64,000 nucleotides of DNA from positions 1 to 64,000 of the IMG/VR virus record IMGVR_UViG_3300030117_007745, one strand, 5' to 3'. Shown one piece after another: positions 1-64,000 of the stretch. The notes beneath the pieces were generated by a model, which worked only from the letters and a program-made list of their open reading frames with translations, was not told the origin of the DNA and ran no database searches. This DNA is from a virus. The position numbers were made by a program, and so were the translations under genes. How positions within the stretch are numbered: position 1 is the first letter of the stretch; each line of letters starts with the position of its first letter.

Positions 1-234
1 TCCTAAAATCAACAAATTAGCGATATTATACTCAAAATTAAATAGTTCTGTTAAGCCATTTATTCCGAACAAAAATATACCCACCCAAAAACCCGTACAC
101 ATGGGACAATGAATAAGTGCACCAAACCAATCAGATTTTTCCATTATCCAATTGCGCTGGTTTTCAAAAATTGTTCCGTAAACTAAGATTTGGGTCATGC
201 CCCAAGAAGCGAGAATAAAATATAAAAGCTCCAT
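1..234 (-). CDS. Membrane protein, DUF1360-like (3' end runs off the window)
   Basis: Not in ORF track. Manual translation from ATG at 234 (TAATG overlap with upstream stop): MELLYFILASWGMTQILVYGTIFENQRNWIMEKSDWFGALIHCPMCTGFWVGIFLFG...; CPxCxGFW motif and hydrophobic segments. Confidence 0.65.
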   Translation of the reverse strand, partial: MELLYFILASWGMTQILVYGTIFENQRNWIMEKSDWFGALIHCPMCTGFWVGIFLFGINGLTELFNFEYNIANLLILG

Positions 235-782
235 TATTCGTACCTATATACCCCTGCAAGTCCGTAATAGTAGCCCGGGTATCCCGGATTCAATGTTCCC
301 TTCTTTCTTTTTTGAGGAACCTCACCTAATTCTGTGCTGTCTTCCTTGTCGGGATTAAGTAACCTTTCTTCATCTTCATCTTCTACATACTCAAATGATT
401 GCATGTATTTTGCCTCATCTTCCATGAAGCCTGCTATATTGTAAAGAACAATCTCGGTAAGATTCTCTATTTTTTCTTCTTTTGGGTAGAGGGCCTCAAT
501 TGACCCAAACACGTTGGCTCCCTTTACTGTTTCTGGCATGATGACTCCCTTCTTGAAAAGGTAATCGAAAAGTCTGTTTTGACTTTTATAAACCAATTCT
601 CCAAAATCTTTTTTTGAATAGGCAGTTACTTTGCCAGTCTTTTCATCCAAAACTATATCCATATCGATATGATTAAAAACCATGATTTGGCCAGACAAGG
701 AGCGCTTCATTGCGAGTTTCCTTATCCTCTCTTGCATCACATCTAATGGTAACTGATTTTTAATACTAATTTTAATAGACAT
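234..782 (-). CDS. Hypothetical phage protein (head morphogenesis region)
   Basis: 182-aa ORF tightly packed in the operon downstream of the portal. Confidence 0.75.
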   Translation of the reverse strand: MSIKISIKNQLPLDVMQERIRKLAMKRSLSGQIMVFNHIDMDIVLDEKTGKVTAYSKKDFGELVYKSQNRLFDYLFKKGVIMPETVKGANVFGSIEALYPKEEKIENLTEIVLYNIAGFMEDEAKYMQSFEYVEDEDEERLLNPDKEDSTELGEVPQKRKKGTLNPGYPGYYYGLAGVYRYE

Positions 783-783
783 T

Positions 784-1614
784 TTATTTTTTTATTTCCT
801 TAGCTAGCTCTTGAATCTTTAGAACTTTTTTCAAGTCATCTTGATTCATTGGCTTTTTGCTGAGATTTTCAAGCATTGCAAGAACCGTGTCTGCTTTGCT
901 TTGCATATCTGTGTCTTCTTTAAATTCTTTAATCTCTTTTGCTTTTTGAATCTCTTCTTTTAGTCTTCCTATTTCTTCATTCAAATAAATTTTGAATTCT
1001 AGATTATCCCCAACCCCACTTGCAATGAAAGTAGAGAGCAGCTGCTTTTGTTCTTCCAGAAGACCAGAATATTCACTATTGAATCTATCCACAAATGATT
1101 TAAAAACTAAATTATCAATGTGTTTCAAGTTTTTGTGCTGTGTATTTTCGGTGGCCTCTACCATTAGTTGAAGCGCCTCCTCCTCTAACAAAACCCTCTC
1201 TTTTGCAGATAAGTTTAAATTATTAAAAACTTGATGAAGAGTAGCTAAATTTTTATAGTTTGGGACAAATGTTGTGAAGACATCTTTAGAAAGTTGCTTA
1301 TTGATTTTAGAAATCATTTGACTCTGTTCCGCAAAAATTTGTTTTTTATCCAAAACAGAATATTCTATTTTTGATTCTGATAAAATCTTTTCAGCGATAT
1401 TGGGCTTTATGTCCTTTGTCTCCAAGATGTTCTTGTATATTTTAACCTCGCGGCCCATCAAAGTATCTTGTGCAAAGTGCTCTTTTACAATATCTAAAAC
1501 AATTTGTCTTCGATCTTGATCTTTTTCAACTGTTGCTTTAGTCAATTCTCTGACGAGTGTTTCATAAAGAAAAATAGTATTTCTTTTTTTGTTGTGTTTA
1601 ATTTTCGCTGACAT
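784..1614 (-). CDS. Conserved hypothetical helical protein immediately downstream of the portal
   Basis: 276-aa ORF, GTG start overlapping the portal 3' end; basic N-terminus KIKHNKKRNT. Confidence 0.75.
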   Translation of the reverse strand: MSAKIKHNKKRNTIFLYETLVRELTKATVEKDQDRRQIVLDIVKEHFAQDTLMGREVKIYKNILETKDIKPNIAEKILSESKIEYSVLDKKQIFAEQSQMISKINKQLSKDVFTTFVPNYKNLATLHQVFNNLNLSAKERVLLEEEALQLMVEATENTQHKNLKHIDNLVFKSFVDRFNSEYSGLLEEQKQLLSTFIASGVGDNLEFKIYLNEEIGRLKEEIQKAKEIKEFKEDTDMQSKADTVLAMLENLSKKPMNQDDLKKVLKIQELAKEIKK

Positions 1615-3574
1615 TCTTTTTTGTCTCCAACTCTGTGATTAAAGATTTTACTCTACTGTTCAATTCAAATATCTTTTTCTCTTCTTCTCTATAATTAGAT
1701 TGCTTTTCCTCAGAAAGCCCTCTTGCTAATCTGGAAAGGTCTTGATAACCTTTGTTGATGTTTCTAGATGAACTGCTAGCTAGGTTGACTCCGGCATTGG
1801 CAGACATTTGTCTTTGCATTGCTCTTTTACCAGACAAATCGTTTCTTGGCTCATACCACTTTCCTTTAGATTTTGAGGTAGTAGTCATCTTTTTAATTCC
1901 AACTTTCTTCTCTAGTTTGTCATCACGATTGGCTGGTGGTACTGCTAAAAGATTTGTATCTGGCTCGTCTGCTGCTGGCTCGTCTGCTGCTGGCTCGTCT
2001 GCTGCTGGCTCGTCTTCGCCTCCTAGGTCCCCTAATCCGCCTTCATCTCCTCCCAATCCTCCCAGATCTTCATCATCGCCACCTCCCAAAAGGCCGCCTC
2101 CGCCGCCGCCTGCCAAATCTGCACCTTCAGCAGATTGATCAAGCTGTGCAGTTATCATTCTATCGTGGAACATTTCTCTTTGATTGCGAACAAACTCTTC
2201 CTCTGAGATTGAGAAAATATTATGTGCGATCCAGCGCTTTGAAAAGAATCCTTCAGAAGCGGCAGAGGCAACATCAAATTTTGTCCTCCACTGCTCCAAG
2301 TCCTGAAGTTCTGCGATCTTGGATGGATTGTTCATTGAAAGCTTGAAGGAAATAAGATCATTCTCTCTATACCCTAGAGTAAAAAGGTGAATGATGGCAA
2401 TTTTTTCTAGTTCTGTAATGACAACTCTTTGCAATCTCTGGATAGTTCTGGCGAAACGAATATCTTTTTGTGCCAATGTTGCCTTATCTTCATCTCCACC
2501 CTCTCCGCGAAAAAGATAAGATTGAGGAATCTTAAGTGCTGAAAATAATTTGTCTTTTAAATACTTTACGTCATCAATATCCCCAGTGTAAGTTCCGCCG
2601 GGCAAGCTCTCAACCCTTGTCGATTGTCCTCCACGGGTAGGAATAAAATAATCTTCATCAACAGACATCGGATTGTACCTAAGATCAACGCGGCCCGTAT
2701 CAGAATCAACAACTTGGTTTCTCTTCATAGAAGTCATGACCTTCTGCATATATTGCTCAATGTCATTTGGTGCCATATTCCCAACATCAACATAGAAAAC
2801 TCTTCTTTCTGGAGAACGGACTATTCTATAGGCCATCATTGCGTCTTCAAGCAAAGACAGTTGCCTAAATATTCTTCTAGAAGGATCAAGCACAGAGGTT
2901 CCGTAAGGAGCGTATTTATCATTTCCTAAGACCCGGAAATGTGCAATTTGCCAGTTTTCAAAAGTAAGTCCAGCAGAATTCCACTGATACTGAATGTAGT
3001 TTGGATTTGTCTTGTCTTCCCCCTCTAGTCGCTCAACTTCTCTTAGGGGGAGGCTAATAACATTTTCAATGCCATGTTTGTCATCGATATCCAAGTAAAG
3101 AATATAGTCTCCATACTTGCACATGGTTCTGCACCAATTAAATATGTTGTGTTCGATGTTTAGCACATTGTGGAAAAGAGAATTCAAGATAATTTTGATC
3201 TCTTCATTTTGACAATGAATGTTTAGCAGAGGGGCCATGTGGGATGATGTTGTCATTTCATCTGCATATATATCTAAAGCAGAAGCAATGATTGGTTCGT
3301 ATTCCATTTGATCAAAATCAATATATCTCTGAAGCCTTGACTGATTAAGATAAACATTGGCGGCCAAATCTGAAAAGGGATTATACTCCATTTTCTTGAA
3401 TTGTTTTCCAGAGGCTGATGTGAATCTGCTTGAATACTTATCCAAATCTGTTCTTCTATTCTGATTTACATTTTGTGCCCTATAATTAACAATGGGGCCG
3501 GAGAATAGTCTAGTCAGCCTCTTGAAAAGAGGGGATGCGGGATTTCTTACATTCTTTCCATTTTTTGGTGCCAT
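1598..3574 (-). CDS. Portal protein, T4 gp20-like
   Basis: Motifs LEDAMMAYRIVRSPERRVFYVDVGN, EDYFIP, LPGG, DIDDVKYLKDKLFSALKIP, DIRFARTIQRLQ typical of gp20-family portals; adjacent to terminase; start placed at ATG 3574 behind an AAGGA SD. Confidence 0.93.
   Translation of the reverse strand: MAPKNGKNVRNPASPLFKRLTRLFSGPIVNYRAQNVNQNRRTDLDKYSSRFTSASGKQFKKMEYNPFSDLAANVYLNQSRLQRYIDFDQMEYEPIIASALDIYADEMTTSSHMAPLLNIHCQNEEIKIILNSLFHNVLNIEHNIFNWCRTMCKYGDYILYLDIDDKHGIENVISLPLREVERLEGEDKTNPNYIQYQWNSAGLTFENWQIAHFRVLGNDKYAPYGTSVLDPSRRIFRQLSLLEDAMMAYRIVRSPERRVFYVDVGNMAPNDIEQYMQKVMTSMKRNQVVDSDTGRVDLRYNPMSVDEDYFIPTRGGQSTRVESLPGGTYTGDIDDVKYLKDKLFSALKIPQSYLFRGEGGDEDKATLAQKDIRFARTIQRLQRVVITELEKIAIIHLFTLGYRENDLISFKLSMNNPSKIAELQDLEQWRTKFDVASAASEGFFSKRWIAHNIFSISEEEFVRNQREMFHDRMITAQLDQSAEGADLAGGGGGGLLGGGDDEDLGGLGGDEGGLGDLGGEDEPAADEPAADEPAADEPDTNLLAVPPANRDDKLEKKVGIKKMTTTSKSKGKWYEPRNDLSGKRAMQRQMSANAGVNLASSSSRNINKGYQDLSRLARGLSEEKQSNYREEEKKIFELNSRVKSLITELETKKNVSEN
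1960..2015. repeat. 15-bp tandem repeat (ctggctcgtctgctg) x3.7 encoding (DEPAA)n in the portal C-terminal tail
   Basis: Directly visible; lies within a Gly/Asp-rich low-complexity tail. Confidence 0.9.
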
Positions 3575-3579
3575 TATGT

Positions 3580-5154
3580 TTATCCTTTGAGAAGCCAAAC
3601 GTGTTTCATTTGTTGATCTATCTTATCACTTTTTGCGATTGGTTTATAGCCCTGCTGACCAGAGATTGACGTATTTAATTCACTTTTTGTCTTTGTCATA
3701 GTGCTCAGGAACATTTTGGTATATTCAATATCTCTTTGATTAGTTTCCAAAGCAGTGTCTCTGACCCAGCATCCGATTGCAAAAGCCATGACTAAATCAT
3801 CATTATACATCCTCATCGCTTGGGGCCGGCCATTCTGCCAAACAAATGTCTCTAACTCATTAAATAGTCTAGCAGAATATATTCTAACTAGTTTATTTCT
3901 AATGAATTCTTCCATTTTTGCTACGATCAGCGGTCTTGTCTTGGAGGTAGTTGAGAACCCAGCGACAGCGTTTGATTGAGTTTCTCCCAAATATTGTTCA
4001 ACGTATTCGTGAGTTGACTTAATTGAATAGTATAGGTTGGGATATGCCAAGTCTCTGAGTTTATCCAATACCGCAAAACCAACAGAGTTGTTCTCGATGA
4101 CCATTAGACACTCGCCAAATTCCCTTCCAACTTCATTTAACATATTGGCAAACAAGTCTGGTGTAATTTTTGATTTGTATTCTGCGACAATTTCCATTGT
4201 TTCGAGCTTAAATATGTGAAAAACAGAACTATCTTTATCATCACCACGAGCGACATCAGCCACGAGAAGGTATGTAGAGCCGGGTTGATACTCTTCCCAA
4301 ATCCAAAAATTTCTGTCAAAACCAGTTTTGTATTTGGGATCTTTGAGGCCGGCCTTTATTGTTGCCATGTCATCCGGATGAATAACAGTTTCTCCAGACA
4401 TGTTGAAATTGCACTGATACTCTTGGGCAATTTGTCTTTGGGACATGTTGCGTGTTTCTTCCTCAAACCATTCTTGGTCACGATCAGGATGAACATGCCA
4501 TGGCAAAACAGTAGGGAAGAAGTCGTTAATGCCTGCCTCTGCGTCAGTGTATGTTTGATGAAACCAGTTTCCCACACCATTTGGGGTAGATAGGGCGATG
4601 CAGCGACCCCCTGTTGACAAGGTGGGGTAGAGACCAGTCCATAGTTCTTCAAGGCCTTCTACGTGTGCAGCCTCGTCAATAACAAGAAGAGACAAGGCCT
4701 CTGATCGACCTGCATCTGCTGAAGTTGTAGATGCTTTGATTTGAGAGCCATTCGATAATTCAAATGAAGTTCTATTATCGATTGATATATTAGATATTTG
4801 TATCCACTCTGGTAGGTTTTTAATGATGGCTTTGACTTTTTTAACTAAGTTCGCTGCTGTCTGAAACTTGGTGGCCATAACTAAAATGTTCTTGTCTCGG
4901 TGAAATAGCATCATCCAAGAAACATAAGCAGCAGTAATCGTGGATATTCCTAGCTGACGGCCTTTCAAAATGACATTGAAGCGATGATCATTAAAATCTT
5001 GCAGAAGTTGTGTTTGGAAATCATAGGTTTTGAAAGGGACGAGACCCCTAATCGGATGAGAAATCCTTGCATAATTGTTAATGAAAAAGTTTGGATCCTT
5101 TCCACACTTAACTATTTCAGCAAGGATTTCTTTTTTAGATATTTTGTAAGACAT
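3580..5154 (-). CDS. terL: Terminase large subunit, T4 gp17-like
   Basis: Q-motif (YDFQ), Walker A-like KGRQLGIST, Walker B LLVIDEAAH, coupling motif STPNG, RNase H-like nuclease ADVARG...DDLVMA. Confidence 0.95.
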   Translation of the reverse strand: MSYKISKKEILAEIVKCGKDPNFFINNYARISHPIRGLVPFKTYDFQTQLLQDFNDHRFNVILKGRQLGISTITAAYVSWMMLFHRDKNILVMATKFQTAANLVKKVKAIIKNLPEWIQISNISIDNRTSFELSNGSQIKASTTSADAGRSEALSLLVIDEAAHVEGLEELWTGLYPTLSTGGRCIALSTPNGVGNWFHQTYTDAEAGINDFFPTVLPWHVHPDRDQEWFEEETRNMSQRQIAQEYQCNFNMSGETVIHPDDMATIKAGLKDPKYKTGFDRNFWIWEEYQPGSTYLLVADVARGDDKDSSVFHIFKLETMEIVAEYKSKITPDLFANMLNEVGREFGECLMVIENNSVGFAVLDKLRDLAYPNLYYSIKSTHEYVEQYLGETQSNAVAGFSTTSKTRPLIVAKMEEFIRNKLVRIYSARLFNELETFVWQNGRPQAMRMYNDDLVMAFAIGCWVRDTALETNQRDIEYTKMFLSTMTKTKSELNTSISGQQGYKPIAKSDKIDQQMKHVWLLKG

Positions 5155-5164
5155 TTTTCAATGA

Positions 5165-5665
5165 TTATTGTTTTCTTGCGGCCTTTAACCAATTTTTAAT
5201 GCTCTCGTTTACATTTTTTGGAGCTTCATCAGCTTCAAGCACACCCTCAAGTGAACCTATTTTATATACGCAAGATGTCTGGTACCAAGTTCTAAAGTTA
5301 GACATCTTTTGAACAAGTATATCAGCTTCCCCTTCTCTTGTTAGTCTAACATTCTTTCCAGCGGCAGCCCTATATTCTTTCTGAATAAAAGAAATAATGT
5401 CTGCAATCTTTTGTTCAACCATGTTTTCAAAATTTGCTTTTTGCACCTGCTTAATATTACACTCAGAGGAGTAACTGAGGATCATTTTATCGCCTTGAAA
5501 TCTCACGCCAAATCCATCAACGAGCCTACTGTCTGTCACAACATTATCTACCTCTCTTTTGAGGCCAATCTTGACTGGGTTTCCCTCTTCGTCAAGCGCT
5601 CCGTCATATCCTTTTTGTCCTACAATATTCTGAATAGTTTGTATAACATCTAAAACCTTAGCCAT
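5165..5665 (-). CDS. Hypothetical phage protein
   Basis: 166-aa ORF, co-oriented and coupled to neighbours. Confidence 0.7.
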   Translation of the reverse strand: MAKVLDVIQTIQNIVGQKGYDGALDEEGNPVKIGLKREVDNVVTDSRLVDGFGVRFQGDKMILSYSSECNIKQVQKANFENMVEQKIADIISFIQKEYRAAAGKNVRLTREGEADILVQKMSNFRTWYQTSCVYKIGSLEGVLEADEAPKNVNESIKNWLKAARKQ

Positions 5666-6074
5666 TATCTTTCCCCTTATAGAAGTTTGCTAAAAACTCC
5701 ACTCTTTTATCTATGTTCATCCACCTTTCTTCTCTGCCCTCAACAAAATGCATATAGCACTTCCAGCAACAATCATACTTGCTCATATACAAGTCATCTT
5801 TTAGATCAAAAGAGTATTCAAAGCAAGCCGGACAAATACGGTCTTCATCTTTAGTAAGTAGTTTTTTTGAAATGAAAAAACCATCTTTATTAATCTTTTC
5901 CGTGTCTTGAGATATCTTAAAGCTTCTTTTGTATATTATTTTTATTTGTTCTAAATAATCAATCTCTTTTTCTTTTGTCCAAAGAGATCTTGGGTTAACA
6001 ATTGTTTCTTCACCATATTTTTTTGAAATAGCTTGCTCTATTTTGGCGATGGTGTTTAAATCGTGTCTTCTCAT
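5658..6074 (-). CDS. Hypothetical protein with putative zinc finger (CPAC...CCWKC)
   Basis: Two CxxC pairs; packed in the operon upstream of terL. Confidence 0.7.
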   Translation of the reverse strand: MRRHDLNTIAKIEQAISKKYGEETIVNPRSLWTKEKEIDYLEQIKIIYKRSFKISQDTEKINKDGFFISKKLLTKDEDRICPACFEYSFDLKDDLYMSKYDCCWKCYMHFVEGREERWMNIDKRVEFLANFYKGKDNG

Positions 6075-6083
6075 TGCTGCCTA

Positions 6084-6956
6084 TTATACACCTAATTTAT
6101 CTAATTTTTCAATCAAAAGATCAAGTTTCTTTTCTAAATTATTTATTTTGTTGTCTTGAGCTTTTACACCCTCAACCAAGAAAGAGATAATGCGGATGTA
6201 ATCCATACTATTTGCATACTCTCTGTCTTGAGTAAACTCAACAATGTCTGGCAAAACTTTGCCTACCTCTTCTGCAATAAATCCGTAGTCTTTTTTACCT
6301 GTATCTTTCCACACATAAGATACGCCATCAAGTCTGTTTAGTGTGCCTAGGGGGTCCTCTAGTGGGGCCACATCTTTTTTGTAGCGAATAGAGGAATAAG
6401 TGAGGTAAGCATTTGCTTTTATTTGCCCTGTTGTATCGCTGCTATCTGGCAAAGTTATAGCATGTGTAATACCTGCTCCACTAACGCCCACACCGATGCT
6501 GCCAGAAACTGCAAGATCTGATCCTAGAAATGCATTCCCCACTGCTTGCAAGGTAGAGGAGCCAGAGATATTACCGGCAACTTGCAGGCTAGTCCCATCA
6601 AATGTAAAGTTGGCAGATGCCCCAAAGGCTCCATTGTCATTAAATTGGATTTGAGTATTTGAACCAGCAGGCTCGTCATTTGATGCTGTTAGTTGATGAA
6701 CATAAACCTTCTTTACATTATTGCTATCATCTGCATCAGCCAACAACACAAAATCTGTGTCTGATACTGTTATCTCTGTTCCGTCAGTGGCTCCGTTGAT
6801 ATCAATAGCAAGTGTGACATCTCCGCTGGTGCCTCCACCAGATAGACCATTTGCAGCAGTTACGGCAGTAATGTCGCCTTCAGCAGAAATTGCCGATTTT
6901 GCTTGTTGCTTAATTAAAGATAATAGTTTTGCATGACTATAATTACCTATCGCCAT
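6084..6956 (-). CDS. Short fibre/spike protein with C-terminal intramolecular chaperone (peptidase S74) domain
   Basis: C-terminal YSSIRYKKDV...YVWKD...GFIAEEVGKVLPDIV...MDY...coiled coil; N-terminal GDITAVTA-GLSGG and GSNTQIQFNDNGAFG fibre motifs; start placed at ATG 6956. Confidence 0.85.
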   Translation of the reverse strand: MAIGNYSHAKLLSLIKQQAKSAISAEGDITAVTAANGLSGGGTSGDVTLAIDINGATDGTEITVSDTDFVLLADADDSNNVKKVYVHQLTASNDEPAGSNTQIQFNDNGAFGASANFTFDGTSLQVAGNISGSSTLQAVGNAFLGSDLAVSGSIGVGVSGAGITHAITLPDSSDTTGQIKANAYLTYSSIRYKKDVAPLEDPLGTLNRLDGVSYVWKDTGKKDYGFIAEEVGKVLPDIVEFTQDREYANSMDYIRIISFLVEGVKAQDNKINNLEKKLDLLIEKLDKLGV

Positions 6957-7392
6957 TTGATTTGATCTCCACAGCGACAGCAAAGACTGCTATGGAAAGA
7001 ACTATACCACCAAGCACACCACCGGCAAGCCACCAATGGCTGTTATCGTTTGGTCTTTCTAATGCTAGCTCTTGTAGTCGCTTGTTCTCCTCGTCTTTTA
7101 TATTGAGAAGATTTGTGTATTTATCGGTTGCCGAGTTTAGCTTGATCTCGCTGATCTTTAGATCTAGTTCTAGCTTGGCCTTTAATATTTCTATCTCTCT
7201 ATCCATTTCAAGCGCACACTCTTCTGCGGTGTATTTCTGCTCTGTTAGAACTTTGGCTGCTGCTTTGGCATCCATTAGGACACCAGTAAAGGGTGCTCGC
7301 TTGCCTTTCTGTATTTCAGTTATAACTCCCTCTTGCGCCCAAGCAGGGAAAGCAAAGAGTATAACTAAAAATATGGATAGTAGTTGTTTCAT
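6943..7392 (-). CDS. Secreted coiled-coil protein with C-terminal TM helix (possible spanin component)
   Basis: Type I signal peptide (AWA|QE), coiled coil, C-terminal hydrophobic helix; spanin role is inference. Confidence 0.6.
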   Translation of the reverse strand: MKQLLSIFLVILFAFPAWAQEGVITEIQKGKRAPFTGVLMDAKAAAKVLTEQKYTAEECALEMDREIEILKAKLELDLKISEIKLNSATDKYTNLLNIKDEENKRLQELALERPNDNSHWWLAGGVLGGIVLSIAVFAVAVEIKSNGDR

Positions 7393-7784
7393 ATGATTGA
7401 GTGCGCCTCTTCTTCAGCATATTCGTATTCTTCATCACTATATGTGCCAAATGTATCCTCAATTTCTTGTTGTGTTATTTCTCGGTAAGTTAAGCCGTCT
7501 CCACTAATGTTTTGGGTTATATCTCTAACTGGCATTCTTCCACGACAATCTATAGCTTCATCTGTATCAGGATCATAGACAAAAACATGCTGTATGTCGC
7601 CTGATTTATCAAAAATGCCGTAAGTCGGCAGTTCTAACATATCTGCCACTACATTAGCCAAGAGAGAGCAGTCACCTCTTTTAAAATCAATATACTCGGA
7701 GGGCTGTGTTTCTTCTTCCCCACCCAACTCAATATCTATACCTTCATTTAAATACTGTCGCCAGTTTTCAAGTAGTTGTTTCAT
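7389..7784 (-). CDS. Leader-bearing (MKQLLENWRQYLNE) acidic protein with putative Cys-His-Asp catalytic triad
   Basis: GDC...QHVFV...IDCRG pattern; GAGG SD. Confidence 0.65.
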   Translation of the reverse strand: MKQLLENWRQYLNEGIDIELGGEEETQPSEYIDFKRGDCSLLANVVADMLELPTYGIFDKSGDIQHVFVYDPDTDEAIDCRGRMPVRDITQNISGDGLTYREITQQEIEDTFGTYSDEEYEYAEEEAHSII

Positions 7785-7796
7785 TTTAGCCTCTTA

Positions 7797-7892
7797 CTAG
7801 CAGCAAGCACATGCCTCGCAGGTACAACATCCACAACAGCAGCAGCAGTGATCTTTAAATAGGTTTATTAATCTGTGTAATATCTTTTTCAT
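7797..7892 (-). CDS. 31-aa cysteine-rich peptide MKKILHRLINLFKDHCCCCCGCCTCEACACC (metallothionein-like or RiPP-precursor-like)
   Basis: Below the ORF-track cutoff; manual translation; GGAGG SD 8 nt before the ATG, TAG-TAA double stop, fills the gap between two genes. Confidence 0.75.
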   Translation of the reverse strand: MKKILHRLINLFKDHCCCCCGCCTCEACACC

Positions 7893-7895
7893 TTT

Positions 7896-8279
7896 TTATT
7901 CCTCCGCTTTTACGCAGTTTCTGTATGTCTTACCATACATCTTTTTTGTTTTTCTTTTTGGATGAGTCTTGTAACCTTTTTGGCAGCGTTCATCCAAGTC
8001 GTCTTCTGGCTCTTCGCTGGGAAGTCTTTCTTGGTCGTATGGAGCATCTTGCTGTATATACCGAAGGGCTACGGCTGCAAGATCTTCTCCCGCATCGTGT
8101 TGCATATAGACCATTACTTCTTCGCTTGATGGATCATACTCGACAATATACGAATCGTCGTTGTCCATTATCATTTCAAAGTATTCTAAATCGCCAGCAG
8201 GAGTCATCTTTCTTACACGATTATCCTCGCCTTCATTTTCGTTCAAATACTCTTTCCACTCATTCAAAATCTTTTTCAT
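7896..8279 (-). CDS. Leader-bearing (MKKILNEWKEYLNE) protein with C-terminal basic CxKGY...GK...NCVK module
   Basis: Acidic body plus basic two-Cys mini-domain of a type seen in T4-like phage small proteins. Confidence 0.65.
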   Translation of the reverse strand: MKKILNEWKEYLNENEGEDNRVRKMTPAGDLEYFEMIMDNDDSYIVEYDPSSEEVMVYMQHDAGEDLAAVALRYIQQDAPYDQERLPSEEPEDDLDERCQKGYKTHPKRKTKKMYGKTYRNCVKAEE

Positions 8280-8890
8280 TTCTTGACTAACTCCTTATTT
8301 ACAATATCATAACCTTCCACAACTCCTACCTTTTCGTAGTCAAAGCCGGGGAGTAGGGCGATCTTCTGCTCTGGGAACTTGCCATTCACAATGAACGAGC
8401 AAGCCTGCCCTACTACCTCTGTGAAGAGGGCTGGATGAGATGCTGGTGGCATTGTCTGTATGTGTGCGTTATAGGAGGCAATCTCGCCTTTAGCATCAAA
8501 CTGTGTGCCTCGCTGGATGTGAGACATAAAGTCGTGGACTGCCCTAAACTTTGCGTTTGTTTGTGGGTCAAAGATGTCGTGCTCTGCATCAAGGGTAGAA
8601 ATCCTTAACACGCCATTTTGCTTAACATCTTGCTTTAGCTCCTCTGCGTCGGCATAGGGATGCTCTTCGACAAACTGAACATCAACAACACCTTCAATCC
8701 TTTTGAACATCTTGTCAACAAAGGGCTTCATGGCCTCAAAAGATGACACAGCACCTTGATCAAACTTGGGTGCTCTTGCGTATGCTGCTGCAACCAACTC
8801 ACAATACTTATCCCAGCCGTTTGGGCCGGGCTTCAGCATTAGCTTCTCGCTCATCAAGAACTTTCGCCAGTTTTCAAGTATGAGTTTCAT
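8276..8890 (-). CDS. Leader-bearing (MKLILENWRKFL) protein with FRAVHDxxxH...GE...TE putative metal-binding/zincin-like domain
   Basis: NAKFRAVHDFMSH...FDAKGE...YNAH...LFTEVVGQ motif set. Confidence 0.65.
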   Translation of the reverse strand: MKLILENWRKFLMSEKLMLKPGPNGWDKYCELVAAAYARAPKFDQGAVSSFEAMKPFVDKMFKRIEGVVDVQFVEEHPYADAEELKQDVKQNGVLRISTLDAEHDIFDPQTNAKFRAVHDFMSHIQRGTQFDAKGEIASYNAHIQTMPPASHPALFTEVVGQACSFIVNGKFPEQKIALLPGFDYEKVGVVEGYDIVNKELVKK

Positions 8891-8902
8891 TCGTATGCCC
8901 CG

Positions 8903-9271
8903 TTAAAGATTGACGACGAAAGAGTAATTGGCCAAGGCCGGATGCTTAATCGCAACTGGCTGATCAAATAAGTCCTTTGGCACAAATACCTTATCACTAA
9001 AGCGAAGCATTTTCACCGGAGACTCTTCGGTCAAAGTCAAAGTAAGTGTTATGGGGACTGGGACTCCTGAAGACTTATCCACTCCAGATATCGTAGCTGG
9101 TTTTTTCTCTTCGTACCCGGATATCTTGAGTTCCGGTGGGTCTTGTATCAGATTAGCAAATTCATACAAATCTACAATCACCCCTTCTTCACCCTTTTTT
9201 TGAAAGCCCTCATATACTTTTTTGATCTCTTCTTTGATGATTTGTTTTAGTTTTGTTTTTGCAATTTTCAT
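8903..9271 (-). CDS. Leader-bearing (MKIAKTKLKQIIKEE) hypothetical protein
   Basis: 122-aa ORF, AAGGAG SD; LKQIIKEE leader. Confidence 0.7.
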   Translation of the reverse strand: MKIAKTKLKQIIKEEIKKVYEGFQKKGEEGVIVDLYEFANLIQDPPELKISGYEEKKPATISGVDKSSGVPVPITLTLTLTEESPVKMLRFSDKVFVPKDLFDQPVAIKHPALANYSFVVNL

Positions 9272-9345
9272 TTCTTTCTCCTTATTTTTTCCTTATCGCC
9301 CAAACAAGCTGCTATAGCCATTTGTTGTTTTTTGTTACGCCACAA
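9268..9345 (-). CDS. Possible 25-aa mini-ORF (M)WRNKKQQMAIAACLGDKEKIRRKK
   Basis: TTG 7 nt downstream of ACTATTTAT motif (internal ATG at 9321); stop overlaps the next start as ATGA. Confidence 0.3.
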   Translation of the reverse strand: MWRNKKQQMAIAACLGDKEKIRRKK

Positions 9346-9373
9346 TTATAATATAAATAGTTTTCAAAGTCAA
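9345..9373 (-). promoter_or_regulatory. Sigma70-type promoter TTGACT-17-TATAAT with nested ACTATTTAT putative late promoter (9353-9361)
   Basis: Minus strand reads TTGACT TTGAAAACTATTTATAT TATAAT; intergenic. Confidence 0.75.
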
Positions 9374-9395
9374 ACATATAAATACCCAAATTCTT

Positions 9396-9818
9396 TCATC
9401 CTTGTCCACTCTCAAAGTATGTAATGCCAAATCTCTCCGAGAGTAGTTTGGACAAGTTGCTTGGATCTTCGCTGTTTTCTGCTACAAGTTTTCTAACCTC
9501 TGTTCGCTTTTTGTCCGAGAGTTCTTCTTTTTTACTCTCGTATTCTTTTTCTATTTTAGCAATGATCTCGTGGTACTTAGCTAAAGCACCATCGCGCAAA
9601 GCAATCTCCTCTGCGTGACTACTATTCAAAGTATCTAGTTCTTTCTGGTGGGTTTCTTTCTCTACTTCTAAAACTTCTTTAATTTTATCTGCTTGGCCCT
9701 TAAAATATAGCCATACAGCTAAGGCATAAATTGCACCAGCAAATACTTGCCAATACTTCTTTATAAAGATCCAAAACTTTGCAAACCAAACTTTAGCAAC
9801 TAGCCAAAACTCCATCAT
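9396..9818 (-). CDS. N-terminally membrane-anchored coiled-coil protein (i-spanin-like topology)
   Basis: N-terminal aromatic/hydrophobic helix then long charged coiled coil; ATGA-coupled to the holin-like gene. Confidence 0.55.
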   Translation of the reverse strand: MMEFWLVAKVWFAKFWIFIKKYWQVFAGAIYALAVWLYFKGQADKIKEVLEVEKETHQKELDTLNSSHAEEIALRDGALAKYHEIIAKIEKEYESKKEELSDKKRTEVRKLVAENSEDPSNLSKLLSERFGITYFESGQG

Positions 9819-10021
9819 TTTCCATGCTTCCATTGTGCAGCGATATCAGCTAATCCCTGAATTCCTATATATGCCAAAGATATAGCGACCCAATCGCCTG
9901 ATTGCAAAGGTAATGCCTCAGTTAACATGAGCCCTGTAGCCGTTAGCCATACCATCAATTTTCTTGATACTAGCTTATTAAGTGTTTTATCTAGTGCATG
10001 TCTCAACATTTCATCCTCCAT
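9815..10021 (-). CDS. Holin-like small membrane protein
   Basis: 68 aa, SRKL followed by two hydrophobic segments. Confidence 0.55.
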   Translation of the reverse strand: MEDEMLRHALDKTLNKLVSRKLMVWLTATGLMLTEALPLQSGDWVAISLAYIGIQGLADIAAQWKHGK

Positions 10022-10208
10022 CAGGTTCTTTAAATTTTATTTTTTCGATAGGATAAACTTTTAATATTTCCCATTCTGGGTGCAATTCATTGAAAATATT
10101 TTTTATTTTCTCAACATCATACTGCTTATAATTTGCTCCAATATGCTGTAAGTGCTTTGTACCATTTGCTTTTTTATACTTAATGACCCAATAATCTTGG
10201 CACCACAT
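10011..10208 (-). CDS. Hypothetical protein
   Basis: 65-aa ORF with AGGAG SD. Confidence 0.6.
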   Translation of the reverse strand: MWCQDYWVIKYKKANGTKHLQHIGANYKQYDVEKIKNIFNELHPEWEILKVYPIEKIKFKEPDGG

Positions 10209-10216
10209 TCAATCTC

Positions 10217-10375
10217 CTAATCCAAAAAATCTGTTTTTTCAAAAAAAGCCAATGAAATAAAAACGCCAGAAAGAATCCAAAGCGCAGTATCCATTGGTTC
10301 TAACACTACGAAACCAAAGCAAAAGAATATTCCAGCTTTTGCTAAGTTAGATTGAAAAAATCTTTTTGGTTCCAT
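10217..10375 (-). CDS. Small two-TM membrane protein
   Basis: Start re-assigned to ATG 10375 (MEPKRFF...), 3 nt downstream of ACTATTTAT; avoids overlap with the upstream gene. Confidence 0.55.
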   Translation of the reverse strand: MEPKRFFQSNLAKAGIFFCFGFVVLEPMDTALWILSGVFISLAFFEKTDFLD

Positions 10376-10378
10376 GTA

Positions 10379-10387
10379 ATAAATAGT
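10379..10387 (-). promoter_or_regulatory. Putative late promoter ACTATTTAT
   Basis: Same motif recurs in intergenic gaps ahead of late/structural genes. Confidence 0.55.
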
Positions 10388-10392
10388 ATGCT

Positions 10393-13300
10393 CTATTGAT
10401 TTACACAAGCAAATCCATTTGCTTTGTCAATCTCAATTGTCATATCAGCGATATCCTTCAAGTGATCTACATGAGAAATCAATAATACAGTTTGATAATA
10501 GGACTTCACCATATCTAAAATACGTATGAATCCCTCCATATTTTCCGCGTCCAAAGCAGTTGCTGGCTCATCAAGAATAAATATAGACCCCTTTGGAAGA
10601 GAAGAGACTGAAAGGAGTGATAACCTTATGGCCATGGCCGCAATCGTTTTTTCTGCGCCGGAGCCCATCTCAATTGGTCTAGCTTCATATTTCGGATGTT
10701 TAATAAAAATATCTAATTTATTTCCTTCCGATTCAAAAAAGACCTCAAAGTCTACAACATTCGCCAAAACTTTACTTATTTCATCATTGATCACTGGTAG
10801 TTTCTTCTTGATGACATCCAGAGATATGCCATTGGTGTGCATGCAACGCATAAAAAGATCGTATGCTGCAAAGCTGTCGCGGAGGTTTTCCATCTCTTCT
10901 TTTTGATTCTTTAGATTTTCTAATCTCTGCTCAAGAGAGCCTCGCTCCTTGATGAGAGAAACTATTTCTTCATTACAATCACTAAGAACGCTTTTTTGGC
11001 CTCCTAGTATATTTTGCTGTTTTACTTTCTCTCCGATAAGTTGCTCTAAATTTTCAATAGCTTCACGATTTTCTTCGTATTCATCTATTTTTCTATCTAA
11101 ATTTTCTATTTCAAGATTTAAAGTCTTTATTTTGCTCTTGTTCTTGTCTATCACTAATTCATTCTGATTGATGGAATTGTAAATATCATCCCTCATTTCC
11201 AATACTTCTTCGTATTTTTCTATCTTTCTCTCTAATGATTTAGGATCTAAAGTCTGAATATCCTCGAATAGGCCCTCGGTCTCCTCCCTAAGCTCTTGAA
11301 GGTTTTTCTCAATAACAGTTATATTTCCTTGAGCACTGTAGGCATCTCTAATGAATTTACAGGAAGAATATTCGTTTCCACAGGGCACCTCTAGTAATAG
11401 CTTGACCTTGTTTTTGTTTTGATGCAAACGGTATTCCTGTTGTTCTATTGTTTGATTAGTCCCTTCAAGCAATACTCTTTTGCGATTGATTTCCTCTTGG
11501 TGTGTCTTGAGGGCCTCAATATCAAAGTTACTTAATACTTCACTAATCCTCTGATGGTCGATTCTTTTTGTTTTGCATTCTTGTGTGAGAGTTTCTATTT
11601 GGCCTTGTAAGACATCCATCTCTTTTTGTTTAGAGATTTGTTCTTCTTTAACCTCTACAATATTAATTATGTCTGCTGGTATTGAATCAATTTTTCGTTC
11701 AATCTCTTTGATAGAGTCTTCAGTGTTCTCAATTGATTTTGAGTATTTACGACATTTTCGTTGTTGTTTCTTTTCTGCGGCAAAGTTTTGTTCAAGTTCT
11801 GCTGTTGTTGCTGAAATGTCAGCGTCATATTCTTTTCCCTCCAATAGTTTCAAAGCACCCTTCATGTCAGATGCATCTTCTTTAGCCTTTTTAAATTTTT
11901 TGTCAAAAATTTCTAGATCAAGGAATTTTCCTAAAATTTCTTTTCTTTTTGTAGACCCTTCATTAATAAATGATAGGCTATCGACCTGTGAGGCCATAGA
12001 GGTAAGTAGAAAGTCATCAACAGTTCCGAACAATTTTCTTATGTTTTTATCTGTCCCATTGCGACTATCGCCATTTAGCTCGTTTTCTTCTTGCATTACT
12101 TTATCATAATAGGAGAATTCAATATCAGTTTTAGCCTCCATAGTCTCATTGCCCTTAAGCTTTTTTAAATACTTGACTGAACTTCTTTCAATAAGATAGT
12201 CTCTTTCGCCTATTGATATCTCAAGCCTCCCTCGACCTTCATCCTTGTTTTGGTTGATGACATTTAAATTTTTTCTCTCATTTTTACTAGTAGAATTAAA
12301 AAGAGTGTATAAAAAAGCATCAATAATAGATGATTTTCCTGAGTAGTTTTTTCCAAAGATTCCCACAATTCCATGAAGCTTTTCAAAATCAACCCTATTT
12401 CCTTCCCCATAATTAAAAAGATTGTCCCACTCAAATGATTTCAGAGACCAGTTAATGTTTCTTGAAACCTCCTCTTCCTCTTCGGCCATGGTATTGTATT
12501 TTCTATTGAGCGCAAAAACTTTTTCTAACGTCTCTGATTTTGCCTCATAATCTTTAAGGTATTCATCTATTAGTTCCTCTTGAACCATTGGATCTCTAAG
12601 ATCCTCTATGTTAATGCCGTCAGTTATATCCTGAACAGATCCCCTTTCTCCGCTCGAACGATTGAGAAAAGTAACACTTTCTGGACTAAATCTACCCTTT
12701 GCAATGTCTAGTGCCCGTCGCATAACATCTAGAGGTAAATTATTCTGAGATACCAAGCGAAGACGTGCGCCTTTGGGTACATCCATGTTCTTCGGCATCT
12801 TTCCCTTCGGAGTAAGCTCAATTGTTATAAACGGCTTTGGATTTGTAAGAGGAAAGTGTTCGCAAGTAAAACTTTCTTTGTCTTCAATGTCCCAAAGCAA
12901 AAATCCCTTGTCTTGGCTCTCACCAAAGTTCTGCTGAACTAGGGATCCGGGGTAGGCCACTTTCCCCATATCGTCAAGTTTCTGATATGTCTTGTGAATG
13001 TCACCGAGTAATACATAATCAAAAGGCTCAAATGATTTGATATCAACATCGCCATGATCCATGACCCAGCCAGTATCCGTAGTCACTCCAGCAACAGAGC
13101 CGTGAAAAAGTGCGATATTAATCTTACTCTTATCAGTTGGATCAATCCACTGATCTTCATCAACAATCGACAGAACATTAAGAACAAACCCATTTCCAAG
13201 ATCAACTTCTTGAGAAAACTTGTGAAAATGAATATCCTTGTGGTCTAGAGCCTCAACAATTGGAGTTACGGCATCAATTTTGCCCGGGTTGCGAAGATTG

Positions 13301-13545
13301 AGGTCATGGTTCCCAAGTATAACATGGAGGGGCGCTATGTCTGCTAAGTTCTCAAAAAGCTTGGCAGTCATATGAAAATAAGCAGGGCTTAATTGCAATT
13401 TGGTGTGTGCAGTATCACCAGTATTGACGATGATGTCTGGTTTTAATTCTCTCAGTTTTGCATAGAGTTCTTCAAACACAGCACTATATTCTTCATGATA
13501 CCTATGATTCCGGATGTGGATGTCTGATATATGAGCGATTTTCAT
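10393..13545 (-). CDS. Fused Mre11/SbcD nuclease + Rad50/SbcC ATPase (T4 gp47-gp46-like)
   Basis: N-terminal phosphoesterase motifs SDIH, TGD, GNHD, FHG, GDIH, YPGS; Walker A GKNYSGKSS; coiled coil with CxxxxxxC hook (PCGNEYSSC); signature GSGAE; Walker B ILDEP; H-loop ISH; start placed at ATG 13545. Confidence 0.92.
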   Translation of the reverse strand: MKIAHISDIHIRNHRYHEEYSAVFEELYAKLRELKPDIIVNTGDTAHTKLQLSPAYFHMTAKLFENLADIAPLHVILGNHDLNLRNPGKIDAVTPIVEALDHKDIHFHKFSQEVDLGNGFVLNVLSIVDEDQWIDPTDKSKINIALFHGSVAGVTTDTGWVMDHGDVDIKSFEPFDYVLLGDIHKTYQKLDDMGKVAYPGSLVQQNFGESQDKGFLLWDIEDKESFTCEHFPLTNPKPFITIELTPKGKMPKNMDVPKGARLRLVSQNNLPLDVMRRALDIAKGRFSPESVTFLNRSSGERGSVQDITDGINIEDLRDPMVQEELIDEYLKDYEAKSETLEKVFALNRKYNTMAEEEEEVSRNINWSLKSFEWDNLFNYGEGNRVDFEKLHGIVGIFGKNYSGKSSIIDAFLYTLFNSTSKNERKNLNVINQNKDEGRGRLEISIGERDYLIERSSVKYLKKLKGNETMEAKTDIEFSYYDKVMQEENELNGDSRNGTDKNIRKLFGTVDDFLLTSMASQVDSLSFINEGSTKRKEILGKFLDLEIFDKKFKKAKEDASDMKGALKLLEGKEYDADISATTAELEQNFAAEKKQQRKCRKYSKSIENTEDSIKEIERKIDSIPADIINIVEVKEEQISKQKEMDVLQGQIETLTQECKTKRIDHQRISEVLSNFDIEALKTHQEEINRKRVLLEGTNQTIEQQEYRLHQNKNKVKLLLEVPCGNEYSSCKFIRDAYSAQGNITVIEKNLQELREETEGLFEDIQTLDPKSLERKIEKYEEVLEMRDDIYNSINQNELVIDKNKSKIKTLNLEIENLDRKIDEYEENREAIENLEQLIGEKVKQQNILGGQKSVLSDCNEEIVSLIKERGSLEQRLENLKNQKEEMENLRDSFAAYDLFMRCMHTNGISLDVIKKKLPVINDEISKVLANVVDFEVFFESEGNKLDIFIKHPKYEARPIEMGSGAEKTIAAMAIRLSLLSVSSLPKGSIFILDEPATALDAENMEGFIRILDMVKSYYQTVLLISHVDHLKDIADMTIEIDKANGFACVNQ

Positions 13546-13793
13546 TTTGCCTTCCTTACTAATTCTAATTCTTTGTTCCAAACTGGAATTGGGTATTTTG
13601 ATCCCATGGGCACAATCATGTAATAATACTTATTCCAATCATGATTTGCACCTTTCATTTTTCCCTTCACTTCCGAGATTATTCCTAGAGTATTAAGACT
13701 GTCTTTTATCAATACTAGGTCTCCGACCTCAAAGTTTGGATGACTCCCAAGAACTTTGTGGGCATCGGATCTATTTGATTGTTTTTTACCCAT
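13542..13793 (-). CDS. Small SH3/KOW-like hypothetical protein
   Basis: FEVGDLV...GII...EL pattern; start uncertain (overlaps upstream ORF). Confidence 0.5.
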   Translation of the reverse strand: MGKKQSNRSDAHKVLGSHPNFEVGDLVLIKDSLNTLGIISEVKGKMKGANHDWNKYYYMIVPMGSKYPIPVWNKELELVRKAK

Positions 13794-13903
13794 CTTATGT
13801 AAGCTACTCCCTTCTCTTCATCCAATCTGATAATTATTGCCATAGGAGAACCCTCCGGCATTTCAATTGGACTCTTATAATAAACTAGATCACCGGGTTT
13901 CAT
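13715..13903 (-). CDS. Small SH3/KOW-like hypothetical protein
   Basis: MKPGDLVYY...AIII...IRW pattern. Confidence 0.55.
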   Translation of the reverse strand: MKPGDLVYYKSPIEMPEGSPMAIIIRLDEEKGVAYIRWVKNNQIDPMPTKFLGVIQTLRSET

Positions 13904-14342
13904 TTGAATTGTTTTCTATGCTATCAGCAACGAGTTCGCTGGAGCTTTGTACCTTGCCTCCGCCAATGCCCCAGATTAAATCGATATCTAACTCTTCAGC
14001 AACAGATATCTCCGGTATATTTTCAGATGTTCTGTCACCGCCATTAGCAAAGGCAATTTTGAAAGTTGTCCAAAGGGCCCTGACTTTCTTGAGCAAATCA
14101 CAAGCAGAATTATCAGAATCATCAAAAGACATTGCTTTGGAAACTCCTCTAACTCCTTGCACCATCTCTCTCCTTTCGTCGTGAGACATAAATACATAAC
14201 CCTTTTTTCTCATTAGCCAATCGTCAGAATTGACACCGACAATAACAATTTCAGCCATTTTTGCAGCCTCCTGCATCATGCGAAGATGACCAACATGCAT
14301 TGGGTCAAACCCTCCGCTCAAAACAATAACATCATATTTCAT
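13890..14342 (-). CDS. Cytidylyltransferase-family nucleotidyltransferase (TagD/RfaE-C-like)
   Basis: SGGFDPMHVGH (HxGH), GVNSD, ER, NGGDR, SSS motifs. Confidence 0.9.
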   Translation of the reverse strand: MKYDVIVLSGGFDPMHVGHLRMMQEAAKMAEIVIVGVNSDDWLMRKKGYVFMSHDERREMVQGVRGVSKAMSFDDSDNSACDLLKKVRALWTTFKIAFANGGDRTSENIPEISVAEELDIDLIWGIGGGKVQSSSELVADSIENNSNETR

Positions 14343-14354
14343 AATATCTCCTAT

Positions 14355-14390
14355 AAAAAAAGCACCCCTACAATATAGCAGAGGTGCTTT
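14355..14390 (-). terminator. Intrinsic terminator downstream of the lipoprotein gene
   Basis: Minus strand AAAGCACCTCT-(10-nt loop)-AGGGGTGCTTT followed by a U-tract. Confidence 0.75.
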
Positions 14391-14400
14391 GTAAAGTCAA
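14372..14400 (-). promoter_or_regulatory. Sigma70-type promoter TTGACT-17-(TGc)TATATT overlapping the terminator
   Basis: -35 at 14395-14400, -10 at 14372-14377 inside the hairpin loop; AGGAG SD and ATG (14342) downstream. Confidence 0.65.
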
Positions 14401-14409
14401 GAACTATTT

Positions 14410-16209
14410 TTATTTTTGAAGCCTAGGATAGATGCCTGACCTTAAATCCACGTCTCCAAACAAAATAACTCGGTTGTCCCCAGTTGGAACTCTAACTGAG
14501 CTTTTTACTCGATTCCCGTTTACTCTGGTTGAAGTTTTTTGATATTGACTTGCGTCTAGAGGGATATGAGTAATTTTAGTTTCCACAAGCGGTACAACCT
14601 CCTCCGTTGTGCAAATGCCATCATAATTTGTGTCTGCCCAAACATACAGTTTCCCAAATTCCTTGTCTTTAACGCTAACAGTTCCATCTTGGTTGGAGTC
14701 CATAGAGGCTAGGTGAGTAAACCCGCCTGAGTAGTTTGGCGATGTTCCGAAAAACTCTGTCCCATTGTCTGCAATTCCATTAGAGTTTTTGTCAACGAAA
14801 AGAAAACCATCACCACTAAGCCAGCTAACTGCTGTTTTTCTTTTGCCAAACATTGAAAAATTAACTCCATTTTCAACTGATGTGACATCAAAGCGGCCGT
14901 TATTATTCAAATCAATAACAATAGGGTCTGAAACATTGCATGGCACGACTTTAAAAATCTTTACAGCCGCCAAAGCAAACTCATCTTGTATACCCTCTTG
15001 TAAGGCGTTACTATAGTCCGTTTGAGCTTGAGCATACATAATTTCATCATCACTATTGACTGGCACGTAATCATCACACAGGGGGTTTTGCTCCATAGCC
15101 TGACTAATAGTATTCATGGAGTCGTTAAATACTGGATCTAAGATTGACTGGTCTGCTTGACAGACTTCAATTGGGTCTGACATTAGGGGGTAATCTCCTG
15201 TATATCCGTTAGTTGTCAGCCAATTATTCATACTATTAATAAAATGTTGCCTGCCGACAATAAGGCCTTTTTCTGCCGAGCTTTTTACAGGCGATGGATT
15301 GTTGTTGCATAGCTGCTTTGACTTAAGATCAACCCTAACCATCACGCGAGCTTGCTCTAAGCCACTAACCGCGCCCTGCTCAAACCAAAAATCTTGCTCA
15401 CTAAGGTCGGGGTTGTAGCTATCCCTACTAGCACTCAAGGTACTGTAAAGTTTAGAATAAGACTCTGATCGCGCTTGATCTACCAAATACTCACATGCAT
15501 AACCATTCATAACCCCTTGGTTGTTATAAAATTCAACATAAGGGCACGGAGAGGTTTCCGGAAGGGTCTCATCCTCATTTGTAATTTCGTAATTAGGATC
15601 AAGCCCCAAGTCTTCTAATGCCAAAGAGACTTGAGATAAATAAAGATCTTTTCCTATACCTAGGCCTCCAAAGATATTGTCTCTCAAAATTTCAATATCT
15701 GCGAACTCGTCCACTGTGAGATCTTCTAAGGTCACTTCGTCGTCAGTAGTTTCAACCTCAACTTGCTCCTGCTCATCGGTGGAATCGACCTCTGTTTCAG
15801 GGGTTGTTTCCTCTGTTTCAGAGGTTGTTTCCTCTGTTTCAGGGGTTGTTTCCTCTGTTTCGGGGGTTGTTTCCTCTGTTTCAGGGGTTGTTTCCTCTGT
15901 TTCAGGGGTTGTTTCCTCTGTTTCAGGGGTTGTTTCCTCTGTTTCAGACGGAACTGTGTTAGTTTCATTGTTTTCGCTATTGTTTTCCACTTCAGAGGCT
16001 TGGTCTGTCTCGGTACCGGCTTCTTGCGGAGTTAAGGTAGTTTCTCCTACCTCATTAGTTGTAGTTGTAGTTGTGGTTGTTGCGGTGTTATCTGTTGCTC
16101 CCGTGAATTGGATTGTTTTTTGCTCTCCAGTTTCTCCAGTTGTTGTTTCCGTATCCTCACAAGCAACCATGCAAAATACAGCCATAGCTGCGACAATATA
16201 GTTTCTCAT
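14410..16209 (-). CDS. Lipoprotein with Thr/Glu-rich stalk and C-terminal FrpC-like self-processing module (Asp428-Pro429)
   Basis: Lipobox MVA|C17; ETEETTP repeats; C-terminal SDPIVIDLNNNG...DGFLFVDKNSNGIADNGTEFFG...GFTHLASMDSNQDG...LYVWADTNYDGI matches the motif order of the FrpC SPM as recalled. Confidence 0.8.
   Translation of the reverse strand: MRNYIVAAMAVFCMVACEDTETTTGETGEQKTIQFTGATDNTATTTTTTTTNEVGETTLTPQEAGTETDQASEVENNSENNETNTVPSETEETTPETEETTPETEETTPETEETTPETEETTPETEETTSETEETTPETEVDSTDEQEQVEVETTDDEVTLEDLTVDEFADIEILRDNIFGGLGIGKDLYLSQVSLALEDLGLDPNYEITNEDETLPETSPCPYVEFYNNQGVMNGYACEYLVDQARSESYSKLYSTLSASRDSYNPDLSEQDFWFEQGAVSGLEQARVMVRVDLKSKQLCNNNPSPVKSSAEKGLIVGRQHFINSMNNWLTTNGYTGDYPLMSDPIEVCQADQSILDPVFNDSMNTISQAMEQNPLCDDYVPVNSDDEIMYAQAQTDYSNALQEGIQDEFALAAVKIFKVVPCNVSDPIVIDLNNNGRFDVTSVENGVNFSMFGKRKTAVSWLSGDGFLFVDKNSNGIADNGTEFFGTSPNYSGGFTHLASMDSNQDGTVSVKDKEFGKLYVWADTNYDGICTTEEVVPLVETKITHIPLDASQYQKTSTRVNGNRVKSSVRVPTGDNRVILFGDVDLRSGIYPRLQK
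15789..15946. repeat. 21-bp tandem repeat x~7.5 encoding ETEETTP
   Basis: Unit cctctgtttcaggggttgttt, near-perfect (two single-base variants). Confidence 0.95.
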
Positions 16210-16222
16210 TTATTCTCCTTTT

Positions 16223-17182
16223 TTAAAAATTAAAACTATTAATAAACTTCTGTAAGAATGCATCTTCAGAAGATATAAGTTTAGCAGAGTTTTTTCTGCT
16301 AATAAATTCTTTTTTTGACATTTCCCCTACATCGCTGTATGGATAAACATCAATATTGTATACCTCCGCACCATATTTTACTAAATTTTCTATCAAATAA
16401 GATGCTTTTTTTTGGGCGTCTGGATCCAGAGCTACATAAACTGGTGTGTCGTTTGTGATAATACTCTTGAACAGTTTTGATTGCTCCTTTAAAGACGAGC
16501 CCAAAATGGGAACTGAATTCTTTCCGGCCACTATAGCATCAAACACACCCTCTGTCAAGGTTAAATCTTCATTCCAATCAATATATAATTCATTAAATAC
16601 AATCTTGCTCTTTGAGGCGGGAGGATTCATGTATTTTCTCCAATCACCCCTGTAAGTCCTAGCGATAAAATAATTGCAGTCTCCACTTTTACTAAATGAT
16701 GGTATCACAATTCTTCCAGCATACTCTCCGCTTGGGCAGTAGCCAATTTTCCAAAACAAAATATCTTCATTATCTACTCCTCTTCCTAGCAGATAGTTTC
16801 TAGCTTTAACAGAAAGCACAGATTTGCTTTTATTTGCTAGGGATATAAATTCATTTGGAAGTTTTACTATCTCTTCTACCTCTTCAGTATCCTCGGGGAA
16901 GAGAGTCGCTATAATTTCATCAAACCTATCAATTTCTACTTGGCCAGTTAATTCTCTCCATTTCGATATCAAAGAAAAATCTGCGTATTTTTTAACAAGT
17001 CTGCCAATATTTGTACCTCGGTACTCACATATCCAGCATTTAAACATATTTTTGTCTATATTTACGCTAAGTTTCTTTTTGTGGTGGTTACATTTTGGAC
17101 AGGTGAAAAGATACTCTTGGCCTGTTCTGTTGTAACTGCCGAGGAATTCTTTAAGAATTGTTATCTTTTCTTTGTTGGACAA
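16223..17182 (-). CDS. DNA primase (DnaG/gp61-like)
   Basis: Zinc-binding CPKC...FKCWIC; RIVIP; KYMNP; TOPRIM motifs EGVFD, LDPDA, DVGE. Confidence 0.9.
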   Translation of the reverse strand: MSNKEKITILKEFLGSYNRTGQEYLFTCPKCNHHKKKLSVNIDKNMFKCWICEYRGTNIGRLVKKYADFSLISKWRELTGQVEIDRFDEIIATLFPEDTEEVEEIVKLPNEFISLANKSKSVLSVKARNYLLGRGVDNEDILFWKIGYCPSGEYAGRIVIPSFSKSGDCNYFIARTYRGDWRKYMNPPASKSKIVFNELYIDWNEDLTLTEGVFDAIVAGKNSVPILGSSLKEQSKLFKSIITNDTPVYVALDPDAQKKASYLIENLVKYGAEVYNIDVYPYSDVGEMSKKEFISRKNSAKLISSEDAFLQKFINSFNF

Positions 17183-17690
17183 GATTAAAACCTGCTTTTG
17201 CTATCACAATGCTGTCAGCAATATCATAATATTTTGGTTTGATGTTTCCTGATTTGGTGTATTCTACAGTAAACTTAGGTTCTTTGTCAAGTAAAAAATT
17301 AACAACAACCTGTTTTGCTTTTTCTCCCCTAGGAATTGAAATACCGCAAGATTTTCTAGCAGAGGAGGCCGAGATGTGTTCCGGCTTTATATCAAACTCC
17401 CTGTAGCAAAGATAAGTCACGACCCCGTTAAATGATGATAGGGCCGAAAGGGTTTTGGCCGAGGAAAATCCAGATCTAAACATTTGCAGACTTTGTTCTA
17501 TGAAAATGTGCTTTATATTGTAATTTCTCTGTATGTCCATTAATTCGCCTTGCACATGATTGTACTTTTCAAACAAATCTTTGTACTTGTTCTTATTTCT
17601 TAAATCTATAGCGAATGTTTTTTTTATGACACCATTGTCTATGATTGTCATGCCAATAATGCTTGTTGAAATGTCTAAGCCTAAGATCAT
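17151..17690 (-). CDS. RuvC-like Holliday junction resolvase
   Basis: MILGLDIS, IFIE, K..V, DIADS acidic catalytic pattern. Confidence 0.8.
   Translation of the reverse strand: MILGLDISTSIIGMTIIDNGVIKKTFAIDLRNKNKYKDLFEKYNHVQGELMDIQRNYNIKHIFIEQSLQMFRSGFSSAKTLSALSSFNGVVTYLCYREFDIKPEHISASSARKSCGISIPRGEKAKQVVVNFLLDKEPKFTVEYTKSGNIKPKYYDIADSIVIAKAGFNLVQQRKDNNS
17261..17290 (-). promoter_or_regulatory. Internal sigma70-type promoter TTGACA-18-TAGAAT upstream of primase
   Basis: Within the resolvase coding sequence, ~80 nt before the primase ATG. Confidence 0.45.
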
Positions 17691-17696
17691 GAACAG

Positions 17697-17725
17697 ATTA
17701 TATTACACTTAAAACTAAATGTCAA
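17697..17725 (-). promoter_or_regulatory. Consensus sigma70 promoter TTGACA-17-TATAAT, 6 nt before the resolvase ATG (probably leaderless)
   Basis: Minus strand TTGACA TTTAGTTTTAAGTGTAA TATAAT CTGTTC ATG. Confidence 0.8.
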
Positions 17726-18971
17726 GTTTTAATTTAAAAGTCATATCTCTGCTCAGTTTTTTGTTTATAGGAGTAGATACTTTAGCGACACCAATACAAT
17801 TCATATCTTCATCATAAATTTTTACTTTAGATACAAACGTTTGCTTTTGGAAGCTTTCTGTTAAGTCTGTAAAAGCTCCACTAATGGTGTTTTTGATAAT
17901 TAGCTTTTCTGGCTCTTTGTAATAAGTTGAACCAGAAAATGGATCTAAACTTTGTGAAAACTGTATGTATGTAGGATTGTTCGAATGGTTCAACTCTCCC
18001 GCAACTGCATGAGCAAACATGGTCATAACACTTGTTTCTGTTGAGCCAGAGAACCTCAAAGCGAAGCTGCTGCTAGGGATATTTCTTCCCAAACTTGCTG
18101 TTTCTGCCCCAGTGCCATAATAAACCCATTTTGGAGATTCAGTACCCCCAAGATAAGGCTCAGTATGGTCTGGGTCTAGGTCCCAACTTCCAGTAAGCAA
18201 TATAAATCCTTCGTTATAGAGGACAACGCCTGCGACTGCGCCAGAGCCATGGAGGGCTGGCCTGAGTTCATTTGCGGCCCCAGATACTTGAATAAGCTCA
18301 CCATTCTTATTAACGTCCTTTAGTCTGCCTGCCAAAGTACCACTAACAAAAAAGTCTAACTCTACAGTGCCTTTTTCTATTGAACTACCGTAAAATATTG
18401 ATGGAATGCTTATTAGGTTTGAGACCTGAATTTCTTTTGCCCAGATCAAGGGAGGGACCGAGCCTCTGACTGAATAGTGGGGGCTTAGATAACTATAATG
18501 ATTGAGGGTATTTTTGAGGGCCACAATTCTATTCCGTTGGCCTGTTTTATTGGTAGTCAGAGAATTTGTAAAGTATTGAGATCCATGATTCAAAGGAAAA
18601 TATTCTCTAGAAATTGTGGCAGATTTAGGATAGAATCCTAAAAAGCTCGTTCCATACAGGGCAGAGTTAAAGGCTCCCGTTGTCACAGTTTTCAAGCTAG
18701 TAAGATAGCCATCCTTAGTGACTTCTGGCCTTATACGCCTCATTCCGAGCGGGGCGGAAAGGTCATCTGGGTTGTCCCTATCAACATTATATTCATACAA
18801 GCTTATGTGCCCGGGCGGAACATTGGGCACTGAGCCTGTAAAAGCTCCAGACAATTCAGGTCTATTTTGAAAATATACTACATCTTGATAAATGTAAAAT
18901 CTGGCACTAGGATTGCTTTTGACTACATTTCTCACAATGTCATCAGGTCCAAAGGCAAAGATTGTGCTCAT
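17715..18971 (-). CDS. Virion structural protein (baseplate/tail-associated), paralog of 18992-20137
   Basis: Shares G.V.Y..G, (E)LNHSNNPTY and IGVAKVSTPI.K...KLKLDI motifs with its neighbour. Confidence 0.6.
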   Translation of the reverse strand: MSTIFAFGPDDIVRNVVKSNPSARFYIYQDVVYFQNRPELSGAFTGSVPNVPPGHISLYEYNVDRDNPDDLSAPLGMRRIRPEVTKDGYLTSLKTVTTGAFNSALYGTSFLGFYPKSATISREYFPLNHGSQYFTNSLTTNKTGQRNRIVALKNTLNHYSYLSPHYSVRGSVPPLIWAKEIQVSNLISIPSIFYGSSIEKGTVELDFFVSGTLAGRLKDVNKNGELIQVSGAANELRPALHGSGAVAGVVLYNEGFILLTGSWDLDPDHTEPYLGGTESPKWVYYGTGAETASLGRNIPSSSFALRFSGSTETSVMTMFAHAVAGELNHSNNPTYIQFSQSLDPFSGSTYYKEPEKLIIKNTISGAFTDLTESFQKQTFVSKVKIYDEDMNCIGVAKVSTPINKKLSRDMTFKLKLDI

Positions 18972-18991
18972 GCTACACCTCTCTCAGCTCT

Positions 18992-20137
18992 TTAGTAATC
19001 CAATCTGACCCTAAGAACTAACTCAGTGTCTGGTGTTTTCTGCAACGGTTCAGAGGTTTTTGCAACTGCTAACAACTCATTGTTTGCAGAATACAACCCA
19101 ATTGTTGTGATAAAAGATACTGGCTGGTCTAAGCTTTCTTCTTTTACTCTAATCTTACTATTAAGCAAATAAGATGGATTAGAACTGTAATTAAATTCAT
19201 TGTGAGAAGCCCTACAGAAATATACTGTTGAATTTAGCTCAGTTGTATTATTAAAACTTAGATTATAGAGCCTGTTTCTAATAGCGTCTGCCGACCCCGA
19301 AATTGATGATCCAGATATAAACTGGAATCCTGTGGCTCCGGCTAATCTATTTTGGGGATTGCCCAAGTTGGCAGTCCCTTGTGCATTGGCTAATACGCCC
19401 CCATGGGCTGCATCATTAAAAATCGAACCAGAGACAACTGCAATTCCTGCTTGGTAAAATACTAGACCAACAGGGACTTGATCGTTTGTCAAATATGTGG
19501 TTCCATCGCCGGTGCTAGATGTAGCGTATAGAATTCCATAATCTCCCGCTGGAGAATTTACTAAGTAAGATGTTGAGCCACTTAAATCAGAAGCTTTCAC
19601 TCTCCTACCGAAGTTTTGGCCATCAAAACTAGCTGATGCTGGAGGAGTGCCAACTGAGCCAGTGATCCCAAATTCTAAAGTAAAAGTTCCTTTTTTGATT
19701 TCATCTTTTTGAAGAAGTCTTGCAAAGTTAATAAAGAAAACCTCATTAAGTTTTTTGCCGCCGGAACTAAGGTTACCATCTTCGTCAAATTGCCTAATAG
19801 AACCTGTTGCGTCGTGACCCATCAGAACTTGGGCCATTTGATTGTACATGTTGATCTTATCTTTGTTTTGAGTATTGGCAGATGATGACATGCCAGAAAC
19901 ATTAGAGTAACCAACTGTTATATCAAAAATATGATTTGCTGAAGAACTTAAGAAAGGGTAGTCATAAACGGACTGGAAAAGTCCGTGAGAAAAGTTCTTA
20001 ATATTTTTTTCACTAGTTGAATTCCCTTCATTGTAAGTACCAGAGACAATAGAACCTGTGACTGGTATGTTCTCGTGAAGCAGTGTTCTGGTAGAGGTTA
20101 TATCATTATTTAAAAATGATTTAAAAGTAGTAGCCAT
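18992..20137 (-). CDS. Virion structural protein (baseplate/tail-associated)
   Basis: EFNYSSNPSY and IGLYSANNELLAVAKTSEPL.K...RVRLDY C-terminus; Ser/Thr/Gly rich. Confidence 0.6.
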   Translation of the reverse strand: MATTFKSFLNNDITSTRTLLHENIPVTGSIVSGTYNEGNSTSEKNIKNFSHGLFQSVYDYPFLSSSANHIFDITVGYSNVSGMSSSANTQNKDKINMYNQMAQVLMGHDATGSIRQFDEDGNLSSGGKKLNEVFFINFARLLQKDEIKKGTFTLEFGITGSVGTPPASASFDGQNFGRRVKASDLSGSTSYLVNSPAGDYGILYATSSTGDGTTYLTNDQVPVGLVFYQAGIAVVSGSIFNDAAHGGVLANAQGTANLGNPQNRLAGATGFQFISGSSISGSADAIRNRLYNLSFNNTTELNSTVYFCRASHNEFNYSSNPSYLLNSKIRVKEESLDQPVSFITTIGLYSANNELLAVAKTSEPLQKTPDTELVLRVRLDY

Positions 20138-20153
20138 GGTTTAACAATCCTTT

Positions 20154-21068
20154 TTAGTCTTTCTTTACGTATCTAATTGGCACGTTTATTGAATATCCTG
20201 TAGTTGCTCCAGTAACCTTAACTATTGAGTCAATATAGGAATATGTGCCCGAAGCATTTAGCCAAGTATTTCCTGTAGTGCCTAATTTAGTAAATAAGAA
20301 ACTACTTGTTTGCAGTTCAAGCGAGGGTTTAATTTTAAATCTAAAAGCCGACCCTCTTGGGCCATCGATTGGGGTGCCAACTGTTTGCGCTGATAGCGCT
20401 GCGAAAAAGCCCTGTGTATCTGCCACATTGGCAATATTGTATGTGGCTATATTGTCATCATCCAAAAACGAAAACGGCTGGATAATATTGGATACATTAG
20501 CCAATGTTCCCAACCTATTGTCCATTTCAATTATGTAATGAGTCTCAGTTAGAGTAGGGTCTAGGGGCTGGTTAGGAGGTAGTTCATCTGTATCTAAACC
20601 TTGATCGAGTTGAATGAAGTTATTGATATTTTTAATAGCAAAGAAAACACCCTTTCTATCGTCGGATGATAGAGTTTCAAATGCATCATCTGTTGTTTCA
20701 TCAACTAAAACTGCAAATGAATTTGATGATTGCGTAGAGATGGCATTTAACGGCTCTCCGTCTGTCTCATTAATAAGAACAACCGGTAAGAAAAGCAAAT
20801 TGTTCTTAGAAATAGAAATTAGTTTGCTCTTCATCGTAGAAGTGTTGTTAGTAAATGCCTCCAAAACTGGTGTTGATAAAATATCAATTGCATAATATGC
20901 ATTACCATTTAGATTAAGCTTGTTGTATTTTGCATAATCTATTTCATCATCAGCGAAGGCAAATTTTGTAATTTTAAAAGATCCATCACCTGCTGCTAGA
21001 CGTGCTCTTCCTGCATCAGTCAAAACAGCGTCTAAGATTATATCTCCACTATTGTCTAAAAAAGCCAT
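20154..21068 (-). CDS. Virion structural protein
   Basis: N-terminal LDAVLTDAGRARLAAG...KFAFADDEIDY motif resembling tail-collar/fibre-attachment N-termini; preceded by late motif and SD. Confidence 0.6.
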   Translation of the reverse strand: MAFLDNSGDIILDAVLTDAGRARLAAGDGSFKITKFAFADDEIDYAKYNKLNLNGNAYYAIDILSTPVLEAFTNNTSTMKSKLISISKNNLLFLPVVLINETDGEPLNAISTQSSNSFAVLVDETTDDAFETLSSDDRKGVFFAIKNINNFIQLDQGLDTDELPPNQPLDPTLTETHYIIEMDNRLGTLANVSNIIQPFSFLDDDNIATYNIANVADTQGFFAALSAQTVGTPIDGPRGSAFRFKIKPSLELQTSSFLFTKLGTTGNTWLNASGTYSYIDSIVKVTGATTGYSINVPIRYVKKD

Positions 21069-21103
21069 AATTAATTTCTCCTAAGTAACCTTATATTACT
21101 ATC

Positions 21104-21112
21104 ATAATTAGT
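21104..21112 (-). promoter_or_regulatory. Putative late promoter ACTAATTAT
   Basis: Intergenic variant of the recurring motif, 35 nt before ATG 21068. Confidence 0.5.
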
Positions 21113-21140
21113 GTTTTTAAATAAATAATCCTTTTTTTGT

Positions 21141-24100
21141 TTACGGGCAACTCTTTAATGCCTCATCCGGCTCAGTATGATTAGTTTTGAACTTAATATT
21201 TAAGTCTATCATTTTTCCAGTGTGCTTTGAAGTTATTCTAAATTTGAATTTTTTCTGATTCCATAAAGTCTGCGGCATAATGCCCAAAATAGGCAGCGGA
21301 ACGTTTGAGGTTTCACCTGTTATTCCAGATTTTTCTTTGTTAATCATTTTTTGCAACAAGGACGCTTCAATTTTTAAATATTGCTTAAAAGGCTTGATCT
21401 TCGATCCAATTTTTTTAGTACCAAACTCATAAACATTAACTATAGGATAGTATACTCCAGAATTTAAAACCATTTCAACTTCAAAAACTTTTGTAGGATT
21501 AGATATGTTGTCATGTATATCTATGGCCCTGAATACATAATAAAATTTCTTATTTGGCTCCAAATCTTCTATAAATGCTGTTTTTTCTTCCACATCAATA
21601 GTGCTATACAAGCTGCCGACGAAATCTGAATAGGATGATGGGGCAGAATCGAGTCTAAACACTTGATATGCCTTTGGAAAGTCATCTGACTTGAACCTTA
21701 GAGTTGGAATCATATAAGAGCCATCATCTTTTTTTATATTTCTCCCCTGTGCTGTTCTTTGGAGTGCAAATATACTTTTGTCTGAATTTGTCAAGGTGAT
21801 AGGAATCTCTTCTCTATCGCCAGTTTGATTCTCCAAAGTAATCAAAAGTTTTGAGCCTTTTCCAACCAAAGGATCAAAGTTTACGTTGGGGGGTATTGGT
21901 GGGAGGTCCAATATAACTACATCTTGTTCATAATATGGAACCTCATCAATAATAACTTTGGGATATATCGTAGCTCTAAAAATAGCCATCTTGCTTTGCT
22001 CAATTGGCCTTTTGGGGATGCCGGGGAGGTTAACGAAAGTTCCGATGGGCGACGTGGTCACATTTTCCGAAAAGTCTTGAGCTTGAGAAATGTCTTTTTG
22101 TTTGCTGTAAAGTGTGAACTTTGTTTCGTTAAGGCCGCCGCTATTTCCATTATCGCCAAGATCGTTCATTAGTTCTTCTTTAGTTGAATTTTTAGCTTTC
22201 ATTCCAAGTGAATTATATGCTATCTTTCCATTGTCTAGTCTTAGTGAGCTAAAAACAGTGTCCATATCATATTTTTCGGTATACCCCATGGCGAACGCTA
22301 ACTTGTCTGTTGCGCTAGTATTAGCAAACCTATATCTATATTCTCCTCCAACAATAATTCTTACCTGAGTTATCTTGTAGCGGTAGAGGTGCCCATATTT
22401 AACTTGAGTATCTACGTAATTCAATCTATGAATTTCGGGAGAAGGGGCAACTGCTTCCTCATCAGCGGCAAAAATCTTTGACTTAGCATCGGGATGTGGT
22501 ATGTATATTGTCTGTATTAAATCATCATTTATATCATACTTCTCTATTCTATACATTATAGGCTCAGAGTAATTGGGCCTTTTTGAAAAAATGTCGCTCA
22601 GGAGAGGCGTTTTATCTTTTACAATAGCGATCATTTGTTTAATTATGGAAGGAATATCAACACCTTTAGTTAGATGGGTTTCAAATAGAGAGAAAAAATT
22701 ATTGGTGGCGTGGCTAAAATCAATCGTATATTTTTTGAATTTAAATTCTGATGCGATAGGATATCCCGGAACCTCTTCTTCTTCATATGTTCCGTTACCA
22801 ACAGCAAACCATTCAAGATAAAATCTAAGCCACCTATCAACATCATATTTGATTTTTTTAGTCACATCTGAAACATTTAATGTGTCTCCTAGGAACTGCG
22901 GTGTATATATGGATTGTTGATGAATAGAAGCCAATCTTTGTTCATCAGTGGGGCTGGAGTATCCAAAATAATCAAACATAGCACTTAAGCTGTTCATATA
23001 TATTGTCAAAGCCTTTGACACTGTTGTCTCATCTACGGCATCGGAATTTTGTGCAAGTAATTGTTTTATTTCATAATCTGATCTTGGTCCGTGAATTAAA
23101 GTTAGCATTGAGTACAAAAAGTCTTTTAATAATCCCGAGGAGTACCAAATGTTTTTAATCTCTCTATTAGCATTTATTAAAACATCGAACCCTACATCTA
23201 TGTGCATGGGAGCGCCGGTAATTCCAGTCTTTTTGTTTTTCATTCCCTCTTCAAGGGTTCTTGCATCAATAATAATATTTTTAAAACGTTGTCCATAGCC
23301 TTCAAGCATAACATCATAGGGTCGGCATAATAAGAATATTTGTGTTGCTCTCAGTCTATACAGATCTTCGAGGGAATCACCACTCTTGCCAGTGACTGGC
23401 ACATAATAATTGGGAACCACAACCTCTGGTATAAATTTTGCTAGATTCTCAAAATCAGTATCTAGATAATTATAATGTGGTGTTATATCTGCCGTTAAAA
23501 GATATTTATCAGAGGCTAAAGTGCCATCGGCTATAAAGGAATTTATAGGAATTCCTGTTGCAACATCAAAATACTGAGCTTGGGTAACTGCAAGCGGGTT
23601 GCCCATTTTATTGAATCCATTGCCTGTTGTTTCGATCATTCTTCTAACTCCTAGAGGATACTCTACATTAAAAGAAATATCAGTATTGACAGTTGTTTTT
23701 CTTGTTACTGGGTCATCTAAATTAGATAACATTCGATACGCTATATCTGTTATTTCAGCTGTTTTTTCTGCGGAAGTTTCTCCTAGAAGGCCATTTTGGT
23801 AGAAAGTGTCGAGATCAACATTCCCCGCAGGTTTAATAAAACTGTCTGCAATCCTATCAAAATCATAAGGACTATAGCTATCATTAAAAGTTAAAGTATT
23901 TTGTGTTGGAGTTGTTGCTTTTGTAAAGTACAAATCATCTGTTTTGTATATGAACCCGTCTAATTTTTGTGGCATGCTAGCAAACAATGATAACAGATTT
24001 AATATAAGCCTATTTTTTGCATCTTCATAATTAAATATGCCGGGGAGGCCCTTGAAACTGGGGGCCCTGAGATAAATTTGAACGAGTTGTTCTTTTCTAA

Positions 24101-24827
24101 AGGTAAATATCTTCAGCGGACCACTGCTTGTGATATCACCCGGTGATATCACGTTCTGATCAATGCCCCCTGTTTCAAAAATCTTATAAAATTGGGGGCC
24201 CGGGAACCCTATGTAGTTATCATACTTGGGTACTATATCATCAGATTCTTTTGGACCTGCGATGCCGCCGAAGGGACTTTCTCCCGGTGTGCTAAATCTA
24301 ATTTGATTTATATTGCCATAGCTGTAGTTTTTTGGCAAATCATATGGAACTCCAGCCTCATAGGTATTAATGTATGGCTGCACTCCATCTACAATAATAT
24401 TTTCTATAGTATACCCCGAGGCTGGTGCTGCATAATTCCTGAGCATTTGGTAGTTTGCTTTTTCTCGAAAAAATGGAACGGAACCAATTGATTGCCTAAG
24501 TGTATCGTAATTAAATGTCAGCCCAGATCCGTTGAAGGCAGACGGTGCGCCAAAAGTAAAGGGTGGAGTAAAAGTATAGGGCTTGCTTGTGAGCGGTGCA
24601 TTTGGAGTGGCCCTAACTACACCATGTTGTGTAACAATTTGATATCTTTTGCCATAAAAACTCTGATAGTATTCATTATCATAAGCAAAAATATAATTCG
24701 CAAGAAATGAGTATGTATTTATTCCGGGAACTTTGGGTATTTTTCCCTTTAAAACACCATATTTTGGATATTCTGTCACATTAGACCCAAAAGCATTTCC
24801 TGATTTTTGATAATCTGATAAATTCAT
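21141..24827 (-). CDS. Large virion protein (1228 aa) with C-terminal FN3-like segment
   Basis: YQVFR...DLEPNKKFYYVFRAID..NISNP is FN3-like; located in the structural module. Confidence 0.55.
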   Translation of the reverse strand: MNLSDYQKSGNAFGSNVTEYPKYGVLKGKIPKVPGINTYSFLANYIFAYDNEYYQSFYGKRYQIVTQHGVVRATPNAPLTSKPYTFTPPFTFGAPSAFNGSGLTFNYDTLRQSIGSVPFFREKANYQMLRNYAAPASGYTIENIIVDGVQPYINTYEAGVPYDLPKNYSYGNINQIRFSTPGESPFGGIAGPKESDDIVPKYDNYIGFPGPQFYKIFETGGIDQNVISPGDITSSGPLKIFTFRKEQLVQIYLRAPSFKGLPGIFNYEDAKNRLILNLLSLFASMPQKLDGFIYKTDDLYFTKATTPTQNTLTFNDSYSPYDFDRIADSFIKPAGNVDLDTFYQNGLLGETSAEKTAEITDIAYRMLSNLDDPVTRKTTVNTDISFNVEYPLGVRRMIETTGNGFNKMGNPLAVTQAQYFDVATGIPINSFIADGTLASDKYLLTADITPHYNYLDTDFENLAKFIPEVVVPNYYVPVTGKSGDSLEDLYRLRATQIFLLCRPYDVMLEGYGQRFKNIIIDARTLEEGMKNKKTGITGAPMHIDVGFDVLINANREIKNIWYSSGLLKDFLYSMLTLIHGPRSDYEIKQLLAQNSDAVDETTVSKALTIYMNSLSAMFDYFGYSSPTDEQRLASIHQQSIYTPQFLGDTLNVSDVTKKIKYDVDRWLRFYLEWFAVGNGTYEEEEVPGYPIASEFKFKKYTIDFSHATNNFFSLFETHLTKGVDIPSIIKQMIAIVKDKTPLLSDIFSKRPNYSEPIMYRIEKYDINDDLIQTIYIPHPDAKSKIFAADEEAVAPSPEIHRLNYVDTQVKYGHLYRYKITQVRIIVGGEYRYRFANTSATDKLAFAMGYTEKYDMDTVFSSLRLDNGKIAYNSLGMKAKNSTKEELMNDLGDNGNSGGLNETKFTLYSKQKDISQAQDFSENVTTSPIGTFVNLPGIPKRPIEQSKMAIFRATIYPKVIIDEVPYYEQDVVILDLPPIPPNVNFDPLVGKGSKLLITLENQTGDREEIPITLTNSDKSIFALQRTAQGRNIKKDDGSYMIPTLRFKSDDFPKAYQVFRLDSAPSSYSDFVGSLYSTIDVEEKTAFIEDLEPNKKFYYVFRAIDIHDNISNPTKVFEVEMVLNSGVYYPIVNVYEFGTKKIGSKIKPFKQYLKIEASLLQKMINKEKSGITGETSNVPLPILGIMPQTLWNQKKFKFRITSKHTGKMIDLNIKFKTNHTEPDEALKSCP

Positions 24828-24838
24828 TTCTTCCTAAC

Positions 24839-27800
24839 CTAATAAGTGGATGTTGATCCGCCGGATCCTGCTCCGCCTCCGGTGGGAGTGCCACCACCAC
24901 CAGATGGACTTGTTCCGGTGCGTTGCCCTGTTGTTTGAGTTTCTTCGTTTGGCCTTATTCCATAGACGGATAAATCTTCCAAGGTGTTAGTTGGCAAAAA
25001 TGATGACAAACCCTTTCCTTGTAGATCCTGCGCTAAAACAAAATTGCTCTTGTTTTCATTTTGCCTTTGTCTATCGATAAGTTTTTTAACAAAAGAAGAA
25101 TCTCTAAAGCCCAACTTTGTTAAATTAATATCTTTTATAACTATATTTGAGTTTAAAAATTCAGACCTTACTACTGAACCTTGTTTAGAAATATTTGGCT
25201 CTGTTATCATGCCCCTCTGCTCAAATAATCTTGTTGCTATATCATTTATGTCATTGCGAGAGATAAAATTTGGCCTTGAGAAATCTGATTGATTTGATAA
25301 AACAAATTCTCCAATAACCGTTGTATTGCCTCGCTCTGTTGAATTCAAGGAAATGAAGAAATGTTCATTATAAGTTGGGAGCTGCAAGCTATTATCCATT
25401 TCTAATCCGTAATTGGGATTTAAATATTCAACGTGACGGCAGAGCAAAAGAGACCCTTTTTGTATGTTTTTTAAATCACTCGCAGTTAATCGGCTATATA
25501 TTGGGCTTTTAATTGCAATCGAGTCTGTTGTTTGATCGTAGCCCCTAAAAACCTCAATCATTCTAATATTTCTATAATTATAGTACATAAATCCTAAATT
25601 TCTTGGATCTGTAAATAAGTCTCTAGTGCTTGACTCAACTTGAAAAATACTATTTTGTATAACTGAATCTGAGTTCAATAAAGATAGCAACAGAGCTTTA
25701 ATTTGATTTGGAGCCAAATTTAGTCTGGGTGTAGTTGCAAGTTGTATAGTGGGGGACCTATTTGCATCTTGTTCTAATTCTCTCTTAAATGTCCGGCCTC
25801 CTTCTGGTTCATTTATTTGATAAAATATTGCAGAATTTGAATTTGAACTAATTGTCCCATTCGAATACATGTTCAAAAAAGTCATAAAGCCCTTTGCACT
25901 GTCTAGTGCACCGTTTTTGTCGTCCAGCATAGCTTGTTGATTGTATAAGTTCTCTCTATTATCTATCGCATCGATTTGTGCTGAATTTGGGAATGGAGTT
26001 GTTTTTGCTCGTTCAAAATATCTTTTTCTGCCTTGATTGATGCGGATGCTCTGATTTAGTGATATGCCATCTAAAATCTTTTGCGTTGCCCTATCAGAAT
26101 CAGGAGATGTCTTAGATCCACGTAGCAAACCCTTGTTTTGATTTATCAAATAAACCTCATTTAAAATATCATTTAATTCATTTTTGCTAGAGTTTTTAAT
26201 TGGGTTTAATGTATTTGAATAAGAAATTGTCTGATCTTCTCGTTTTAGATTTATATTTGAAACTGTGAAAAAAGAATACATACTGTTTTCTATTGCATCT
26301 CCACCATTATAGACGATCCTGTCTTTATCTGTTATCAGTATATTGGATATTTGACTAGCAAAATATTTAGAAACCTCTAGTAACGACCTGTCAATGATAT
26401 CCTGCTTTGTAAAAAGCGCGAGGCCATCAGTGTTTTTTTCCATTTGATTTTTTGTAGCAAAAAGATAATCATAACCAATCCCGGGATTTGTGCGAGCATT
26501 ATATAAGTTATTAAAAGCAAAACGAAACTTTGTGGTTTTATTTTCCCTCGTAGAGCGTATAGAGCGGCTATCTGCTAATGTAGAATCTGAAACGTCTCCC
26601 CTATACTTAACATATCTTGAATTTGTTTGGAATACTTTTAAAAGTGATTCCTCTAGTCTATACATTAAACTTAAAACTATCTGTATTCCTTCTGGACTGC
26701 CACAATTTGGGCTAGCTATATTTGTCAAATAATTCATTGTTGCAACTTGACTCAATCTTAATTCACTAGGTATCGTGAAGTACCGAAAAAACATTCTAGT
26801 CATAAAAGAAACTGTTCTAAATAAAAAATTCTCTGTATCATAAGAAGAATTTGAATTAGTATTATATTTTGTATTATAAAAATCTAAAAATGACAAACTA
26901 AATTGTTGTGTTTTGGGTTCGAAATATGATTCTTTAGATAAACTATCCCTGTAATACTGCTCGAATCCAGATGATGCTGTGCTTCCCCCTATCAACCCCT
27001 TCAGTGTTAGCAAGTCATTTTTCAACATCTTCATTACGGGATCTAGCACTTCAACCTCAACTCCATATTGAAAAAGGCCGTCTCTCTTTTCAGAAATGTC
27101 AAAGTCTGTTCCGGTGAAGTGCCTTACTGCTGGAGATGGAGTTGATGACGCTACACTTACCTCTTCAATTAAGCCGAATGTTCTTGGTCTCAAGTTTCTA
27201 TTGCCGGGATCTCTCTTAGAGTTTGAATTAATTGATGCTCTTAGTATTCCGGGAAAGTCAGAGGAATCTGAGCTACTCGCTATTTTAATGGACGGCTTGC
27301 TATTATCTACAGAAACCACCATTTCTCCGTTTTCCAAAGCACGGCTAGCCCTAACTTGTTGTCTTCCAACCGTTAAATTAATTATTTTTGCGTTGATTAG
27401 AAGGTTTTGATGTGTGGTGGGATCAAATTTCTTTAAATTATCTAAAATTTTAGGAAAATCAGTGTTGCTTTTCACTATCTCTTCCATATTCAAAGAAAAA
27501 AAGAATCTAGCATTGTTTTTGCTGTCTCTTGTGATATTAAAGTCAGAAATATAATTTGTCCTTCTCCTTATTAAATCTAGGTTTGAGTCTTTTCTTAACC
27601 TAGAAATTAATTTTTCATCTTTTGTAACAAATTCTCCATCACCTACAAGGTCAAATTGTGCGCTGCCTATTTTATCAATAACTCTATGATCTTTTATTTT
27701 TATATTTGGCACAGTTAATAATCTAAGTTTAGAGATGCTGGAATCGAGACTATGGCTTGAGTATTTCATCCAATCGCCATTAGGCATCTGATGAACTGGC

Positions 27801-28570
27801 CCGGGCCAGTATTGGCCGCCAATTTCTCTAAAGGCAAATGAATCTGTAACTACATTTCCACTTCTTATAACAACTTCAGAAGATATTTTGCCAATTGAAA
27901 GAAAATCAGCCACCAGAGAGGGTGATGTTGGTATAATTTTTTCAATTGATTTGGTGGCTACATCATAAAAACTAAAAGCAAAATAAGATAAAAATTGTGG
28001 ATCTGCACCGCCCTCAGACTCATTTATAACAAACTCCGCCTCCAAGGGAATATCATAAACTACGCCGCCGTCTCTGCATTTTGTAGCGTTGAATGGGAAT
28101 TCTTCCTCATTGGCCTCTGTTGTTTCACGTCCTTGCAGAGTTTGCCCTTTAATTTCACTATACCCTTTCCTTAAAAGCTGCCCAATGGGTATTATTTTTG
28201 TTTTAAATTGGGGCGTTTCCACGTTTTTTGTTGGATATTTCTTTATTATATTAATAAATTTATCAAAGGGTGAGGCATTTAATATGTCATGCGAACGCTT
28301 AGAGCGGCATTGAACCACCATCACTTTTAGGTATTGAATATCTTCATTAAAATTTGTCAAAAAATCAAGTGAAGTTGTTTTAGCAGCCATTCTCAAATTA
28401 CATTTAAGCGAGAATCCTTGCGCCAATTGAGAATTATTAGATGATATTTGCTTATAGAAATTTCCTTTAGCAACCTTTTTGTTGTCAGAAGAGATAGATA
28501 AGCTCACGCTATTAATATAGATATTTGGCAACATACCGCCAGAAAAAGGCCCAGATGATACGTTATACAT
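24839..28570 (-). CDS. Large putative virion protein (1243 aa)
   Basis: Long ORF in the structural module; Gly/Ser-rich C-terminal tail. Confidence 0.55.
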   Translation of the reverse strand: MYNVSSGPFSGGMLPNIYINSVSLSISSDNKKVAKGNFYKQISSNNSQLAQGFSLKCNLRMAAKTTSLDFLTNFNEDIQYLKVMVVQCRSKRSHDILNASPFDKFINIIKKYPTKNVETPQFKTKIIPIGQLLRKGYSEIKGQTLQGRETTEANEEEFPFNATKCRDGGVVYDIPLEAEFVINESEGGADPQFLSYFAFSFYDVATKSIEKIIPTSPSLVADFLSIGKISSEVVIRSGNVVTDSFAFREIGGQYWPGPVHQMPNGDWMKYSSHSLDSSISKLRLLTVPNIKIKDHRVIDKIGSAQFDLVGDGEFVTKDEKLISRLRKDSNLDLIRRRTNYISDFNITRDSKNNARFFFSLNMEEIVKSNTDFPKILDNLKKFDPTTHQNLLINAKIINLTVGRQQVRASRALENGEMVVSVDNSKPSIKIASSSDSSDFPGILRASINSNSKRDPGNRNLRPRTFGLIEEVSVASSTPSPAVRHFTGTDFDISEKRDGLFQYGVEVEVLDPVMKMLKNDLLTLKGLIGGSTASSGFEQYYRDSLSKESYFEPKTQQFSLSFLDFYNTKYNTNSNSSYDTENFLFRTVSFMTRMFFRYFTIPSELRLSQVATMNYLTNIASPNCGSPEGIQIVLSLMYRLEESLLKVFQTNSRYVKYRGDVSDSTLADSRSIRSTRENKTTKFRFAFNNLYNARTNPGIGYDYLFATKNQMEKNTDGLALFTKQDIIDRSLLEVSKYFASQISNILITDKDRIVYNGGDAIENSMYSFFTVSNINLKREDQTISYSNTLNPIKNSSKNELNDILNEVYLINQNKGLLRGSKTSPDSDRATQKILDGISLNQSIRINQGRKRYFERAKTTPFPNSAQIDAIDNRENLYNQQAMLDDKNGALDSAKGFMTFLNMYSNGTISSNSNSAIFYQINEPEGGRTFKRELEQDANRSPTIQLATTPRLNLAPNQIKALLLSLLNSDSVIQNSIFQVESSTRDLFTDPRNLGFMYYNYRNIRMIEVFRGYDQTTDSIAIKSPIYSRLTASDLKNIQKGSLLLCRHVEYLNPNYGLEMDNSLQLPTYNEHFFISLNSTERGNTTVIGEFVLSNQSDFSRPNFISRNDINDIATRLFEQRGMITEPNISKQGSVVRSEFLNSNIVIKDINLTKLGFRDSSFVKKLIDRQRQNENKSNFVLAQDLQGKGLSSFLPTNTLEDLSVYGIRPNEETQTTGQRTGTSPSGGGGTPTGGGAGSGGSTSTY

Positions 28571-29766
28571 TATACTTCATCCTCACACAAGTCAAATACA
28601 TTTTCCGGTGGAACTGTAATATCGCTTGGTTTCTGCTGTGCTGTTTGTATTTCATCGTCACAAGAGACTTTAAAAAAATACTCTACATAATTTTCAGACA
28701 CTTTTAAATTATTTCCTGTTTTATCATACAGATATTGCGAATACAGATCTGAAAAATAATCCCCTCCAAATCTCAAAGGCAACATTCTTTCTGACTTGGA
28801 GTCACTAAATCGTCCCGCCGCCACGTCTTCTATCTCATAAACCTCGACATAAAAGTCCTCTTTTTCATTTAAAGAATGCAATTCCTTTAAATCTATTGAT
28901 ATATAGTCCTCTTCAATTTTAACAAACGTTCCGTCACTTGTGACAATAGAATAATCAAATTCAACGGCTTCGGCCGAATCTTTGACAGAAAGTATATCAT
29001 TGAGAGTTATTGATTTTCCACCATCTGCTATTTGGCCTATTGTTGTTTCAAAAGTTACCTCAACTTCCAATTGAGGTATTCTAACAATACCATAAGGACT
29101 ACTATCATAATAAATTGAATCTGATATTTTTCCCTTTTTGAAGTTCAAATCAAAAGCAGGATAGTAGATATCATTGTACCCAGATGTGCCTAAAGGAATT
29201 TCTAATCCTACAAGATTTTGTTTTTTTGGAACTGGATATCTGTAGGAGCGCGATGGGTCCGGAGAAAATGTTGGGTTTAAAAATTTATCTACAGGCGAAA
29301 GAGGAGCGACCTTAAAGATGGAGCCACCGGATCTACCTGTGCCGGCGAAGGAACTTCCTTCACCTTCTGTCTTAAATTTTTCTATTGCTTTAGCTAATGC
29401 AGATTCGTCAAAAATCGCTCCGCCGTATGCGTCTACGAATATATTATCTTCTAGATCCACAAGAACGAAATCTCCGAAAGCAATTTGATTTACACTTTTC
29501 TCAACAGTGTCAACGCTGTGGATAGCTTTAATTCTTGGGGTCTCTTTAATTCTATCTTCTGTGTCTTTTTGATTTTCTGGTGGGCCTGTTCTTGCATCGG
29601 ATGATGAATCATTAGGCGGAAGCCCTTGGTATTTTGTGTCGTAATCAACATCATTATCAAAAAAAGAATAATAAACTGGTTTCAGCTTACCAACTGATAA
29701 TAGATATTTTCCGTACTGCGTTAACTGCACGTCTAACACTTCTTCTTTTCTATCAAAAAATTCCAT
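28570..29766 (-). CDS. Putative virion protein, N-terminus related to 20154-21068
   Basis: LDVQLTQYGKYLLSVG...SFFDNDVDY parallels LDAVLTDAGRARLAAG...FADDEIDY. Confidence 0.6.
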   Translation of the reverse strand: MEFFDRKEEVLDVQLTQYGKYLLSVGKLKPVYYSFFDNDVDYDTKYQGLPPNDSSSDARTGPPENQKDTEDRIKETPRIKAIHSVDTVEKSVNQIAFGDFVLVDLEDNIFVDAYGGAIFDESALAKAIEKFKTEGEGSSFAGTGRSGGSIFKVAPLSPVDKFLNPTFSPDPSRSYRYPVPKKQNLVGLEIPLGTSGYNDIYYPAFDLNFKKGKISDSIYYDSSPYGIVRIPQLEVEVTFETTIGQIADGGKSITLNDILSVKDSAEAVEFDYSIVTSDGTFVKIEEDYISIDLKELHSLNEKEDFYVEVYEIEDVAAGRFSDSKSERMLPLRFGGDYFSDLYSQYLYDKTGNNLKVSENYVEYFFKVSCDDEIQTAQQKPSDITVPPENVFDLCEDEV

Positions 29767-29773
29767 ATTGTTT

Positions 29774-29782
29774 ATAAATAGC
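29774..29782 (-). promoter_or_regulatory. Putative late promoter GCTATTTAT, 7 nt before ATG
   Basis: Recurring motif; no SD between motif and ATG 29766. Confidence 0.55.
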
Positions 29783-29797
29783 CTTAATTATTAATTT

Positions 29798-32700
29798 CTA
29801 TTCCTCTGGTGGTTCAAAAACTACTTCTGATTCAATTTGAGCTAATTCAACAAGAGAGAAAAAATCATATGGCCAATTATAACTGTAAGTTAATTCTGCC
29901 TCTGGATTTGATGATACCCCTTGCAATTCTTTAAGTGCGGTGAAAGAAAATCCTTTTGCAGTCTCTGATTGTTGAGTGACGTTCATAAAGTTATTTCTCG
30001 CTTTTTGTTTTACTTTAAAAACCATCCATCTTATATTATTTGGCAATTGACCTTCTTTATATTGGCCAAAGAATTCGTAATTAACCCCTATTTGATGTTC
30101 AATCGCAACAGAAGCTTTTTCTGCTGTTCTAGAAATTTTAGGCATCAAGTTCTGCCAAATATCAGCGAGGTCCTGCTTGTCAAGCGTATGATTAAACTCG
30201 AAAATATACATAACGAATGGATCAATGTTTGGATTATTTAAAAAGTCCATTTGTGGAGGAAGAGAAAATTTGCTCATTTTTTCAATCATTTGTGTAATTG
30301 ATGTTTGCCCTATGTCATTCTTAGCTCCAAAGTCGCCGGCCAACAAAGCCTTATTACTAGTTTCATGGTTTGTTTTTTGCTTTAAGAACATATCTGGATC
30401 TATAGAAAAGAACTTTCCCTTTTCATCAATTGGGACAGCGATAATAGCCTCAGATATTATTTTCTTTGATCTGATTTTTCCTACTCTTTCTTTGCTCGCC
30501 TTAAATCCGCAGACATCAATTAGAGATCCGCTTAATTCTTTTACGCCGCCACCTTGTGTATCGTTTAATATCTGAGGAAAGCTTTCTTTAAGTTGCAAGA
30601 ATATTCCTTCAGAACCAGATGGTATCACACCATAGCCCTTCCAGATTCCTCTAGTAAAATATTTTTCATTTCCATGGCCAATTGCTGCACCGAGCGAACC
30701 TGTGTCCATATGGGCCAGATTAACTGATGGGCACTCAAACTTTGTTTCAATAATCCAAGCGTCATTTGTGCCTTGGACGACAGGGGTTGTAGCACTTTTA
30801 GCCTTAAATGTTCCATCAGGATTCTTTTCTGTGCCGTATTCAACCTCTTTTAGTGTGAGCTGGCCGAACAGATTTACAGATGAACTTAACTGCATCTGTG
30901 CAATCCCCGCAGCAAAATTATTTCTATATGAATCTTCCTGTAGTGTCTTGGCTAATTGATTTTCGTTTTGATAGCTAGTAGAAATTTTTGAGTTAGATAA
31001 TATCTCCTCCAAAGTAAATTTGGCAGCTTCTCCAGTCTGCATATCTCTTACTTCATGCGGCTTAAAGGCTATTCTGGCCCTAGAGGTTCCATAGAAATAT
31101 GGCGGAGTATGCGGAGCATATGTTGGATCTTGTGCTCTAAAAGCTGCATATGGTACACTACCAGTACCTGTTGATCCATAAACAAGGCCGTGGGCTTTAT
31201 AAGAAGGTCCATAGTGCATTCCCCTAGCTCCAACTCTTGTGTTCAAAATTCCATCCCCAGTAACTACTATAAGGTTATCAGTTAAGAATGGGGCGTATTT
31301 TATTCCGCCATCATACCTGAATGTGTCTGGGCCCGGGCCTTCATAGGATACAAAGTCTCCAGTTTTATATAATAAAACATCCATATAATAAACCGACCCA
31401 GAGACCATAGACTTAAAGTCTTTTTCTGGCTTTGAAATAAAGCTAGTTAAAGTCCCATCATCTAAGAAAAAATCGACCGATTCTGCAAAGAAGTTATTCG
31501 CTGCTAAGGAATATTTAGGATCGCTTCCGCCACTCCATTCAAAAAATAGCTGCGGCTGAGATCCTGTTGCGCGACTGTCTGCTGCCTCTAAAGAAACATA
31601 GGGATAGCTTGTAGATTGCCCAACGTAGTAATTTTCTAAGAAAAGGGCTCCACCTACAGATCCAGTAAAGTTAGGATAAGCAAAAAATACTTTTGATGAA
31701 AGATTATTGCCATCAACTGCGCCAGTTACCGATGAGGACAAGGGTAAAAACTGGTCCGGATCTAAAATGGCTTCAAAAGGGAAGCTATAATTTGGTACAG
31801 TTTGGTATTGATTAGAAACAAACATAGAACCACTGGTTGGTTTGCTAACCCCCAAATTAGTATTTGCAACAACCTGCGGAGCAGAGGAAGTGTGAACTGG
31901 GTAGCTAACTGCAATACCAGACTTTATTGTATTGAAAAATACTCCGGGCGCGAAAAACGGCTGATAAAGAGCTGCTAGTCTTTCTTGATCTCCGTCTCTC
32001 CTATTGGACCCGCTTATGAAGGGTGCATAAGATGACGAGAAGATATGTCCTAACTGAACAGACCTTAAGGCTGGGTAAAAGCCTTGATATGGCAATAATT
32101 TCTTTACGGCATTTGCCTCCAATCTAATTTTTGATGCAAATGCCGTATCGTTTTTCTTGTGATCTTCTTGAATAACAGAAAAATGCTTCATAAAATCACT
32201 ATGAGAATATACTTTAAAGAAATCTGGGTTGAAAGATCCAGACTCATTAGTTGCACTTGAACTAACAGACAAAGATGCTCCAATTAAATCTAAAAACTTA
32301 TTGTTGTCAGCAAAAAACCCTTCTTTTAAATAATAATCTATATGATCGGTGATTCTAAATTCTGGCAATACCGTATAATCTTTTGCTATTCTTCTAATAT
32401 CTTCTGAATAATCTTCATAAGAGTTGAACCAAGGACTCTTCCCACTTAAAACATCTGTTCTGTAGGGCGGTATCAAGTGAAGCGATGCAGAGGGAGAATT
32501 TCTCCTAGGGACCATCGCTCCCGACATTATCATATTGGGATATTCAAATTGGAAAGAGGCCGTTGGCTTGAAACTTAAACCTGTCGTTGTTATAAAGTTT
32601 GGGACTGGCCCAGATGCAGTTGGGGCTCCAAGTTCGCGCACTTTGCCTTGCAAATTTATGCCAAGCAAGTTGTAAATGTATCCAGCGCAAGACAATTCGC

Positions 32701-35700
32701 CATTTTTATTTAGATTAGCGAATCTACTGGTAGTGTTAGTGCTTAGAGTAGCTCCAGAAGCATGTAGCGGGGCCCAGTAATAGGGGTTATATGGTCCGCC
32801 GCTATAAGATGCAGATATTTGATGCAGATCGTAAAATGGCTCTTCGGCATCTAATGGCCAAATGCTCATGTCTGTTAATCCAAAGAATGATGAACCGCTA
32901 GCAATAATTAAGCCCTCTGCGTTTCTTGCTACTGCATCTGTTCTTAAACGATCATCAATGTTATCTTTCCAAAAGGCAAGAGAATCCCCTAAGCGAATAT
33001 CAAAATTTGTTTGCCCCTTGGATACAGTGTAGTTTTCTCGACCCCTTGCCTTGGCAAGACCGGTATTTCTTTCTCTTGGGAAAACGACTTCTCTATAGCA
33101 CAATTTTAAAATTGAAGGCTTCAAATCATCTGGTAGTTCATTTGATATGTAAGATTTCTTAATAAAGTTATATGCTAATTTTATATCTTTATTATCTTTC
33201 TTAAAATCAAGTATGTCATCTATTTTGTTGTTTGTAAATGTTCCCAGCATGTTAGCGTAAGAGTAATCAAGCTCAACCATGTTTGTCCCTTGGCCATCAT
33301 CTTCTTTAACGAGAATATCATGTTCCAGTGGCTTATATTTAAAAGACACCATTGGCTCAGTAAAATTATTAAGCGTTTGCGTCTTTATCTTCTGCAACTT
33401 TAGATCGCCCGGAGAAATACTTGTCTTTTCTGTTAAGACCGAAAACGTGTTGTGCTTTACAAAATTTCTTATAAGTGGGTGATATGAAGACCTGCTTAGA
33501 TCTCTTGTGGAAAATCCATATGCTCCATTTCTGTTCAACAAGATCGAATTCAAAAGAAGCGTTGAATCTAATTGTTGGTTTGTTGGGAACAAATCTATAT
33601 TTGCACTTGACTCTAAAAGATTAGAGCCTGTCGTCAATGTGTCAACTACAACAGAATTAAGGCCAACAAAATCAACATTTATTAGCTCACCATTGGCCTG
33701 CTCTGCACCAGTTAGGCTAGCACTAACAAAAACTAAATCTGTTGCTGCATAGCTTTTGTTCTGGTAGTCTTTTTCAGAAAATCCAAAAGGAAACGCAATA
33801 GTTGAAGAGGAAATCCAAGCATATTGTTGATCACTTTGTGGAATCTGATGTTGTATAAAATAATTATCATATACAGAGCTTGTTAAAGTGTTTCCAAATA
33901 TATCTTGCCTCTTTATATATTTTCTTCCGTTTCTTTGAGTTTTTTTGAAGGATGCAGACGGAGAACCTATTACACTGTCATATCCACCGAATGCTGTATG
34001 TCTGGTTAAAAGAGTGCGTAATGGCTGTCTAACTGACAGATTTCTAAAGGGCATTGCGTTATACGGACTATATACCTCTGATTCATAGTTCAAAAATGCT
34101 GGCCCATTGACTTCTGGGCCGCCGGGTGCAGAAAATCTACTAACAAATATATGCTCACTCTTTCCTTTAACTGGAATAGCCCAATCGTATGCACCTGAAA
34201 CTGAAGGTGTTCCGATGGACTCAAATGACGCAGTAGAGATACCATTGTTTTTGAAGAAATACCTGTTATTGGTGTCTCTGCCTGCTATTTGAACAATCTG
34301 ATAGTCCTTTTCATAGTTACCATTATAGGCCTTTACCTGCCCGAGTTCATTAAACGGTGGCAAACTAGTTTGTGATGGAATGAAGCTGCTAGTTGTTGAC
34401 TTAATATTTTTAATATTTAATGGCCTTTTAGCAGCCTCTTCTCTAAGCATCGTTGCTCTGGGGGCGTTTACACCGCCGGGTAAATCATAGATATTATAAA
34501 AATCAAAATTAATCCCATTTGGATTGGCTGTAATGGTTCTTAAAGCATACCAAGCCTCTGGCTTTACGTGTGGGCTTTGTCCTATGTGCAAGTGAAGGCC
34601 CGAATGTCTATAGGCATATCCTCCAACATTCTGCTCTGTAAATGGACCTTGCATGGGAATATCTTTGTTATCTAGATAGTAATCTTGGAGATGCTGGGTT
34701 GATACTTCATAGCCAATGTGCCAAGGGGTGCTTCCCGTTATAAAAGGATTATCTGTCGAAGAGCTTTGAAATGACAGTGGAGCATATTTTCTACCATCGT
34801 ATCCTCGTTCTGTCGATATTGATGGTATTTGAACTTTAAATTCTGGTTTGAATTTTCTATTTGGATCAATCTTGTCAGGAGTATTAGTATTTGGTTGTCT
34901 TTCAATGGTGTTTGTATTGAAAGATATCCTATTGCCTGAACCGGCAGGAGATTCAGCGAAAACTACATTTCTAAAATTTCTATCTTTTTTGGGTCGAGAC
35001 CTATTTTGATCATTAAAAGCGCCCTTGTCGCCGGAATCTACTGAGAAATCTAAAGCTGCACCGCCCGCAGCCTTAACTAATGGATTTAAAGAATCTTCGT
35101 CTAAAACATCACTATATTTACTTAAATAGTATGAAAATGCTGACATATAGGCTTGGTTTATTGCATTGTCTATATCGGCATTACCAGTGCTTTTAGGAGT
35201 TTCTAATGAAAATGGCACTCTATTTCTCCACCAACTAAGGCTTTCTTTTTCATCGAATCTTCCGTCGTATTCTAAAATACCAACTTCAATAGGTGCTGAA
35301 TTGAATTCCCAGCCATCCGCTCTTCTGAGGTAGATGCCAGAGAAGTCAAAGCCTTCAAGACCCCTGATGACCTTGACTGGTGTGGTGATCCTAACTTCGT
35401 AAACCCCCTCTTCGTTTGTAATAATATCACGAAAATGAATGTCGTCTTTTAGTTGAGTTACTTTTAACTTTTTAGGACTTCTTTTATCAAGAGTGGGGTA
35501 TTTGTGCTTATATTTACTTCTTTCAAAAACGTGGCTTTCAATTACATTTCTGACCGTGCTAAATCTAGATGAAGCTGGAACTACCTGTTGTATCACTTGG
35601 CCAATACTGGTGTCTAACCACTTAAAATACTCTATGTAACGATCCAAATCAGGAACGTTGCCAACTCTTTCAAAAAATATGTTTCTTATTTTTTCTAGCT

Positions 35701-38700
35701 CTTTATATCGATCTCTGTATTTGTTGACTGGTGCACCTATCAAATCCTCCATGGCAGAGGCCTCTTTGGAGGCAGCTATGAAGTTTAACATCTCTTCCGA
35801 TATGCTTTGATACATGCTTTTTTCTACTGAGAAAGAAAAGGTTATTGGGCGGGTTCTTCTGGTAAAGAATTCATCGTCCCTGTTCAATACCTTTATTGCA
35901 TCTTGATTGTTTAAATTTTCTGGCACTTGTTGTCTATAAGAATGAACATACTCTCTTGAAATTGAACCAGTTTGGTTGTTTCCAGTTTCAAAAAATGCAC
36001 CCCGCCCAGTGTGTTGTTTTTCAAGCAAATTAGAAATGTGGAGGCCATATCTATTGTCTCCAGACCCAGATGAGAAATCCTGCACTTCAAATCCACCATT
36101 GTGCTCTCCAGTGTCAGACCCTGTGATATTGTCAAAATCCCAATTCATTGCTAATGTTTTTATTCTTGGAACTTCGACTGGATATGCGGCAGTTACTCCT
36201 CCACTAAAGGTGGCCACCCCGTCATCGCCTTCTCCTCCACTAGCGAGGGCAGTTGCATCGCCCCCAGTGGCAGTTTGGAACGTTCTAGACTCGGGGTTGG
36301 AGATGATATTAATGTTTTTCCCCACTACAGCTCCAGTATTTATTGCTTCAACCAGTTCCGCTGTTGTAAGATTAACGGGAGTAAAACCGTTATTGGTTCC
36401 GTCATTTGGCTTGACGTTAATAAATAATGGGTCTGTGGTGCTGGAAAATGAAAGGAGCACTGTATCTGACGGATTGTTTCCGGCGCTGAGGACAGTGAGT
36501 TTAATTTGTTTACCATTCCTCTCTTGTCCTGCCGCAGTAGAAGTGAAAACAATGGGAGTGGTGGTGTCTAATGTCGCAGTTGCTGCTACCGTCTGACGGT
36601 CCTCTAAAAGATACGCGCTTTGCATTGAGTTGTAAACACCATAATTTTTTGGATCCATGGCATGAGATTTCAATTCATCGTTAGTTAGCGGCACTCCCCA
36701 ATATCTACAGGACGATATTTTTGCATTAGTTCCAACTAACAAGCTACCAGTAAAGTTTGTTCTGTGTGCTCCAATATAAATTCTTTTGTTTGCTACGAGA
36801 TAGCTGAGTCTGGTGGAGAGGGGCATACGTTTCTTTATATCAAAACTATTTTGTATGATATCGCCAACCATGTTATATCCAGAGAATTGTACTGTGAGAT
36901 CTCCAAATTCTGATCCGCTTAACATTCCAATATTCGGATACCTACTGGGATACATTCTTACTGATAGATTCCACCTCTCATTATTATAAACTTTTTTATA
37001 TGTCTCAGTTGTTATTTCAGATATAAGTCCTTCTGCGGCGGCATTTGGGTTTGACGATGTTAAAATAAATCTGACATTTTCACTTTCTGGTGCGTTTCGG
37101 CTGGCCTTTTCTTTTACAGCATAAACTTGAAAATTTCCGTAGTCTCTGAGGTGATTTGTTGTGTCACCCGGAGTCGATGAGGCTTCTGTTATTGCCTCGT
37201 GAATTCCAAAGAGAGATGCAGATAAAGTAGGAAATTCATAAAATCTAAAACTCGGGTCATTTATTGCTGGTTGTTTAGGAAATATAACTTCCGTCTCCAA
37301 GGTAAAGCCTGTCTCACTATCCCAGCCGACCACGCTTGAGCCAGTTATAAAGGAAACAGAATTAGCATTATTAGAGGCTGTCATCTGGTAAACGGTTGCA
37401 CCATGTCTGGTGTAGTAATTAAAATCTGCATATGACTTTCTTGACGTTTTGGATTTAAAGTTGCCCTTTAAATCCAATTCGGCATTGTCAGCATAAAAAT
37501 TTATACTATACAGATCGTCGTCAACTCCAAAACATCTCATAATGTTTGTAATTGATTTTTCAGTCCCTTTTGTCTTGTTAATAAACAATAGATTATTATA
37601 AAGATTTGTATAAATCTCATTTTTTATATCTGTTAGTTTCCTATCAAATTCTCTATCATCATCCCTGTTGGCTAGAGCTTCAAAAGCGCTAGCATTTGAG
37701 AATATTTCTGGTACTACAAAGCCTGCATTCGACAATAATTTATCTGCAAAAGGAAGAGGCTTGTTTAAACTGCCGGACGATGAGCCTGATACATATGCTA
37801 TGTCCTTTAGCCTAGGCAATGATTGAATTTGAAGAAACAGATTATCAAAATAACTGGCCATTATTTGATTTAATTTTAATATCTCATTTCTTCCCTTTTG
37901 CTCATCCTCATCTATTATCCAGCTTGGCAACATGTTATACAAATACATGGAGTTTCTGCCATCAAATTCTCTACCTTTATAGCGAACATCACTTTCGTAG
38001 CTAACTACTGATGGGTGGAAATTGTAAATAATTGGGTCTTTGAATTCTCTTAATGCAGCATTTGCCTCAACGATGGCAGAGCCAGTATATCTCATTGCCG
38101 CTGTATAATTGCTTATGTATCCATTTGAAACTCTGCCCGAATAATCTAGAGCAACTCTATCGATTGAAGATGTGAGAGTTGCTCCCTCATTAAATTTAAA
38201 ATAAACACCCAAGTTAACAGGGTTTATGTCTTCATAAAATTTTGAACTTGCAGCACCAAAGTCGCTGTTAGTTCCACCTGCCACTTGTTTAAACCAATTA
38301 AATTTAATATCATCAGAGTCTCTATGGATTGTCCAAAATCTAAACTCATCAATAAGCGATCCAGTTAACGATCCATAGCCTTCGTACACGGGCCCCGCGA
38401 TACGGGCAGCTATACTAGGCGGGCGCTTGTAGGCTCCAATAGTAGAATTGAAAGATCCTGTGGATACGGGCTGTACTCTGCTTCCAGTAACTGTAGTTTC
38501 GATCAAATTACCGTTTGCGTAAAGCTTTATTTCTAGGTTATCTGTAGTAGGATGATTTTCAACTGTAAAAGCTATATGATTCCAATCTGCCAAATCAATT
38601 CCAAGAGAAGATGTTAAATCTTTTGATCCGATTGGCGCTCTCTGTACTCCACTTGTGCCACTCATATAAGTAACATGAAACAAGGAGTCTTGCACGTATT

Positions 38701-39544
38701 CTCCATCAGGATTTCCTCCAGATGTTGTGTATCTTGTTTCAATCAAGAACCTCCCATATTGGTTGCTAGCGCCGGCGGATTCGCCATTCCATAAATCAAA
38801 ATATGCATGAGATGGAGATGTTTGACTTTTTGAGGGTTCAAATGGTAATTTGAGCCAAAACTCTACTGTATTCCCTTTTGTTCCGTCTATAGTAAAGTTT
38901 TGTATCTGATTGGTTGTCGCATCAAAAATGTTAGCTTTTTGCTCTTTTTCTTTAAAGCTAAGTTCTTTTTCATAAGATCCAGTGGCATACGCTGGTATCG
39001 ATGCTGCATGGGGGCCGCCTCTGACAGAAATGTACTGCGGTGCATCTGATAATTTATATATATCTGGCTCCTCGGAAGAGCCGGGTGTGACTGTTGCACT
39101 AACACTACCCCAAGTTTCTCCTATCTCAATGTAACCATTAGTCCTTGGGTATTCATATTCAAAAATATAATTATCAAAGTAAGAAGACGAGTTGTGCCAT
39201 TGCATTCTTTCTTTTAAAGAGCCATCATAAGGATAAAATCTAGATATATTTTCAATAGATTTTACATAATATTGCTCTGCCGAGCCAAATTTTGCAAAGT
39301 TGCCCGGGTCTGAAAAATCTACTCTTGGTATGAATCTACTTCTATCAAAAAAGAATTGGCCAACATAGTCTGGTGATTCTATTTTTCTAGATACCACATC
39401 GAGGCTGGTGTTTCTTATAGCATATATGCCCCTGCCAGCGTTATTGATAATATTCTGGGATTTTATAATATAATCCATTATTTTACTGCCAGATGACCCA
39501 TCGCCCGAGAAGTCGAGGCCATCTACCATTAATTCGTATCCCAT
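29798..39544 (-). CDS. Giant baseplate wedge/tail protein (3248 aa) with LamG/concanavalin-like domains
   Basis: TVEFWLK...WNHIAFT...LYANG...IDEFRFW LamG pattern; KTKGTEKSI wedge-type motif; follows the gp6/gp25-like genes. Confidence 0.7.
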   Translation of the reverse strand: MGYELMVDGLDFSGDGSSGSKIMDYIIKSQNIINNAGRGIYAIRNTSLDVVSRKIESPDYVGQFFFDRSRFIPRVDFSDPGNFAKFGSAEQYYVKSIENISRFYPYDGSLKERMQWHNSSSYFDNYIFEYEYPRTNGYIEIGETWGSVSATVTPGSSEEPDIYKLSDAPQYISVRGGPHAASIPAYATGSYEKELSFKEKEQKANIFDATTNQIQNFTIDGTKGNTVEFWLKLPFEPSKSQTSPSHAYFDLWNGESAGASNQYGRFLIETRYTTSGGNPDGEYVQDSLFHVTYMSGTSGVQRAPIGSKDLTSSLGIDLADWNHIAFTVENHPTTDNLEIKLYANGNLIETTVTGSRVQPVSTGSFNSTIGAYKRPPSIAARIAGPVYEGYGSLTGSLIDEFRFWTIHRDSDDIKFNWFKQVAGGTNSDFGAASSKFYEDINPVNLGVYFKFNEGATLTSSIDRVALDYSGRVSNGYISNYTAAMRYTGSAIVEANAALREFKDPIIYNFHPSVVSYESDVRYKGREFDGRNSMYLYNMLPSWIIDEDEQKGRNEILKLNQIMASYFDNLFLQIQSLPRLKDIAYVSGSSSGSLNKPLPFADKLLSNAGFVVPEIFSNASAFEALANRDDDREFDRKLTDIKNEIYTNLYNNLLFINKTKGTEKSITNIMRCFGVDDDLYSINFYADNAELDLKGNFKSKTSRKSYADFNYYTRHGATVYQMTASNNANSVSFITGSSVVGWDSETGFTLETEVIFPKQPAINDPSFRFYEFPTLSASLFGIHEAITEASSTPGDTTNHLRDYGNFQVYAVKEKASRNAPESENVRFILTSSNPNAAAEGLISEITTETYKKVYNNERWNLSVRMYPSRYPNIGMLSGSEFGDLTVQFSGYNMVGDIIQNSFDIKKRMPLSTRLSYLVANKRIYIGAHRTNFTGSLLVGTNAKISSCRYWGVPLTNDELKSHAMDPKNYGVYNSMQSAYLLEDRQTVAATATLDTTTPIVFTSTAAGQERNGKQIKLTVLSAGNNPSDTVLLSFSSTTDPLFINVKPNDGTNNGFTPVNLTTAELVEAINTGAVVGKNINIISNPESRTFQTATGGDATALASGGEGDDGVATFSGGVTAAYPVEVPRIKTLAMNWDFDNITGSDTGEHNGGFEVQDFSSGSGDNRYGLHISNLLEKQHTGRGAFFETGNNQTGSISREYVHSYRQQVPENLNNQDAIKVLNRDDEFFTRRTRPITFSFSVEKSMYQSISEEMLNFIAASKEASAMEDLIGAPVNKYRDRYKELEKIRNIFFERVGNVPDLDRYIEYFKWLDTSIGQVIQQVVPASSRFSTVRNVIESHVFERSKYKHKYPTLDKRSPKKLKVTQLKDDIHFRDIITNEEGVYEVRITTPVKVIRGLEGFDFSGIYLRRADGWEFNSAPIEVGILEYDGRFDEKESLSWWRNRVPFSLETPKSTGNADIDNAINQAYMSAFSYYLSKYSDVLDEDSLNPLVKAAGGAALDFSVDSGDKGAFNDQNRSRPKKDRNFRNVVFAESPAGSGNRISFNTNTIERQPNTNTPDKIDPNRKFKPEFKVQIPSISTERGYDGRKYAPLSFQSSSTDNPFITGSTPWHIGYEVSTQHLQDYYLDNKDIPMQGPFTEQNVGGYAYRHSGLHLHIGQSPHVKPEAWYALRTITANPNGINFDFYNIYDLPGGVNAPRATMLREEAAKRPLNIKNIKSTTSSFIPSQTSLPPFNELGQVKAYNGNYEKDYQIVQIAGRDTNNRYFFKNNGISTASFESIGTPSVSGAYDWAIPVKGKSEHIFVSRFSAPGGPEVNGPAFLNYESEVYSPYNAMPFRNLSVRQPLRTLLTRHTAFGGYDSVIGSPSASFKKTQRNGRKYIKRQDIFGNTLTSSVYDNYFIQHQIPQSDQQYAWISSSTIAFPFGFSEKDYQNKSYAATDLVFVSASLTGAEQANGELINVDFVGLNSVVVDTLTTGSNLLESSANIDLFPTNQQLDSTLLLNSILLNRNGAYGFSTRDLSRSSYHPLIRNFVKHNTFSVLTEKTSISPGDLKLQKIKTQTLNNFTEPMVSFKYKPLEHDILVKEDDGQGTNMVELDYSYANMLGTFTNNKIDDILDFKKDNKDIKLAYNFIKKSYISNELPDDLKPSILKLCYREVVFPRERNTGLAKARGRENYTVSKGQTNFDIRLGDSLAFWKDNIDDRLRTDAVARNAEGLIIASGSSFFGLTDMSIWPLDAEEPFYDLHQISASYSGGPYNPYYWAPLHASGATLSTNTTSRFANLNKNGELSCAGYIYNLLGINLQGKVRELGAPTASGPVPNFITTTGLSFKPTASFQFEYPNMIMSGAMVPRRNSPSASLHLIPPYRTDVLSGKSPWFNSYEDYSEDIRRIAKDYTVLPEFRITDHIDYYLKEGFFADNNKFLDLIGASLSVSSSATNESGSFNPDFFKVYSHSDFMKHFSVIQEDHKKNDTAFASKIRLEANAVKKLLPYQGFYPALRSVQLGHIFSSSYAPFISGSNRRDGDQERLAALYQPFFAPGVFFNTIKSGIAVSYPVHTSSAPQVVANTNLGVSKPTSGSMFVSNQYQTVPNYSFPFEAILDPDQFLPLSSSVTGAVDGNNLSSKVFFAYPNFTGSVGGALFLENYYVGQSTSYPYVSLEAADSRATGSQPQLFFEWSGGSDPKYSLAANNFFAESVDFFLDDGTLTSFISKPEKDFKSMVSGSVYYMDVLLYKTGDFVSYEGPGPDTFRYDGGIKYAPFLTDNLIVVTGDGILNTRVGARGMHYGPSYKAHGLVYGSTGTGSVPYAAFRAQDPTYAPHTPPYFYGTSRARIAFKPHEVRDMQTGEAAKFTLEEILSNSKISTSYQNENQLAKTLQEDSYRNNFAAGIAQMQLSSSVNLFGQLTLKEVEYGTEKNPDGTFKAKSATTPVVQGTNDAWIIETKFECPSVNLAHMDTGSLGAAIGHGNEKYFTRGIWKGYGVIPSGSEGIFLQLKESFPQILNDTQGGGVKELSGSLIDVCGFKASKERVGKIRSKKIISEAIIAVPIDEKGKFFSIDPDMFLKQKTNHETSNKALLAGDFGAKNDIGQTSITQMIEKMSKFSLPPQMDFLNNPNIDPFVMYIFEFNHTLDKQDLADIWQNLMPKISRTAEKASVAIEHQIGVNYEFFGQYKEGQLPNNIRWMVFKVKQKARNNFMNVTQQSETAKGFSFTALKELQGVSSNPEAELTYSYNWPYDFFSLVELAQIESEVVFEPPEE

Positions 39545-41478
39545 CAGTGCTCTCCTACCTTAAACTTAAACACTTCTTTTTGTTCTCTATAAGAACCATT
39601 TGAATAGTAAGCAAATTTTAGGCCGTATTCATATCCCGCCTGCAATAAAGACATATCTAAATCAAAATAATTGCCAGAAATATCGTAAGATAATCTCGTG
39701 TATGACCCTGCTGAACCACTGGCTTGGGGAGATATCGCAGAACCTGTTCCAAAAGGAATTATCTCATAATCGTCAACAGTTCTGTAAAGACTAAAATATG
39801 CATCTTCAATTACACTTGATACTGGTTCGGCTTGAACAACTGTGTAATTATTTGGATTCCAGTCTTTCTCCCTAACAAATAATCTAAATCTTGCCTCTTC
39901 TTTTCTGGAGTAGACGGGTTTAAGATTATCTATGGTTGTAACATATTCTGGATCCGGGTTGAAATTGGATGCGTTAATAGTGTTTACTGTAATTTCAGAG
40001 CTTGTATGATACGCAACTAGATCATTGTAATGCCATACGGCATATACAGAACCTGAGAAGCCTGCTGTTCCTTCAGAATGGCTCATGGCTAGAGATGCAG
40101 TGTATATTCCAGTGGACACAATTCCACCAACTGCATTAGTGTCATTCGCGCTAGCAACATTTCCACCTTTAGGTAGTTTTAATTTATCATAAACATTTCC
40201 AACAGAGTTTGAATACAGGCTGACTTTCATATTTGTGCGCGTATCGGAATGTTGGGCATTATCCGGTATGTTCTGTAGCTTTCCTTTTACGTAATTGTAT
40301 AAAAACAATGTATTTAGGTTATCTTCTGCTGTTGCTAAAGAGCTACTTTGTACAAAATTGGCCGCACTATCTTTGTCAGAGGAATCCCACCTAGCCTCTA
40401 GGTTTGGCCTAAGAAAGAAGTACTCGCTTGATCTAGCAAAGAACTTTTTGGTATAGTATGAGTGTGATCCAGTTTCAAAGCTAGAGGATAGAAACACTCC
40501 TAATCCGTAGTTTGTTGTAGTGTCATCCATTCCACCTTGAAATTGCCGGAACATACTTAAATGACCTGTTGCACCAGAGGCATCGAAATTACCATTTCCT
40601 CCAATATTGTTTCCCGCTAGTCCGATAGCATCCATAGTTAGGGTAAATTGTGAAGTCGTAGCTCCGTTTGATGCGTCTATTTTTAAACTAGAAACCGCAT
40701 CAATTGAACTGACAATTTTATCTCTTATAGCCTCTGTTGTTGAAAGGCCTGAGAGTCCTATTGTCTCACCAGTTGATGATACATCTTTGTCAAACGTAAA
40801 TGTAACTGTTGTTCCTTCATAATCTGTTAGGGAAAAAGTTTTTTCATCAAAATCTGTTATACCGGAAGCACCATTTAATAATCCAGTAGCCGTTGCAGCA
40901 ACACCATTGCCATCAACCCAATTTTCTACCAAATGGCTGATATCTATTGACAAGTCTTCAGTGCCGTCTACAAAGGAAGCTGAATACGCCGGGGATGTGG
41001 TGCTTTCGGTAAAATCTCCTCCCGCGTCAGACCAAGCTGCAAAACCGTCACCGGTGGCACCTCTTCTAGCCCAATTTGATCCAGTGCCCTCATAAGTTTG
41101 GTCTGTATAATTTTCCATGTCTAGACCGTAACCCTCTTGCCATGATTTTTCAACAACCTTTACTGTCACTTTAAAATCTTTTGGTAGAGTAAAGGTGTGA
41201 GGAGCATTATACAAATTTAAATACCAAGCGACATTTCCACTAATTGGTATTAATCCATTTATTCTATCTTGCTTGATCTTTGCTGTGTCAAATTGAACTA
41301 ATATCCTAGATTTTTCGGCAGTTGTGCCAGCAGAAGAGCTTAATTGGCCATATATGTAGAATACCTCTAGGGTGTCAGCTGCACCCATATTCGAGCCTGT
41401 ACCTCTGGTTTGCAAATCCATTTGATATGCGTTGCTAATTGTGTTGTCTGCCGAAGCGATATATCTTTTTATACCCAT
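39544..41478 (-). CDS. Virion structural protein with N-terminal DNRLRE/CBM96-like domain
   Basis: ADNTI...SRILVQFD...SWQEG...SNW...W...GGD pattern. Confidence 0.55.
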   Translation of the reverse strand: MGIKRYIASADNTISNAYQMDLQTRGTGSNMGAADTLEVFYIYGQLSSSAGTTAEKSRILVQFDTAKIKQDRINGLIPISGNVAWYLNLYNAPHTFTLPKDFKVTVKVVEKSWQEGYGLDMENYTDQTYEGTGSNWARRGATGDGFAAWSDAGGDFTESTTSPAYSASFVDGTEDLSIDISHLVENWVDGNGVAATATGLLNGASGITDFDEKTFSLTDYEGTTVTFTFDKDVSSTGETIGLSGLSTTEAIRDKIVSSIDAVSSLKIDASNGATTSQFTLTMDAIGLAGNNIGGNGNFDASGATGHLSMFRQFQGGMDDTTTNYGLGVFLSSSFETGSHSYYTKKFFARSSEYFFLRPNLEARWDSSDKDSAANFVQSSSLATAEDNLNTLFLYNYVKGKLQNIPDNAQHSDTRTNMKVSLYSNSVGNVYDKLKLPKGGNVASANDTNAVGGIVSTGIYTASLAMSHSEGTAGFSGSVYAVWHYNDLVAYHTSSEITVNTINASNFNPDPEYVTTIDNLKPVYSRKEEARFRLFVREKDWNPNNYTVVQAEPVSSVIEDAYFSLYRTVDDYEIIPFGTGSAISPQASGSAGSYTRLSYDISGNYFDLDMSLLQAGYEYGLKFAYYSNGSYREQKEVFKFKVGEH

Positions 41479-43310
41479 TACTTAATTGTTCCTACAATAT
41501 CTGAATCTGGAAATTTTAATTCAAAAATAACATCAGATGGTGCTACCACAATTCTTCCGTCAGAGGTTGTCATTTGATCAATGTTAAATATTGCTGTAGA
41601 ATATGATGATCCCACTTTTCTAACAATATTCAAGCTAACCACATCTAGAAGTCCATCGACGTTTTTTAAAACTCTCAAAATGTCCCCATACCTTATAGGT
41701 TCACCTATGTTCATCTTTGCTGCACCGAAATAATCTTTTAACTGTATTATTGCAGTGCTCAAAACCTCATAAGCATTAAAATTATTATCTGCAATTATTG
41801 AAAAATTTAATCCAAAATTTACTATTTTTGCATCTAAAATGTCTATAGTATCATTAACCATTTTATAATTGGCCAACCATACTTTTAAATTATTTTTTAT
41901 GGCTGTTGATGTTGGGCTTAATTTTCCTAATTCGTCTTCAGACACAACATATAAATTTAGATTTCTTTTGAAAGAATTGAGATCTTTAACTATTGCTGTT
42001 CTTTTGACAGCCCCAAATTTAGCCGGCATATTATAGGTTAAAGAAATATAATCCTGCTCTGTAACTGCTCTATTCTGCGAGGAGTAAGACCCATATGCCT
42101 TGTATTTTATTTCTTGTGAAGAATCCTCTCTGGTGCTACCAACAATTGGTTGCTCATTTTCAAATTCTAAAGATGAAATAACATCTTGTATTTTAGATGA
42201 GTCTAAAGTATTGATTTCGTTAAAATCGAATACCTGATCTGAAACACTAGCTAAAGATTTGGCTGTAATATTTACATTTCGGGGGCCGTTTATTCTATAA
42301 ACGACAGTAAGATTGGTATTTGATGGAGCAACACCCAATTTATCACCATTCGTGAGCCTTGTTGGATCAAAGGATAGGTCTGAAATATAATCTCTACCAT
42401 GCAAATTTATTGCTACCTTTGATGGATCAGAAAAAGTTTCTTGTGTTAAATCTGCGGAAGAACCTGCACCAAACTGTATGAAATATCCCTCTTGAGTGCT
42501 CTCTGTTATAAACCTTCTAGGCACTGCCATTGGTTTTAAGGAAAAGAGAGTTTCTGTGTTAGCTACTTGTGTTGTTAGGTTAACACTATTGTTTCTGACA
42601 GGAATATAAACTGTGTCTTGCGATAATGAGCCAACCTCAAAATAGTCATTTCCATCTGAGTCCACTATAGATACTACTTCAACAATATTTGACCCATCAA
42701 GTTGAAACCTTGGAAACCTCTGATATTCTCCAACAGATATAGTTTGAGAGGTTAGCTCTCCAGATATGACTTGTCCGTAAGCTTTGATTGCATAAGTTAT
42801 AGGAGAACCAAATGAATCAACGGCTGCCGGAACTGCTTGTGAATTTACGGAGTTAAAATTGACATCTTCTGCAAGAGTAAACACAACTCCACTATTTGTA
42901 GAGAATTTTGTACCTCTCCTCAAAACTGGTGCATATCTATAATCTGGTTCGTTAGCGACGCCACCAGCAGTTTGATCAGCTGGTATTATAACATATAAGG
43001 CTACAGGGCCTGAAGATACTGGTACACCAGATTTCCTATAACCCATTTGGCGGCCAAGCTTTAAAATATTATTATATTCATTAGCTGTTTCTAAAAAAGA
43101 TTCATTTGCTTGGTAGTCTAGGTAAAAAGATAAAACGTCTCCGACATATGCTACAGTATCAAGCATAAGAGACCCAAATGATCCCTCACTAAAATCTTGA
43201 AACGTGTCCGGATAGTATCTCTTGGTATAATCCAGTAACTCTTCTTTAATTGAATTGAATTCTCGGTTTGTATAATTTATTGGAATAATTCTTTTTTTAT
43301 CAAAAGGCAC
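41478..43310 (-). CDS. Baseplate wedge subunit, T4 gp6-like
   Basis: NREFNSIKEEL...DFSEGSFG..MLD.VAYVGDVLSFY.D...NESFL.TA; QNRAVTEQDY; GTG start with AAGGAG SD. Confidence 0.85.
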   Translation of the reverse strand: MPFDKKRIIPINYTNREFNSIKEELLDYTKRYYPDTFQDFSEGSFGSLMLDTVAYVGDVLSFYLDYQANESFLETANEYNNILKLGRQMGYRKSGVPVSSGPVALYVIIPADQTAGGVANEPDYRYAPVLRRGTKFSTNSGVVFTLAEDVNFNSVNSQAVPAAVDSFGSPITYAIKAYGQVISGELTSQTISVGEYQRFPRFQLDGSNIVEVVSIVDSDGNDYFEVGSLSQDTVYIPVRNNSVNLTTQVANTETLFSLKPMAVPRRFITESTQEGYFIQFGAGSSADLTQETFSDPSKVAINLHGRDYISDLSFDPTRLTNGDKLGVAPSNTNLTVVYRINGPRNVNITAKSLASVSDQVFDFNEINTLDSSKIQDVISSLEFENEQPIVGSTREDSSQEIKYKAYGSYSSQNRAVTEQDYISLTYNMPAKFGAVKRTAIVKDLNSFKRNLNLYVVSEDELGKLSPTSTAIKNNLKVWLANYKMVNDTIDILDAKIVNFGLNFSIIADNNFNAYEVLSTAIIQLKDYFGAAKMNIGEPIRYGDILRVLKNVDGLLDVVSLNIVRKVGSSYSTAIFNIDQMTTSDGRIVVAPSDVIFELKFPDSDIVGTIK

Positions 43311-43331
43311 TGTATATTTTCTCCTTATTTG

Positions 43332-43340
43332 ATAAGTAGT
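43332..43340 (-). promoter_or_regulatory. Putative late promoter ACTACTTAT
   Basis: Intergenic variant 21 nt before the gp6-like start. Confidence 0.5.
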
Positions 43341-43369
43341 ATCATTTTATCATTATTTTTTGAACAAAA

Positions 43370-43765
43370 CTAAAAATCATAGCTTTGAACATTAACCTGC
43401 ACTTCATCCTGTGCATTCAAAGCTGGTACGGCGTATTTGATGACCACTCCAAGAGTATTATCTTTTAAGCCGGGGTCTGCTTTGTTATCAATAAAATTTA
43501 TATCTTTTATTGTTATAAATGGCATATAAATTGAAACTTGCTGCTGTATTTTAGTTCTGACCTTTTCTTTCAATAAAGGATTAAAAGGCTCAAAGAAAAA
43601 CCTATATAATCCAACACCAAAGTCTGGCATCATTATTCTTTCGCCGGGAACAGTTAGAATTAACATTCTAAAATTCTGCCTTATAACGCCCGACATTGTT
43701 TTTAACATTTCATAAGTTGTCTCGCTTCCTCTGGTAAGCGGCAACTGGGGTGCATAATATCTCAT
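43370..43765 (-). CDS. Baseplate wedge protein, gp25/GPW-like
   Basis: QNFRMLILTVPGERIMMPDFGVGL..F.FE signature. Confidence 0.88.
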   Translation of the reverse strand: MRYYAPQLPLTRGSETTYEMLKTMSGVIRQNFRMLILTVPGERIMMPDFGVGLYRFFFEPFNPLLKEKVRTKIQQQVSIYMPFITIKDINFIDNKADPGLKDNTLGVVIKYAVPALNAQDEVQVNVQSYDF

Positions 43766-43770
43766 TTAAA

Positions 43771-46700
43771 TTAATCCTCGTTTACCTTTGATGATGCTGA
43801 TGAGGCTATTCCTCTTTCGCCTCCTTTTTCCTTAACATAAGCTGGCTCATAGGCATATGATTTAGAGCCCTTAACATCATAAATAGATTGTATGCTTTGT
43901 TTTAATATCTCTTTTGTTTCATCAAAGCTAGATTCTAGGTCTTTATCTTGATTAACCGCTAGAGCATTATAAATTGCTAGCATTGATACCATCTTTGATA
44001 TTGGAATGCTATAAGTGAACAAAGCTCTCATTTCTGGGCCGGTGGACATTTCACTAACTAATTTCTTTATAATCTCCGCTCCTTGAAAATCTTTAGCATA
44101 CTTAGTTAGTTTTATTAGTGTGCTCTCTGCAAAATTCTCGTCTTCAGCTATATAAGAATCAACCGATGCACTAAAGGGGCTGTTTTCGCTTTTTGGAACA
44201 TCAATTTCTTTACTAAATATTGGAAAGATAATATTGGTTTTAACAATTGGATTGCCCTCGCCCGAGACTTGTTCTGTTACAAGTAAGCACTTTTCTCTTA
44301 GCTGAAAATCAATAAGCTCTGGGTTCTGCGCGTTATTGGCTAACAGGGTTACAATCAAATCTTCTTTTAATTTTTTTATTTCTGGTTTTTGAGGCACATC
44401 TTGATCAATTATTTTAACAGGATTTCCATCTTCATCTTTTATTTCTTCTGATGAATCTACTAACGCATACACCAAACGAACACCCAATTTTATGCTTTTA
44501 AAGAAATCATGAAATGGCTTTTGTTGATCTTGTATTGAAATTTCATAGGTTCCGTCAGCTACATTAAAAGGCCCATTTGACATTATTTTCCACAAGTTAC
44601 TGATTCCAAAATTATTTAATATTCCCTTCAAGCGAGCATCTGGAGGGGAATCATCGGGGCCAGCATCTTCAACTTCGTCTGCATCGGGATCGAACTGTCC
44701 TCCGCCAAGAGGATCTGTTTTGAAAGCATCTCTAGCTACTAAACGTTCATTGTAAAGAGGGTCTCCGGGCTCAAGCTCTTCAAATCTATAATAAAATTGA
44801 AATACAAATTTTCCATTTTTAAATTCATGGATAGCCTCGGGCCCAAACAGCGTTGAAGCAAGGTTTTCTTGCAGACCATCATACATTTCAAAATTACTAG
44901 TGTGTATCTCTCTTAAATTTTTGTGACAGATGAAATTAAATGGATTTACTTCTGTGTCCATTGGGTAAGCTTTTAGCTCAGTTTCTTTTAAGCGAGTTTT
45001 CAAAAATTCTAAAGGTCTTTCAAAATTCTGTCTAATATAATATGCCGTAGCATCTTGCCAGCTTGTGATGGGAACTTCTCTTCCCAATTGAGTGTCATAA
45101 ATACTTCCATTGATTGCAGCAGGTGCGCCGCCACCAAACTCTCCCGCAAGAGCCGGCTTATTGGATCCGGGCACAGGAGTAAACTCTGGCTTTTCATAAA
45201 CAATTCTTGTCACCAAATTAAACCATCTTTGGTCAGTCCCGTCAAGTTGTTTCAAAAGCCACGACCTGTATTGAGCAACAACAAATTGAACATAAAGTTC
45301 ATTAAAAAATAACTCTTTTGGAAAGAATGGCAAAATAGCAATGCTCTTTACCAAAGTTTCTCCAATAAAAAGCTGCATTGTCCATGATATTACAGCCTCT
45401 AATATAGCAAAGTGAGGCATTCCAATTACATCTGAATTTGGATCATGATATTTTGAAAAGTCATAAGCTTGTTTTGCTAATTCTGATCCGTAATTAAAAT
45501 CAACAAATGTTTGGGGCCCAACTTTTGATCCGACTTTTGTTAAGTTTAAATTTTCAATCTCACACCTGAAAAGATCTGGTAAAAAATACTCGACTGTAAA
45601 ATCTGCTGCTGTTGGGTTTGGTGCGCCCATCAGCTGATAGGTAAGAATTTCTTGAGTCTGTACGGTGAGGAAGAGTGGGTTCATTGAAAAAAGAACAATT
45701 GCTGCGTCAGAAAAAGGCTGTATTCCATACTTTTTTAACAAATTTGAATCGCCACACGTCTGTGCCATTTTCTCAAGCATAGAACTCAATATTGAATAAT
45801 ATACATCACCTTCAAATAATTCTTTTACTATATTAGTTGTAGCATTGTCTGGTATTTCTACAATTCCGTCATCGTTTGTAGACGATAATCCCAAACTTTG
45901 TAATAAAAGACTACTAAAAAATTGCGCTTGCTCCGGGGTCTCTCCTTTTAAAGAAAACTTTTGTAAAAATTGTTTTACGTCATCACCTAGTGGAGGCATC
46001 TCATCTCCACTAACCATCACATCAATACCAAATGCGCCAAGGTTGGGTAGGCCCTTTATCCTTACTTGATAATTATTAGTATAAATTTTTTGACCAGTCT
46101 CCTCATCTGCGGCAGGAGGGTTAAGAATAAAATGAACAAAATCTTCATCGCTCAAATTAAGTTTAAATGTGTTATCTTCTTTTGCATCTGCAAAGTTTAG
46201 TCCTTGTGAAATATTGAACAAGAACTGATCAACCGATTTCTTTCCTCCGTCTGGCATTGTGAATTCAATTAATTCGTTTTCATAGATGTCTTTAGATGTG
46301 CCTATGGCCAGAGGAAGAGCTAAAGTATCTGGTAATCTTACAATTTCCTCTAAAACATCACTTCCTTTTACTAATTTGTTTCTTTTTGGTTTAGTTAATC
46401 CTATTGAATTTTCAATTAATTTTGGTTCAGCAGTTATTATTATGGAATCAAGTGCTTTTTGCAAGGCAAAATCCGCTGTCTCTGCTTTTTGGCCAGATAG
46501 AAGACCTTGAGTTCCTTTACCATCTGTGAATAGCGGAGGCAGCTGTGAAGATAAATCATCATTATCTCTAATAATTTTTGCCAAATTTTTATACTTGTCA
46601 ATGTCGTGATTAAGATTTTTATCGGCTATATCGTCAAATCCCGGGATATCGCCACACTTATCTTTTAGCAGCTTCTTTGCTTTTGTAGCTAATTCAGTAC

Positions 46701-49700
46701 AAAGAACAGGGTCGTTAATTTTTTCATTGGCCTGCTTGTCAAGAAAATCAAACATAGCAGGATCCATTTTTTTACCTAAGCATTCAAAAAAGTCTGCTAT
46801 TTTTGATATGTCTTTCATCTTAGGTTGCTTCTGAATGGAAGGGTATGCAAACAATATTTGTTCTACTGTCTCTAAGGTTTCTTTTGAAGGGCTGCCGTCA
46901 AAAAGACCCAAGACTTCGGGAGTTGTTAGAGCCTCTGATATACTTACAAGCATATCATCTATAACTGCTTGTTCCGCAATCAACCCACAATTAACTAAAT
47001 CTTGTGAAGCGTTGTCTGAATAAGTATTAAGCAGATCTCCAATATTTTGAGCCCCATAATCTTTTAATCTAGTTTCTCCAGCTGTGCAATTTAACTCCGG
47101 GCATGTTAATAGAGCGTCCAACAATGCAGCTATTAGTTCCAATAAAATTTGCGCTAATGCAAATTCTAAAAGAGCCTTTAGTGCCTGTATTAGAGAGTCC
47201 AACAAATCAGTTGTTGGAAGCCTAAAAAACACTGAGGGTATTCTAAAGCAAAAAGAACAGAGTAGGTCTTCTACGGCAACTTGCTCCATAAAAGCGTCTC
47301 TGCCTTTAAAATTACCATCTTCATCAACAAAGTTATTATTAAAGCTGGCTCCTTTAGAATTAAAGATTTGCTTTGGATTGTTTTGTATCGTAGATGGATT
47401 TAAATTTAGTCCTCCCGAGCCTCCCGAAGCATTAATGGTCAGATTGGGGATGCCAATCTCTTCAGCGCCGATAACATCTAGAAAACATTTGCATATTTTG
47501 CTATATAACACCTCTGGCGTAATATAGTTTAATACGTATGCATACAGGTCATCTAAATCAAATATTTTACTTTTTATGTCTCTTAATGCAGCTCCGGATG
47601 ATAAAAAGTCTCCTACATATTGCTCTAATCTATCTGCCTCCTCGGCTAAAGCTCCCAAAAACTCACCATTCTCTGCGACAGTTGTTTCTTTGTCAATTTC
47701 TGATAGAAATTTAAAAAATGCTGTCCCTTTTCCGGGTGGAGGCTTTGGGCAGGGAGGGAAGAACTGTAGCAAACTAAATTGAAATGCACCTAAATCATAC
47801 CTTGGATTTAAATCTAAAAGTTCATCCAGTCTTTGTGCGACATTATTTATAATTTCTGTAAAAGGCGGCAAAGAGAAATATGAGAAGCCACATTTTTGTG
47901 ATGGCAAATCCAATGGCACAGGACCTTGTTTAGGAAGTATTTGAGGCTTTGGTTCCGGTAGCCATTGCTCAAATATTGTTTGCCACTTTAGAAGAGGGTT
48001 TTTTATATCCCTGTGATAGTATAAAAATGCCATTGTATATGGGAAAATAAAAGGCTCTTGTTGTTTAAAATAGTCGAACCCCACTGATAAAAGTTCTTCT
48101 TGTTTACTATTAACCTCGCTTGCATCTTCTATGTAAGACACGAATGTTAATTTAAAGTTATTGTCAAAACCAATATTTATTATATTATCACTTTGTTTAT
48201 TGATATCAAATCCGTTAGCTGCCACTATTTTCTTTATAGCAGTGGGGACAAAAGCTAGCCTCTCAGCTTCTTTAGCTAAATTTATGCCTTCAACAATAAA
48301 CTCTGAACTAAAAATGTCTAAATATATTTGATTCAAAGAGAACAGGGCTTGTTGTAGGTGCAAGTCAAAATATCTCGAATCTAATGAAAGTATTTTTGCA
48401 GACTTATTTTTTAGCTCTTGTAAGGATTCCTCTTTTGAGGGGAATGAATTAACATATATTCCTCCAACCTTTACCAATATTTTTACTTTTGCCCCGGGTC
48501 TAGCTGACAACATGTAATCTTCTGCTCTGACTACCAAGTAAGTTTCAACTAAATCTATCAATTCCTGATCGGTATAAGATTTATTTTGAAAATCTAATAT
48601 TTTTCTAAGTCCAAATTTTTTGGCCAATTCTTTTTGAGCTTCCAAATCTTGATCATCGACAATGCAATCATTCGGCATTGTAACACTAACCCAGTATTCC
48701 CCATCAGCTCTGTGATAATATGGCTGATCCATATCTCTATACCAAGTTGGGATTAGGGCCTCTGCCATTTCGGACATAAATGTCACAAGAGTTCCTTTAA
48801 GTGGCCGATTCGGAAATCTTTGCTCAAAGAATATTTTATAAGATGTTTTAGCGCTGGGTGATATAGGTCTTAAAAACTTTGGATGTATGAAACCCTCTTT
48901 CCCATTGTGAGTAGAGGAGGGGTCTCTTACAACAATCTTGTTATACTCGCCTTTGCCATTAACCCACTCTTTTAGAACTTTTACAGTTGTGTTATCATCT
49001 AAGTAGCCAACATTTGGCGCATTTGGGCCCGGGGCTTCTTTAAATCTAACTGTGGGAACATTGAAATCTGAAAGGCAAATGTAACTAGTTACAGCAAATA
49101 TGTCTTCTGGAGATTGTTCCAATATTTGGGTTGCTTTTTCTGTTACGACATCCGGTGGGAATGGGGGGCAGTCAAAATCTGGATTTGATCCAAAAAGAGA
49201 TGGAAAGTCATTCAAGTCCACTCCCAAAGAAGTAGAAAAATCATAATCTCCACTTTCATAAGTTTCAATTAAATCGGCAGATGAAACATTTCCATTTGAT
49301 TTTCCTAATAATTCTGTTATGACAAATCCTGCGTTCTCATACTCTTCTACAGTTCCATCAAAAGAAGCAACCCCTTGCCCAACCATGTCCATTATAAGTT
49401 TTCTTTCGTCAATATCAAGTTCAACAACGTATCTTACTTCAACATAGCCGTAATGGCCGAAGCCAGCAAAAGAAGGCTCTGCAATAATCTTTACAGCCGC
49501 AGATGTAACTTCTTCCATAGGCTTGTTTTTGTAACTTCCCAGTTGGGCTATTCCACTAGTTGTCTGGGGTGTATTGGAGCCAGCGAACGGATCAACGCGA
49601 GTTGCTATAGTTTGATTATCTGTGCATGGGTAAATCCTCAATCCCGTCACCCACTCTGGTATTCCATAGTTTACAATTGCCGTCAAAGATGGGTTCTGAG

Positions 49701-52245
49701 AAAAGGCTTCTTTTAATGCGTCTTCTTTATCTTTAAATTCGTTTAACTTTTTCCATTCAATTTGGCTAATTTCTTGTTTAGTGCCAGCATCATATTTCCA
49801 AATTGGAAATGCCAAAGGAGATTCTTGATTAATTTTAAGATCAGGTTGATCGCCACTGTCTCCATCTGTTTCATTGTAGTCCTTGATAACGAGGTTAGCG
49901 CTTTCACCAGTAAGGGAGCCAGTTTCCTTATAAATATCAATTTGATCTTGCTTAATGGTACCATCTTCACCCATGGCGATAGCAGGGAGGCTCGCATCGG
50001 ATAGGCCCAATTCTGAATATGTGAAGCCTTTAAGAAGAGCCTTTATCTCTTCAGATGATAAGTTCGGATTCAAGATAGAGGGATAATACATTGGGGCCGC
50101 AGGTGCATTAAAAACATCGACATCCAGCTCATTTGCTAGGGTTGCGGCTGGATTAAGATAAGCTAAAACATTGCCGGTCTGATAGCCAGATGGCCTTTTT
50201 AAGAACATATAACTCAACAACTTTGTGGAAAAAAATACAGATTTTTCCAACATGTTAAAGCCATCGTCAGAATCTGCATGCTTGCTGTATTCTCCAACCA
50301 TTTCACTCGGGATGTAATGAGATCCGCCGCCAGAAATATCTTCTGAATTAGGAAGAATTCCTTTTGTTTGCACCGGCAATTGTTCTTTTTGAAGTGGAGA
50401 AAAATACCCATTAACGGCAAATTGGTACTTATCGAAGTGGTATCCTCCTTTGCCTTGTGGATTTAAAAAATAGTCTAGGTGTAATTGTGTTTTAAATATG
50501 ACTGAGAACTTATTTCTGAAATATCGTATAGTAGGATCTTCATTTTGATTCTTGATGTCATAAAATGCTAGGGCTGCCTTTGTTTTGTCCAAAGAACCAA
50601 TTATGTGTGTTGGCCCTAACTTATCATATTTATAAGATTCAATTGGTTGGCTAGAAATTTGCTTAAATTCTTGAAGTTCCCATCCTAGTCTAAATTTCCT
50701 TAAAAAACTCTTGTTCTGTAATCCATCCGGAGATTCTAGGGCTTCTGGAGTTATTATGTCCGATGCATTAAGAGGTGTGCTAACTGTGCCACCTCCCGCC
50801 GGCGATGGTATGCGTCCCTGAGTCATAAACATAGGGACAACATCTCTAACATATTTAAAAATTCTCGGATATATTTTATTAAGAGTTTTAGCTGGATCTT
50901 CTCTAAAAGGCAATAAATTTTGTGGTGCTACGTCTAAATTTGATGGCACAAGCTTATAAAGAGATGCTATGTTGGCTGTTTTAAAATCGATTGGAACTTG
51001 AGAATCTGGGTCGTCTACTTGCTCGATATAGCTCGCAGGATAGTGTTGCCAATCAGAAGAATTGTTAAAAGTGTCGCCTAATGTCAAGGACAAAGAGTTT
51101 AGCAAACTATCATCTATAAAAGCGTTTGGAGTCATTTGCTGTCTCCAAGTGTAGTTTCCTAGGGTTGTTTGGGCACTGCTATATAGATAGAACGCTTTTG
51201 TTCCGGGGATATATTCTCCCTGATAGTTGAAATTGCCGTCTGCCGTTGATGGAGCCCATGCTCTGCTGTATGTTCTATCTATAGGATTGCTTTCGTGACT
51301 CCATTTCCCGTAAAATCTAAGGTCCATTTGTTGAAATCCTTCGATTGTGGAATCGTTTTCTACTTTAAGGCCGGAAGCTTGGGCGTCAACACCTATTGGC
51401 TCAACATATGAAAACGACCCTCCTATGGAGGCTTGGGTCTCGCCATTGCCCAAGGATCCGTGAAGAAAATTAAAAAACTCTTTCACAGGATTATAAGATG
51501 GAGACTCGGTATTTATAGCAGTTGTGTTAAGTTTTTCAGGAATTGTTCCAAAAATATTCTCGGGAGGAGATTGAGGGACATCATCAACAAAGGATGGCAA
51601 TTCTCCAAGTTCCCCAAGTTGATATAGGCCCTTTGCGTATTCAATGAAAACAGCCTTGGGAGTTGCATCAAACTCAGAAGCTCCCAGCTCGTTTCCCGGT
51701 AGATCTGCGTTGTCTGCCATAAAAATACTAGTGGCTCCATCTTCAACTTGTACAGAATTAAGGCCAAAGGACTTATCTCTACTTGCGACTCTACGGCGTA
51801 TCTGGAACCTATTGTCACCAAATTTTGTAGCATTTATTTGTAGATAATTCTCATCAACAAATATTCCGGAATTAAGGTTTGCCACTGGAAATCCGAAATA
51901 GTTATACAATAAGCCATATCTGATTGCCTTGCTCAAGGCACCATTTTCAGTAATTAATCTAGCAAAATCTTCAGGACCATAGTTTCTATAAACGTTTTGA
52001 AAAGACAACATCCCCTCTTTTCCCGGCACAGGAGAGGTTTCTTCAGCAACTGCATCGTATAAAGGCAATCTAATGACAACCGACGACTTTATCTTTATTG
52101 GATTATTTGGTGGCTTTTGTTTGAAATAGAATTTATTTGGCAGAAATGAATTGCTGTCAACAAGGTAGTCTTCTACGAGGTCTTGGCCTGCTAGTTTAAC
52201 TTCTTTATCGCCTATTACAACTATTTTAGGTGGTTTTATTGCCAT
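43771..52245 (-). CDS. Giant putative tail/baseplate-hub protein (2824 aa) with internal SH3b-like domain
   Basis: Sits between spike and gp25; VRFKEAPGPNAPNVGYL...VKVL...EGFIHPKFL is SH3b-like; helical Cys-containing C-terminal half. Confidence 0.55.
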   Translation of the reverse strand: MAIKPPKIVVIGDKEVKLAGQDLVEDYLVDSNSFLPNKFYFKQKPPNNPIKIKSSVVIRLPLYDAVAEETSPVPGKEGMLSFQNVYRNYGPEDFARLITENGALSKAIRYGLLYNYFGFPVANLNSGIFVDENYLQINATKFGDNRFQIRRRVASRDKSFGLNSVQVEDGATSIFMADNADLPGNELGASEFDATPKAVFIEYAKGLYQLGELGELPSFVDDVPQSPPENIFGTIPEKLNTTAINTESPSYNPVKEFFNFLHGSLGNGETQASIGGSFSYVEPIGVDAQASGLKVENDSTIEGFQQMDLRFYGKWSHESNPIDRTYSRAWAPSTADGNFNYQGEYIPGTKAFYLYSSAQTTLGNYTWRQQMTPNAFIDDSLLNSLSLTLGDTFNNSSDWQHYPASYIEQVDDPDSQVPIDFKTANIASLYKLVPSNLDVAPQNLLPFREDPAKTLNKIYPRIFKYVRDVVPMFMTQGRIPSPAGGGTVSTPLNASDIITPEALESPDGLQNKSFLRKFRLGWELQEFKQISSQPIESYKYDKLGPTHIIGSLDKTKAALAFYDIKNQNEDPTIRYFRNKFSVIFKTQLHLDYFLNPQGKGGYHFDKYQFAVNGYFSPLQKEQLPVQTKGILPNSEDISGGGSHYIPSEMVGEYSKHADSDDGFNMLEKSVFFSTKLLSYMFLKRPSGYQTGNVLAYLNPAATLANELDVDVFNAPAAPMYYPSILNPNLSSEEIKALLKGFTYSELGLSDASLPAIAMGEDGTIKQDQIDIYKETGSLTGESANLVIKDYNETDGDSGDQPDLKINQESPLAFPIWKYDAGTKQEISQIEWKKLNEFKDKEDALKEAFSQNPSLTAIVNYGIPEWVTGLRIYPCTDNQTIATRVDPFAGSNTPQTTSGIAQLGSYKNKPMEEVTSAAVKIIAEPSFAGFGHYGYVEVRYVVELDIDERKLIMDMVGQGVASFDGTVEEYENAGFVITELLGKSNGNVSSADLIETYESGDYDFSTSLGVDLNDFPSLFGSNPDFDCPPFPPDVVTEKATQILEQSPEDIFAVTSYICLSDFNVPTVRFKEAPGPNAPNVGYLDDNTTVKVLKEWVNGKGEYNKIVVRDPSSTHNGKEGFIHPKFLRPISPSAKTSYKIFFEQRFPNRPLKGTLVTFMSEMAEALIPTWYRDMDQPYYHRADGEYWVSVTMPNDCIVDDQDLEAQKELAKKFGLRKILDFQNKSYTDQELIDLVETYLVVRAEDYMLSARPGAKVKILVKVGGIYVNSFPSKEESLQELKNKSAKILSLDSRYFDLHLQQALFSLNQIYLDIFSSEFIVEGINLAKEAERLAFVPTAIKKIVAANGFDINKQSDNIINIGFDNNFKLTFVSYIEDASEVNSKQEELLSVGFDYFKQQEPFIFPYTMAFLYYHRDIKNPLLKWQTIFEQWLPEPKPQILPKQGPVPLDLPSQKCGFSYFSLPPFTEIINNVAQRLDELLDLNPRYDLGAFQFSLLQFFPPCPKPPPGKGTAFFKFLSEIDKETTVAENGEFLGALAEEADRLEQYVGDFLSSGAALRDIKSKIFDLDDLYAYVLNYITPEVLYSKICKCFLDVIGAEEIGIPNLTINASGGSGGLNLNPSTIQNNPKQIFNSKGASFNNNFVDEDGNFKGRDAFMEQVAVEDLLCSFCFRIPSVFFRLPTTDLLDSLIQALKALLEFALAQILLELIAALLDALLTCPELNCTAGETRLKDYGAQNIGDLLNTYSDNASQDLVNCGLIAEQAVIDDMLVSISEALTTPEVLGLFDGSPSKETLETVEQILFAYPSIQKQPKMKDISKIADFFECLGKKMDPAMFDFLDKQANEKINDPVLCTELATKAKKLLKDKCGDIPGFDDIADKNLNHDIDKYKNLAKIIRDNDDLSSQLPPLFTDGKGTQGLLSGQKAETADFALQKALDSIIITAEPKLIENSIGLTKPKRNKLVKGSDVLEEIVRLPDTLALPLAIGTSKDIYENELIEFTMPDGGKKSVDQFLFNISQGLNFADAKEDNTFKLNLSDEDFVHFILNPPAADEETGQKIYTNNYQVRIKGLPNLGAFGIDVMVSGDEMPPLGDDVKQFLQKFSLKGETPEQAQFFSSLLLQSLGLSSTNDDGIVEIPDNATTNIVKELFEGDVYYSILSSMLEKMAQTCGDSNLLKKYGIQPFSDAAIVLFSMNPLFLTVQTQEILTYQLMGAPNPTAADFTVEYFLPDLFRCEIENLNLTKVGSKVGPQTFVDFNYGSELAKQAYDFSKYHDPNSDVIGMPHFAILEAVISWTMQLFIGETLVKSIAILPFFPKELFFNELYVQFVVAQYRSWLLKQLDGTDQRWFNLVTRIVYEKPEFTPVPGSNKPALAGEFGGGAPAAINGSIYDTQLGREVPITSWQDATAYYIRQNFERPLEFLKTRLKETELKAYPMDTEVNPFNFICHKNLREIHTSNFEMYDGLQENLASTLFGPEAIHEFKNGKFVFQFYYRFEELEPGDPLYNERLVARDAFKTDPLGGGQFDPDADEVEDAGPDDSPPDARLKGILNNFGISNLWKIMSNGPFNVADGTYEISIQDQQKPFHDFFKSIKLGVRLVYALVDSSEEIKDEDGNPVKIIDQDVPQKPEIKKLKEDLIVTLLANNAQNPELIDFQLREKCLLVTEQVSGEGNPIVKTNIIFPIFSKEIDVPKSENSPFSASVDSYIAEDENFAESTLIKLTKYAKDFQGAEIIKKLVSEMSTGPEMRALFTYSIPISKMVSMLAIYNALAVNQDKDLESSFDETKEILKQSIQSIYDVKGSKSYAYEPAYVKEKGGERGIASSASSKVNED

Positions 52246-52267
52246 TATTTACTTTACCTGTTCTTTA

Positions 52268-53239
52268 CTAGTTTACATGATTCGCTTTGCTATTTATATA
52301 CCTAGCACCATATGGATTTAAAAATTCAATCTCTTCAGAAATATTATTAAAAGTTTGTACAATCTGAGATGGTATATCAGAAACTATTCTCTTTATCTGA
52401 GAATTGATTGTATAAATACCAAGTTCGATTGAAGGGATTGCTACTCCGGGACCTGCTGCGCCGCCTGTGGTGTGTGTATGGCAAGCTAGCATAGATTCTA
52501 GAGCTGCCTGACCTAGGGTTAGCGAATGAATCATCTGAGCCAGTCTTCTACTATCGTCTACCATATACTTTAATAACTGCGCTAAATTTTCACCCTTTAC
52601 CATTGGCTGCAAATCTGAATCATCATCTCCGGCGATGATGTCAACACCAAGTATAACATCCATTCTTCCGCCCATTGAATTTTTTTCATCAGGTCTGGTA
52701 ACCAATTTTATACCTTCTCTGGCCATAATTCTAACATTATCGGCCTTGATTCCTATACCAGATCTACCTCTGGGGTTTCCAATTTTTCCGGGAACTAATC
52801 CAAAATTTAAATCTATGTCTGTTCTTTCTGAAATATATATTCTCGCTGAGTCTGCTACAAAATCATTATCGACTTTTAGTGTTTTATCTTTTTTGTCAAC
52901 TCTCCTAGCATTTCTCCCTGATCTACCTACTACTAAATCAATTGCACTAGCGCCGCCAGCACCGATTCCGCCATATCCGCTGCCGGCCTCTCCGGGTCGG
53001 TCGCGGCCTAAAACTATGTAACTATTGTTTTGCCCTTCGTATACTGTCTCGCATTCTACTTCATTAAAAATTGGTTTTGGTTCAATCTTTTTTTTACCCA
53101 TCAAACCGCTAGCATGATAGAAGAATGGTTCTTCTGGAATCTGATCGAGTCTTTCTTTTAAGTTTTTAGACAGGGCTTCAATATAGGGTCCTTCATTAAG
53201 CTGAACTCTTTCCCCACCATCGTCATATGATATTCCCAT
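52268..53239 (-). CDS. Baseplate central spike (gp5 C-terminal/gpV-like)
   Basis: Beta-rich body, QPMVKGENL and HTH (HxH metal-binding tip) motif. Confidence 0.6.
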   Translation of the reverse strand: MGISYDDGGERVQLNEGPYIEALSKNLKERLDQIPEEPFFYHASGLMGKKKIEPKPIFNEVECETVYEGQNNSYIVLGRDRPGEAGSGYGGIGAGGASAIDLVVGRSGRNARRVDKKDKTLKVDNDFVADSARIYISERTDIDLNFGLVPGKIGNPRGRSGIGIKADNVRIMAREGIKLVTRPDEKNSMGGRMDVILGVDIIAGDDDSDLQPMVKGENLAQLLKYMVDDSRRLAQMIHSLTLGQAALESMLACHTHTTGGAAGPGVAIPSIELGIYTINSQIKRIVSDIPSQIVQTFNNISEEIEFLNPYGARYINSKANHVN

Positions 53240-53253
53240 AGATCTACCTCCCC

Positions 53254-54642
53254 TTATGCAACCGCTTCTGATTTTGGAAGTGCTTTGTATTTTAATATCA
53301 CTTCGTAGTCTTCCTTGCCATCACTACCTTTAACGCTTGCATAGGTACCATCCGCCAGATTCAAACGCAATTCTGCGGCAATTTTTCCTGTTGCTTTGCC
53401 GGATGGGCCCAAATTTCCCCCCGCTAATAATGCCCTGTCGCCCTCTATTTTATAAACCACATCGCCATGGCTGGCTGCCGGTTGTTTCTTATTGTTCTTT
53501 GGAAATCTTGGTTTTACTAGAATATCCCCAATGTTTGCCACAATTTTACCGGGCTGATCTCCTAATAATGAGTATGCTTTCCATGGACTACTTGCGGAGG
53601 TTTTTCCCTTTGTATCACCATTGGCACCAATATAAAAATAATGTGATTGCCTACCAGAAAATTCTAAATCTCTAAAAATATAAGAAATAAATGCAGCGCT
53701 CCATGGTGCATCGTTTTTGTATTTCTTAGCTGGGTTTGCGTTTACGTTCTTCCAGTATTCTGCTATCCTGTCATACTCGGGCCGGCCGGGCTTATACTTT
53801 CCATTTCCCTCGTGCTTGCCATTCCAAAAATCTAATTCTTCTTGGGCTGCTTTGGTGACTTCTGTGTAATCTGTTCCCACTATAATCTTTCCTTCAGGGA
53901 TTACTCTATCTTTATTAGCTAATCTCTCAGAGATTTTAGTTATAAAATTTTTAGCGTATCCGGGGGGAGGCGCTGTTCCAGTGTACTCTGAGCCGTCTCC
54001 TTCTTCCACTTCTTCTTCGCCGCCGGGGGCTGTCTCCTCCGGCGGTACAGTTTCTTCTTTTTTAAATGCCTCGGTAGATAAAATAGTTTCTCTTGCGGGA
54101 AGCTGGGGTGTTCTGCTATCAACGATATCAATATAGATTCCACCATTCATCGTTTCTTTATTCTGAAAGTCAACCCACACCAATTGCCCCCTAGATGGCA
54201 CACTGACTTCAGCTGTTTGCGCTGTGAACAAAGGATATTGATTTATGATGTCATGATCGGGACTAGAAGTAGAATCATTTGGTAAGTCTTGAGGTATTGG
54301 CAAGCATGCATGAATTTCAGGTACTCTGACTCTAATTTGCACGAGGGCCGGCCCATCTGATGCTATATCGCCATGGATAATTGAATTTGTTGTCGCATGC
54401 CAACTAGTTGGGTCCATTGCAGCACCTTGATTTGTATACCCCTCAACTCTTAAAACTATTCCAACCATCGGGCCCGGGTTTGCTAGGTCCTGTGTTCCAA
54501 GTGTATCTTTGGCAGTTTTCATCATCGTGCTAAAAAAACTGACTTCATCAGTATCATAACTTTTTTTATGCTGACTATCAAAAGACGGGTTTAGGACTCC
54601 GTACCCTGCGTCAAGCATTTTATATCTACTAACCATCGCCAA
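53254..54642 (-). CDS. Baseplate hub protein: gp5-like OB-fold + DUF2272 (CHAP/NlpC-P60-like) cell-wall hydrolase
   Basis: IRVRVPE...PSRGQLVWVDF OB-fold; PWSAAFISY...HYFYI...GDIL...SHGDVV...GGN. Confidence 0.65.
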   Translation of the reverse strand: MAMVSRYKMLDAGYGVLNPSFDSQHKKSYDTDEVSFFSTMMKTAKDTLGTQDLANPGPMVGIVLRVEGYTNQGAAMDPTSWHATTNSIIHGDIASDGPALVQIRVRVPEIHACLPIPQDLPNDSTSSPDHDIINQYPLFTAQTAEVSVPSRGQLVWVDFQNKETMNGGIYIDIVDSRTPQLPARETILSTEAFKKEETVPPEETAPGGEEEVEEGDGSEYTGTAPPPGYAKNFITKISERLANKDRVIPEGKIIVGTDYTEVTKAAQEELDFWNGKHEGNGKYKPGRPEYDRIAEYWKNVNANPAKKYKNDAPWSAAFISYIFRDLEFSGRQSHYFYIGANGDTKGKTSASSPWKAYSLLGDQPGKIVANIGDILVKPRFPKNNKKQPAASHGDVVYKIEGDRALLAGGNLGPSGKATGKIAAELRLNLADGTYASVKGSDGKEDYEVILKYKALPKSEAVA

Positions 54643-54919
54643 CCCCCTTTATAAGATCAAATAGTTCATTTTTATCTTGATCCGTCAGTCCCTGTTCTGC
54701 TCCGGCTTTCTTTTGTAGCAATGCACTAATCTTTACTAATTGCTCATTTGATCTTTGCAAAGTTTCAACGTATTTTGCTGCTATAGTGCCGACAGATCCC
54801 TTTTTGTCATCGTCTTTTTTCATATACTCCATCAACTCCATTAATAAAGTTGTGGTGATTGCTCTATCGCTACGTATGTTTTTAATTGCTTCGTCTATGT
54901 ATGCTTCCAAATCTTTCAT
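54629..54919 (-). CDS. Conserved hypothetical helical protein
   Basis: 96-aa ORF, first gene after the late motif. Confidence 0.7.
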   Translation of the reverse strand: MKDLEAYIDEAIKNIRSDRAITTTLLMELMEYMKKDDDKKGSVGTIAAKYVETLQRSNEQLVKISALLQKKAGAEQGLTDQDKNELFDLIKGVGDG

Positions 54920-54926
54920 AACAAAA

Positions 54927-54935
54927 ATAAATAGT
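54927..54935 (-). promoter_or_regulatory. Putative late promoter ACTATTTAT heading the baseplate module
   Basis: Intergenic, 7 nt before ATG 54919, no SD. Confidence 0.6.
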
Positions 54936-54952
54936 TGTGCATTAAAAAAGTA

Positions 54953-55636
54953 TTATAAATCGCCTCTGTCCCATTTCTTTTTAAAAACTCTATATTTTAT
55001 TCTCATCTTGTTTAGATTGTTGACTACCTGTTTTGTATTAAGGCCAGTAATCTCTCTTATATAAAAATATATTGCTTTTTTATTAAAAATGTCTATTCGA
55101 TCTGGGTTTGAGAAAATTAATCTAATTGCCTCGTATACCTTCTCTTCATTAGGCTTCATGTTAGAAGTTTCCCAAGAATTAACCTCTTGCCAAAAACTCA
55201 TCCAAAATTCCTTTTCAACCCTCTTTGATTCATATTCATTTACAACAGTAAATTGTCTTATCTCTACATTTTTTGGTATTTGATCAAACTTTACTTCTCT
55301 TTTGTTTTCTAAAGTTGTTTTTTTAACCTTGTGGATAAACCAATTTTTAGTAATAACACTAAAATATGAAAAAGCTTTAGAGCCTTTGTTTGGATCGTAC
55401 TTATCTAATATGGTTGTAAGCCATATCTTACAATCATCTTTTAGCACTTCTATGTTTGGGAGGTTGGTAAATTTATAAGTGTAGATAATTTTATCTACCA
55501 TTTCACTAAATGCAGGCTCTATATATTCAATATATAAATCAGTTCTTATCTTTATATCATTTGTATTCGCATACTTAACGATTGCATCTTCATGAACCTG
55601 TGTAAAGTATAAGTTTTTCTTTTTTGCTTTTGGCAT
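54953..55636 (-). CDS. Phage late-transcription sigma factor (T4 gp55-like)
   Basis: YFT..., KYDPNKGSKAFSYFSVITKNWFI resembles the gp55/sigma region-2 motif (F/YDP.K...FAYFT.I); C-terminal helical segment. Confidence 0.7.
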   Translation of the reverse strand: MPKAKKKNLYFTQVHEDAIVKYANTNDIKIRTDLYIEYIEPAFSEMVDKIIYTYKFTNLPNIEVLKDDCKIWLTTILDKYDPNKGSKAFSYFSVITKNWFIHKVKKTTLENKREVKFDQIPKNVEIRQFTVVNEYESKRVEKEFWMSFWQEVNSWETSNMKPNEEKVYEAIRLIFSNPDRIDIFNKKAIYFYIREITGLNTKQVVNNLNKMRIKYRVFKKKWDRGDL

Positions 55637-55935
55637 TATTCTTGTTCTTCATCTTCTAGGCCTTCGTTCGTTAGTGTATAGATGTCTTCAAATTCTTTTA
55701 TATCTTCTATTACTTGCTTTGAGTGCCTGATCAAAGAACCTAGTGTTTCGTCTCCATAATATGTCTCCAAGGAATGTAAATTATCCAAGTGACTAGAGAA
55801 ATTTTTGGCACTAACCAATAAAGATCCAATGCTATCAGAAACGTATAACAATTTTGCTAGCATCTTCCTAATATACCATATTAAAAGTGCGTTAATTCCC
55901 AAAGATAGAACTAGGGAAAAGATAAGTATACTCAA
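55636..55935 (-). CDS. Membrane-anchored hypothetical protein
   Basis: N-terminal TM helix; YYGDETL motif. Confidence 0.65.
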   Translation of the reverse strand: MSILIFSLVLSLGINALLIWYIRKMLAKLLYVSDSIGSLLVSAKNFSSHLDNLHSLETYYGDETLGSLIRHSKQVIEDIKEFEDIYTLTNEGLEDEEQE

Positions 55936-56174
55936 TTTTTATACTCCTTTCTCATTTGTTCTTTATCCTCACGAACTTGCTGCTTGGCATCTTCAATGTG
56001 CTGCTTAACAACTTTACCAGCGTTATTGCTATTTAAATAAATTGGGACTTCTGGTATTTTATTTAGTGCATTTTGGGCCCCGCATGCTTCGCAGTCAGTT
56101 CGGTCCTCACTCATTGAATGAAAAACCTCAAAAACCTCTTCACATTCAGAGCACTCATACACATAGCTAGGCAT
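55932..56174 (-). CDS. FmdB-family zinc-ribbon protein
   Basis: MPSYVYECSEC..VFE...SMSE...CEACG. Confidence 0.85.
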   Translation of the reverse strand: MPSYVYECSECEEVFEVFHSMSEDRTDCEACGAQNALNKIPEVPIYLNSNNAGKVVKQHIEDAKQQVREDKEQMRKEYKN

Positions 56175-56176
56175 TA

Positions 56177-56377
56177 CTATACCTCTTCAGCTACTTCTTC
56201 GCTGCCCATCTTTACAAGTGGAGGATTTTTTACGTAAAGTTGTGCCTCATCACCTTCTTTATCGGCTGCGGGTACAAATTCAAAACCCTTAATTACGGGA
56301 ACAATATCGCTTTGCTCCAAAATGCTCTTTTGTAGTGCCATCATAACGGCCCCCACTGCTTGATCTGAAAGTTTCAT
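56177..56377 (-). CDS. Conserved hypothetical protein
   Basis: Start re-assigned to ATG 56377 (MKLSDQAVG) behind an AGGAG SD. Confidence 0.65.
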   Translation of the reverse strand: MKLSDQAVGAVMMALQKSILEQSDIVPVIKGFEFVPAADKEGDEAQLYVKNPPLVKMGSEEVAEEV

Positions 56378-56385
56378 ATATTCTC

Positions 56386-57342
56386 CTACCATTTAAAATT
56401 ATCTATGTAGAATTTTACCATCTTTTCTACTTCTTCGTTAAATATTTTTTCAGGTTTCCAGCCCAAAGATCGCAACTTGTCATCATTTAGGGCATACCTT
56501 ACGTCTTGTCCAAGCCTTTTGTAGCCAAGATCTACATATTGTTGCCAATTCTCGTCTGTTCCATGGTAAGCTTTGATGACTTTTCTAACAGTTTCCCTGT
56601 TTTCTTGCTCAAATCCGCCGGCGATGTTGTAAATTTCGTTTGTTTTTCCACTATTTATGATAGTTACAACTGCATTTGCCGTATCTTCAGCATGTAACCA
56701 GTTTCTTATAGGCTTACCCTCATCATGAAGTCTAATTTTTTTACCTCTCATTAAAAGTTTGACTGTTAAAGGGACCAGTTTCTCTGGATACTGGTAAGAG
56801 CCATAGTTGTTTGTAGGTCGAAGGATAATATACTCTAATCCATAAGTTCTTGCCCAAGATTTTACAAGCATATCTGCGGCCGCTTTGGAGGCAGAGTATG
56901 GATTACTAGGGTTTAGGGGGTCAGTTTCTATGTGTTCTCCGTCTGCTATGTCACCATACACTTCATCAGTACTAAATTGCAAAAATACGGGCCTTTCTAC
57001 AACATTATTTGGCTTTTTTTTGATTAATTCTAATAAATTGTGCACTCCATCGACATTTGTTCTTAAAAATTCTTTACTATCAAGAATACTATTGCCAACA
57101 TGAGTTTCTGCCGCAACATTAATGACATAATCGCAATCTGGTAAGCTCTTTAGCTCTGTTATATCCTCATCAATAAAAGTAAAGTTATCTTTATAATGAG
57201 TTTTGAATTTTCTGATCAAACTAGGGTTTGATGCGTATGTTTTGTTGTCTATACCATACACTTTCCAGCCTTGACCTAAGCACTTATTCGTCACATGAGA
57301 CCCAATAAACCCCAAACAACCTGTTATAACAACTAATTTCAT
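56386..57342 (-). CDS. rfbB: dTDP-glucose 4,6-dehydratase-like (RmlB/RfbB family)
   Basis: TGCLGFIG, AAETHV, STDEVYG, YSASK, NNYG..QYPEK motifs. Confidence 0.85.
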   Translation of the reverse strand: MKLVVITGCLGFIGSHVTNKCLGQGWKVYGIDNKTYASNPSLIRKFKTHYKDNFTFIDEDITELKSLPDCDYVINVAAETHVGNSILDSKEFLRTNVDGVHNLLELIKKKPNNVVERPVFLQFSTDEVYGDIADGEHIETDPLNPSNPYSASKAAADMLVKSWARTYGLEYIILRPTNNYGSYQYPEKLVPLTVKLLMRGKKIRLHDEGKPIRNWLHAEDTANAVVTIINSGKTNEIYNIAGGFEQENRETVRKVIKAYHGTDENWQQYVDLGYKRLGQDVRYALNDDKLRSLGWKPEKIFNEEVEKMVKFYIDNFKW

Positions 57343-57702
57343 CTAATCTCCCTTGTGAATCCTGTGACTGTCACTATCGAAGTGTTGTGTTGAAAATTCA
57401 AACAATTCGGTGTCCTCTAAAGCTATCATTTGGTGCCTTAAACCTCTGTAAACATGGAAGTTATCGCCTCTATTCAAGATTAACTCCTTTGCAGACTCAA
57501 TATCATCTTCGTCAGAGTACTTAACCAACATTTTACCTGACTGAATATAAAATACCTCGTCTTTTAACTCATGATAATGCCATGAACACCTCTTGCCCTT
57601 GACAAAATAGAGCAATTTTCCACAATATTCTTCATTATTTACGATCCACTTTTCAAATCCCCAACCTTTAGGGACAAATTTCATTGGTAAAGAAGTGTCC
57701 AT
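57343..57702 (-). CDS. Cupin-fold sugar isomerase/epimerase
   Basis: VPKGWGFE...YCGK...SWHYHELKDEVF...H...EFST; start placed at 57702 behind AAGGGG. Confidence 0.8.
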   Translation of the reverse strand: MDTSLPMKFVPKGWGFEKWIVNNEEYCGKLLYFVKGKRCSWHYHELKDEVFYIQSGKMLVKYSDEDDIESAKELILNRGDNFHVYRGLRHQMIALEDTELFEFSTQHFDSDSHRIHKGD

Positions 57703-58003
57703 CACTAATCCCCTTATCATCTATGTATAGGTCTCCGCTTGGTTTACCTAAAATTAACTGGTGGTATTTAACTTTCCAAGAATTTAATTGATTTTCCGTC
57801 AAAGCGTAAAATTCTTGTATCGCTAAAGTAGCATTATTGTTATACCTGCCCATCCCTCGGGCCGTAAAGAAAACTATTTCATTTCCTTCATCATAAAGCC
57901 TATTTATAAATTCTATTCTGTGATCATAGGGCTCTGACTTGTCATAATCTTCATTATCTTTTTTGTAACAAATTGTTCCGTCAATGTCAAAAACATATCT
58001 CAT
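57668..58003 (-). CDS. HAD-family phosphatase (capsule-biosynthesis type)
   Basis: FDIDGTIC, FTARG, GKP..D.YIDDK. Confidence 0.85.
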   Translation of the reverse strand: MRYVFDIDGTICYKKDNEDYDKSEPYDHRIEFINRLYDEGNEIVFFTARGMGRYNNNATLAIQEFYALTENQLNSWKVKYHQLILGKPSGDLYIDDKGISDGHFFTNEICP

Positions 58004-58380
58004 AACTTACTCAACGTGCTAGTAGTGGAATAACCATCAATATAATTAAATATTTTAACATCACACAAGTCGCTACCAACAACTGTGCTGACTGTATAAT
58101 CACCACCTTTAACTATTATATCAGGTTTTGTCTGTTTTATTAAGTTATAAGGAGTGTCTTCGTCAAATATATGCACTTCGTCAACATACTTACAAGAAAG
58201 AAGCATAAATATTCTGTCTTCCTGAGAAAAGACTGGCCTAGATGGGCCCTTTAACTCCCTGACACTAGTGTCGCTATTTAGGCCAACGATAACATAGCCT
58301 AGAGATTTGCAATACCTAAGCAGTTCAAAGTGCCCTCGATGCAATACATCAAAGCACCCATTGGTAAAAATCTTCTTCAT
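58000..58380 (-). CDS. rfaE2: Heptose-1-phosphate adenylyltransferase-like (RfaE domain II/HldC)
   Basis: FTNGCFDVLHRGH, GLNSD.SV..LKG.SRP, FDEDTP, KGGDY, GYSTT. Confidence 0.88.
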   Translation of the reverse strand: MKKIFTNGCFDVLHRGHFELLRYCKSLGYVIVGLNSDTSVRELKGPSRPVFSQEDRIFMLLSCKYVDEVHIFDEDTPYNLIKQTKPDIIVKGGDYTVSTVVGSDLCDVKIFNYIDGYSTTSTLSKL

Positions 58381-59117
58381 ACAATGCTAACCCCTCGTTT
58401 TTGAACAACTTTTGTTGCACACTGATTAGCAAATTTAATTGCATCAACTATGTCTTTTGTCCGGACATACTCAAAGCACAGGCCGGATACAAATGTGTCT
58501 CCTGCTCCTGATGTATCCTTCACTTCAACTGTTGGGACTGAATAGATATTGTTTTGAAACTCTGAACCGTATTGCCCTTTTGTTAAAATCACTTTTTGCT
58601 TAAGGGTGTCTGTAAAATTATCTCGATTGTTCTCGTATTCTTTATGATTTAGCTTAATAAAATTAAATCCTTCGGCCCAATCAGATAAAAGTCTTTTTGT
58701 GTCAATAAAAGTTGTGTGATGCATTCCAGAGATAGCATGCAATACTTCTTCCGACATATAACCTTTGTTATAATCAGACACAATCACAGCATCATAATCT
58801 TCAAAGTTTATTTCCTGTAGCTGATCCAGTGTCAGGGTTCCGTAAGAATTGTCGTTTTCATCAACACGCAGGAACATGTGATTTGTTCTGTTGTCCATGT
58901 ACCTTGTTTTTGTTATTGAGTCGTTGGTAGCGTTGGTAATTAAATCTACTCTTGCACCCAAAGATAGTAGGTTTCTTTCAACGTTCTTGGCCATACCCCA
59001 TGTTTCAACTGTATTTATCAGCTTAAAGACAGGGACAGGTGCATCAGGGCACAGACGGCTACAATCTCCGTAATGAAATACATCTTTGCAGCTTTCACCA
59101 AAAACTAATATTTTCAT
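58377..59117 (-). CDS. rfaE1: Heptose-7-phosphate kinase-like (RfaE domain I/HldA, PfkB family)
   Basis: RLCPDAPVPV, TKTR, LRVD, SDYNKG, DTSGAGDTF. Confidence 0.85.
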   Translation of the reverse strand: MKILVFGESCKDVFHYGDCSRLCPDAPVPVFKLINTVETWGMAKNVERNLLSLGARVDLITNATNDSITKTRYMDNRTNHMFLRVDENDNSYGTLTLDQLQEINFEDYDAVIVSDYNKGYMSEEVLHAISGMHHTTFIDTKRLLSDWAEGFNFIKLNHKEYENNRDNFTDTLKQKVILTKGQYGSEFQNNIYSVPTVEVKDTSGAGDTFVSGLCFEYVRTKDIVDAIKFANQCATKVVQKRGVSIV

Positions 59118-60121
59118 CGAGTTAAGAACCTTCTACCAGTTTTTATTTGTTGTCTCCAATATTCTAACAGATCTTTCATTGTTTTGTCAAATGAAATTTC
59201 AGGCTCCCACCCAGTATGCTCTTTAAACTTTGATGTATCAGGCACCTGAAGATCTGCATCAATTGGTCGAAGGCGATCAGGGTCGATCTCTACCTTAATA
59301 TCTTTGACGGTAGATAATGATATAAGATGTTCTAACATTTCTCGAACAGTGCAGGTGTAAGACCCTCCAATGTTATAGTACTCTCCAGCTTGTGGATTCT
59401 CTGTAACCAATAAATAATAAGCTCGCACCGCATCTCTAACATCAGACCAAGTTCTAAGTGAATCTAAGTTTCCAACCTTAATAACAGGAGGTATCAAGCC
59501 TTCCTCAATCATTGCAATTTGCTTTGCAAATGTTGACTCTGCAAAAACATCTCCTCGTCTTGGCCCTGTGTGAGTAAACATTCTGGTTGTCATCACTGTC
59601 ATACCATATGCTTCTCCATAGAAGCGGCCAACCAAATCTGTGCCGACTTTGGAAATTGCATACGGAGAAGCTGGATGAAACGTTATGTCTTCGTGAATTG
59701 GCAAAAACTCTTTTGGCACTCTTCCAAACACTTCTGAAGATGCACAAACATGCACCACTGGATTTTGTCCGAGAACTCTGATTGCTTCTAAAACCTTTGC
59801 AGTACCAAGCACATTTGTCTCTAGCGTTTCTAGCGGAGCAGAAAAGCTTGTCTTTGGATAACTTTGTGCTGCCAAGTGAAATACATAATCAGGCTTTGAT
59901 TCCTCAAAGCATGTTATCAGCGAGGCCAAATCATTAATGTCAGCATTTAAAAGATGTACCCTTTCTTTATTGTTGATTAAGGGCATAAGGTGCTCAATGT
60001 TATCCATCTTATCATTCCATCGAACTAATCCATAAACTTCCCAGTCCGTATTCTCAAGTAGATAATCGGCTAGATGAGAGCCAACCATACCAGTGATTCC
60101 AGTGATTACTGCTTTTTTCAT
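59114..60121 (-). CDS. GDP-sugar 4,6-dehydratase, DmhA/WcbK (GDP-manno-heptose)-like
   Basis: TGITGMVGSHLADY, RW...DNI.HL, HLAAQSYPKTSF, SSEVFG, YAISK, TRMFTHTGPRRGDVFAESTFAKQIA. Confidence 0.85.
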   Translation of the reverse strand: MKKAVITGITGMVGSHLADYLLENTDWEVYGLVRWNDKMDNIEHLMPLINNKERVHLLNADINDLASLITCFEESKPDYVFHLAAQSYPKTSFSAPLETLETNVLGTAKVLEAIRVLGQNPVVHVCASSEVFGRVPKEFLPIHEDITFHPASPYAISKVGTDLVGRFYGEAYGMTVMTTRMFTHTGPRRGDVFAESTFAKQIAMIEEGLIPPVIKVGNLDSLRTWSDVRDAVRAYYLLVTENPQAGEYYNIGGSYTCTVREMLEHLISLSTVKDIKVEIDPDRLRPIDADLQVPDTSKFKEHTGWEPEISFDKTMKDLLEYWRQQIKTGRRFLTR

Positions 60122-60906
60122 TTGTTTTTCTCCGCGTCATAACGATCTAAAAGGCGGCGTTGTGCAGTGAATCCGGGCCAGAATGGCTCTTTTTCTTTAA
60201 TATACACTGAGTATATTGTTCTACGCCATCGTGTTGGATGCATATTCTTGTCAGCTTTATGAAGTAATAAGCCATTAACTACAAGAATATCTCCTGCATT
60301 GTACTTTAATTGTTTTGTTGGTAGCTCATCAGAAAGTATATTTCCATCAGAATCTCTATAATCACTTAACTTCTTAGCATCTCCAATGGGCGCAACCTGA
60401 ACTATTCGACCCTCTTCGTCACGAGAAAAATTTGGGCTTGGATCAAAAGACAGCATTCCAAACTTATGACTTTTTGGTACGACAATTAAAGATCCGTTTG
60501 TCTCATCTGCGTCGTCTACAATTATAGCCAAGTTTATGTAATTGTTCCCGTTTGGGGCCATTGGGGCAAAGTTATCTTGATGCCATATAGAACCATACTC
60601 CAATGGATTACTCGGCTTACAGAAAAAAGTAGTCGAGGCTATTGGAATTGCGCGGCCTTTACATATTGCATCACCAATATCACACATCTTCTTTCCCCTG
60701 TGTGCCTGTTTGATGCTTTTATGAAAATGCATATCTAAGCGAACCGTAAAGTGTCCATTAGCAGCGTCGTCCAAGTCTTTTCTGATGATGTCTACTTCTT
60801 CGCTGTTCCACACCTGTGGGATTAGCAAGTACCCATTTTCCTCATAAAAATCGAGCTGATCTGGACTTAGTTCATACGAGTCCATATGTGTCCTTAATTC
60901 ACTCAC
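60118..60906 (-). CDS. Phytanoyl-CoA dioxygenase (PhyH)-family Fe(II)/2OG dioxygenase
   Basis: FYEENGYL, WHQD, NGSLIVVPKSH, GD...LLH, N...RWR. Confidence 0.85.
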   Translation of the reverse strand: MSELRTHMDSYELSPDQLDFYEENGYLLIPQVWNSEEVDIIRKDLDDAANGHFTVRLDMHFHKSIKQAHRGKKMCDIGDAICKGRAIPIASTTFFCKPSNPLEYGSIWHQDNFAPMAPNGNNYINLAIIVDDADETNGSLIVVPKSHKFGMLSFDPSPNFSRDEEGRIVQVAPIGDAKKLSDYRDSDGNILSDELPTKQLKYNAGDILVVNGLLLHKADKNMHPTRWRRTIYSVYIKEKEPFWPGFTAQRRLLDRYDAEKNK

Positions 60907-61852
60907 TACAGTTCTCCTGATACCACTTGATTGTTTTTTCCAAACCTCTCCCTAAAGTATGGGCTGGCTTCCAATCAAGCTCTTTCTCTGCTTTTGTGCA
61001 ATCTAAAAATAAAGATGTTGGCACAGTCGGCTTTGTTAAATCGTGCCTAATCGCAAGATCTCTACCAGAGCATTGTATCACTTTCTCAACCAAATTTTTA
61101 ATTTTTATTCCCTCTCCTAAGCCCACATTGTAAAGCTCATAGTTGCCTTCTTGCTTCGATAGAGCAGCCTCTATAAAAGAGATAAAATCTTCTACGTACA
61201 GCAAATCTCTTGCTTCTTCGCCTGTTCCCCATACATTAACAAGCCCATCCTGAGATGTCATTACCTTAGTGATTGTTGCCCCTGTAACATGAGACTTCTC
61301 CAAATCGTACTTATCGTAGGGGCCATATAGATTAGAATGCCTGATCACTGTGTGCTTTGTTTTTCCAAAGCCAGCATAAAATTTACACATGTTCTCCAAG
61401 TATACCTTTGTGTGGCCTGCTCCGTAATAAAAAGGCAGAATATCATCTGATGGGTTGTAGTCACTTTCCTTTAAGGCTTTTTCTGATTTTTGGTACATTA
61501 TTGTACAACTAGGGAAAATGAAATGCTCTATACCTTGCTCAAATGCCTCTCGTAAAAGATATGAATTCATTACAACATTGTCTGTTACGTGGATGTATGG
61601 CTTAGAAACAATATCTTTGGCTCCAGTTGTTGTGGCAGCAAACTGCATAACAATATCCACGTCTTTAAGAATATTTGATACCTGCTTTGGATCGCGCAGA
61701 TCACACTGCACCCATTCGACATCTGCATATTCAGATAACGCTGGTCTTTTGAAGTGAGTGGCCCTAATTTTATATTTGTTAGTCTTAGAATAAAAATCTA
61801 ATAAGTTTTTTCCTATAAACCCTGTTGCTCCACAAATCAAAATTCTTTTCAT
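60899..61852 (-). CDS. NAD-dependent epimerase/reductase (Fcl/ColC-like)
   Basis: CGATGFIG, NLYGPYD, WGTG...RDLLYVED. Confidence 0.82.
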   Translation of the reverse strand: MKRILICGATGFIGKNLLDFYSKTNKYKIRATHFKRPALSEYADVEWVQCDLRDPKQVSNILKDVDIVMQFAATTTGAKDIVSKPYIHVTDNVVMNSYLLREAFEQGIEHFIFPSCTIMYQKSEKALKESDYNPSDDILPFYYGAGHTKVYLENMCKFYAGFGKTKHTVIRHSNLYGPYDKYDLEKSHVTGATITKVMTSQDGLVNVWGTGEEARDLLYVEDFISFIEAALSKQEGNYELYNVGLGEGIKIKNLVEKVIQCSGRDLAIRHDLTKPTVPTSLFLDCTKAEKELDWKPAHTLGRGLEKTIKWYQENCSE

Positions 61853-62430
61853 TTCTTTCTCCCGTCCAGTATTAGCTCTTCTTTCTTTTCTATGAAAGCA
61901 TTGTAGATCTTATCAACGACCATATCAATGTCCATAGCATTAACTCTATCTGGAGTTGTCTTTATGTTCGTGGGATACACATCTAATACCTGAATATTGT
62001 TTTCTTTTTTGAAACTATTTGAAAACCCTCGAAGGCCCCACTTAGTAGCAGAATACAGAGTTCTGGGTGTCTTTACTTCTAATCCTACCATCGAGTTTAT
62101 ATTTATAACCCCTTTAAGATTTTTCAATAATCTCTTGGTTAAAAGAACTGGGGCCTTTAAATTAACTTCTATCATGGAATTAATTAAATCATCTTCATAT
62201 TCTTCCAAAGGAATGTTCGGACAGACAATCGCAGCGTTATTAACCAACACATTTACCTGTAGTCTGTTGGCCTCTTGAGATAGTTTCTTAACCTCATCTG
62301 CATTTGTCAGGTCGTAATGTTTCCTTCCTTCGTGCCGAAAAACAAAATGGCCCTCGTTTTCAAATTTATTAGCTAAATGAAAACCAAGGCCAGAAGAGCA
62401 TCCAGTTATTAAAATTCTAAACTTATTCAA
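61849..62430 (-). CDS. Short-chain dehydrogenase/reductase
   Basis: TGCSSGLG, NNAA, NS, YSATK. Confidence 0.85.
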   Translation of the reverse strand: MNKFRILITGCSSGLGFHLANKFENEGHFVFRHEGRKHYDLTNADEVKKLSQEANRLQVNVLVNNAAIVCPNIPLEEYEDDLINSMIEVNLKAPVLLTKRLLKNLKGVININSMVGLEVKTPRTLYSATKWGLRGFSNSFKKENNIQVLDVYPTNIKTTPDRVNAMDIDMVVDKIYNAFIEKKEELILDGRKK

Positions 62431-63402
62431 TTATTTCTCCAATAATTTAAAAACATCCTTACCAGAGTCTGCCACTGCTTTATTCTCTAGGTACCATTGA
62501 ATTGTTTCCTTCACACCCTCTTCAATTGAAATTTGAGGCTGAAATCCATAAGACTTTGCCCTTTCCATATCGAAGACCCTCCTGTGATCGCCTGTCGGCT
62601 TGGAGGTATCCCACTCTATTTCTACGTTTGCTTCGGCTGCTACAGCTTCAGCAATTCTTTTAATGCTAATTTCATCACCTGATCCGAGATTAAGCGGCTC
62701 TGTTATTTTGTTTTCAACTGCAAAAACCATTCCTCGTGCAACATCTCTAGCATGGATAAAATCCCGAATAGAAGATCCATCTCCCCACACTTCTAGAGTA
62801 TTATTACTAAAGGCTTTTCTTATAAGAGAGGGAATCACCATTGCACTATCTAAATCAAAATTATCATGAGGGCCATATACATTTGCAGGCCTAACAATGC
62901 TGCACTTTCCTTCGCCATATTGCTTTTGGTATGCCTGACATTGAAGCTCGCCCATTCTTTTTGCCCAACCGCCGAACCAATCATTTCTTGACGGCTGTGT
63001 TTGCCATACATCATCCTCTCTTAGTACCTCTGCTGGCTGATATACTCCAACAGTGCTTGTATACAAATACCACTCTACATTGTGATACATGGCCGCTTCT
63101 AGCATATTTGTGTTAAACTGCATCATTGGTCCCATGATTTTTGCCGGCTCTTCAATGCAGACGCGAGGTGAACATTTGATGCCAACTAAATTAAAAACAT
63201 AGTCCATTCCCTCACAAATTTTTAAACACGAAGAGTATTCTCTTAAGTCTACTTTGACAAATGTGACCTTTTCTTTTAAATCTTCTGGCTGTTTTAAGTC
63301 TGCAACATGAACATCTGCACCTTTGTCTAAAAGAATCGTTACCAGTTCACGGCCGATCATTCCTGCTCCGCCTGTTACTAATACTTTTTTATTCTCAAAC
63401 AT
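62431..63402 (-). CDS. NAD-dependent epimerase/reductase (Fcl/ColC-like)
   Basis: TGGAGMIG, RPANVYGPHDNF, VIPSLI, WGDGS..RDFIH. Confidence 0.85.
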   Translation of the reverse strand: MFENKKVLVTGGAGMIGRELVTILLDKGADVHVADLKQPEDLKEKVTFVKVDLREYSSCLKICEGMDYVFNLVGIKCSPRVCIEEPAKIMGPMMQFNTNMLEAAMYHNVEWYLYTSTVGVYQPAEVLREDDVWQTQPSRNDWFGGWAKRMGELQCQAYQKQYGEGKCSIVRPANVYGPHDNFDLDSAMVIPSLIRKAFSNNTLEVWGDGSSIRDFIHARDVARGMVFAVENKITEPLNLGSGDEISIKRIAEAVAAEANVEIEWDTSKPTGDHRRVFDMERAKSYGFQPQISIEEGVKETIQWYLENKAVADSGKDVFKLLEK

Positions 63403-64000
63403 TGTTTAACCTCTTGCAAAGCTCTAAAATCTGCTCTTCTCTAAGCTCGGGGTGATTTCCTATGTAAAGTCCGTAGTCTTGTATGTAATCAGAAACTTCC
63501 AACTTTCCAACTACCTTATGATCGTATCTTTCAAGGTATGGCTGCCTAGCTTGGTTGCCGCCGCCTGCCGTGCCGAGACGATATTCTACCTTTTCTTCTT
63601 CCAAAATCTCACAAACTAGCTTAATTTTATCGTTATCTTTTGTTAAGATCAAAGGTAGTGCATAATTGCTGCTACCCTCTACATTATACTCTGTATAATA
63701 CAACATATTGTCCAAGTTTGTCAACCAAACATTTAGATTTTCTTGCCTTTTTTCAATATTATAATCAAGACGTTGGATCTGTTCGAGTCCCAAAACTGCA
63801 TTAATCTCGCTTGATCGCATGTTATATCCCGGTACTGCAAAAGTAAACAGCGGATTTACATCTGGCTTTGCGTATTTCTCATGTGTTTCTTGGCTAGCTT
63901 CCCTTGTCATACCATGAGACCTAAACATTCGCGCCAACTGATAAATTTCTTCGTTATTTGTGCAAAGCATGCCACCTTCAATTGTTGTCATGTGATGTCC
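63395..64000 (-). CDS. DegT/DnrJ/ColD-family PLP enzyme, His-type 3-dehydratase (5' end outside the window)
   Basis: Window end reads G-H-H-M-T-T-I-E-G-G; RSHG, GYN, YIGNH. Confidence 0.82.
   Translation of the reverse strand, partial: GHHMTTIEGGMLCTNNEEIYQLARMFRSHGMTREASQETHEKYAKPDVNPLFTFAVPGYNMRSSEINAVLGLEQIQRLDYNIEKRQENLNVWLTNLDNMLYYTEYNVEGSSNYALPLILTKDNDKIKLVCEILEEEKVEYRLGTAGGGNQARQPYLERYDHKVVGKLEVSDYIQDYGLYIGNHPELREEQILELCKRLNNV

Follow-up and report, generated by a model that had tools for sequence, protein, structure and literature searches.

Among the closest described counterparts of the peptide reported here are the metallothioneins, for example the 11-cysteine alpha-domain of vertebrate metallothionein and the bacterial SmtA and MymT. 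Like these, the peptide is very small and about 30-35% cysteine, has CC, CxC and CxxC spacings and no fold predicted without metal, and its number of cysteines would suit a thiolate cluster of three to four metal ions, as in metallothioneins. Unlike them, it showed no relationship in sequence to metallothionein families in searches of Pfam and the PDB, carries a conserved amphipathic helix and five consecutive cysteines, and occurs only on phage contigs. The classical definition of a metallothionein calls for few or no aromatic residues or histidines, whereas Phe12 and His6 are near-invariant in this peptide family and a further histidine precedes the cysteine run.

Other described systems resemble the peptide in part. 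SCIFF peptides, ranthipeptides and their kin, which are substrates of radical SAM enzymes, share with it a short leader and a cysteine-rich C-terminal part, but the cysteines of our peptide are consecutive rather than spaced and no maturase is co-located. The internal proteins of phage T4 that carry capsid-targeting sequences have a short amphipathic N-terminal leader, as the peptide does, but the peptide lacks the protease-site motif. Cysteine-string protein (DNAJC5) and the palmitoylated tails of some viral proteins have at least 10 cysteines within about 20 residues, which are S-palmitoylated by eukaryotic DHHC enzymes; to our knowledge such enzymes are absent from bacteria. The cysteine run of DNAJC5 is visually similar to that of the peptide, which is without a J-domain or membrane context. 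Mycobacterial polycysteine short ORFs act as leaderless, cysteine-responsive attenuators (bioRxiv 10.1101/834739). Like the peptide gene they are unannotated and short, with consecutive cysteine codons just upstream of a gene; unlike them, the peptide locus lacks an RNA duplex sequestering the ribosome binding site, and the sequence of the peptide itself is conserved.

Reading frame and expression signals

The stretch of DNA that we analyzed (the window) comprises the first 64 kb of a 112.6-kb IMG/VR viral record with a CheckV completeness of 44%. The micro-protein gene lies on its minus strand at 7797..7892 and consists of 31 codons followed by a TAG stop (ATG 7892..7890; TAG 7799..7797). An initial annotation, made from the sequence alone, had pointed to a 31-amino-acid peptide with 11 cysteines in its last 16 residues, without giving the strand. 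We found exactly this arrangement, which makes the peptide 35% cysteine, and the signals named in that annotation are also in place. A Shine-Dalgarno sequence, GGAGG (7905..7901), is located 8 nt 5' of the ATG, within the 3' end of the upstream gene. A second in-frame stop, TAA (7796..7794), comes directly after the TAG and is followed in turn by the GAGG of the next gene. The cysteine codons are a mixture of 6 TGC and 5 TGT and are broken up by five other codons (GGA, ACC, GAG, GCA and GCT), so that the gene is not a pure trinucleotide repeat, as the annotation had stated.

The gene is tightly packed between two minus-strand neighbors of unknown function. The upstream gene (127 aa, 7896..8279) ends in a stop codon at 7898..7896, 3 nt before the ATG of the peptide, and the downstream gene (131 aa, 7389..7784) starts 12 nt past the stop of the peptide, with its own GAGG 6 nt before the ATG at 7784. 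No functional annotation was obtained for the flanking window genes in our searches. Apart from those overlapped by a longer minus-strand ORF, all window genes of at least 90 aa are on the minus strand, and the plus strand has a single ORF across the peptide site, which reads the bases of the gene in antisense over 28 aa.

The peptide gene belongs to a gene block running from 9271 to 7389. The only sizeable gap upstream of this block, 124 nt long, contains the best sigma-70-like promoter match of the region, TTGACT-17-TATAAT on the minus strand (9373..9345; 11 of 12 consensus positions). This site is a consensus match only, and promoter-like sites in the region as a whole were not above the number expected from shuffled sequence. 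Its position would fit transcription of the block by host polymerase, that is, early in infection.

A conserved family of ten-cysteine peptides

We searched a collection of viral contigs with a degenerate DNA pattern for the core His-Cys5-Gly-Cys2. There were 87 matching stretches, and rather than showing frameshifts or stops, 85 of them were intact ORFs of 30-49 aa with one design. Because this search itself fixes the histidine and cysteines of the core, we also performed the reverse search, keyed on the leader alone. It returned 42 stretches, every one of which continues into a cysteine-rich core. Six of these were new; in them the glycine is replaced by K, Y, D or E, or one cysteine by Ser or Thr, and the histidine preceding the cysteine run was kept in all six. 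Indeed, this histidine stands directly ahead of the run in every member retrieved. Relatives of a neighboring 204-aa gene led to three related contigs in which the peptide is intact and has amino-acid changes, and the closest relative contig has another variant of the peptide 6 kb off the position in the window.

Among 77 distinct DNA versions, the cysteine positions use TGC and TGT in proportions of roughly 50:50 to 75:25, histidine is encoded by both CAT and CAC, and the leucine positions are encoded by 11-13 codons. In the leader, which lay outside the selection made by the core search, pN was 0.27 and pS, which is saturated, was 0.81, giving a pN/pS of 0.33. A Shine-Dalgarno-like 4-mer is present upstream of 75 of 83 family ORFs, and the median gap to flanking same-strand genes is 15 nt upstream and 12 nt downstream. 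The proposal of a real, unannotated and apparently translated small gene is borne out by the intact homologues and by the constraint on the leader. We regard it as near certain that the 31-codon ORF is a real gene under purifying selection on its amino acids, and judged by these comparisons it is neither a microsatellite nor a chance ORF. The family is also a case of conserved coding capacity that is missed below about 40 codons.

The peptide has two parts. Residues 1-14 (7851..7892, minus strand) are predicted from the alignment, AlphaFold2 and the hydrophobic moment to form a cationic, amphipathic N-terminal helix. Residues 15-31 (7800..7850, minus strand) hold the 11 cysteines, in a His-Cys5-Gly-Cys2-x-Cys core and a tail with further cysteines. 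The consensus of the family leader is M-K-x-x-L-H-[KR]-L-x-N-L-F-N-x-x. His6, Leu8 and Phe12 are near-invariant, and Asn10 and Asn13 are present in about 80% of members (among the distinct DNA versions, His6 in 74/77 and each asparagine in 62/77). His6, Asn10 and Asn13 make up a polar stripe, and positions 4, 5, 8, 11 and 12 are hydrophobic; the leader of the window peptide has a hydrophobic moment of 0.73. In the AlphaFold2 monomer, residues 2-12 were modeled as a helix with low confidence (pLDDT 65) and the cysteine segment was unstructured. A prediction for an oligomer of four copies with four Zn scored 0.02, a value that speaks neither for nor against self-association.

The number of cysteines is almost constant. 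Exactly 10 are present in 64 of 69 distinct family peptides (the window peptide has 11), and the median cysteine content of the family is 30%. Past His-Cys5-Gly-Cys2 there are three more cysteines in the family and four in the window peptide, one of them in x-C and the other two or three in the tail, and the tail occurs in two layouts, x-C-x-x-G-C-C and x-C-x-x-C-x-G-x-C. A few members, not including the window peptide, have a basic C-terminal tail with an R-G-R-P core, in some cases as a long extension.

Searches for named relatives returned none. The window peptide had no match in Pfam at E ≤ 0.1, and eight relatives had none at E ≤ 10 except for a sub-threshold AT-hook. Four members were compared with NCBIfam, including the models for SCIFF and other cysteine-rich peptides and RiPP precursors, with no match at E ≤ 10. 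Neither PHROGs nor a profile search of the PDB gave a relative of the peptide, and the ESM Atlas gave no usable match. In protein databases with 1.84 billion representatives there were only 8-9 relatives, all unnamed; this near-absence is explained by gene callers that skip ORFs so short. A literature search turned up no relevant description of the motif or of phage metallothioneins. A small, cysteine-rich, probably metal-binding peptide is a known kind of molecule, and the family itself is, by these searches, without a detectable relative. As retrieved here, it unites a conserved helix with a run of five cysteines and is confined to phage contigs.

One locus (L043, 612-805, minus strand) has tandem peptide genes. 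One is intact (33 aa); in the other the leader is shortened and the cysteine core runs into an unrelated tail, and it looks like a decaying duplicate. This second member of the pair was the only decayed copy of the family that we saw.

Occurrence in large uncultured marine phages

We found the family on about ninety uncultured marine phage contigs. The large terminase encoded by the 112.6-kb record shares 46% identity with its counterpart in Flavobacterium phage vB_FspM_immuto, 42% with that in Microcystis phage Mel-JY01 and about 34% with those in T4-like cyanophages. The primase of another peptide-bearing contig leads to the same distant relatives. A related terminase was found on more than 600 viral contigs, and the terminases adjoining the peptide gene are 60-94% identical among themselves. 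From these related terminases we infer that the carriers of the peptide belong to a single clade of large myophages, abundant and uncultured. Near-complete genomes that bear the peptide are 175-290 kb in length. Few sequences in this clade are as sharply conserved as the peptide.

Within the clade, the motif was absent from 12 fragments with related terminases (30-82 kb), which are no more than 16-45% complete. In cultured phages we found no true copy. Searches of 50,697 GenBank phage records with the peptide by tblastn and blastn gave no real match, with a sensitivity limited by the short query and the low-complexity filter. Pattern scans of immuto and Mel-JY01, the nearest cultured phages, and of LR756508, phage C48C1 and Pelagibacter phage HTVC008M revealed no copy; the single pattern match in immuto is antisense and lies inside a tail-spike gene.

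We also scanned prokaryotic genomes for the core pattern, using one genome per species (185,579 species, 596 Gb). There were 20 matching places, and two were true members of the family. The other 18 are chance matches: none has the leader, and 16 are in DNA of 55-71% G+C. One of the true members is on a 116-kb contig (L114, NHHP01000006.1) binned as Candidatus Pelagibacter sp. TMED166, on which the neighboring genes match those of the viral loci at 43-90% identity. The other is on a contig of 101,404 bp (L110, PBIO01000025.1) binned as Halobacteriovorax sp., with four weaker neighbor matches to the viral loci; an IMG/VR viral record that is also 101,404 bp long has a truncated match to the leader pattern. 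Both look like phage contigs of the same clade, and judging from the neighboring genes at least one of these prokaryote-binned copies sits on a mis-binned phage contig. In the sequences that we surveyed, only large marine myophages of one uncultured, T4-like clade carry the peptide family.

Gene neighborhoods

The peptide gene is co-directional with its neighbors at every locus, and the neighborhood varies by sub-clade. In a comparison of 87 loci, no neighbor was conserved throughout and no enzyme was consistently adjacent. At 18 loci the gene comes after that for a DnaG-like primase and near a fused SbcD-SbcC nuclease. At 6 loci it directly follows an M50 site-2-type peptidase, which is nearby at 8. 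In two loci (L047 and L098) it lies between prohead-protease-like and scaffold-like genes, both assigned from sequence motifs with no family search. At several loci it is found between small membrane proteins, and in the window and elsewhere it is found among small genes of unknown function with leaders ending in [L/I]-x-E.

In the window, the SbcD-SbcC fusion is encoded at 10393-13581 (minus strand) as a single protein of 1062 aa in which an SbcD/Mre11-type phosphoesterase is joined to an SbcC/Rad50-type ATPase; it is kept in 22 related loci at 43-100% identity, and its domains were assigned on the homologue from L026. Dozens of unrelated small genes, in the window (7389-9271) and in numerous related loci, among them L025, L028, L031, L062, L020 and L055, share two types of N-terminal leader, M-K-x-L-L-E-N-W-R-x-[YF]-L and M-K-I-T-K-x-Q-L-x-Q-I-I-K-E-E. 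Both types are widespread across the phage clade, and most of these leaders end in [L/I]-x-E, the type of site recognized by the T4 prohead protease (gp21).

Three small membrane or secreted proteins are encoded in the window on the minus strand at 9396-10021 and 6943-7392: one of 68 aa with one transmembrane segment, one of 145 aa with an N-terminal transmembrane segment and a coiled coil, and one of 149 aa with a signal peptide and a C-terminal transmembrane segment. They recur beside the peptide gene in several relatives (order F13-PEP-F11-F7). No family match was found for the trio, which is possibly a lysis-type cassette. The Peptidase_M50 protein (about 270 aa, site-2-protease type) is encoded directly upstream of the peptide gene in L020, L030, L049, L084 and L085 and one gene further upstream in L056; in these phages its gene is preceded by that for a small membrane protein. 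The full 112.6-kb record encodes no M50 protein.

In one sub-clade, the peptide gene is near genes of iron-sulfur cluster assembly. IscU is encoded in 8 of 44 peptide-bearing records and lies 0.1-2.2 kb from the peptide in 6 of the 8, in several gene orders; the peptide on the mis-binned "Pelagibacter" contig is also near IscU, which brings the total within 2.2 kb to 7 of 9. IscA and a CysK-like PLP enzyme are near the peptide in some loci. The loci of this sub-clade are L024, L042, L045, L063, L029, L070 and L114, which carry IscU (NifU_N); IscA (Fe-S_biosyn) is present in at least L045, L063 and L114, and the CysK-like enzyme in L063. These Fe-S and cysteine auxiliary genes are usually no more than about 2 kb from that of the peptide. 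IscU is absent from the other 36 of the 44 records, and its region also gathers unrelated accessory genes (M50 peptidase, cupin, phosphomannomutase, fatty-acid hydroxylase, sugar enzymes and primase). Given these unrelated genes, and because the IscU-bearing phages are related and the cases not independent, we treat the association as a hint and not as a demonstration. It is possible that the peptide is tied to Fe-S cluster assembly in the IscU/IscA sub-clade.

Possible functions of the peptide

By established metallothionein chemistry, an assembly of 10-11 thiolates and histidine with no predicted fold of its own would bind Zn, Cu(I) or Fe. Our leading and still tentative reading is that the peptide is a putative helix-tagged metal-thiolate micro-protein (Zn/Cu or Fe-S), an assignment that we consider to have slightly less than an even chance of being correct. 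In this scheme, the 10-11 thiolates, with one or two histidines, would fold round metal ions in the reducing cytoplasm to give a compact metal-thiolate cluster, either of the Zn/Cu type or Fe-S. Through the conserved helix the peptide would self-associate or attach to a conserved partner from the phage or the host, and during infection it would serve as a small metal-cluster adaptor, buffer or donor. The near-fixed number of cysteines, maintained despite two layouts of the tail, speaks more for a defined cluster than for an unspecific sponge. The conservation of the helix points to a specific surface for docking, be it to another copy of the peptide or to a conserved partner, and a modeled helix joined to an unstructured cysteine segment is what would be expected of a metal-dependent fold. 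The basic R-G-R-P tails of some members would fit a peptide that functions in free form. Against a cluster, five adjacent cysteines are sterically awkward as ligands of a single one. The initial annotation had suggested a minimal metallothionein, a redox buffer or a RiPP precursor; a metal-binding peptide appears the most plausible of these in our analysis, although the family shows no similarity in sequence to the metallothioneins as such or to other metal-binding families.

A more far-reaching version of the metal-thiolate reading, which we consider doubtful, is that the family represents a new class of viral auxiliary micro-gene, in which a helix-tagged deca-cysteine peptide would build up a defined metal or Fe-S cluster and so take part in the metal or Fe-S economy of the infected cell. 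If so, it would work alongside the phage-encoded IscU and IscA in the sub-clade that carries them, and no earlier case would be known of a phage encoding a metallothionein-like or Fe-S carrier micro-protein. With its fixed ten cysteines, the peptide could be a compact and easily synthesized probe of the effects of phages on metal, Fe-S and thiol homeostasis in the host.

A serious alternative, even if we think it unlikely, is that the peptide is a small regulator or inhibitor. The helix would bind a host or phage macromolecule, the cysteines would form a structural zinc knuckle or a redox switch, the variants with R-G-R-P tails would bind DNA, and metal storage or delivery would not be the function. 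The strong conservation of the helix and its polar stripe, and the AT-hook-like tails of several members, would be expected of such a molecule, and accessory gene arrays behind the sigma-70-like match would fit early expression. There is also precedent, since many characterized phage micro-proteins bind host proteins, according to a review (PMC11323111). However, ten cysteines are far more than the four needed for a structural knuckle, and the AT-hook-like tails score below the Pfam cut-off (PF02178 against three extended members, 11-12 bits, E = 0.18-0.47, cut-off 17.4).

The suggestion of a RiPP precursor fared less well, and we consider it improbable. In this reading, maturation of the leader helix and cysteine-rich core would fall to an enzyme of the host or to an unlinked one of the phage, such as a thioether-forming radical SAM protein. 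A short conserved leader followed by a cysteine-rich C-terminus has the general form of such precursors, and radical SAM proteins are encoded in a few peptide-bearing records. These are only 5 of 44 long records, however, and 2 of 10 near-complete ones. The initial annotation had noted that no maturase is visible in the window, and this extends to the whole 112.6-kb record, in which we found neither a radical SAM nor a YcaO protein. Any maturase would be unlinked, conserved neighbors are lacking across the 87 loci, and the NCBIfam precursor models were unmatched. The core is the most conserved part of the peptide and not a variable one, and no leader cleavage motif of the Gly-Gly type or any other was seen.

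We give similarly little credence to a virion or assembly peptide that would enter the prohead or be borne on the particle, and whose cysteines would be cross-linked by disulfides or metal once outside the cell. Consistent with it are the two loci with the gene between prohead-protease-like and scaffold-like genes, and its frequent location among genes with leaders ending in [L/I]-x-E. The initial annotation had likewise supposed that the peptide was possibly packaged and that its MKKIL start was like that of the neighboring leader. The resemblance holds for the first five residues (about 11-12 nt) and stops there. Residues 1-15 of the peptide contain no Glu and do not end in [L/I]-x-E, the family consensus ending instead in L-F-N-x-x-H, so that neither packaging nor a shared leader is upheld. 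Furthermore, the position of the gene varies widely, with many copies in replication or accessory modules, and the identities of the protease and scaffold rest on motifs.

Least probable of all is that the ORF is a cis-acting sensor, in which ribosomes pausing on cysteine codons when Cys-tRNA is scarce would tune the next gene and the peptide would be irrelevant: the five consecutive cysteine codons with a gene 12 nt downstream, the mycobacterial precedent (bioRxiv 10.1101/834739), a CysK-like gene directly downstream in L078 and the proximity of IscU/IscA in one sub-clade would agree with this. Against it, amino-acid conservation is seen in the non-cysteine leader and in the tail, long basic extensions follow the C-terminal part of some members, different loci have unrelated genes downstream, the ORF is mid-operon with its own Shine-Dalgarno sequence rather than first in a leaderless transcript, and the RNA of the ORF together with the 45 nt that follow it has less structure than shuffled controls (window z = +1.57; median z = +0.76 over 75 family loci, with only 2 under -2).

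Other cysteine-rich reading frames

There was no second copy of the peptide in the record; a weak DNA match at 109 kb is merely the leader of another gene. A 90-aa ORF on the plus strand of the window (15763-16035) has a repeated C-F-R-G-C-F-L unit. This ORF is antisense to, and mirrors a tandem repeat in, a 599-aa minus-strand gene (14410..16209), and it is not an independent cysteine-rich gene. Three long matches that had the appearance of fused forms of the peptide are over-extended or chimeric gene calls. On L044 (IMGVR_UViG_3300045996_003088) there is a cysteine-rich ORF of 148 aa with several His-Cys4-7 runs and without the family leader, which could be a separate poly-cysteine protein or an artefact.

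What the first reader, a model, noticed from the sequence alone, without database searches (positions are those of the whole stretch)
14410..16209. Phage lipoprotein carrying an apparently intact FrpC-type Ca2+-dependent self-processing (clip-and-link) module
Seen in sequence: lipobox MVA|C17, a ~140-aa Thr/Glu stalk, a Cys-containing middle domain, then D428-P429 (codons 14923-14928) followed by a 171-aa domain: PIVIDLNNNG...WLSGDGFLFVDKNSNGIADNGTEFFG...GFTHLASMDSNQDG...LYVWADTNYDGI...E. Established knowledge: the Neisseria FrpC self-processing module begins D|PLALDLDGDG and continues [22 protein letters not shown]...LAELDSNGD...LRVWQDLNQDGIS. It cleaves the Asp-Pro bond on binding Ca2+, leaving an aspartic anhydride that cross-links to nearby lysines. 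Inference: the phage displays a membrane-anchored, stalked covalent coupling protein on the infected cell envelope. It might cross-link or block receptors (superinfection exclusion), capture incoming virions, or tether the host to other cells. The module is best known from secreted RTX proteins; here it has no RTX repeats, has a lipoprotein anchor, and sits in the primase transcription unit, so it would be expressed early.
Basis: partly seen in the sequence, partly recalled or inferred. Interest (0 to 1): 0.88.

Follow-up and report, generated by a model that had tools for sequence, protein, structure and literature searches.

The report
Phage lipoprotein with self-cleaving SPM
An uncultured marine phage encodes a lipid-anchored, stalked envelope protein that ends in an intact copy of the calcium-triggered "clip-and-link" module known from secreted RTX proteins, so it probably cuts itself and glues its helical head covalently to a partner, which in related bacteria is predicted to be a neighbouring β-propeller lipoprotein.

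Summary
ORF 14410-16209 (-) encodes 599 aa: a lipobox (Cys17), a 142-aa Thr/Glu stalk, a 6-Cys all-helical head (aa 160-427), then Asp428-Pro429 and a 171-aa FrpC-type self-processing module (SPM). The SPM match is strong: PDB 6SJX at E 3e-15 for the protein alone and 4e-37 for the family profile, and Foldseek TM 0.72. All four Ca2+ sites, both Trp and the D579 equivalent are kept. There are no RTX repeats.

The gene is not unique. More than 110 clusters exist, all with an invariant "PCNV[S/G]D|P". This scan has already flagged the same family in two other phage genomes.

New here:
- Cellular relatives occur only in aquatic Myxococcota-type MAGs.
- In 14 of 15 of those loci the gene neighbours a second lipoprotein (Ig domain plus PQQ/BamB-like β-propeller).
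- A controlled complex prediction supports head-propeller binding (0.79 against 0.02 for the best control).
- None of six phage records searched encodes the propeller.

My reading is a natural "binder-SPM" covalent lock that phages captured without its partner, probably aimed at a host envelope protein. Cleavage, linkage, target, host and expression timing are all untested. It is a new variant of a known kind, of moderately high interest.

The parts
14410..16209 (-). Whole gene, 599 codons plus stop: lipoprotein with C-terminal SPM
16215..16220 (-). Ribosome-binding site AAGGAG, 5 nt before the ATG
   Evidence: read from the sequence
16159..16209 (-). Signal peptide with lipobox (aa 1-17, M-V-A-C17). 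The Cys is invariant in the 27-row alignment and a lipobox Cys is present in nearly all full-length family members.
15733..16158 (-). Acidic Thr/Glu/Pro stalk (aa 18-159). It is predicted disordered (pLDDT 25-42) and varies in length between homologues.
15789..15947 (.). 21-nt tandem repeat, 7.6 copies, 97% matches, encoding ETEETTP. This expansion is specific to this phage copy.
14929..15732 (-). Head ('payload') domain, aa 160-427: all-alpha bundle with six invariant Cys and no known fold relative. It contains the predicted partner-binding helix tip (about aa 234-255).
14923..14928 (-). Scissile Asp428-Pro429 codons, inside the invariant motif P-C-N-V-[S/G]-D-P
14413..14925 (-). Self-processing module, aa 429-599 (Pfam PF26745 'SPM'). 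It has four EF-hand-like Ca2+ sites, W463/W524, and D586 as the FrpC D579 equivalent.
14359..14390 (-). Intrinsic terminator (13-bp stem plus T-run) 20 nt after the stop, overlapped by a promoter-like site at 14372-14400 for the next gene. The hairpin is kept through compensatory changes in five syntenic phage loci.
17697..17725 (-). Perfect sigma70-type consensus (TTGACA-17-TATAAT) just before the RuvC-like gene that heads the RuvC-primase-lipoprotein block. This is weak evidence: it overlaps the end of the upstream ORF and leaves almost no leader.

Best explanation
The gene encodes a phage lipoprotein built like a natural 'binder-SPM' covalent probe.

Proposed steps:
1. The Sec pathway exports the unfolded chain. 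Lgt and LspA lipidate and cleave it at Cys17. This is inferred from the conserved lipobox.
2. A long acidic Thr/Glu stalk holds a disulfide-bonded helical head away from the membrane. The structure is predicted; the disulfides are inferred from six invariant Cys.
3. The C-terminal SPM stays unfolded in the Ca2+-poor cytoplasm and folds once it meets the Ca2+ of the periplasm or outside medium. FrpC SPM binds Ca2+ at about 150 uM. It then cleaves Asp428-Pro429 autocatalytically and releases the 171-aa module. This is inferred from full conservation of the FrpC SPM fold, the Ca2+ ligands and the Asp-Pro bond.
4. The head is left with a C-terminal aspartic anhydride, which acylates a nearby amine on whatever the head is docked to and forms an isopeptide bond. 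This is inferred from FrpC and NeissLock chemistry.
5. In the cellular relatives (aquatic Myxococcota-type MAGs) the docked partner is predicted to be the lipoprotein encoded by the neighbouring gene, an Ig domain plus PQQ/BamB-like beta-propeller. The phages carry only the armed binder. Its target is therefore most likely a host envelope protein of that type, locked irreversibly during infection, for example to mask or disable it. This last step is speculative.
For: SPM identity:
- E 2.6e-15 for the single sequence and 4.1e-37 for the profile against 6SJX.
- Foldseek probability 1.00, TM 0.72.
- Precomputed Pfam PF26745 = SPM.

Residue mapping to FrpC:
- D414/P415 correspond to D428/P429.
- Site D419-x-D-x-D-G plus D456 corresponds to D433-x-N-x-N-G438 plus D467.
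- D462..E474 corresponds to D473..E485; D499..D510/511 to D504..D515; D521..E532 to D526..E537.
- W451/W519 correspond to W463/W524; D579 to D586.
- Most of these positions are invariant across 27 members at 36-77% identity to P0001.

Family conservation:
- 'PCNV[S/G]DP' is present in every homologue that covers the site, followed by about 165-182 aa in full-length members.
- A lipobox Cys is found in nearly all full-length members.

Engineering precedent: an SPM placed C-terminal to a binder is enough for Ca2+-triggered cleavage and ligation to a docked target (PMC7846742).

Partner:
- 14 of 15 MAG loci have a neighbouring Big_7 plus PQQ/BamB-like propeller gene, most with a lipobox-like N-terminus.
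- Complex prediction scored 0.79 (runs 0.68, 0.80, 0.79) against a best control of 0.02. That mark was reached by 58 of 80 solved complexes and 2 of 110 mismatched pairs. Partner pLDDT was at least 80 and the runs agreed in at least 88% of contacts. My own alignments were used, so these counts hold only roughly.
- The core interface residues of the head (Y241, D244, Y251, S252, L254) are kept in the phage copies.
- Invariant K509 and near-invariant K526 of the propeller flank the predicted interface.

Phages lack the partner: the propeller profile found nothing in six phage records (CheckV completeness 9-85%), while the positive control matched in 4 of 4 MAG genomes.
Against: - Nothing is measured: no cleavage, adduct, localisation or expression data exist.
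- The residue before Asp is Ser here and Gly in some relatives. In FrpC-SPM fusions, Gly, Asp or Pro at that position gave minimal cleavage, while His, Tyr and Trp were fastest (PMC7846742). The rate here could therefore be slow.
- The FrpC D478 equivalent is Thr489, although D478 was reported as not catalytic (section title).
- The model is uncertain at the cleavage site itself (pLDDT under 50 at aa 421-426).
- The complex was predicted for a cellular pair, not for the phage protein.
- Peripheral interface positions differ systematically in phages (V248S, E253K).
- The phage's host is unknown, so no target can be named.
- Some distant cellular relatives of the head lack an SPM altogether, so the head can function without covalent chemistry.
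Confidence: 0.6

Rival explanations
1. The SPM is only a self-removing C-terminal pro-domain. It keeps the chain export-competent or acts as a folding aid, then cuts itself off. The anhydride is simply hydrolysed, and the mature head acts non-covalently.
For: Hydrolysis is a normal fate of the SPM anhydride when no partner is docked (PMC7846742). Distant cellular relatives of the head end just after the last conserved Cys and lack an SPM, so covalent linkage is not essential to the head fold.
Against: Simpler signals or proteases would do that job. The head-SPM combination has been kept for a long time across phages and bacteria at 36-77% identity to P0001 with an invariant cleavage motif. In bacteria it has a predicted docking partner with conserved lysines next to the interface.
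Confidence: 0.2
2. Intramolecular 'own-goal' stapling. The anhydride reacts with a lysine of the head itself, such as near-invariant K417 or K420 that lie 8-11 residues upstream. This would cyclise and stabilise the head's C-terminus rather than link it to another protein.
For: K417 is at least 90% conserved and sits in the motif A-V-K-I-F-K-V-V-P-C-N-V-S-D. Self-cyclised species were seen with engineered binder-SPM fusions (PMC7846742).
Against: K420 is Glu in several phage members. No coordinates were available to test the geometry. A disulfide at C424 would already pin this tail.
Confidence: 0.1
3. Host-function substitute rather than weapon. The phage copy replaces or supplements the host's own SPM-lipoprotein to keep an envelope function running during infection, as an auxiliary gene would.
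For: The gene appears to have been taken from Myxococcota-type bacteria more than once: the tree needs 3 label changes. The core of the partner-binding helix is conserved. Another phage gene (L031) carries MopE-type motifs, also found in a protein of one MAG locus flank.
Against: The family is found in only 12 of 301 sampled Myxococcota genomes, so it is not a core function. The host is unknown. Phage GC is 37% against 53-66% in the MAG loci.
Confidence: 0.1

Closest known systems
Self-processing module of Neisseria meningitidis FrpC/FrpA and Actinobacillus pleuropneumoniae ApxIVA (PDB 6SJW, 6SJX; Pfam PF26745)
   Same: Same domain: an Asp-Pro bond at its N-terminal edge, four EF-hand-like Ca2+ sites, the Trp pair, the D579 equivalent and the overall fold.
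   Different: In FrpC the module is internal to a large type-I-secreted RTX protein and is followed by RTX repeats. Here it is the extreme C-terminus of a 599-aa Sec/lipobox lipoprotein with no RTX repeats, and it is encoded by a phage. The literature describes the SPM as exclusive to RTX proteins (PMC7078468).
NeissLock (engineered binder-Y-D|P-SPM fusions; PMC7846742, PMC12538545)
   Same: Identical layout: a binding domain, then Asp-Pro, then a C-terminal SPM. After Ca2+ the binder carries the anhydride and ligates to a docked target.
   Different: NeissLock is man-made. This is a natural protein with a lipid anchor and stalk, Ser rather than Tyr before the Asp, and an uncharacterised helical binder.
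FrpD-FrpC pair of N. meningitidis (frpDC operon; PMC5233953)
   Same: A clip-and-link protein and a lipoprotein partner are encoded side by side. The partner binds the part that ends up carrying the reactive Asp. The cellular relatives here show an analogous two-gene arrangement with a predicted complex.
   Different: Here both proteins are lipoproteins, the partner is an Ig domain plus beta-propeller unrelated to FrpD, and the phage carries only the SPM-bearing half.
Phage-encoded receptor-blocking lipoproteins (T5 Llp, Cor of phi80/N15). This comparison is from general knowledge and was not tested here.
   Same: A phage lipoprotein made in the infected cell and directed at a host envelope protein is the functional analogy proposed.
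   Different: Those are small non-covalent binders with no sequence or fold relation. No receptor or exclusion phenotype is known here.

Membership tests
FrpC-type self-processing module (Pfam PF26745 SPM) | Significant sequence match to characterised SPMs over the whole module | tested here: met
   E 2.6e-15 for the single sequence. The family profile gives E 4.1e-37 and covers 6SJX residues 2-173 of 182. PF26745 is precomputed on the protein and named SPM.
FrpC-type self-processing module (Pfam PF26745 SPM) | Scissile Asp-Pro at the N-terminal boundary | tested here: met
   D428-P429 align to FrpC D414-P415. The pair is invariant in the family wherever the site is covered.
FrpC-type self-processing module (Pfam PF26745 SPM) | Four EF-hand-like Ca2+ sites and the W451/W519 pair (PMC7078468) | tested here: met
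   The residue map is, checked against paper sections. Most ligand positions and both Trp are invariant in alignment A1.
FrpC-type self-processing module (Pfam PF26745 SPM) | SPM fold | tested here: met
   Foldseek against 6SJX: E 9e-10, probability 1.00, TM (target) 0.72, 174 columns. The model's pLDDT in the module is mostly 72-91.
FrpC-type self-processing module (Pfam PF26745 SPM) | Ca2+-dependent autocleavage and isopeptide formation | not testable with these tools
   This needs protein biochemistry.
Clip-and-link RTX exoproteins (FrpC/ApxIVA class) | RTX nonapeptide repeats and a C-terminal type I secretion signal downstream of the SPM | tested here: not met
   No GGxGxDxUx motif and no Pfam hit. 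The protein ends with the SPM and starts with a lipobox signal peptide.
Bacterial lipoproteins (Lgt/LspA substrates) | N-terminal signal peptide ending in a lipobox with invariant Cys | tested here: met
   MRNYIVAAMAVFCMVA|C17. Homologues show L-[VIA]-[AG]-C at the same place, and C17 is invariant in A1. No dedicated predictor such as SignalP or LipoP was available.
Superinfection-exclusion / receptor-masking phage lipoproteins (Llp/Cor-like) | Binding to and inactivation of the phage's own receptor; early expression | not tested
   Host and receptor are unknown. The promoter scans are not informative.

The most novel reading that the evidence does not exclude
Phages have captured only the 'armed' half of a bacterial two-lipoprotein clip-and-link system. 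They would use it as a Ca2+-triggered suicide binder that covalently and irreversibly locks onto a host envelope beta-propeller lipoprotein during infection. That would be the first covalent phage-to-host protein ligation and the first natural binder-SPM-target triad outside RTX proteins.
Probability: 0.3. Interest if true: 0.85.

Novelty: new variant of a known kind. Interest (0 to 1): 0.66.

Why it matters
The SPM is described in print as a feature of a subset of secreted RTX proteins, and its natural targets are poorly defined. This family shows three things:
- The module also works as the C-terminal cap of Sec-exported lipoproteins.
- A lineage of large marine phages has kept it for a long time.
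- In bacteria it comes with a genetically linked, confidently predicted docking partner.

That gives a simple two-protein system for asking what clip-and-link chemistry is for in nature. It also suggests a new way for a phage to modify its host's envelope, by irreversible covalent capture. Finally, it offers natural binder-SPM pairs to the protein-engineering field that built NeissLock.

Tried and rejected
Context was obtained with the search for related loci instead.
- The local Pfam copy lacks PF26745. NCBIfam gave only noise on the stalk.
- Megablast of 10 kb against cultured phages found no match.
- The head domain has no recognisable relative. Foldseek PDB gave E above 0.3. VIA-align wide gave a best Z of 5.7, below the helical-bundle background. 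BFVD gave E above 0.28. The Atlas feature search returned nothing usable. A new fold is not claimed.
- The propeller partner was not found in the phage's own record or in five other phage records. These records are 9-85% complete, so absence is not proven.
- Promoter-like sites are not enriched over shuffles. The T4-type late motif TATAAATA and the motif ACTATTTA noted elsewhere in this genome do not occur near the gene. Expression timing is left open.
- A virion-protein role was rejected because of the conserved lipobox.
- Contamination or mis-binning was rejected as an explanation for the MAG copies. Those loci have 53-66% GC, belong to 4-11 Mb genomes, and share essentially only this gene with the phage.

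Full report
**What is there.** The minus-strand ORF 14410-16209 encodes 599 residues. It starts at an ATG preceded by AAGGAG. The protein has four parts:
- a signal peptide ending in the lipobox M-V-A-C17
- a 142-residue stalk (aa 18-159; 35% Thr, 28% Glu, net charge -46) that contains a 21-nt x 7.6 tandem repeat encoding ETEETTP
- a middle domain with six Cys
- from Asp428-Pro429 (codons 14923-14928) to the C-terminus, a 171-residue domain

**The SPM is real and complete.**
- phmmer against all PDB chains finds only the FrpC self-processing module (6SJX, 6SJW) at E 2.6e-15. The query's D428-P429 fall on the FrpC D414-P415 position.
- A profile of 27 family members raises this to E 4.1e-37 and extends the match to residue 173 of 182.
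- The AlphaFold2 model (module pLDDT mostly 72-91) matches 6SJX with Foldseek probability 1.00 and TM 0.72 over 174 columns.
- I mapped the residues that the structural paper (PMC7078468) defines as functional. All four EF-hand-like Ca2+ sites, the W451/W519 pair and D579 have counterparts: D433/N435/N437/G438 plus D467; D473..E485; D504..D515; D526..E537; W463/W524; D586. Most are invariant across members at 36-77% identity to P0001.
- Only the D478 equivalent differs (Thr489). The paper reports that D478 is not catalytic.
- There are no RTX repeats.
- The precomputed Pfam label on the protein, PF26745, is Pfam's SPM family. It is missing from the local Pfam copy.

**It is a phage gene and part of a large family.**
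- The window belongs to a 112.6-kb IMG/VR virus record. It carries portal, large terminase, baseplate-wedge and tail-fibre genes.
- TerL is 46% identical to that of Flavobacterium phage immuto and 42% to a Microcystis phage.
- A word-indexed search returned 113 clusters of full-length homologues, mostly from marine metagenomes.
- Every homologue that covers the site has the motif P-C-N-V-[S/G]-D-P. In full-length members about 165-182 residues follow to the C-terminus. Nearly all full-length members have a lipobox Cys.
- In six viral contigs the gene sits in the same order as here: virion genes, RuvC-like, primase, this gene, cytidylyltransferase, SbcC-like. In other related phages it sits elsewhere.
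- This scan has already flagged the same family in two other phage genomes.

**Cellular relatives.**
- A scan of one genome per prokaryotic species found 15 loci. All are in MAGs labelled Myxococcota, Myxococcales, Bradymonadales, Deltaproteobacteria or simply (uncultured) proteobacterium.
- These loci have 53-66% GC against 35-46% for the viral ones. They share essentially only this gene with the phage and belong to 4-11 Mb genomes.
- The family was found in 12 of 301 sampled genomes of that phylum.
- In a maximum-likelihood tree, the main phage clade (this gene, L017-L024 and a sister group that is also phage-borne) is one well-supported group (98/98) set among MAG sequences. Two further viral lineages branch separately. 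The viral/cellular label needs three changes.
- The tree is unrooted. Transfer from bacteria to phages is therefore an inference from the greater cellular diversity and the extra partner gene.

**The head domain.**
- Residues 166-420 are predicted with confidence as a bundle of long helices (pLDDT 85-93 in the full model; pTM 0.73 when folded alone).
- The six invariant Cys argue for an oxidising compartment, that is, outside the cytoplasm.
- No solved or viral predicted structure resembles it above background.
- A profile of the head alone, run against 1.84 billion representative proteins, finds only 101 clusters, and most full-length ones have a lipobox-like N-terminus. Most carry a C-terminal SPM. 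A few distant ones stop just after the last conserved Cys, and others have a different C-terminal tail.
- The head is thus the conserved 'business end' and the SPM is an add-on that most members keep.

**A predicted partner.**
- In 14 of 15 MAG loci a conserved gene lies beside it, directly downstream in 13. It encodes a Big_7 Ig domain plus a PQQ/BamB-like beta-propeller. Most copies also have a lipobox-like N-terminus.
- I ran the controlled complex prediction on the L004 pair with my own alignments. The score was 0.79 (runs 0.68, 0.80, 0.79) against a best control of 0.02. That mark was reached by 58 of 80 solved complexes and 2 of 110 mismatched pairs. Partner pLDDT was at least 80 and the runs shared at least 88% of contacts. 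The counts hold only roughly because my own alignments were used. This supports binding but does not show it.
- A helix tip of the head (about aa 234-255 in the phage protein) contacts residues spread along the propeller sequence (aa 291 to 588).
- The core head residues (Y241, D244, Y251, S252, L254) are kept in phage copies, while peripheral ones change systematically (V248S, E253K).
- On the propeller, invariant K509 and near-invariant K526 lie within 2-3 residues of interface positions. I could not obtain coordinates to measure the distance from the head's C-terminal Asp.
- The propeller profile finds nothing in this phage record or in five others of 9-85% estimated completeness. It matches in all four MAG genomes used as positive controls.

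**How it most likely works.** By analogy with FrpC and with engineered binder-SPM fusions (PMC7846742):
1. The chain is exported unfolded and lipidated.
2. Outside the cytoplasm the SPM binds Ca2+. FrpC SPM binds at about 150 uM (PMC7078468). Seawater Ca2+ of about 10 mM, a figure from general knowledge, is far above that.
3. The SPM folds, cuts Asp428-Pro429 and leaves.
4. The stalked head then bears an aspartic anhydride that acylates an amine on whatever it is docked to.

In the bacteria that partner is probably the neighbouring propeller lipoprotein. The phage carries only the armed binder, so its target is probably a host envelope protein, perhaps of the same type. What the phage gains is not addressed by any data; receptor masking, exclusion or disabling an envelope machine are all possible.

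Caveats:
- Ser precedes the Asp here and Gly in some relatives. Gly, Asp and Pro gave minimal cleavage in FrpC fusions.
- The model is poor at the cleavage site itself.
- The host is unknown.
- Hydrolysis or self-cyclisation are possible fates of the anhydride.

**Transcription.**
- The gene follows the primase gene by 13 nt.
- A strong hairpin terminator lies 20 nt after its stop. That hairpin is conserved through compensatory changes in five syntenic phages and is overlapped by a promoter-like site for the next gene.
- A perfect sigma70 consensus lies before the RuvC-like gene. It overlaps the upstream ORF's end and leaves no leader. Promoter-like hits are no more frequent than in shuffles.
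- No late-type motif is nearby.
- 'Early' is plausible but not shown.

**Novelty.**
- The domain is known and catalogued.
- This architecture (lipobox, stalk, helical head, terminal SPM, no RTX repeats), its presence in phages, and the linked propeller partner are absent from the papers I could search. One of those papers states that the SPM is exclusive to RTX proteins.
- I rate it a new variant of a known kind. Interest is moderately high, tempered by the lack of any experimental data and by the fact that the scan has met the family before.

Noticed in passing
L002-L016 (e.g. L004:9453-11258): In Myxococcota-type MAGs the SPM-lipoprotein gene is paired with a second lipoprotein gene (Big_7 Ig domain plus PQQ/BamB-like beta-propeller, about 580-750 aa). 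This looks like a two-lipoprotein clip-and-link operon analogous to frpD-frpC.
   Followed up: yes
P0145, P0146, P0154, P0160-P0162, P0167 and P0173-P0215: Distant cellular relatives of the head domain either end just after the last conserved Cys ('...C-G-L-G-P', no SPM) or carry a shared C-terminal tail motif resembling P-R-T-S-G-I-V-S-T-L. The tail might be a sorting or processing signal.
   Followed up: no
L030:4090-7425 (MT835772.1, human-gut 'Bacteriophage sp.' contig): An ORF of more than 1,112 aa has an SPM (Y-V-D|P-L-V-L-D-F-D-K-D-G) followed by RTX-type repeats. This is the classical clip-and-link architecture on a contig deposited as phage (unverified record).
   Followed up: partly
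L031 (G000:100844-103018, outside the window): A 724-aa phage protein carries three MopE-type putative metal-binding motifs (PF11617). The same motif occurs in a protein of one MAG locus flank (L006). It has a 45%-identical homologue in viral locus L024. This is another possible link between these phages and Myxococcota.
   Followed up: partly
window 10393-13581 (-): A 1,062-aa ORF seems to fuse an SbcD-like metallophosphoesterase N-terminus (aa 8-99) to an SbcC-like ATPase (aa 338-1058).
   Followed up: no
window 14359-14400 (-) and the same place in L017, L018, L021-L023: A composite element is conserved after the SPM gene: a -35-like TTGACT/TTGACA immediately before a terminator hairpin whose loop holds a -10-like hexamer. 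The hairpin is kept through compensatory base changes. It could be a terminator and a restart promoter sharing one site.
   Followed up: partly
window 15733-16158 (-): The stalk is 35% Thr and varies in length between phages.
   Followed up: no
window 17715-20137 (-): Two conserved ORFs (418 and 381 aa) directly upstream of the RuvC-like gene have no PHROG or Pfam match, yet they are syntenic in six related phage contigs.
   Followed up: no
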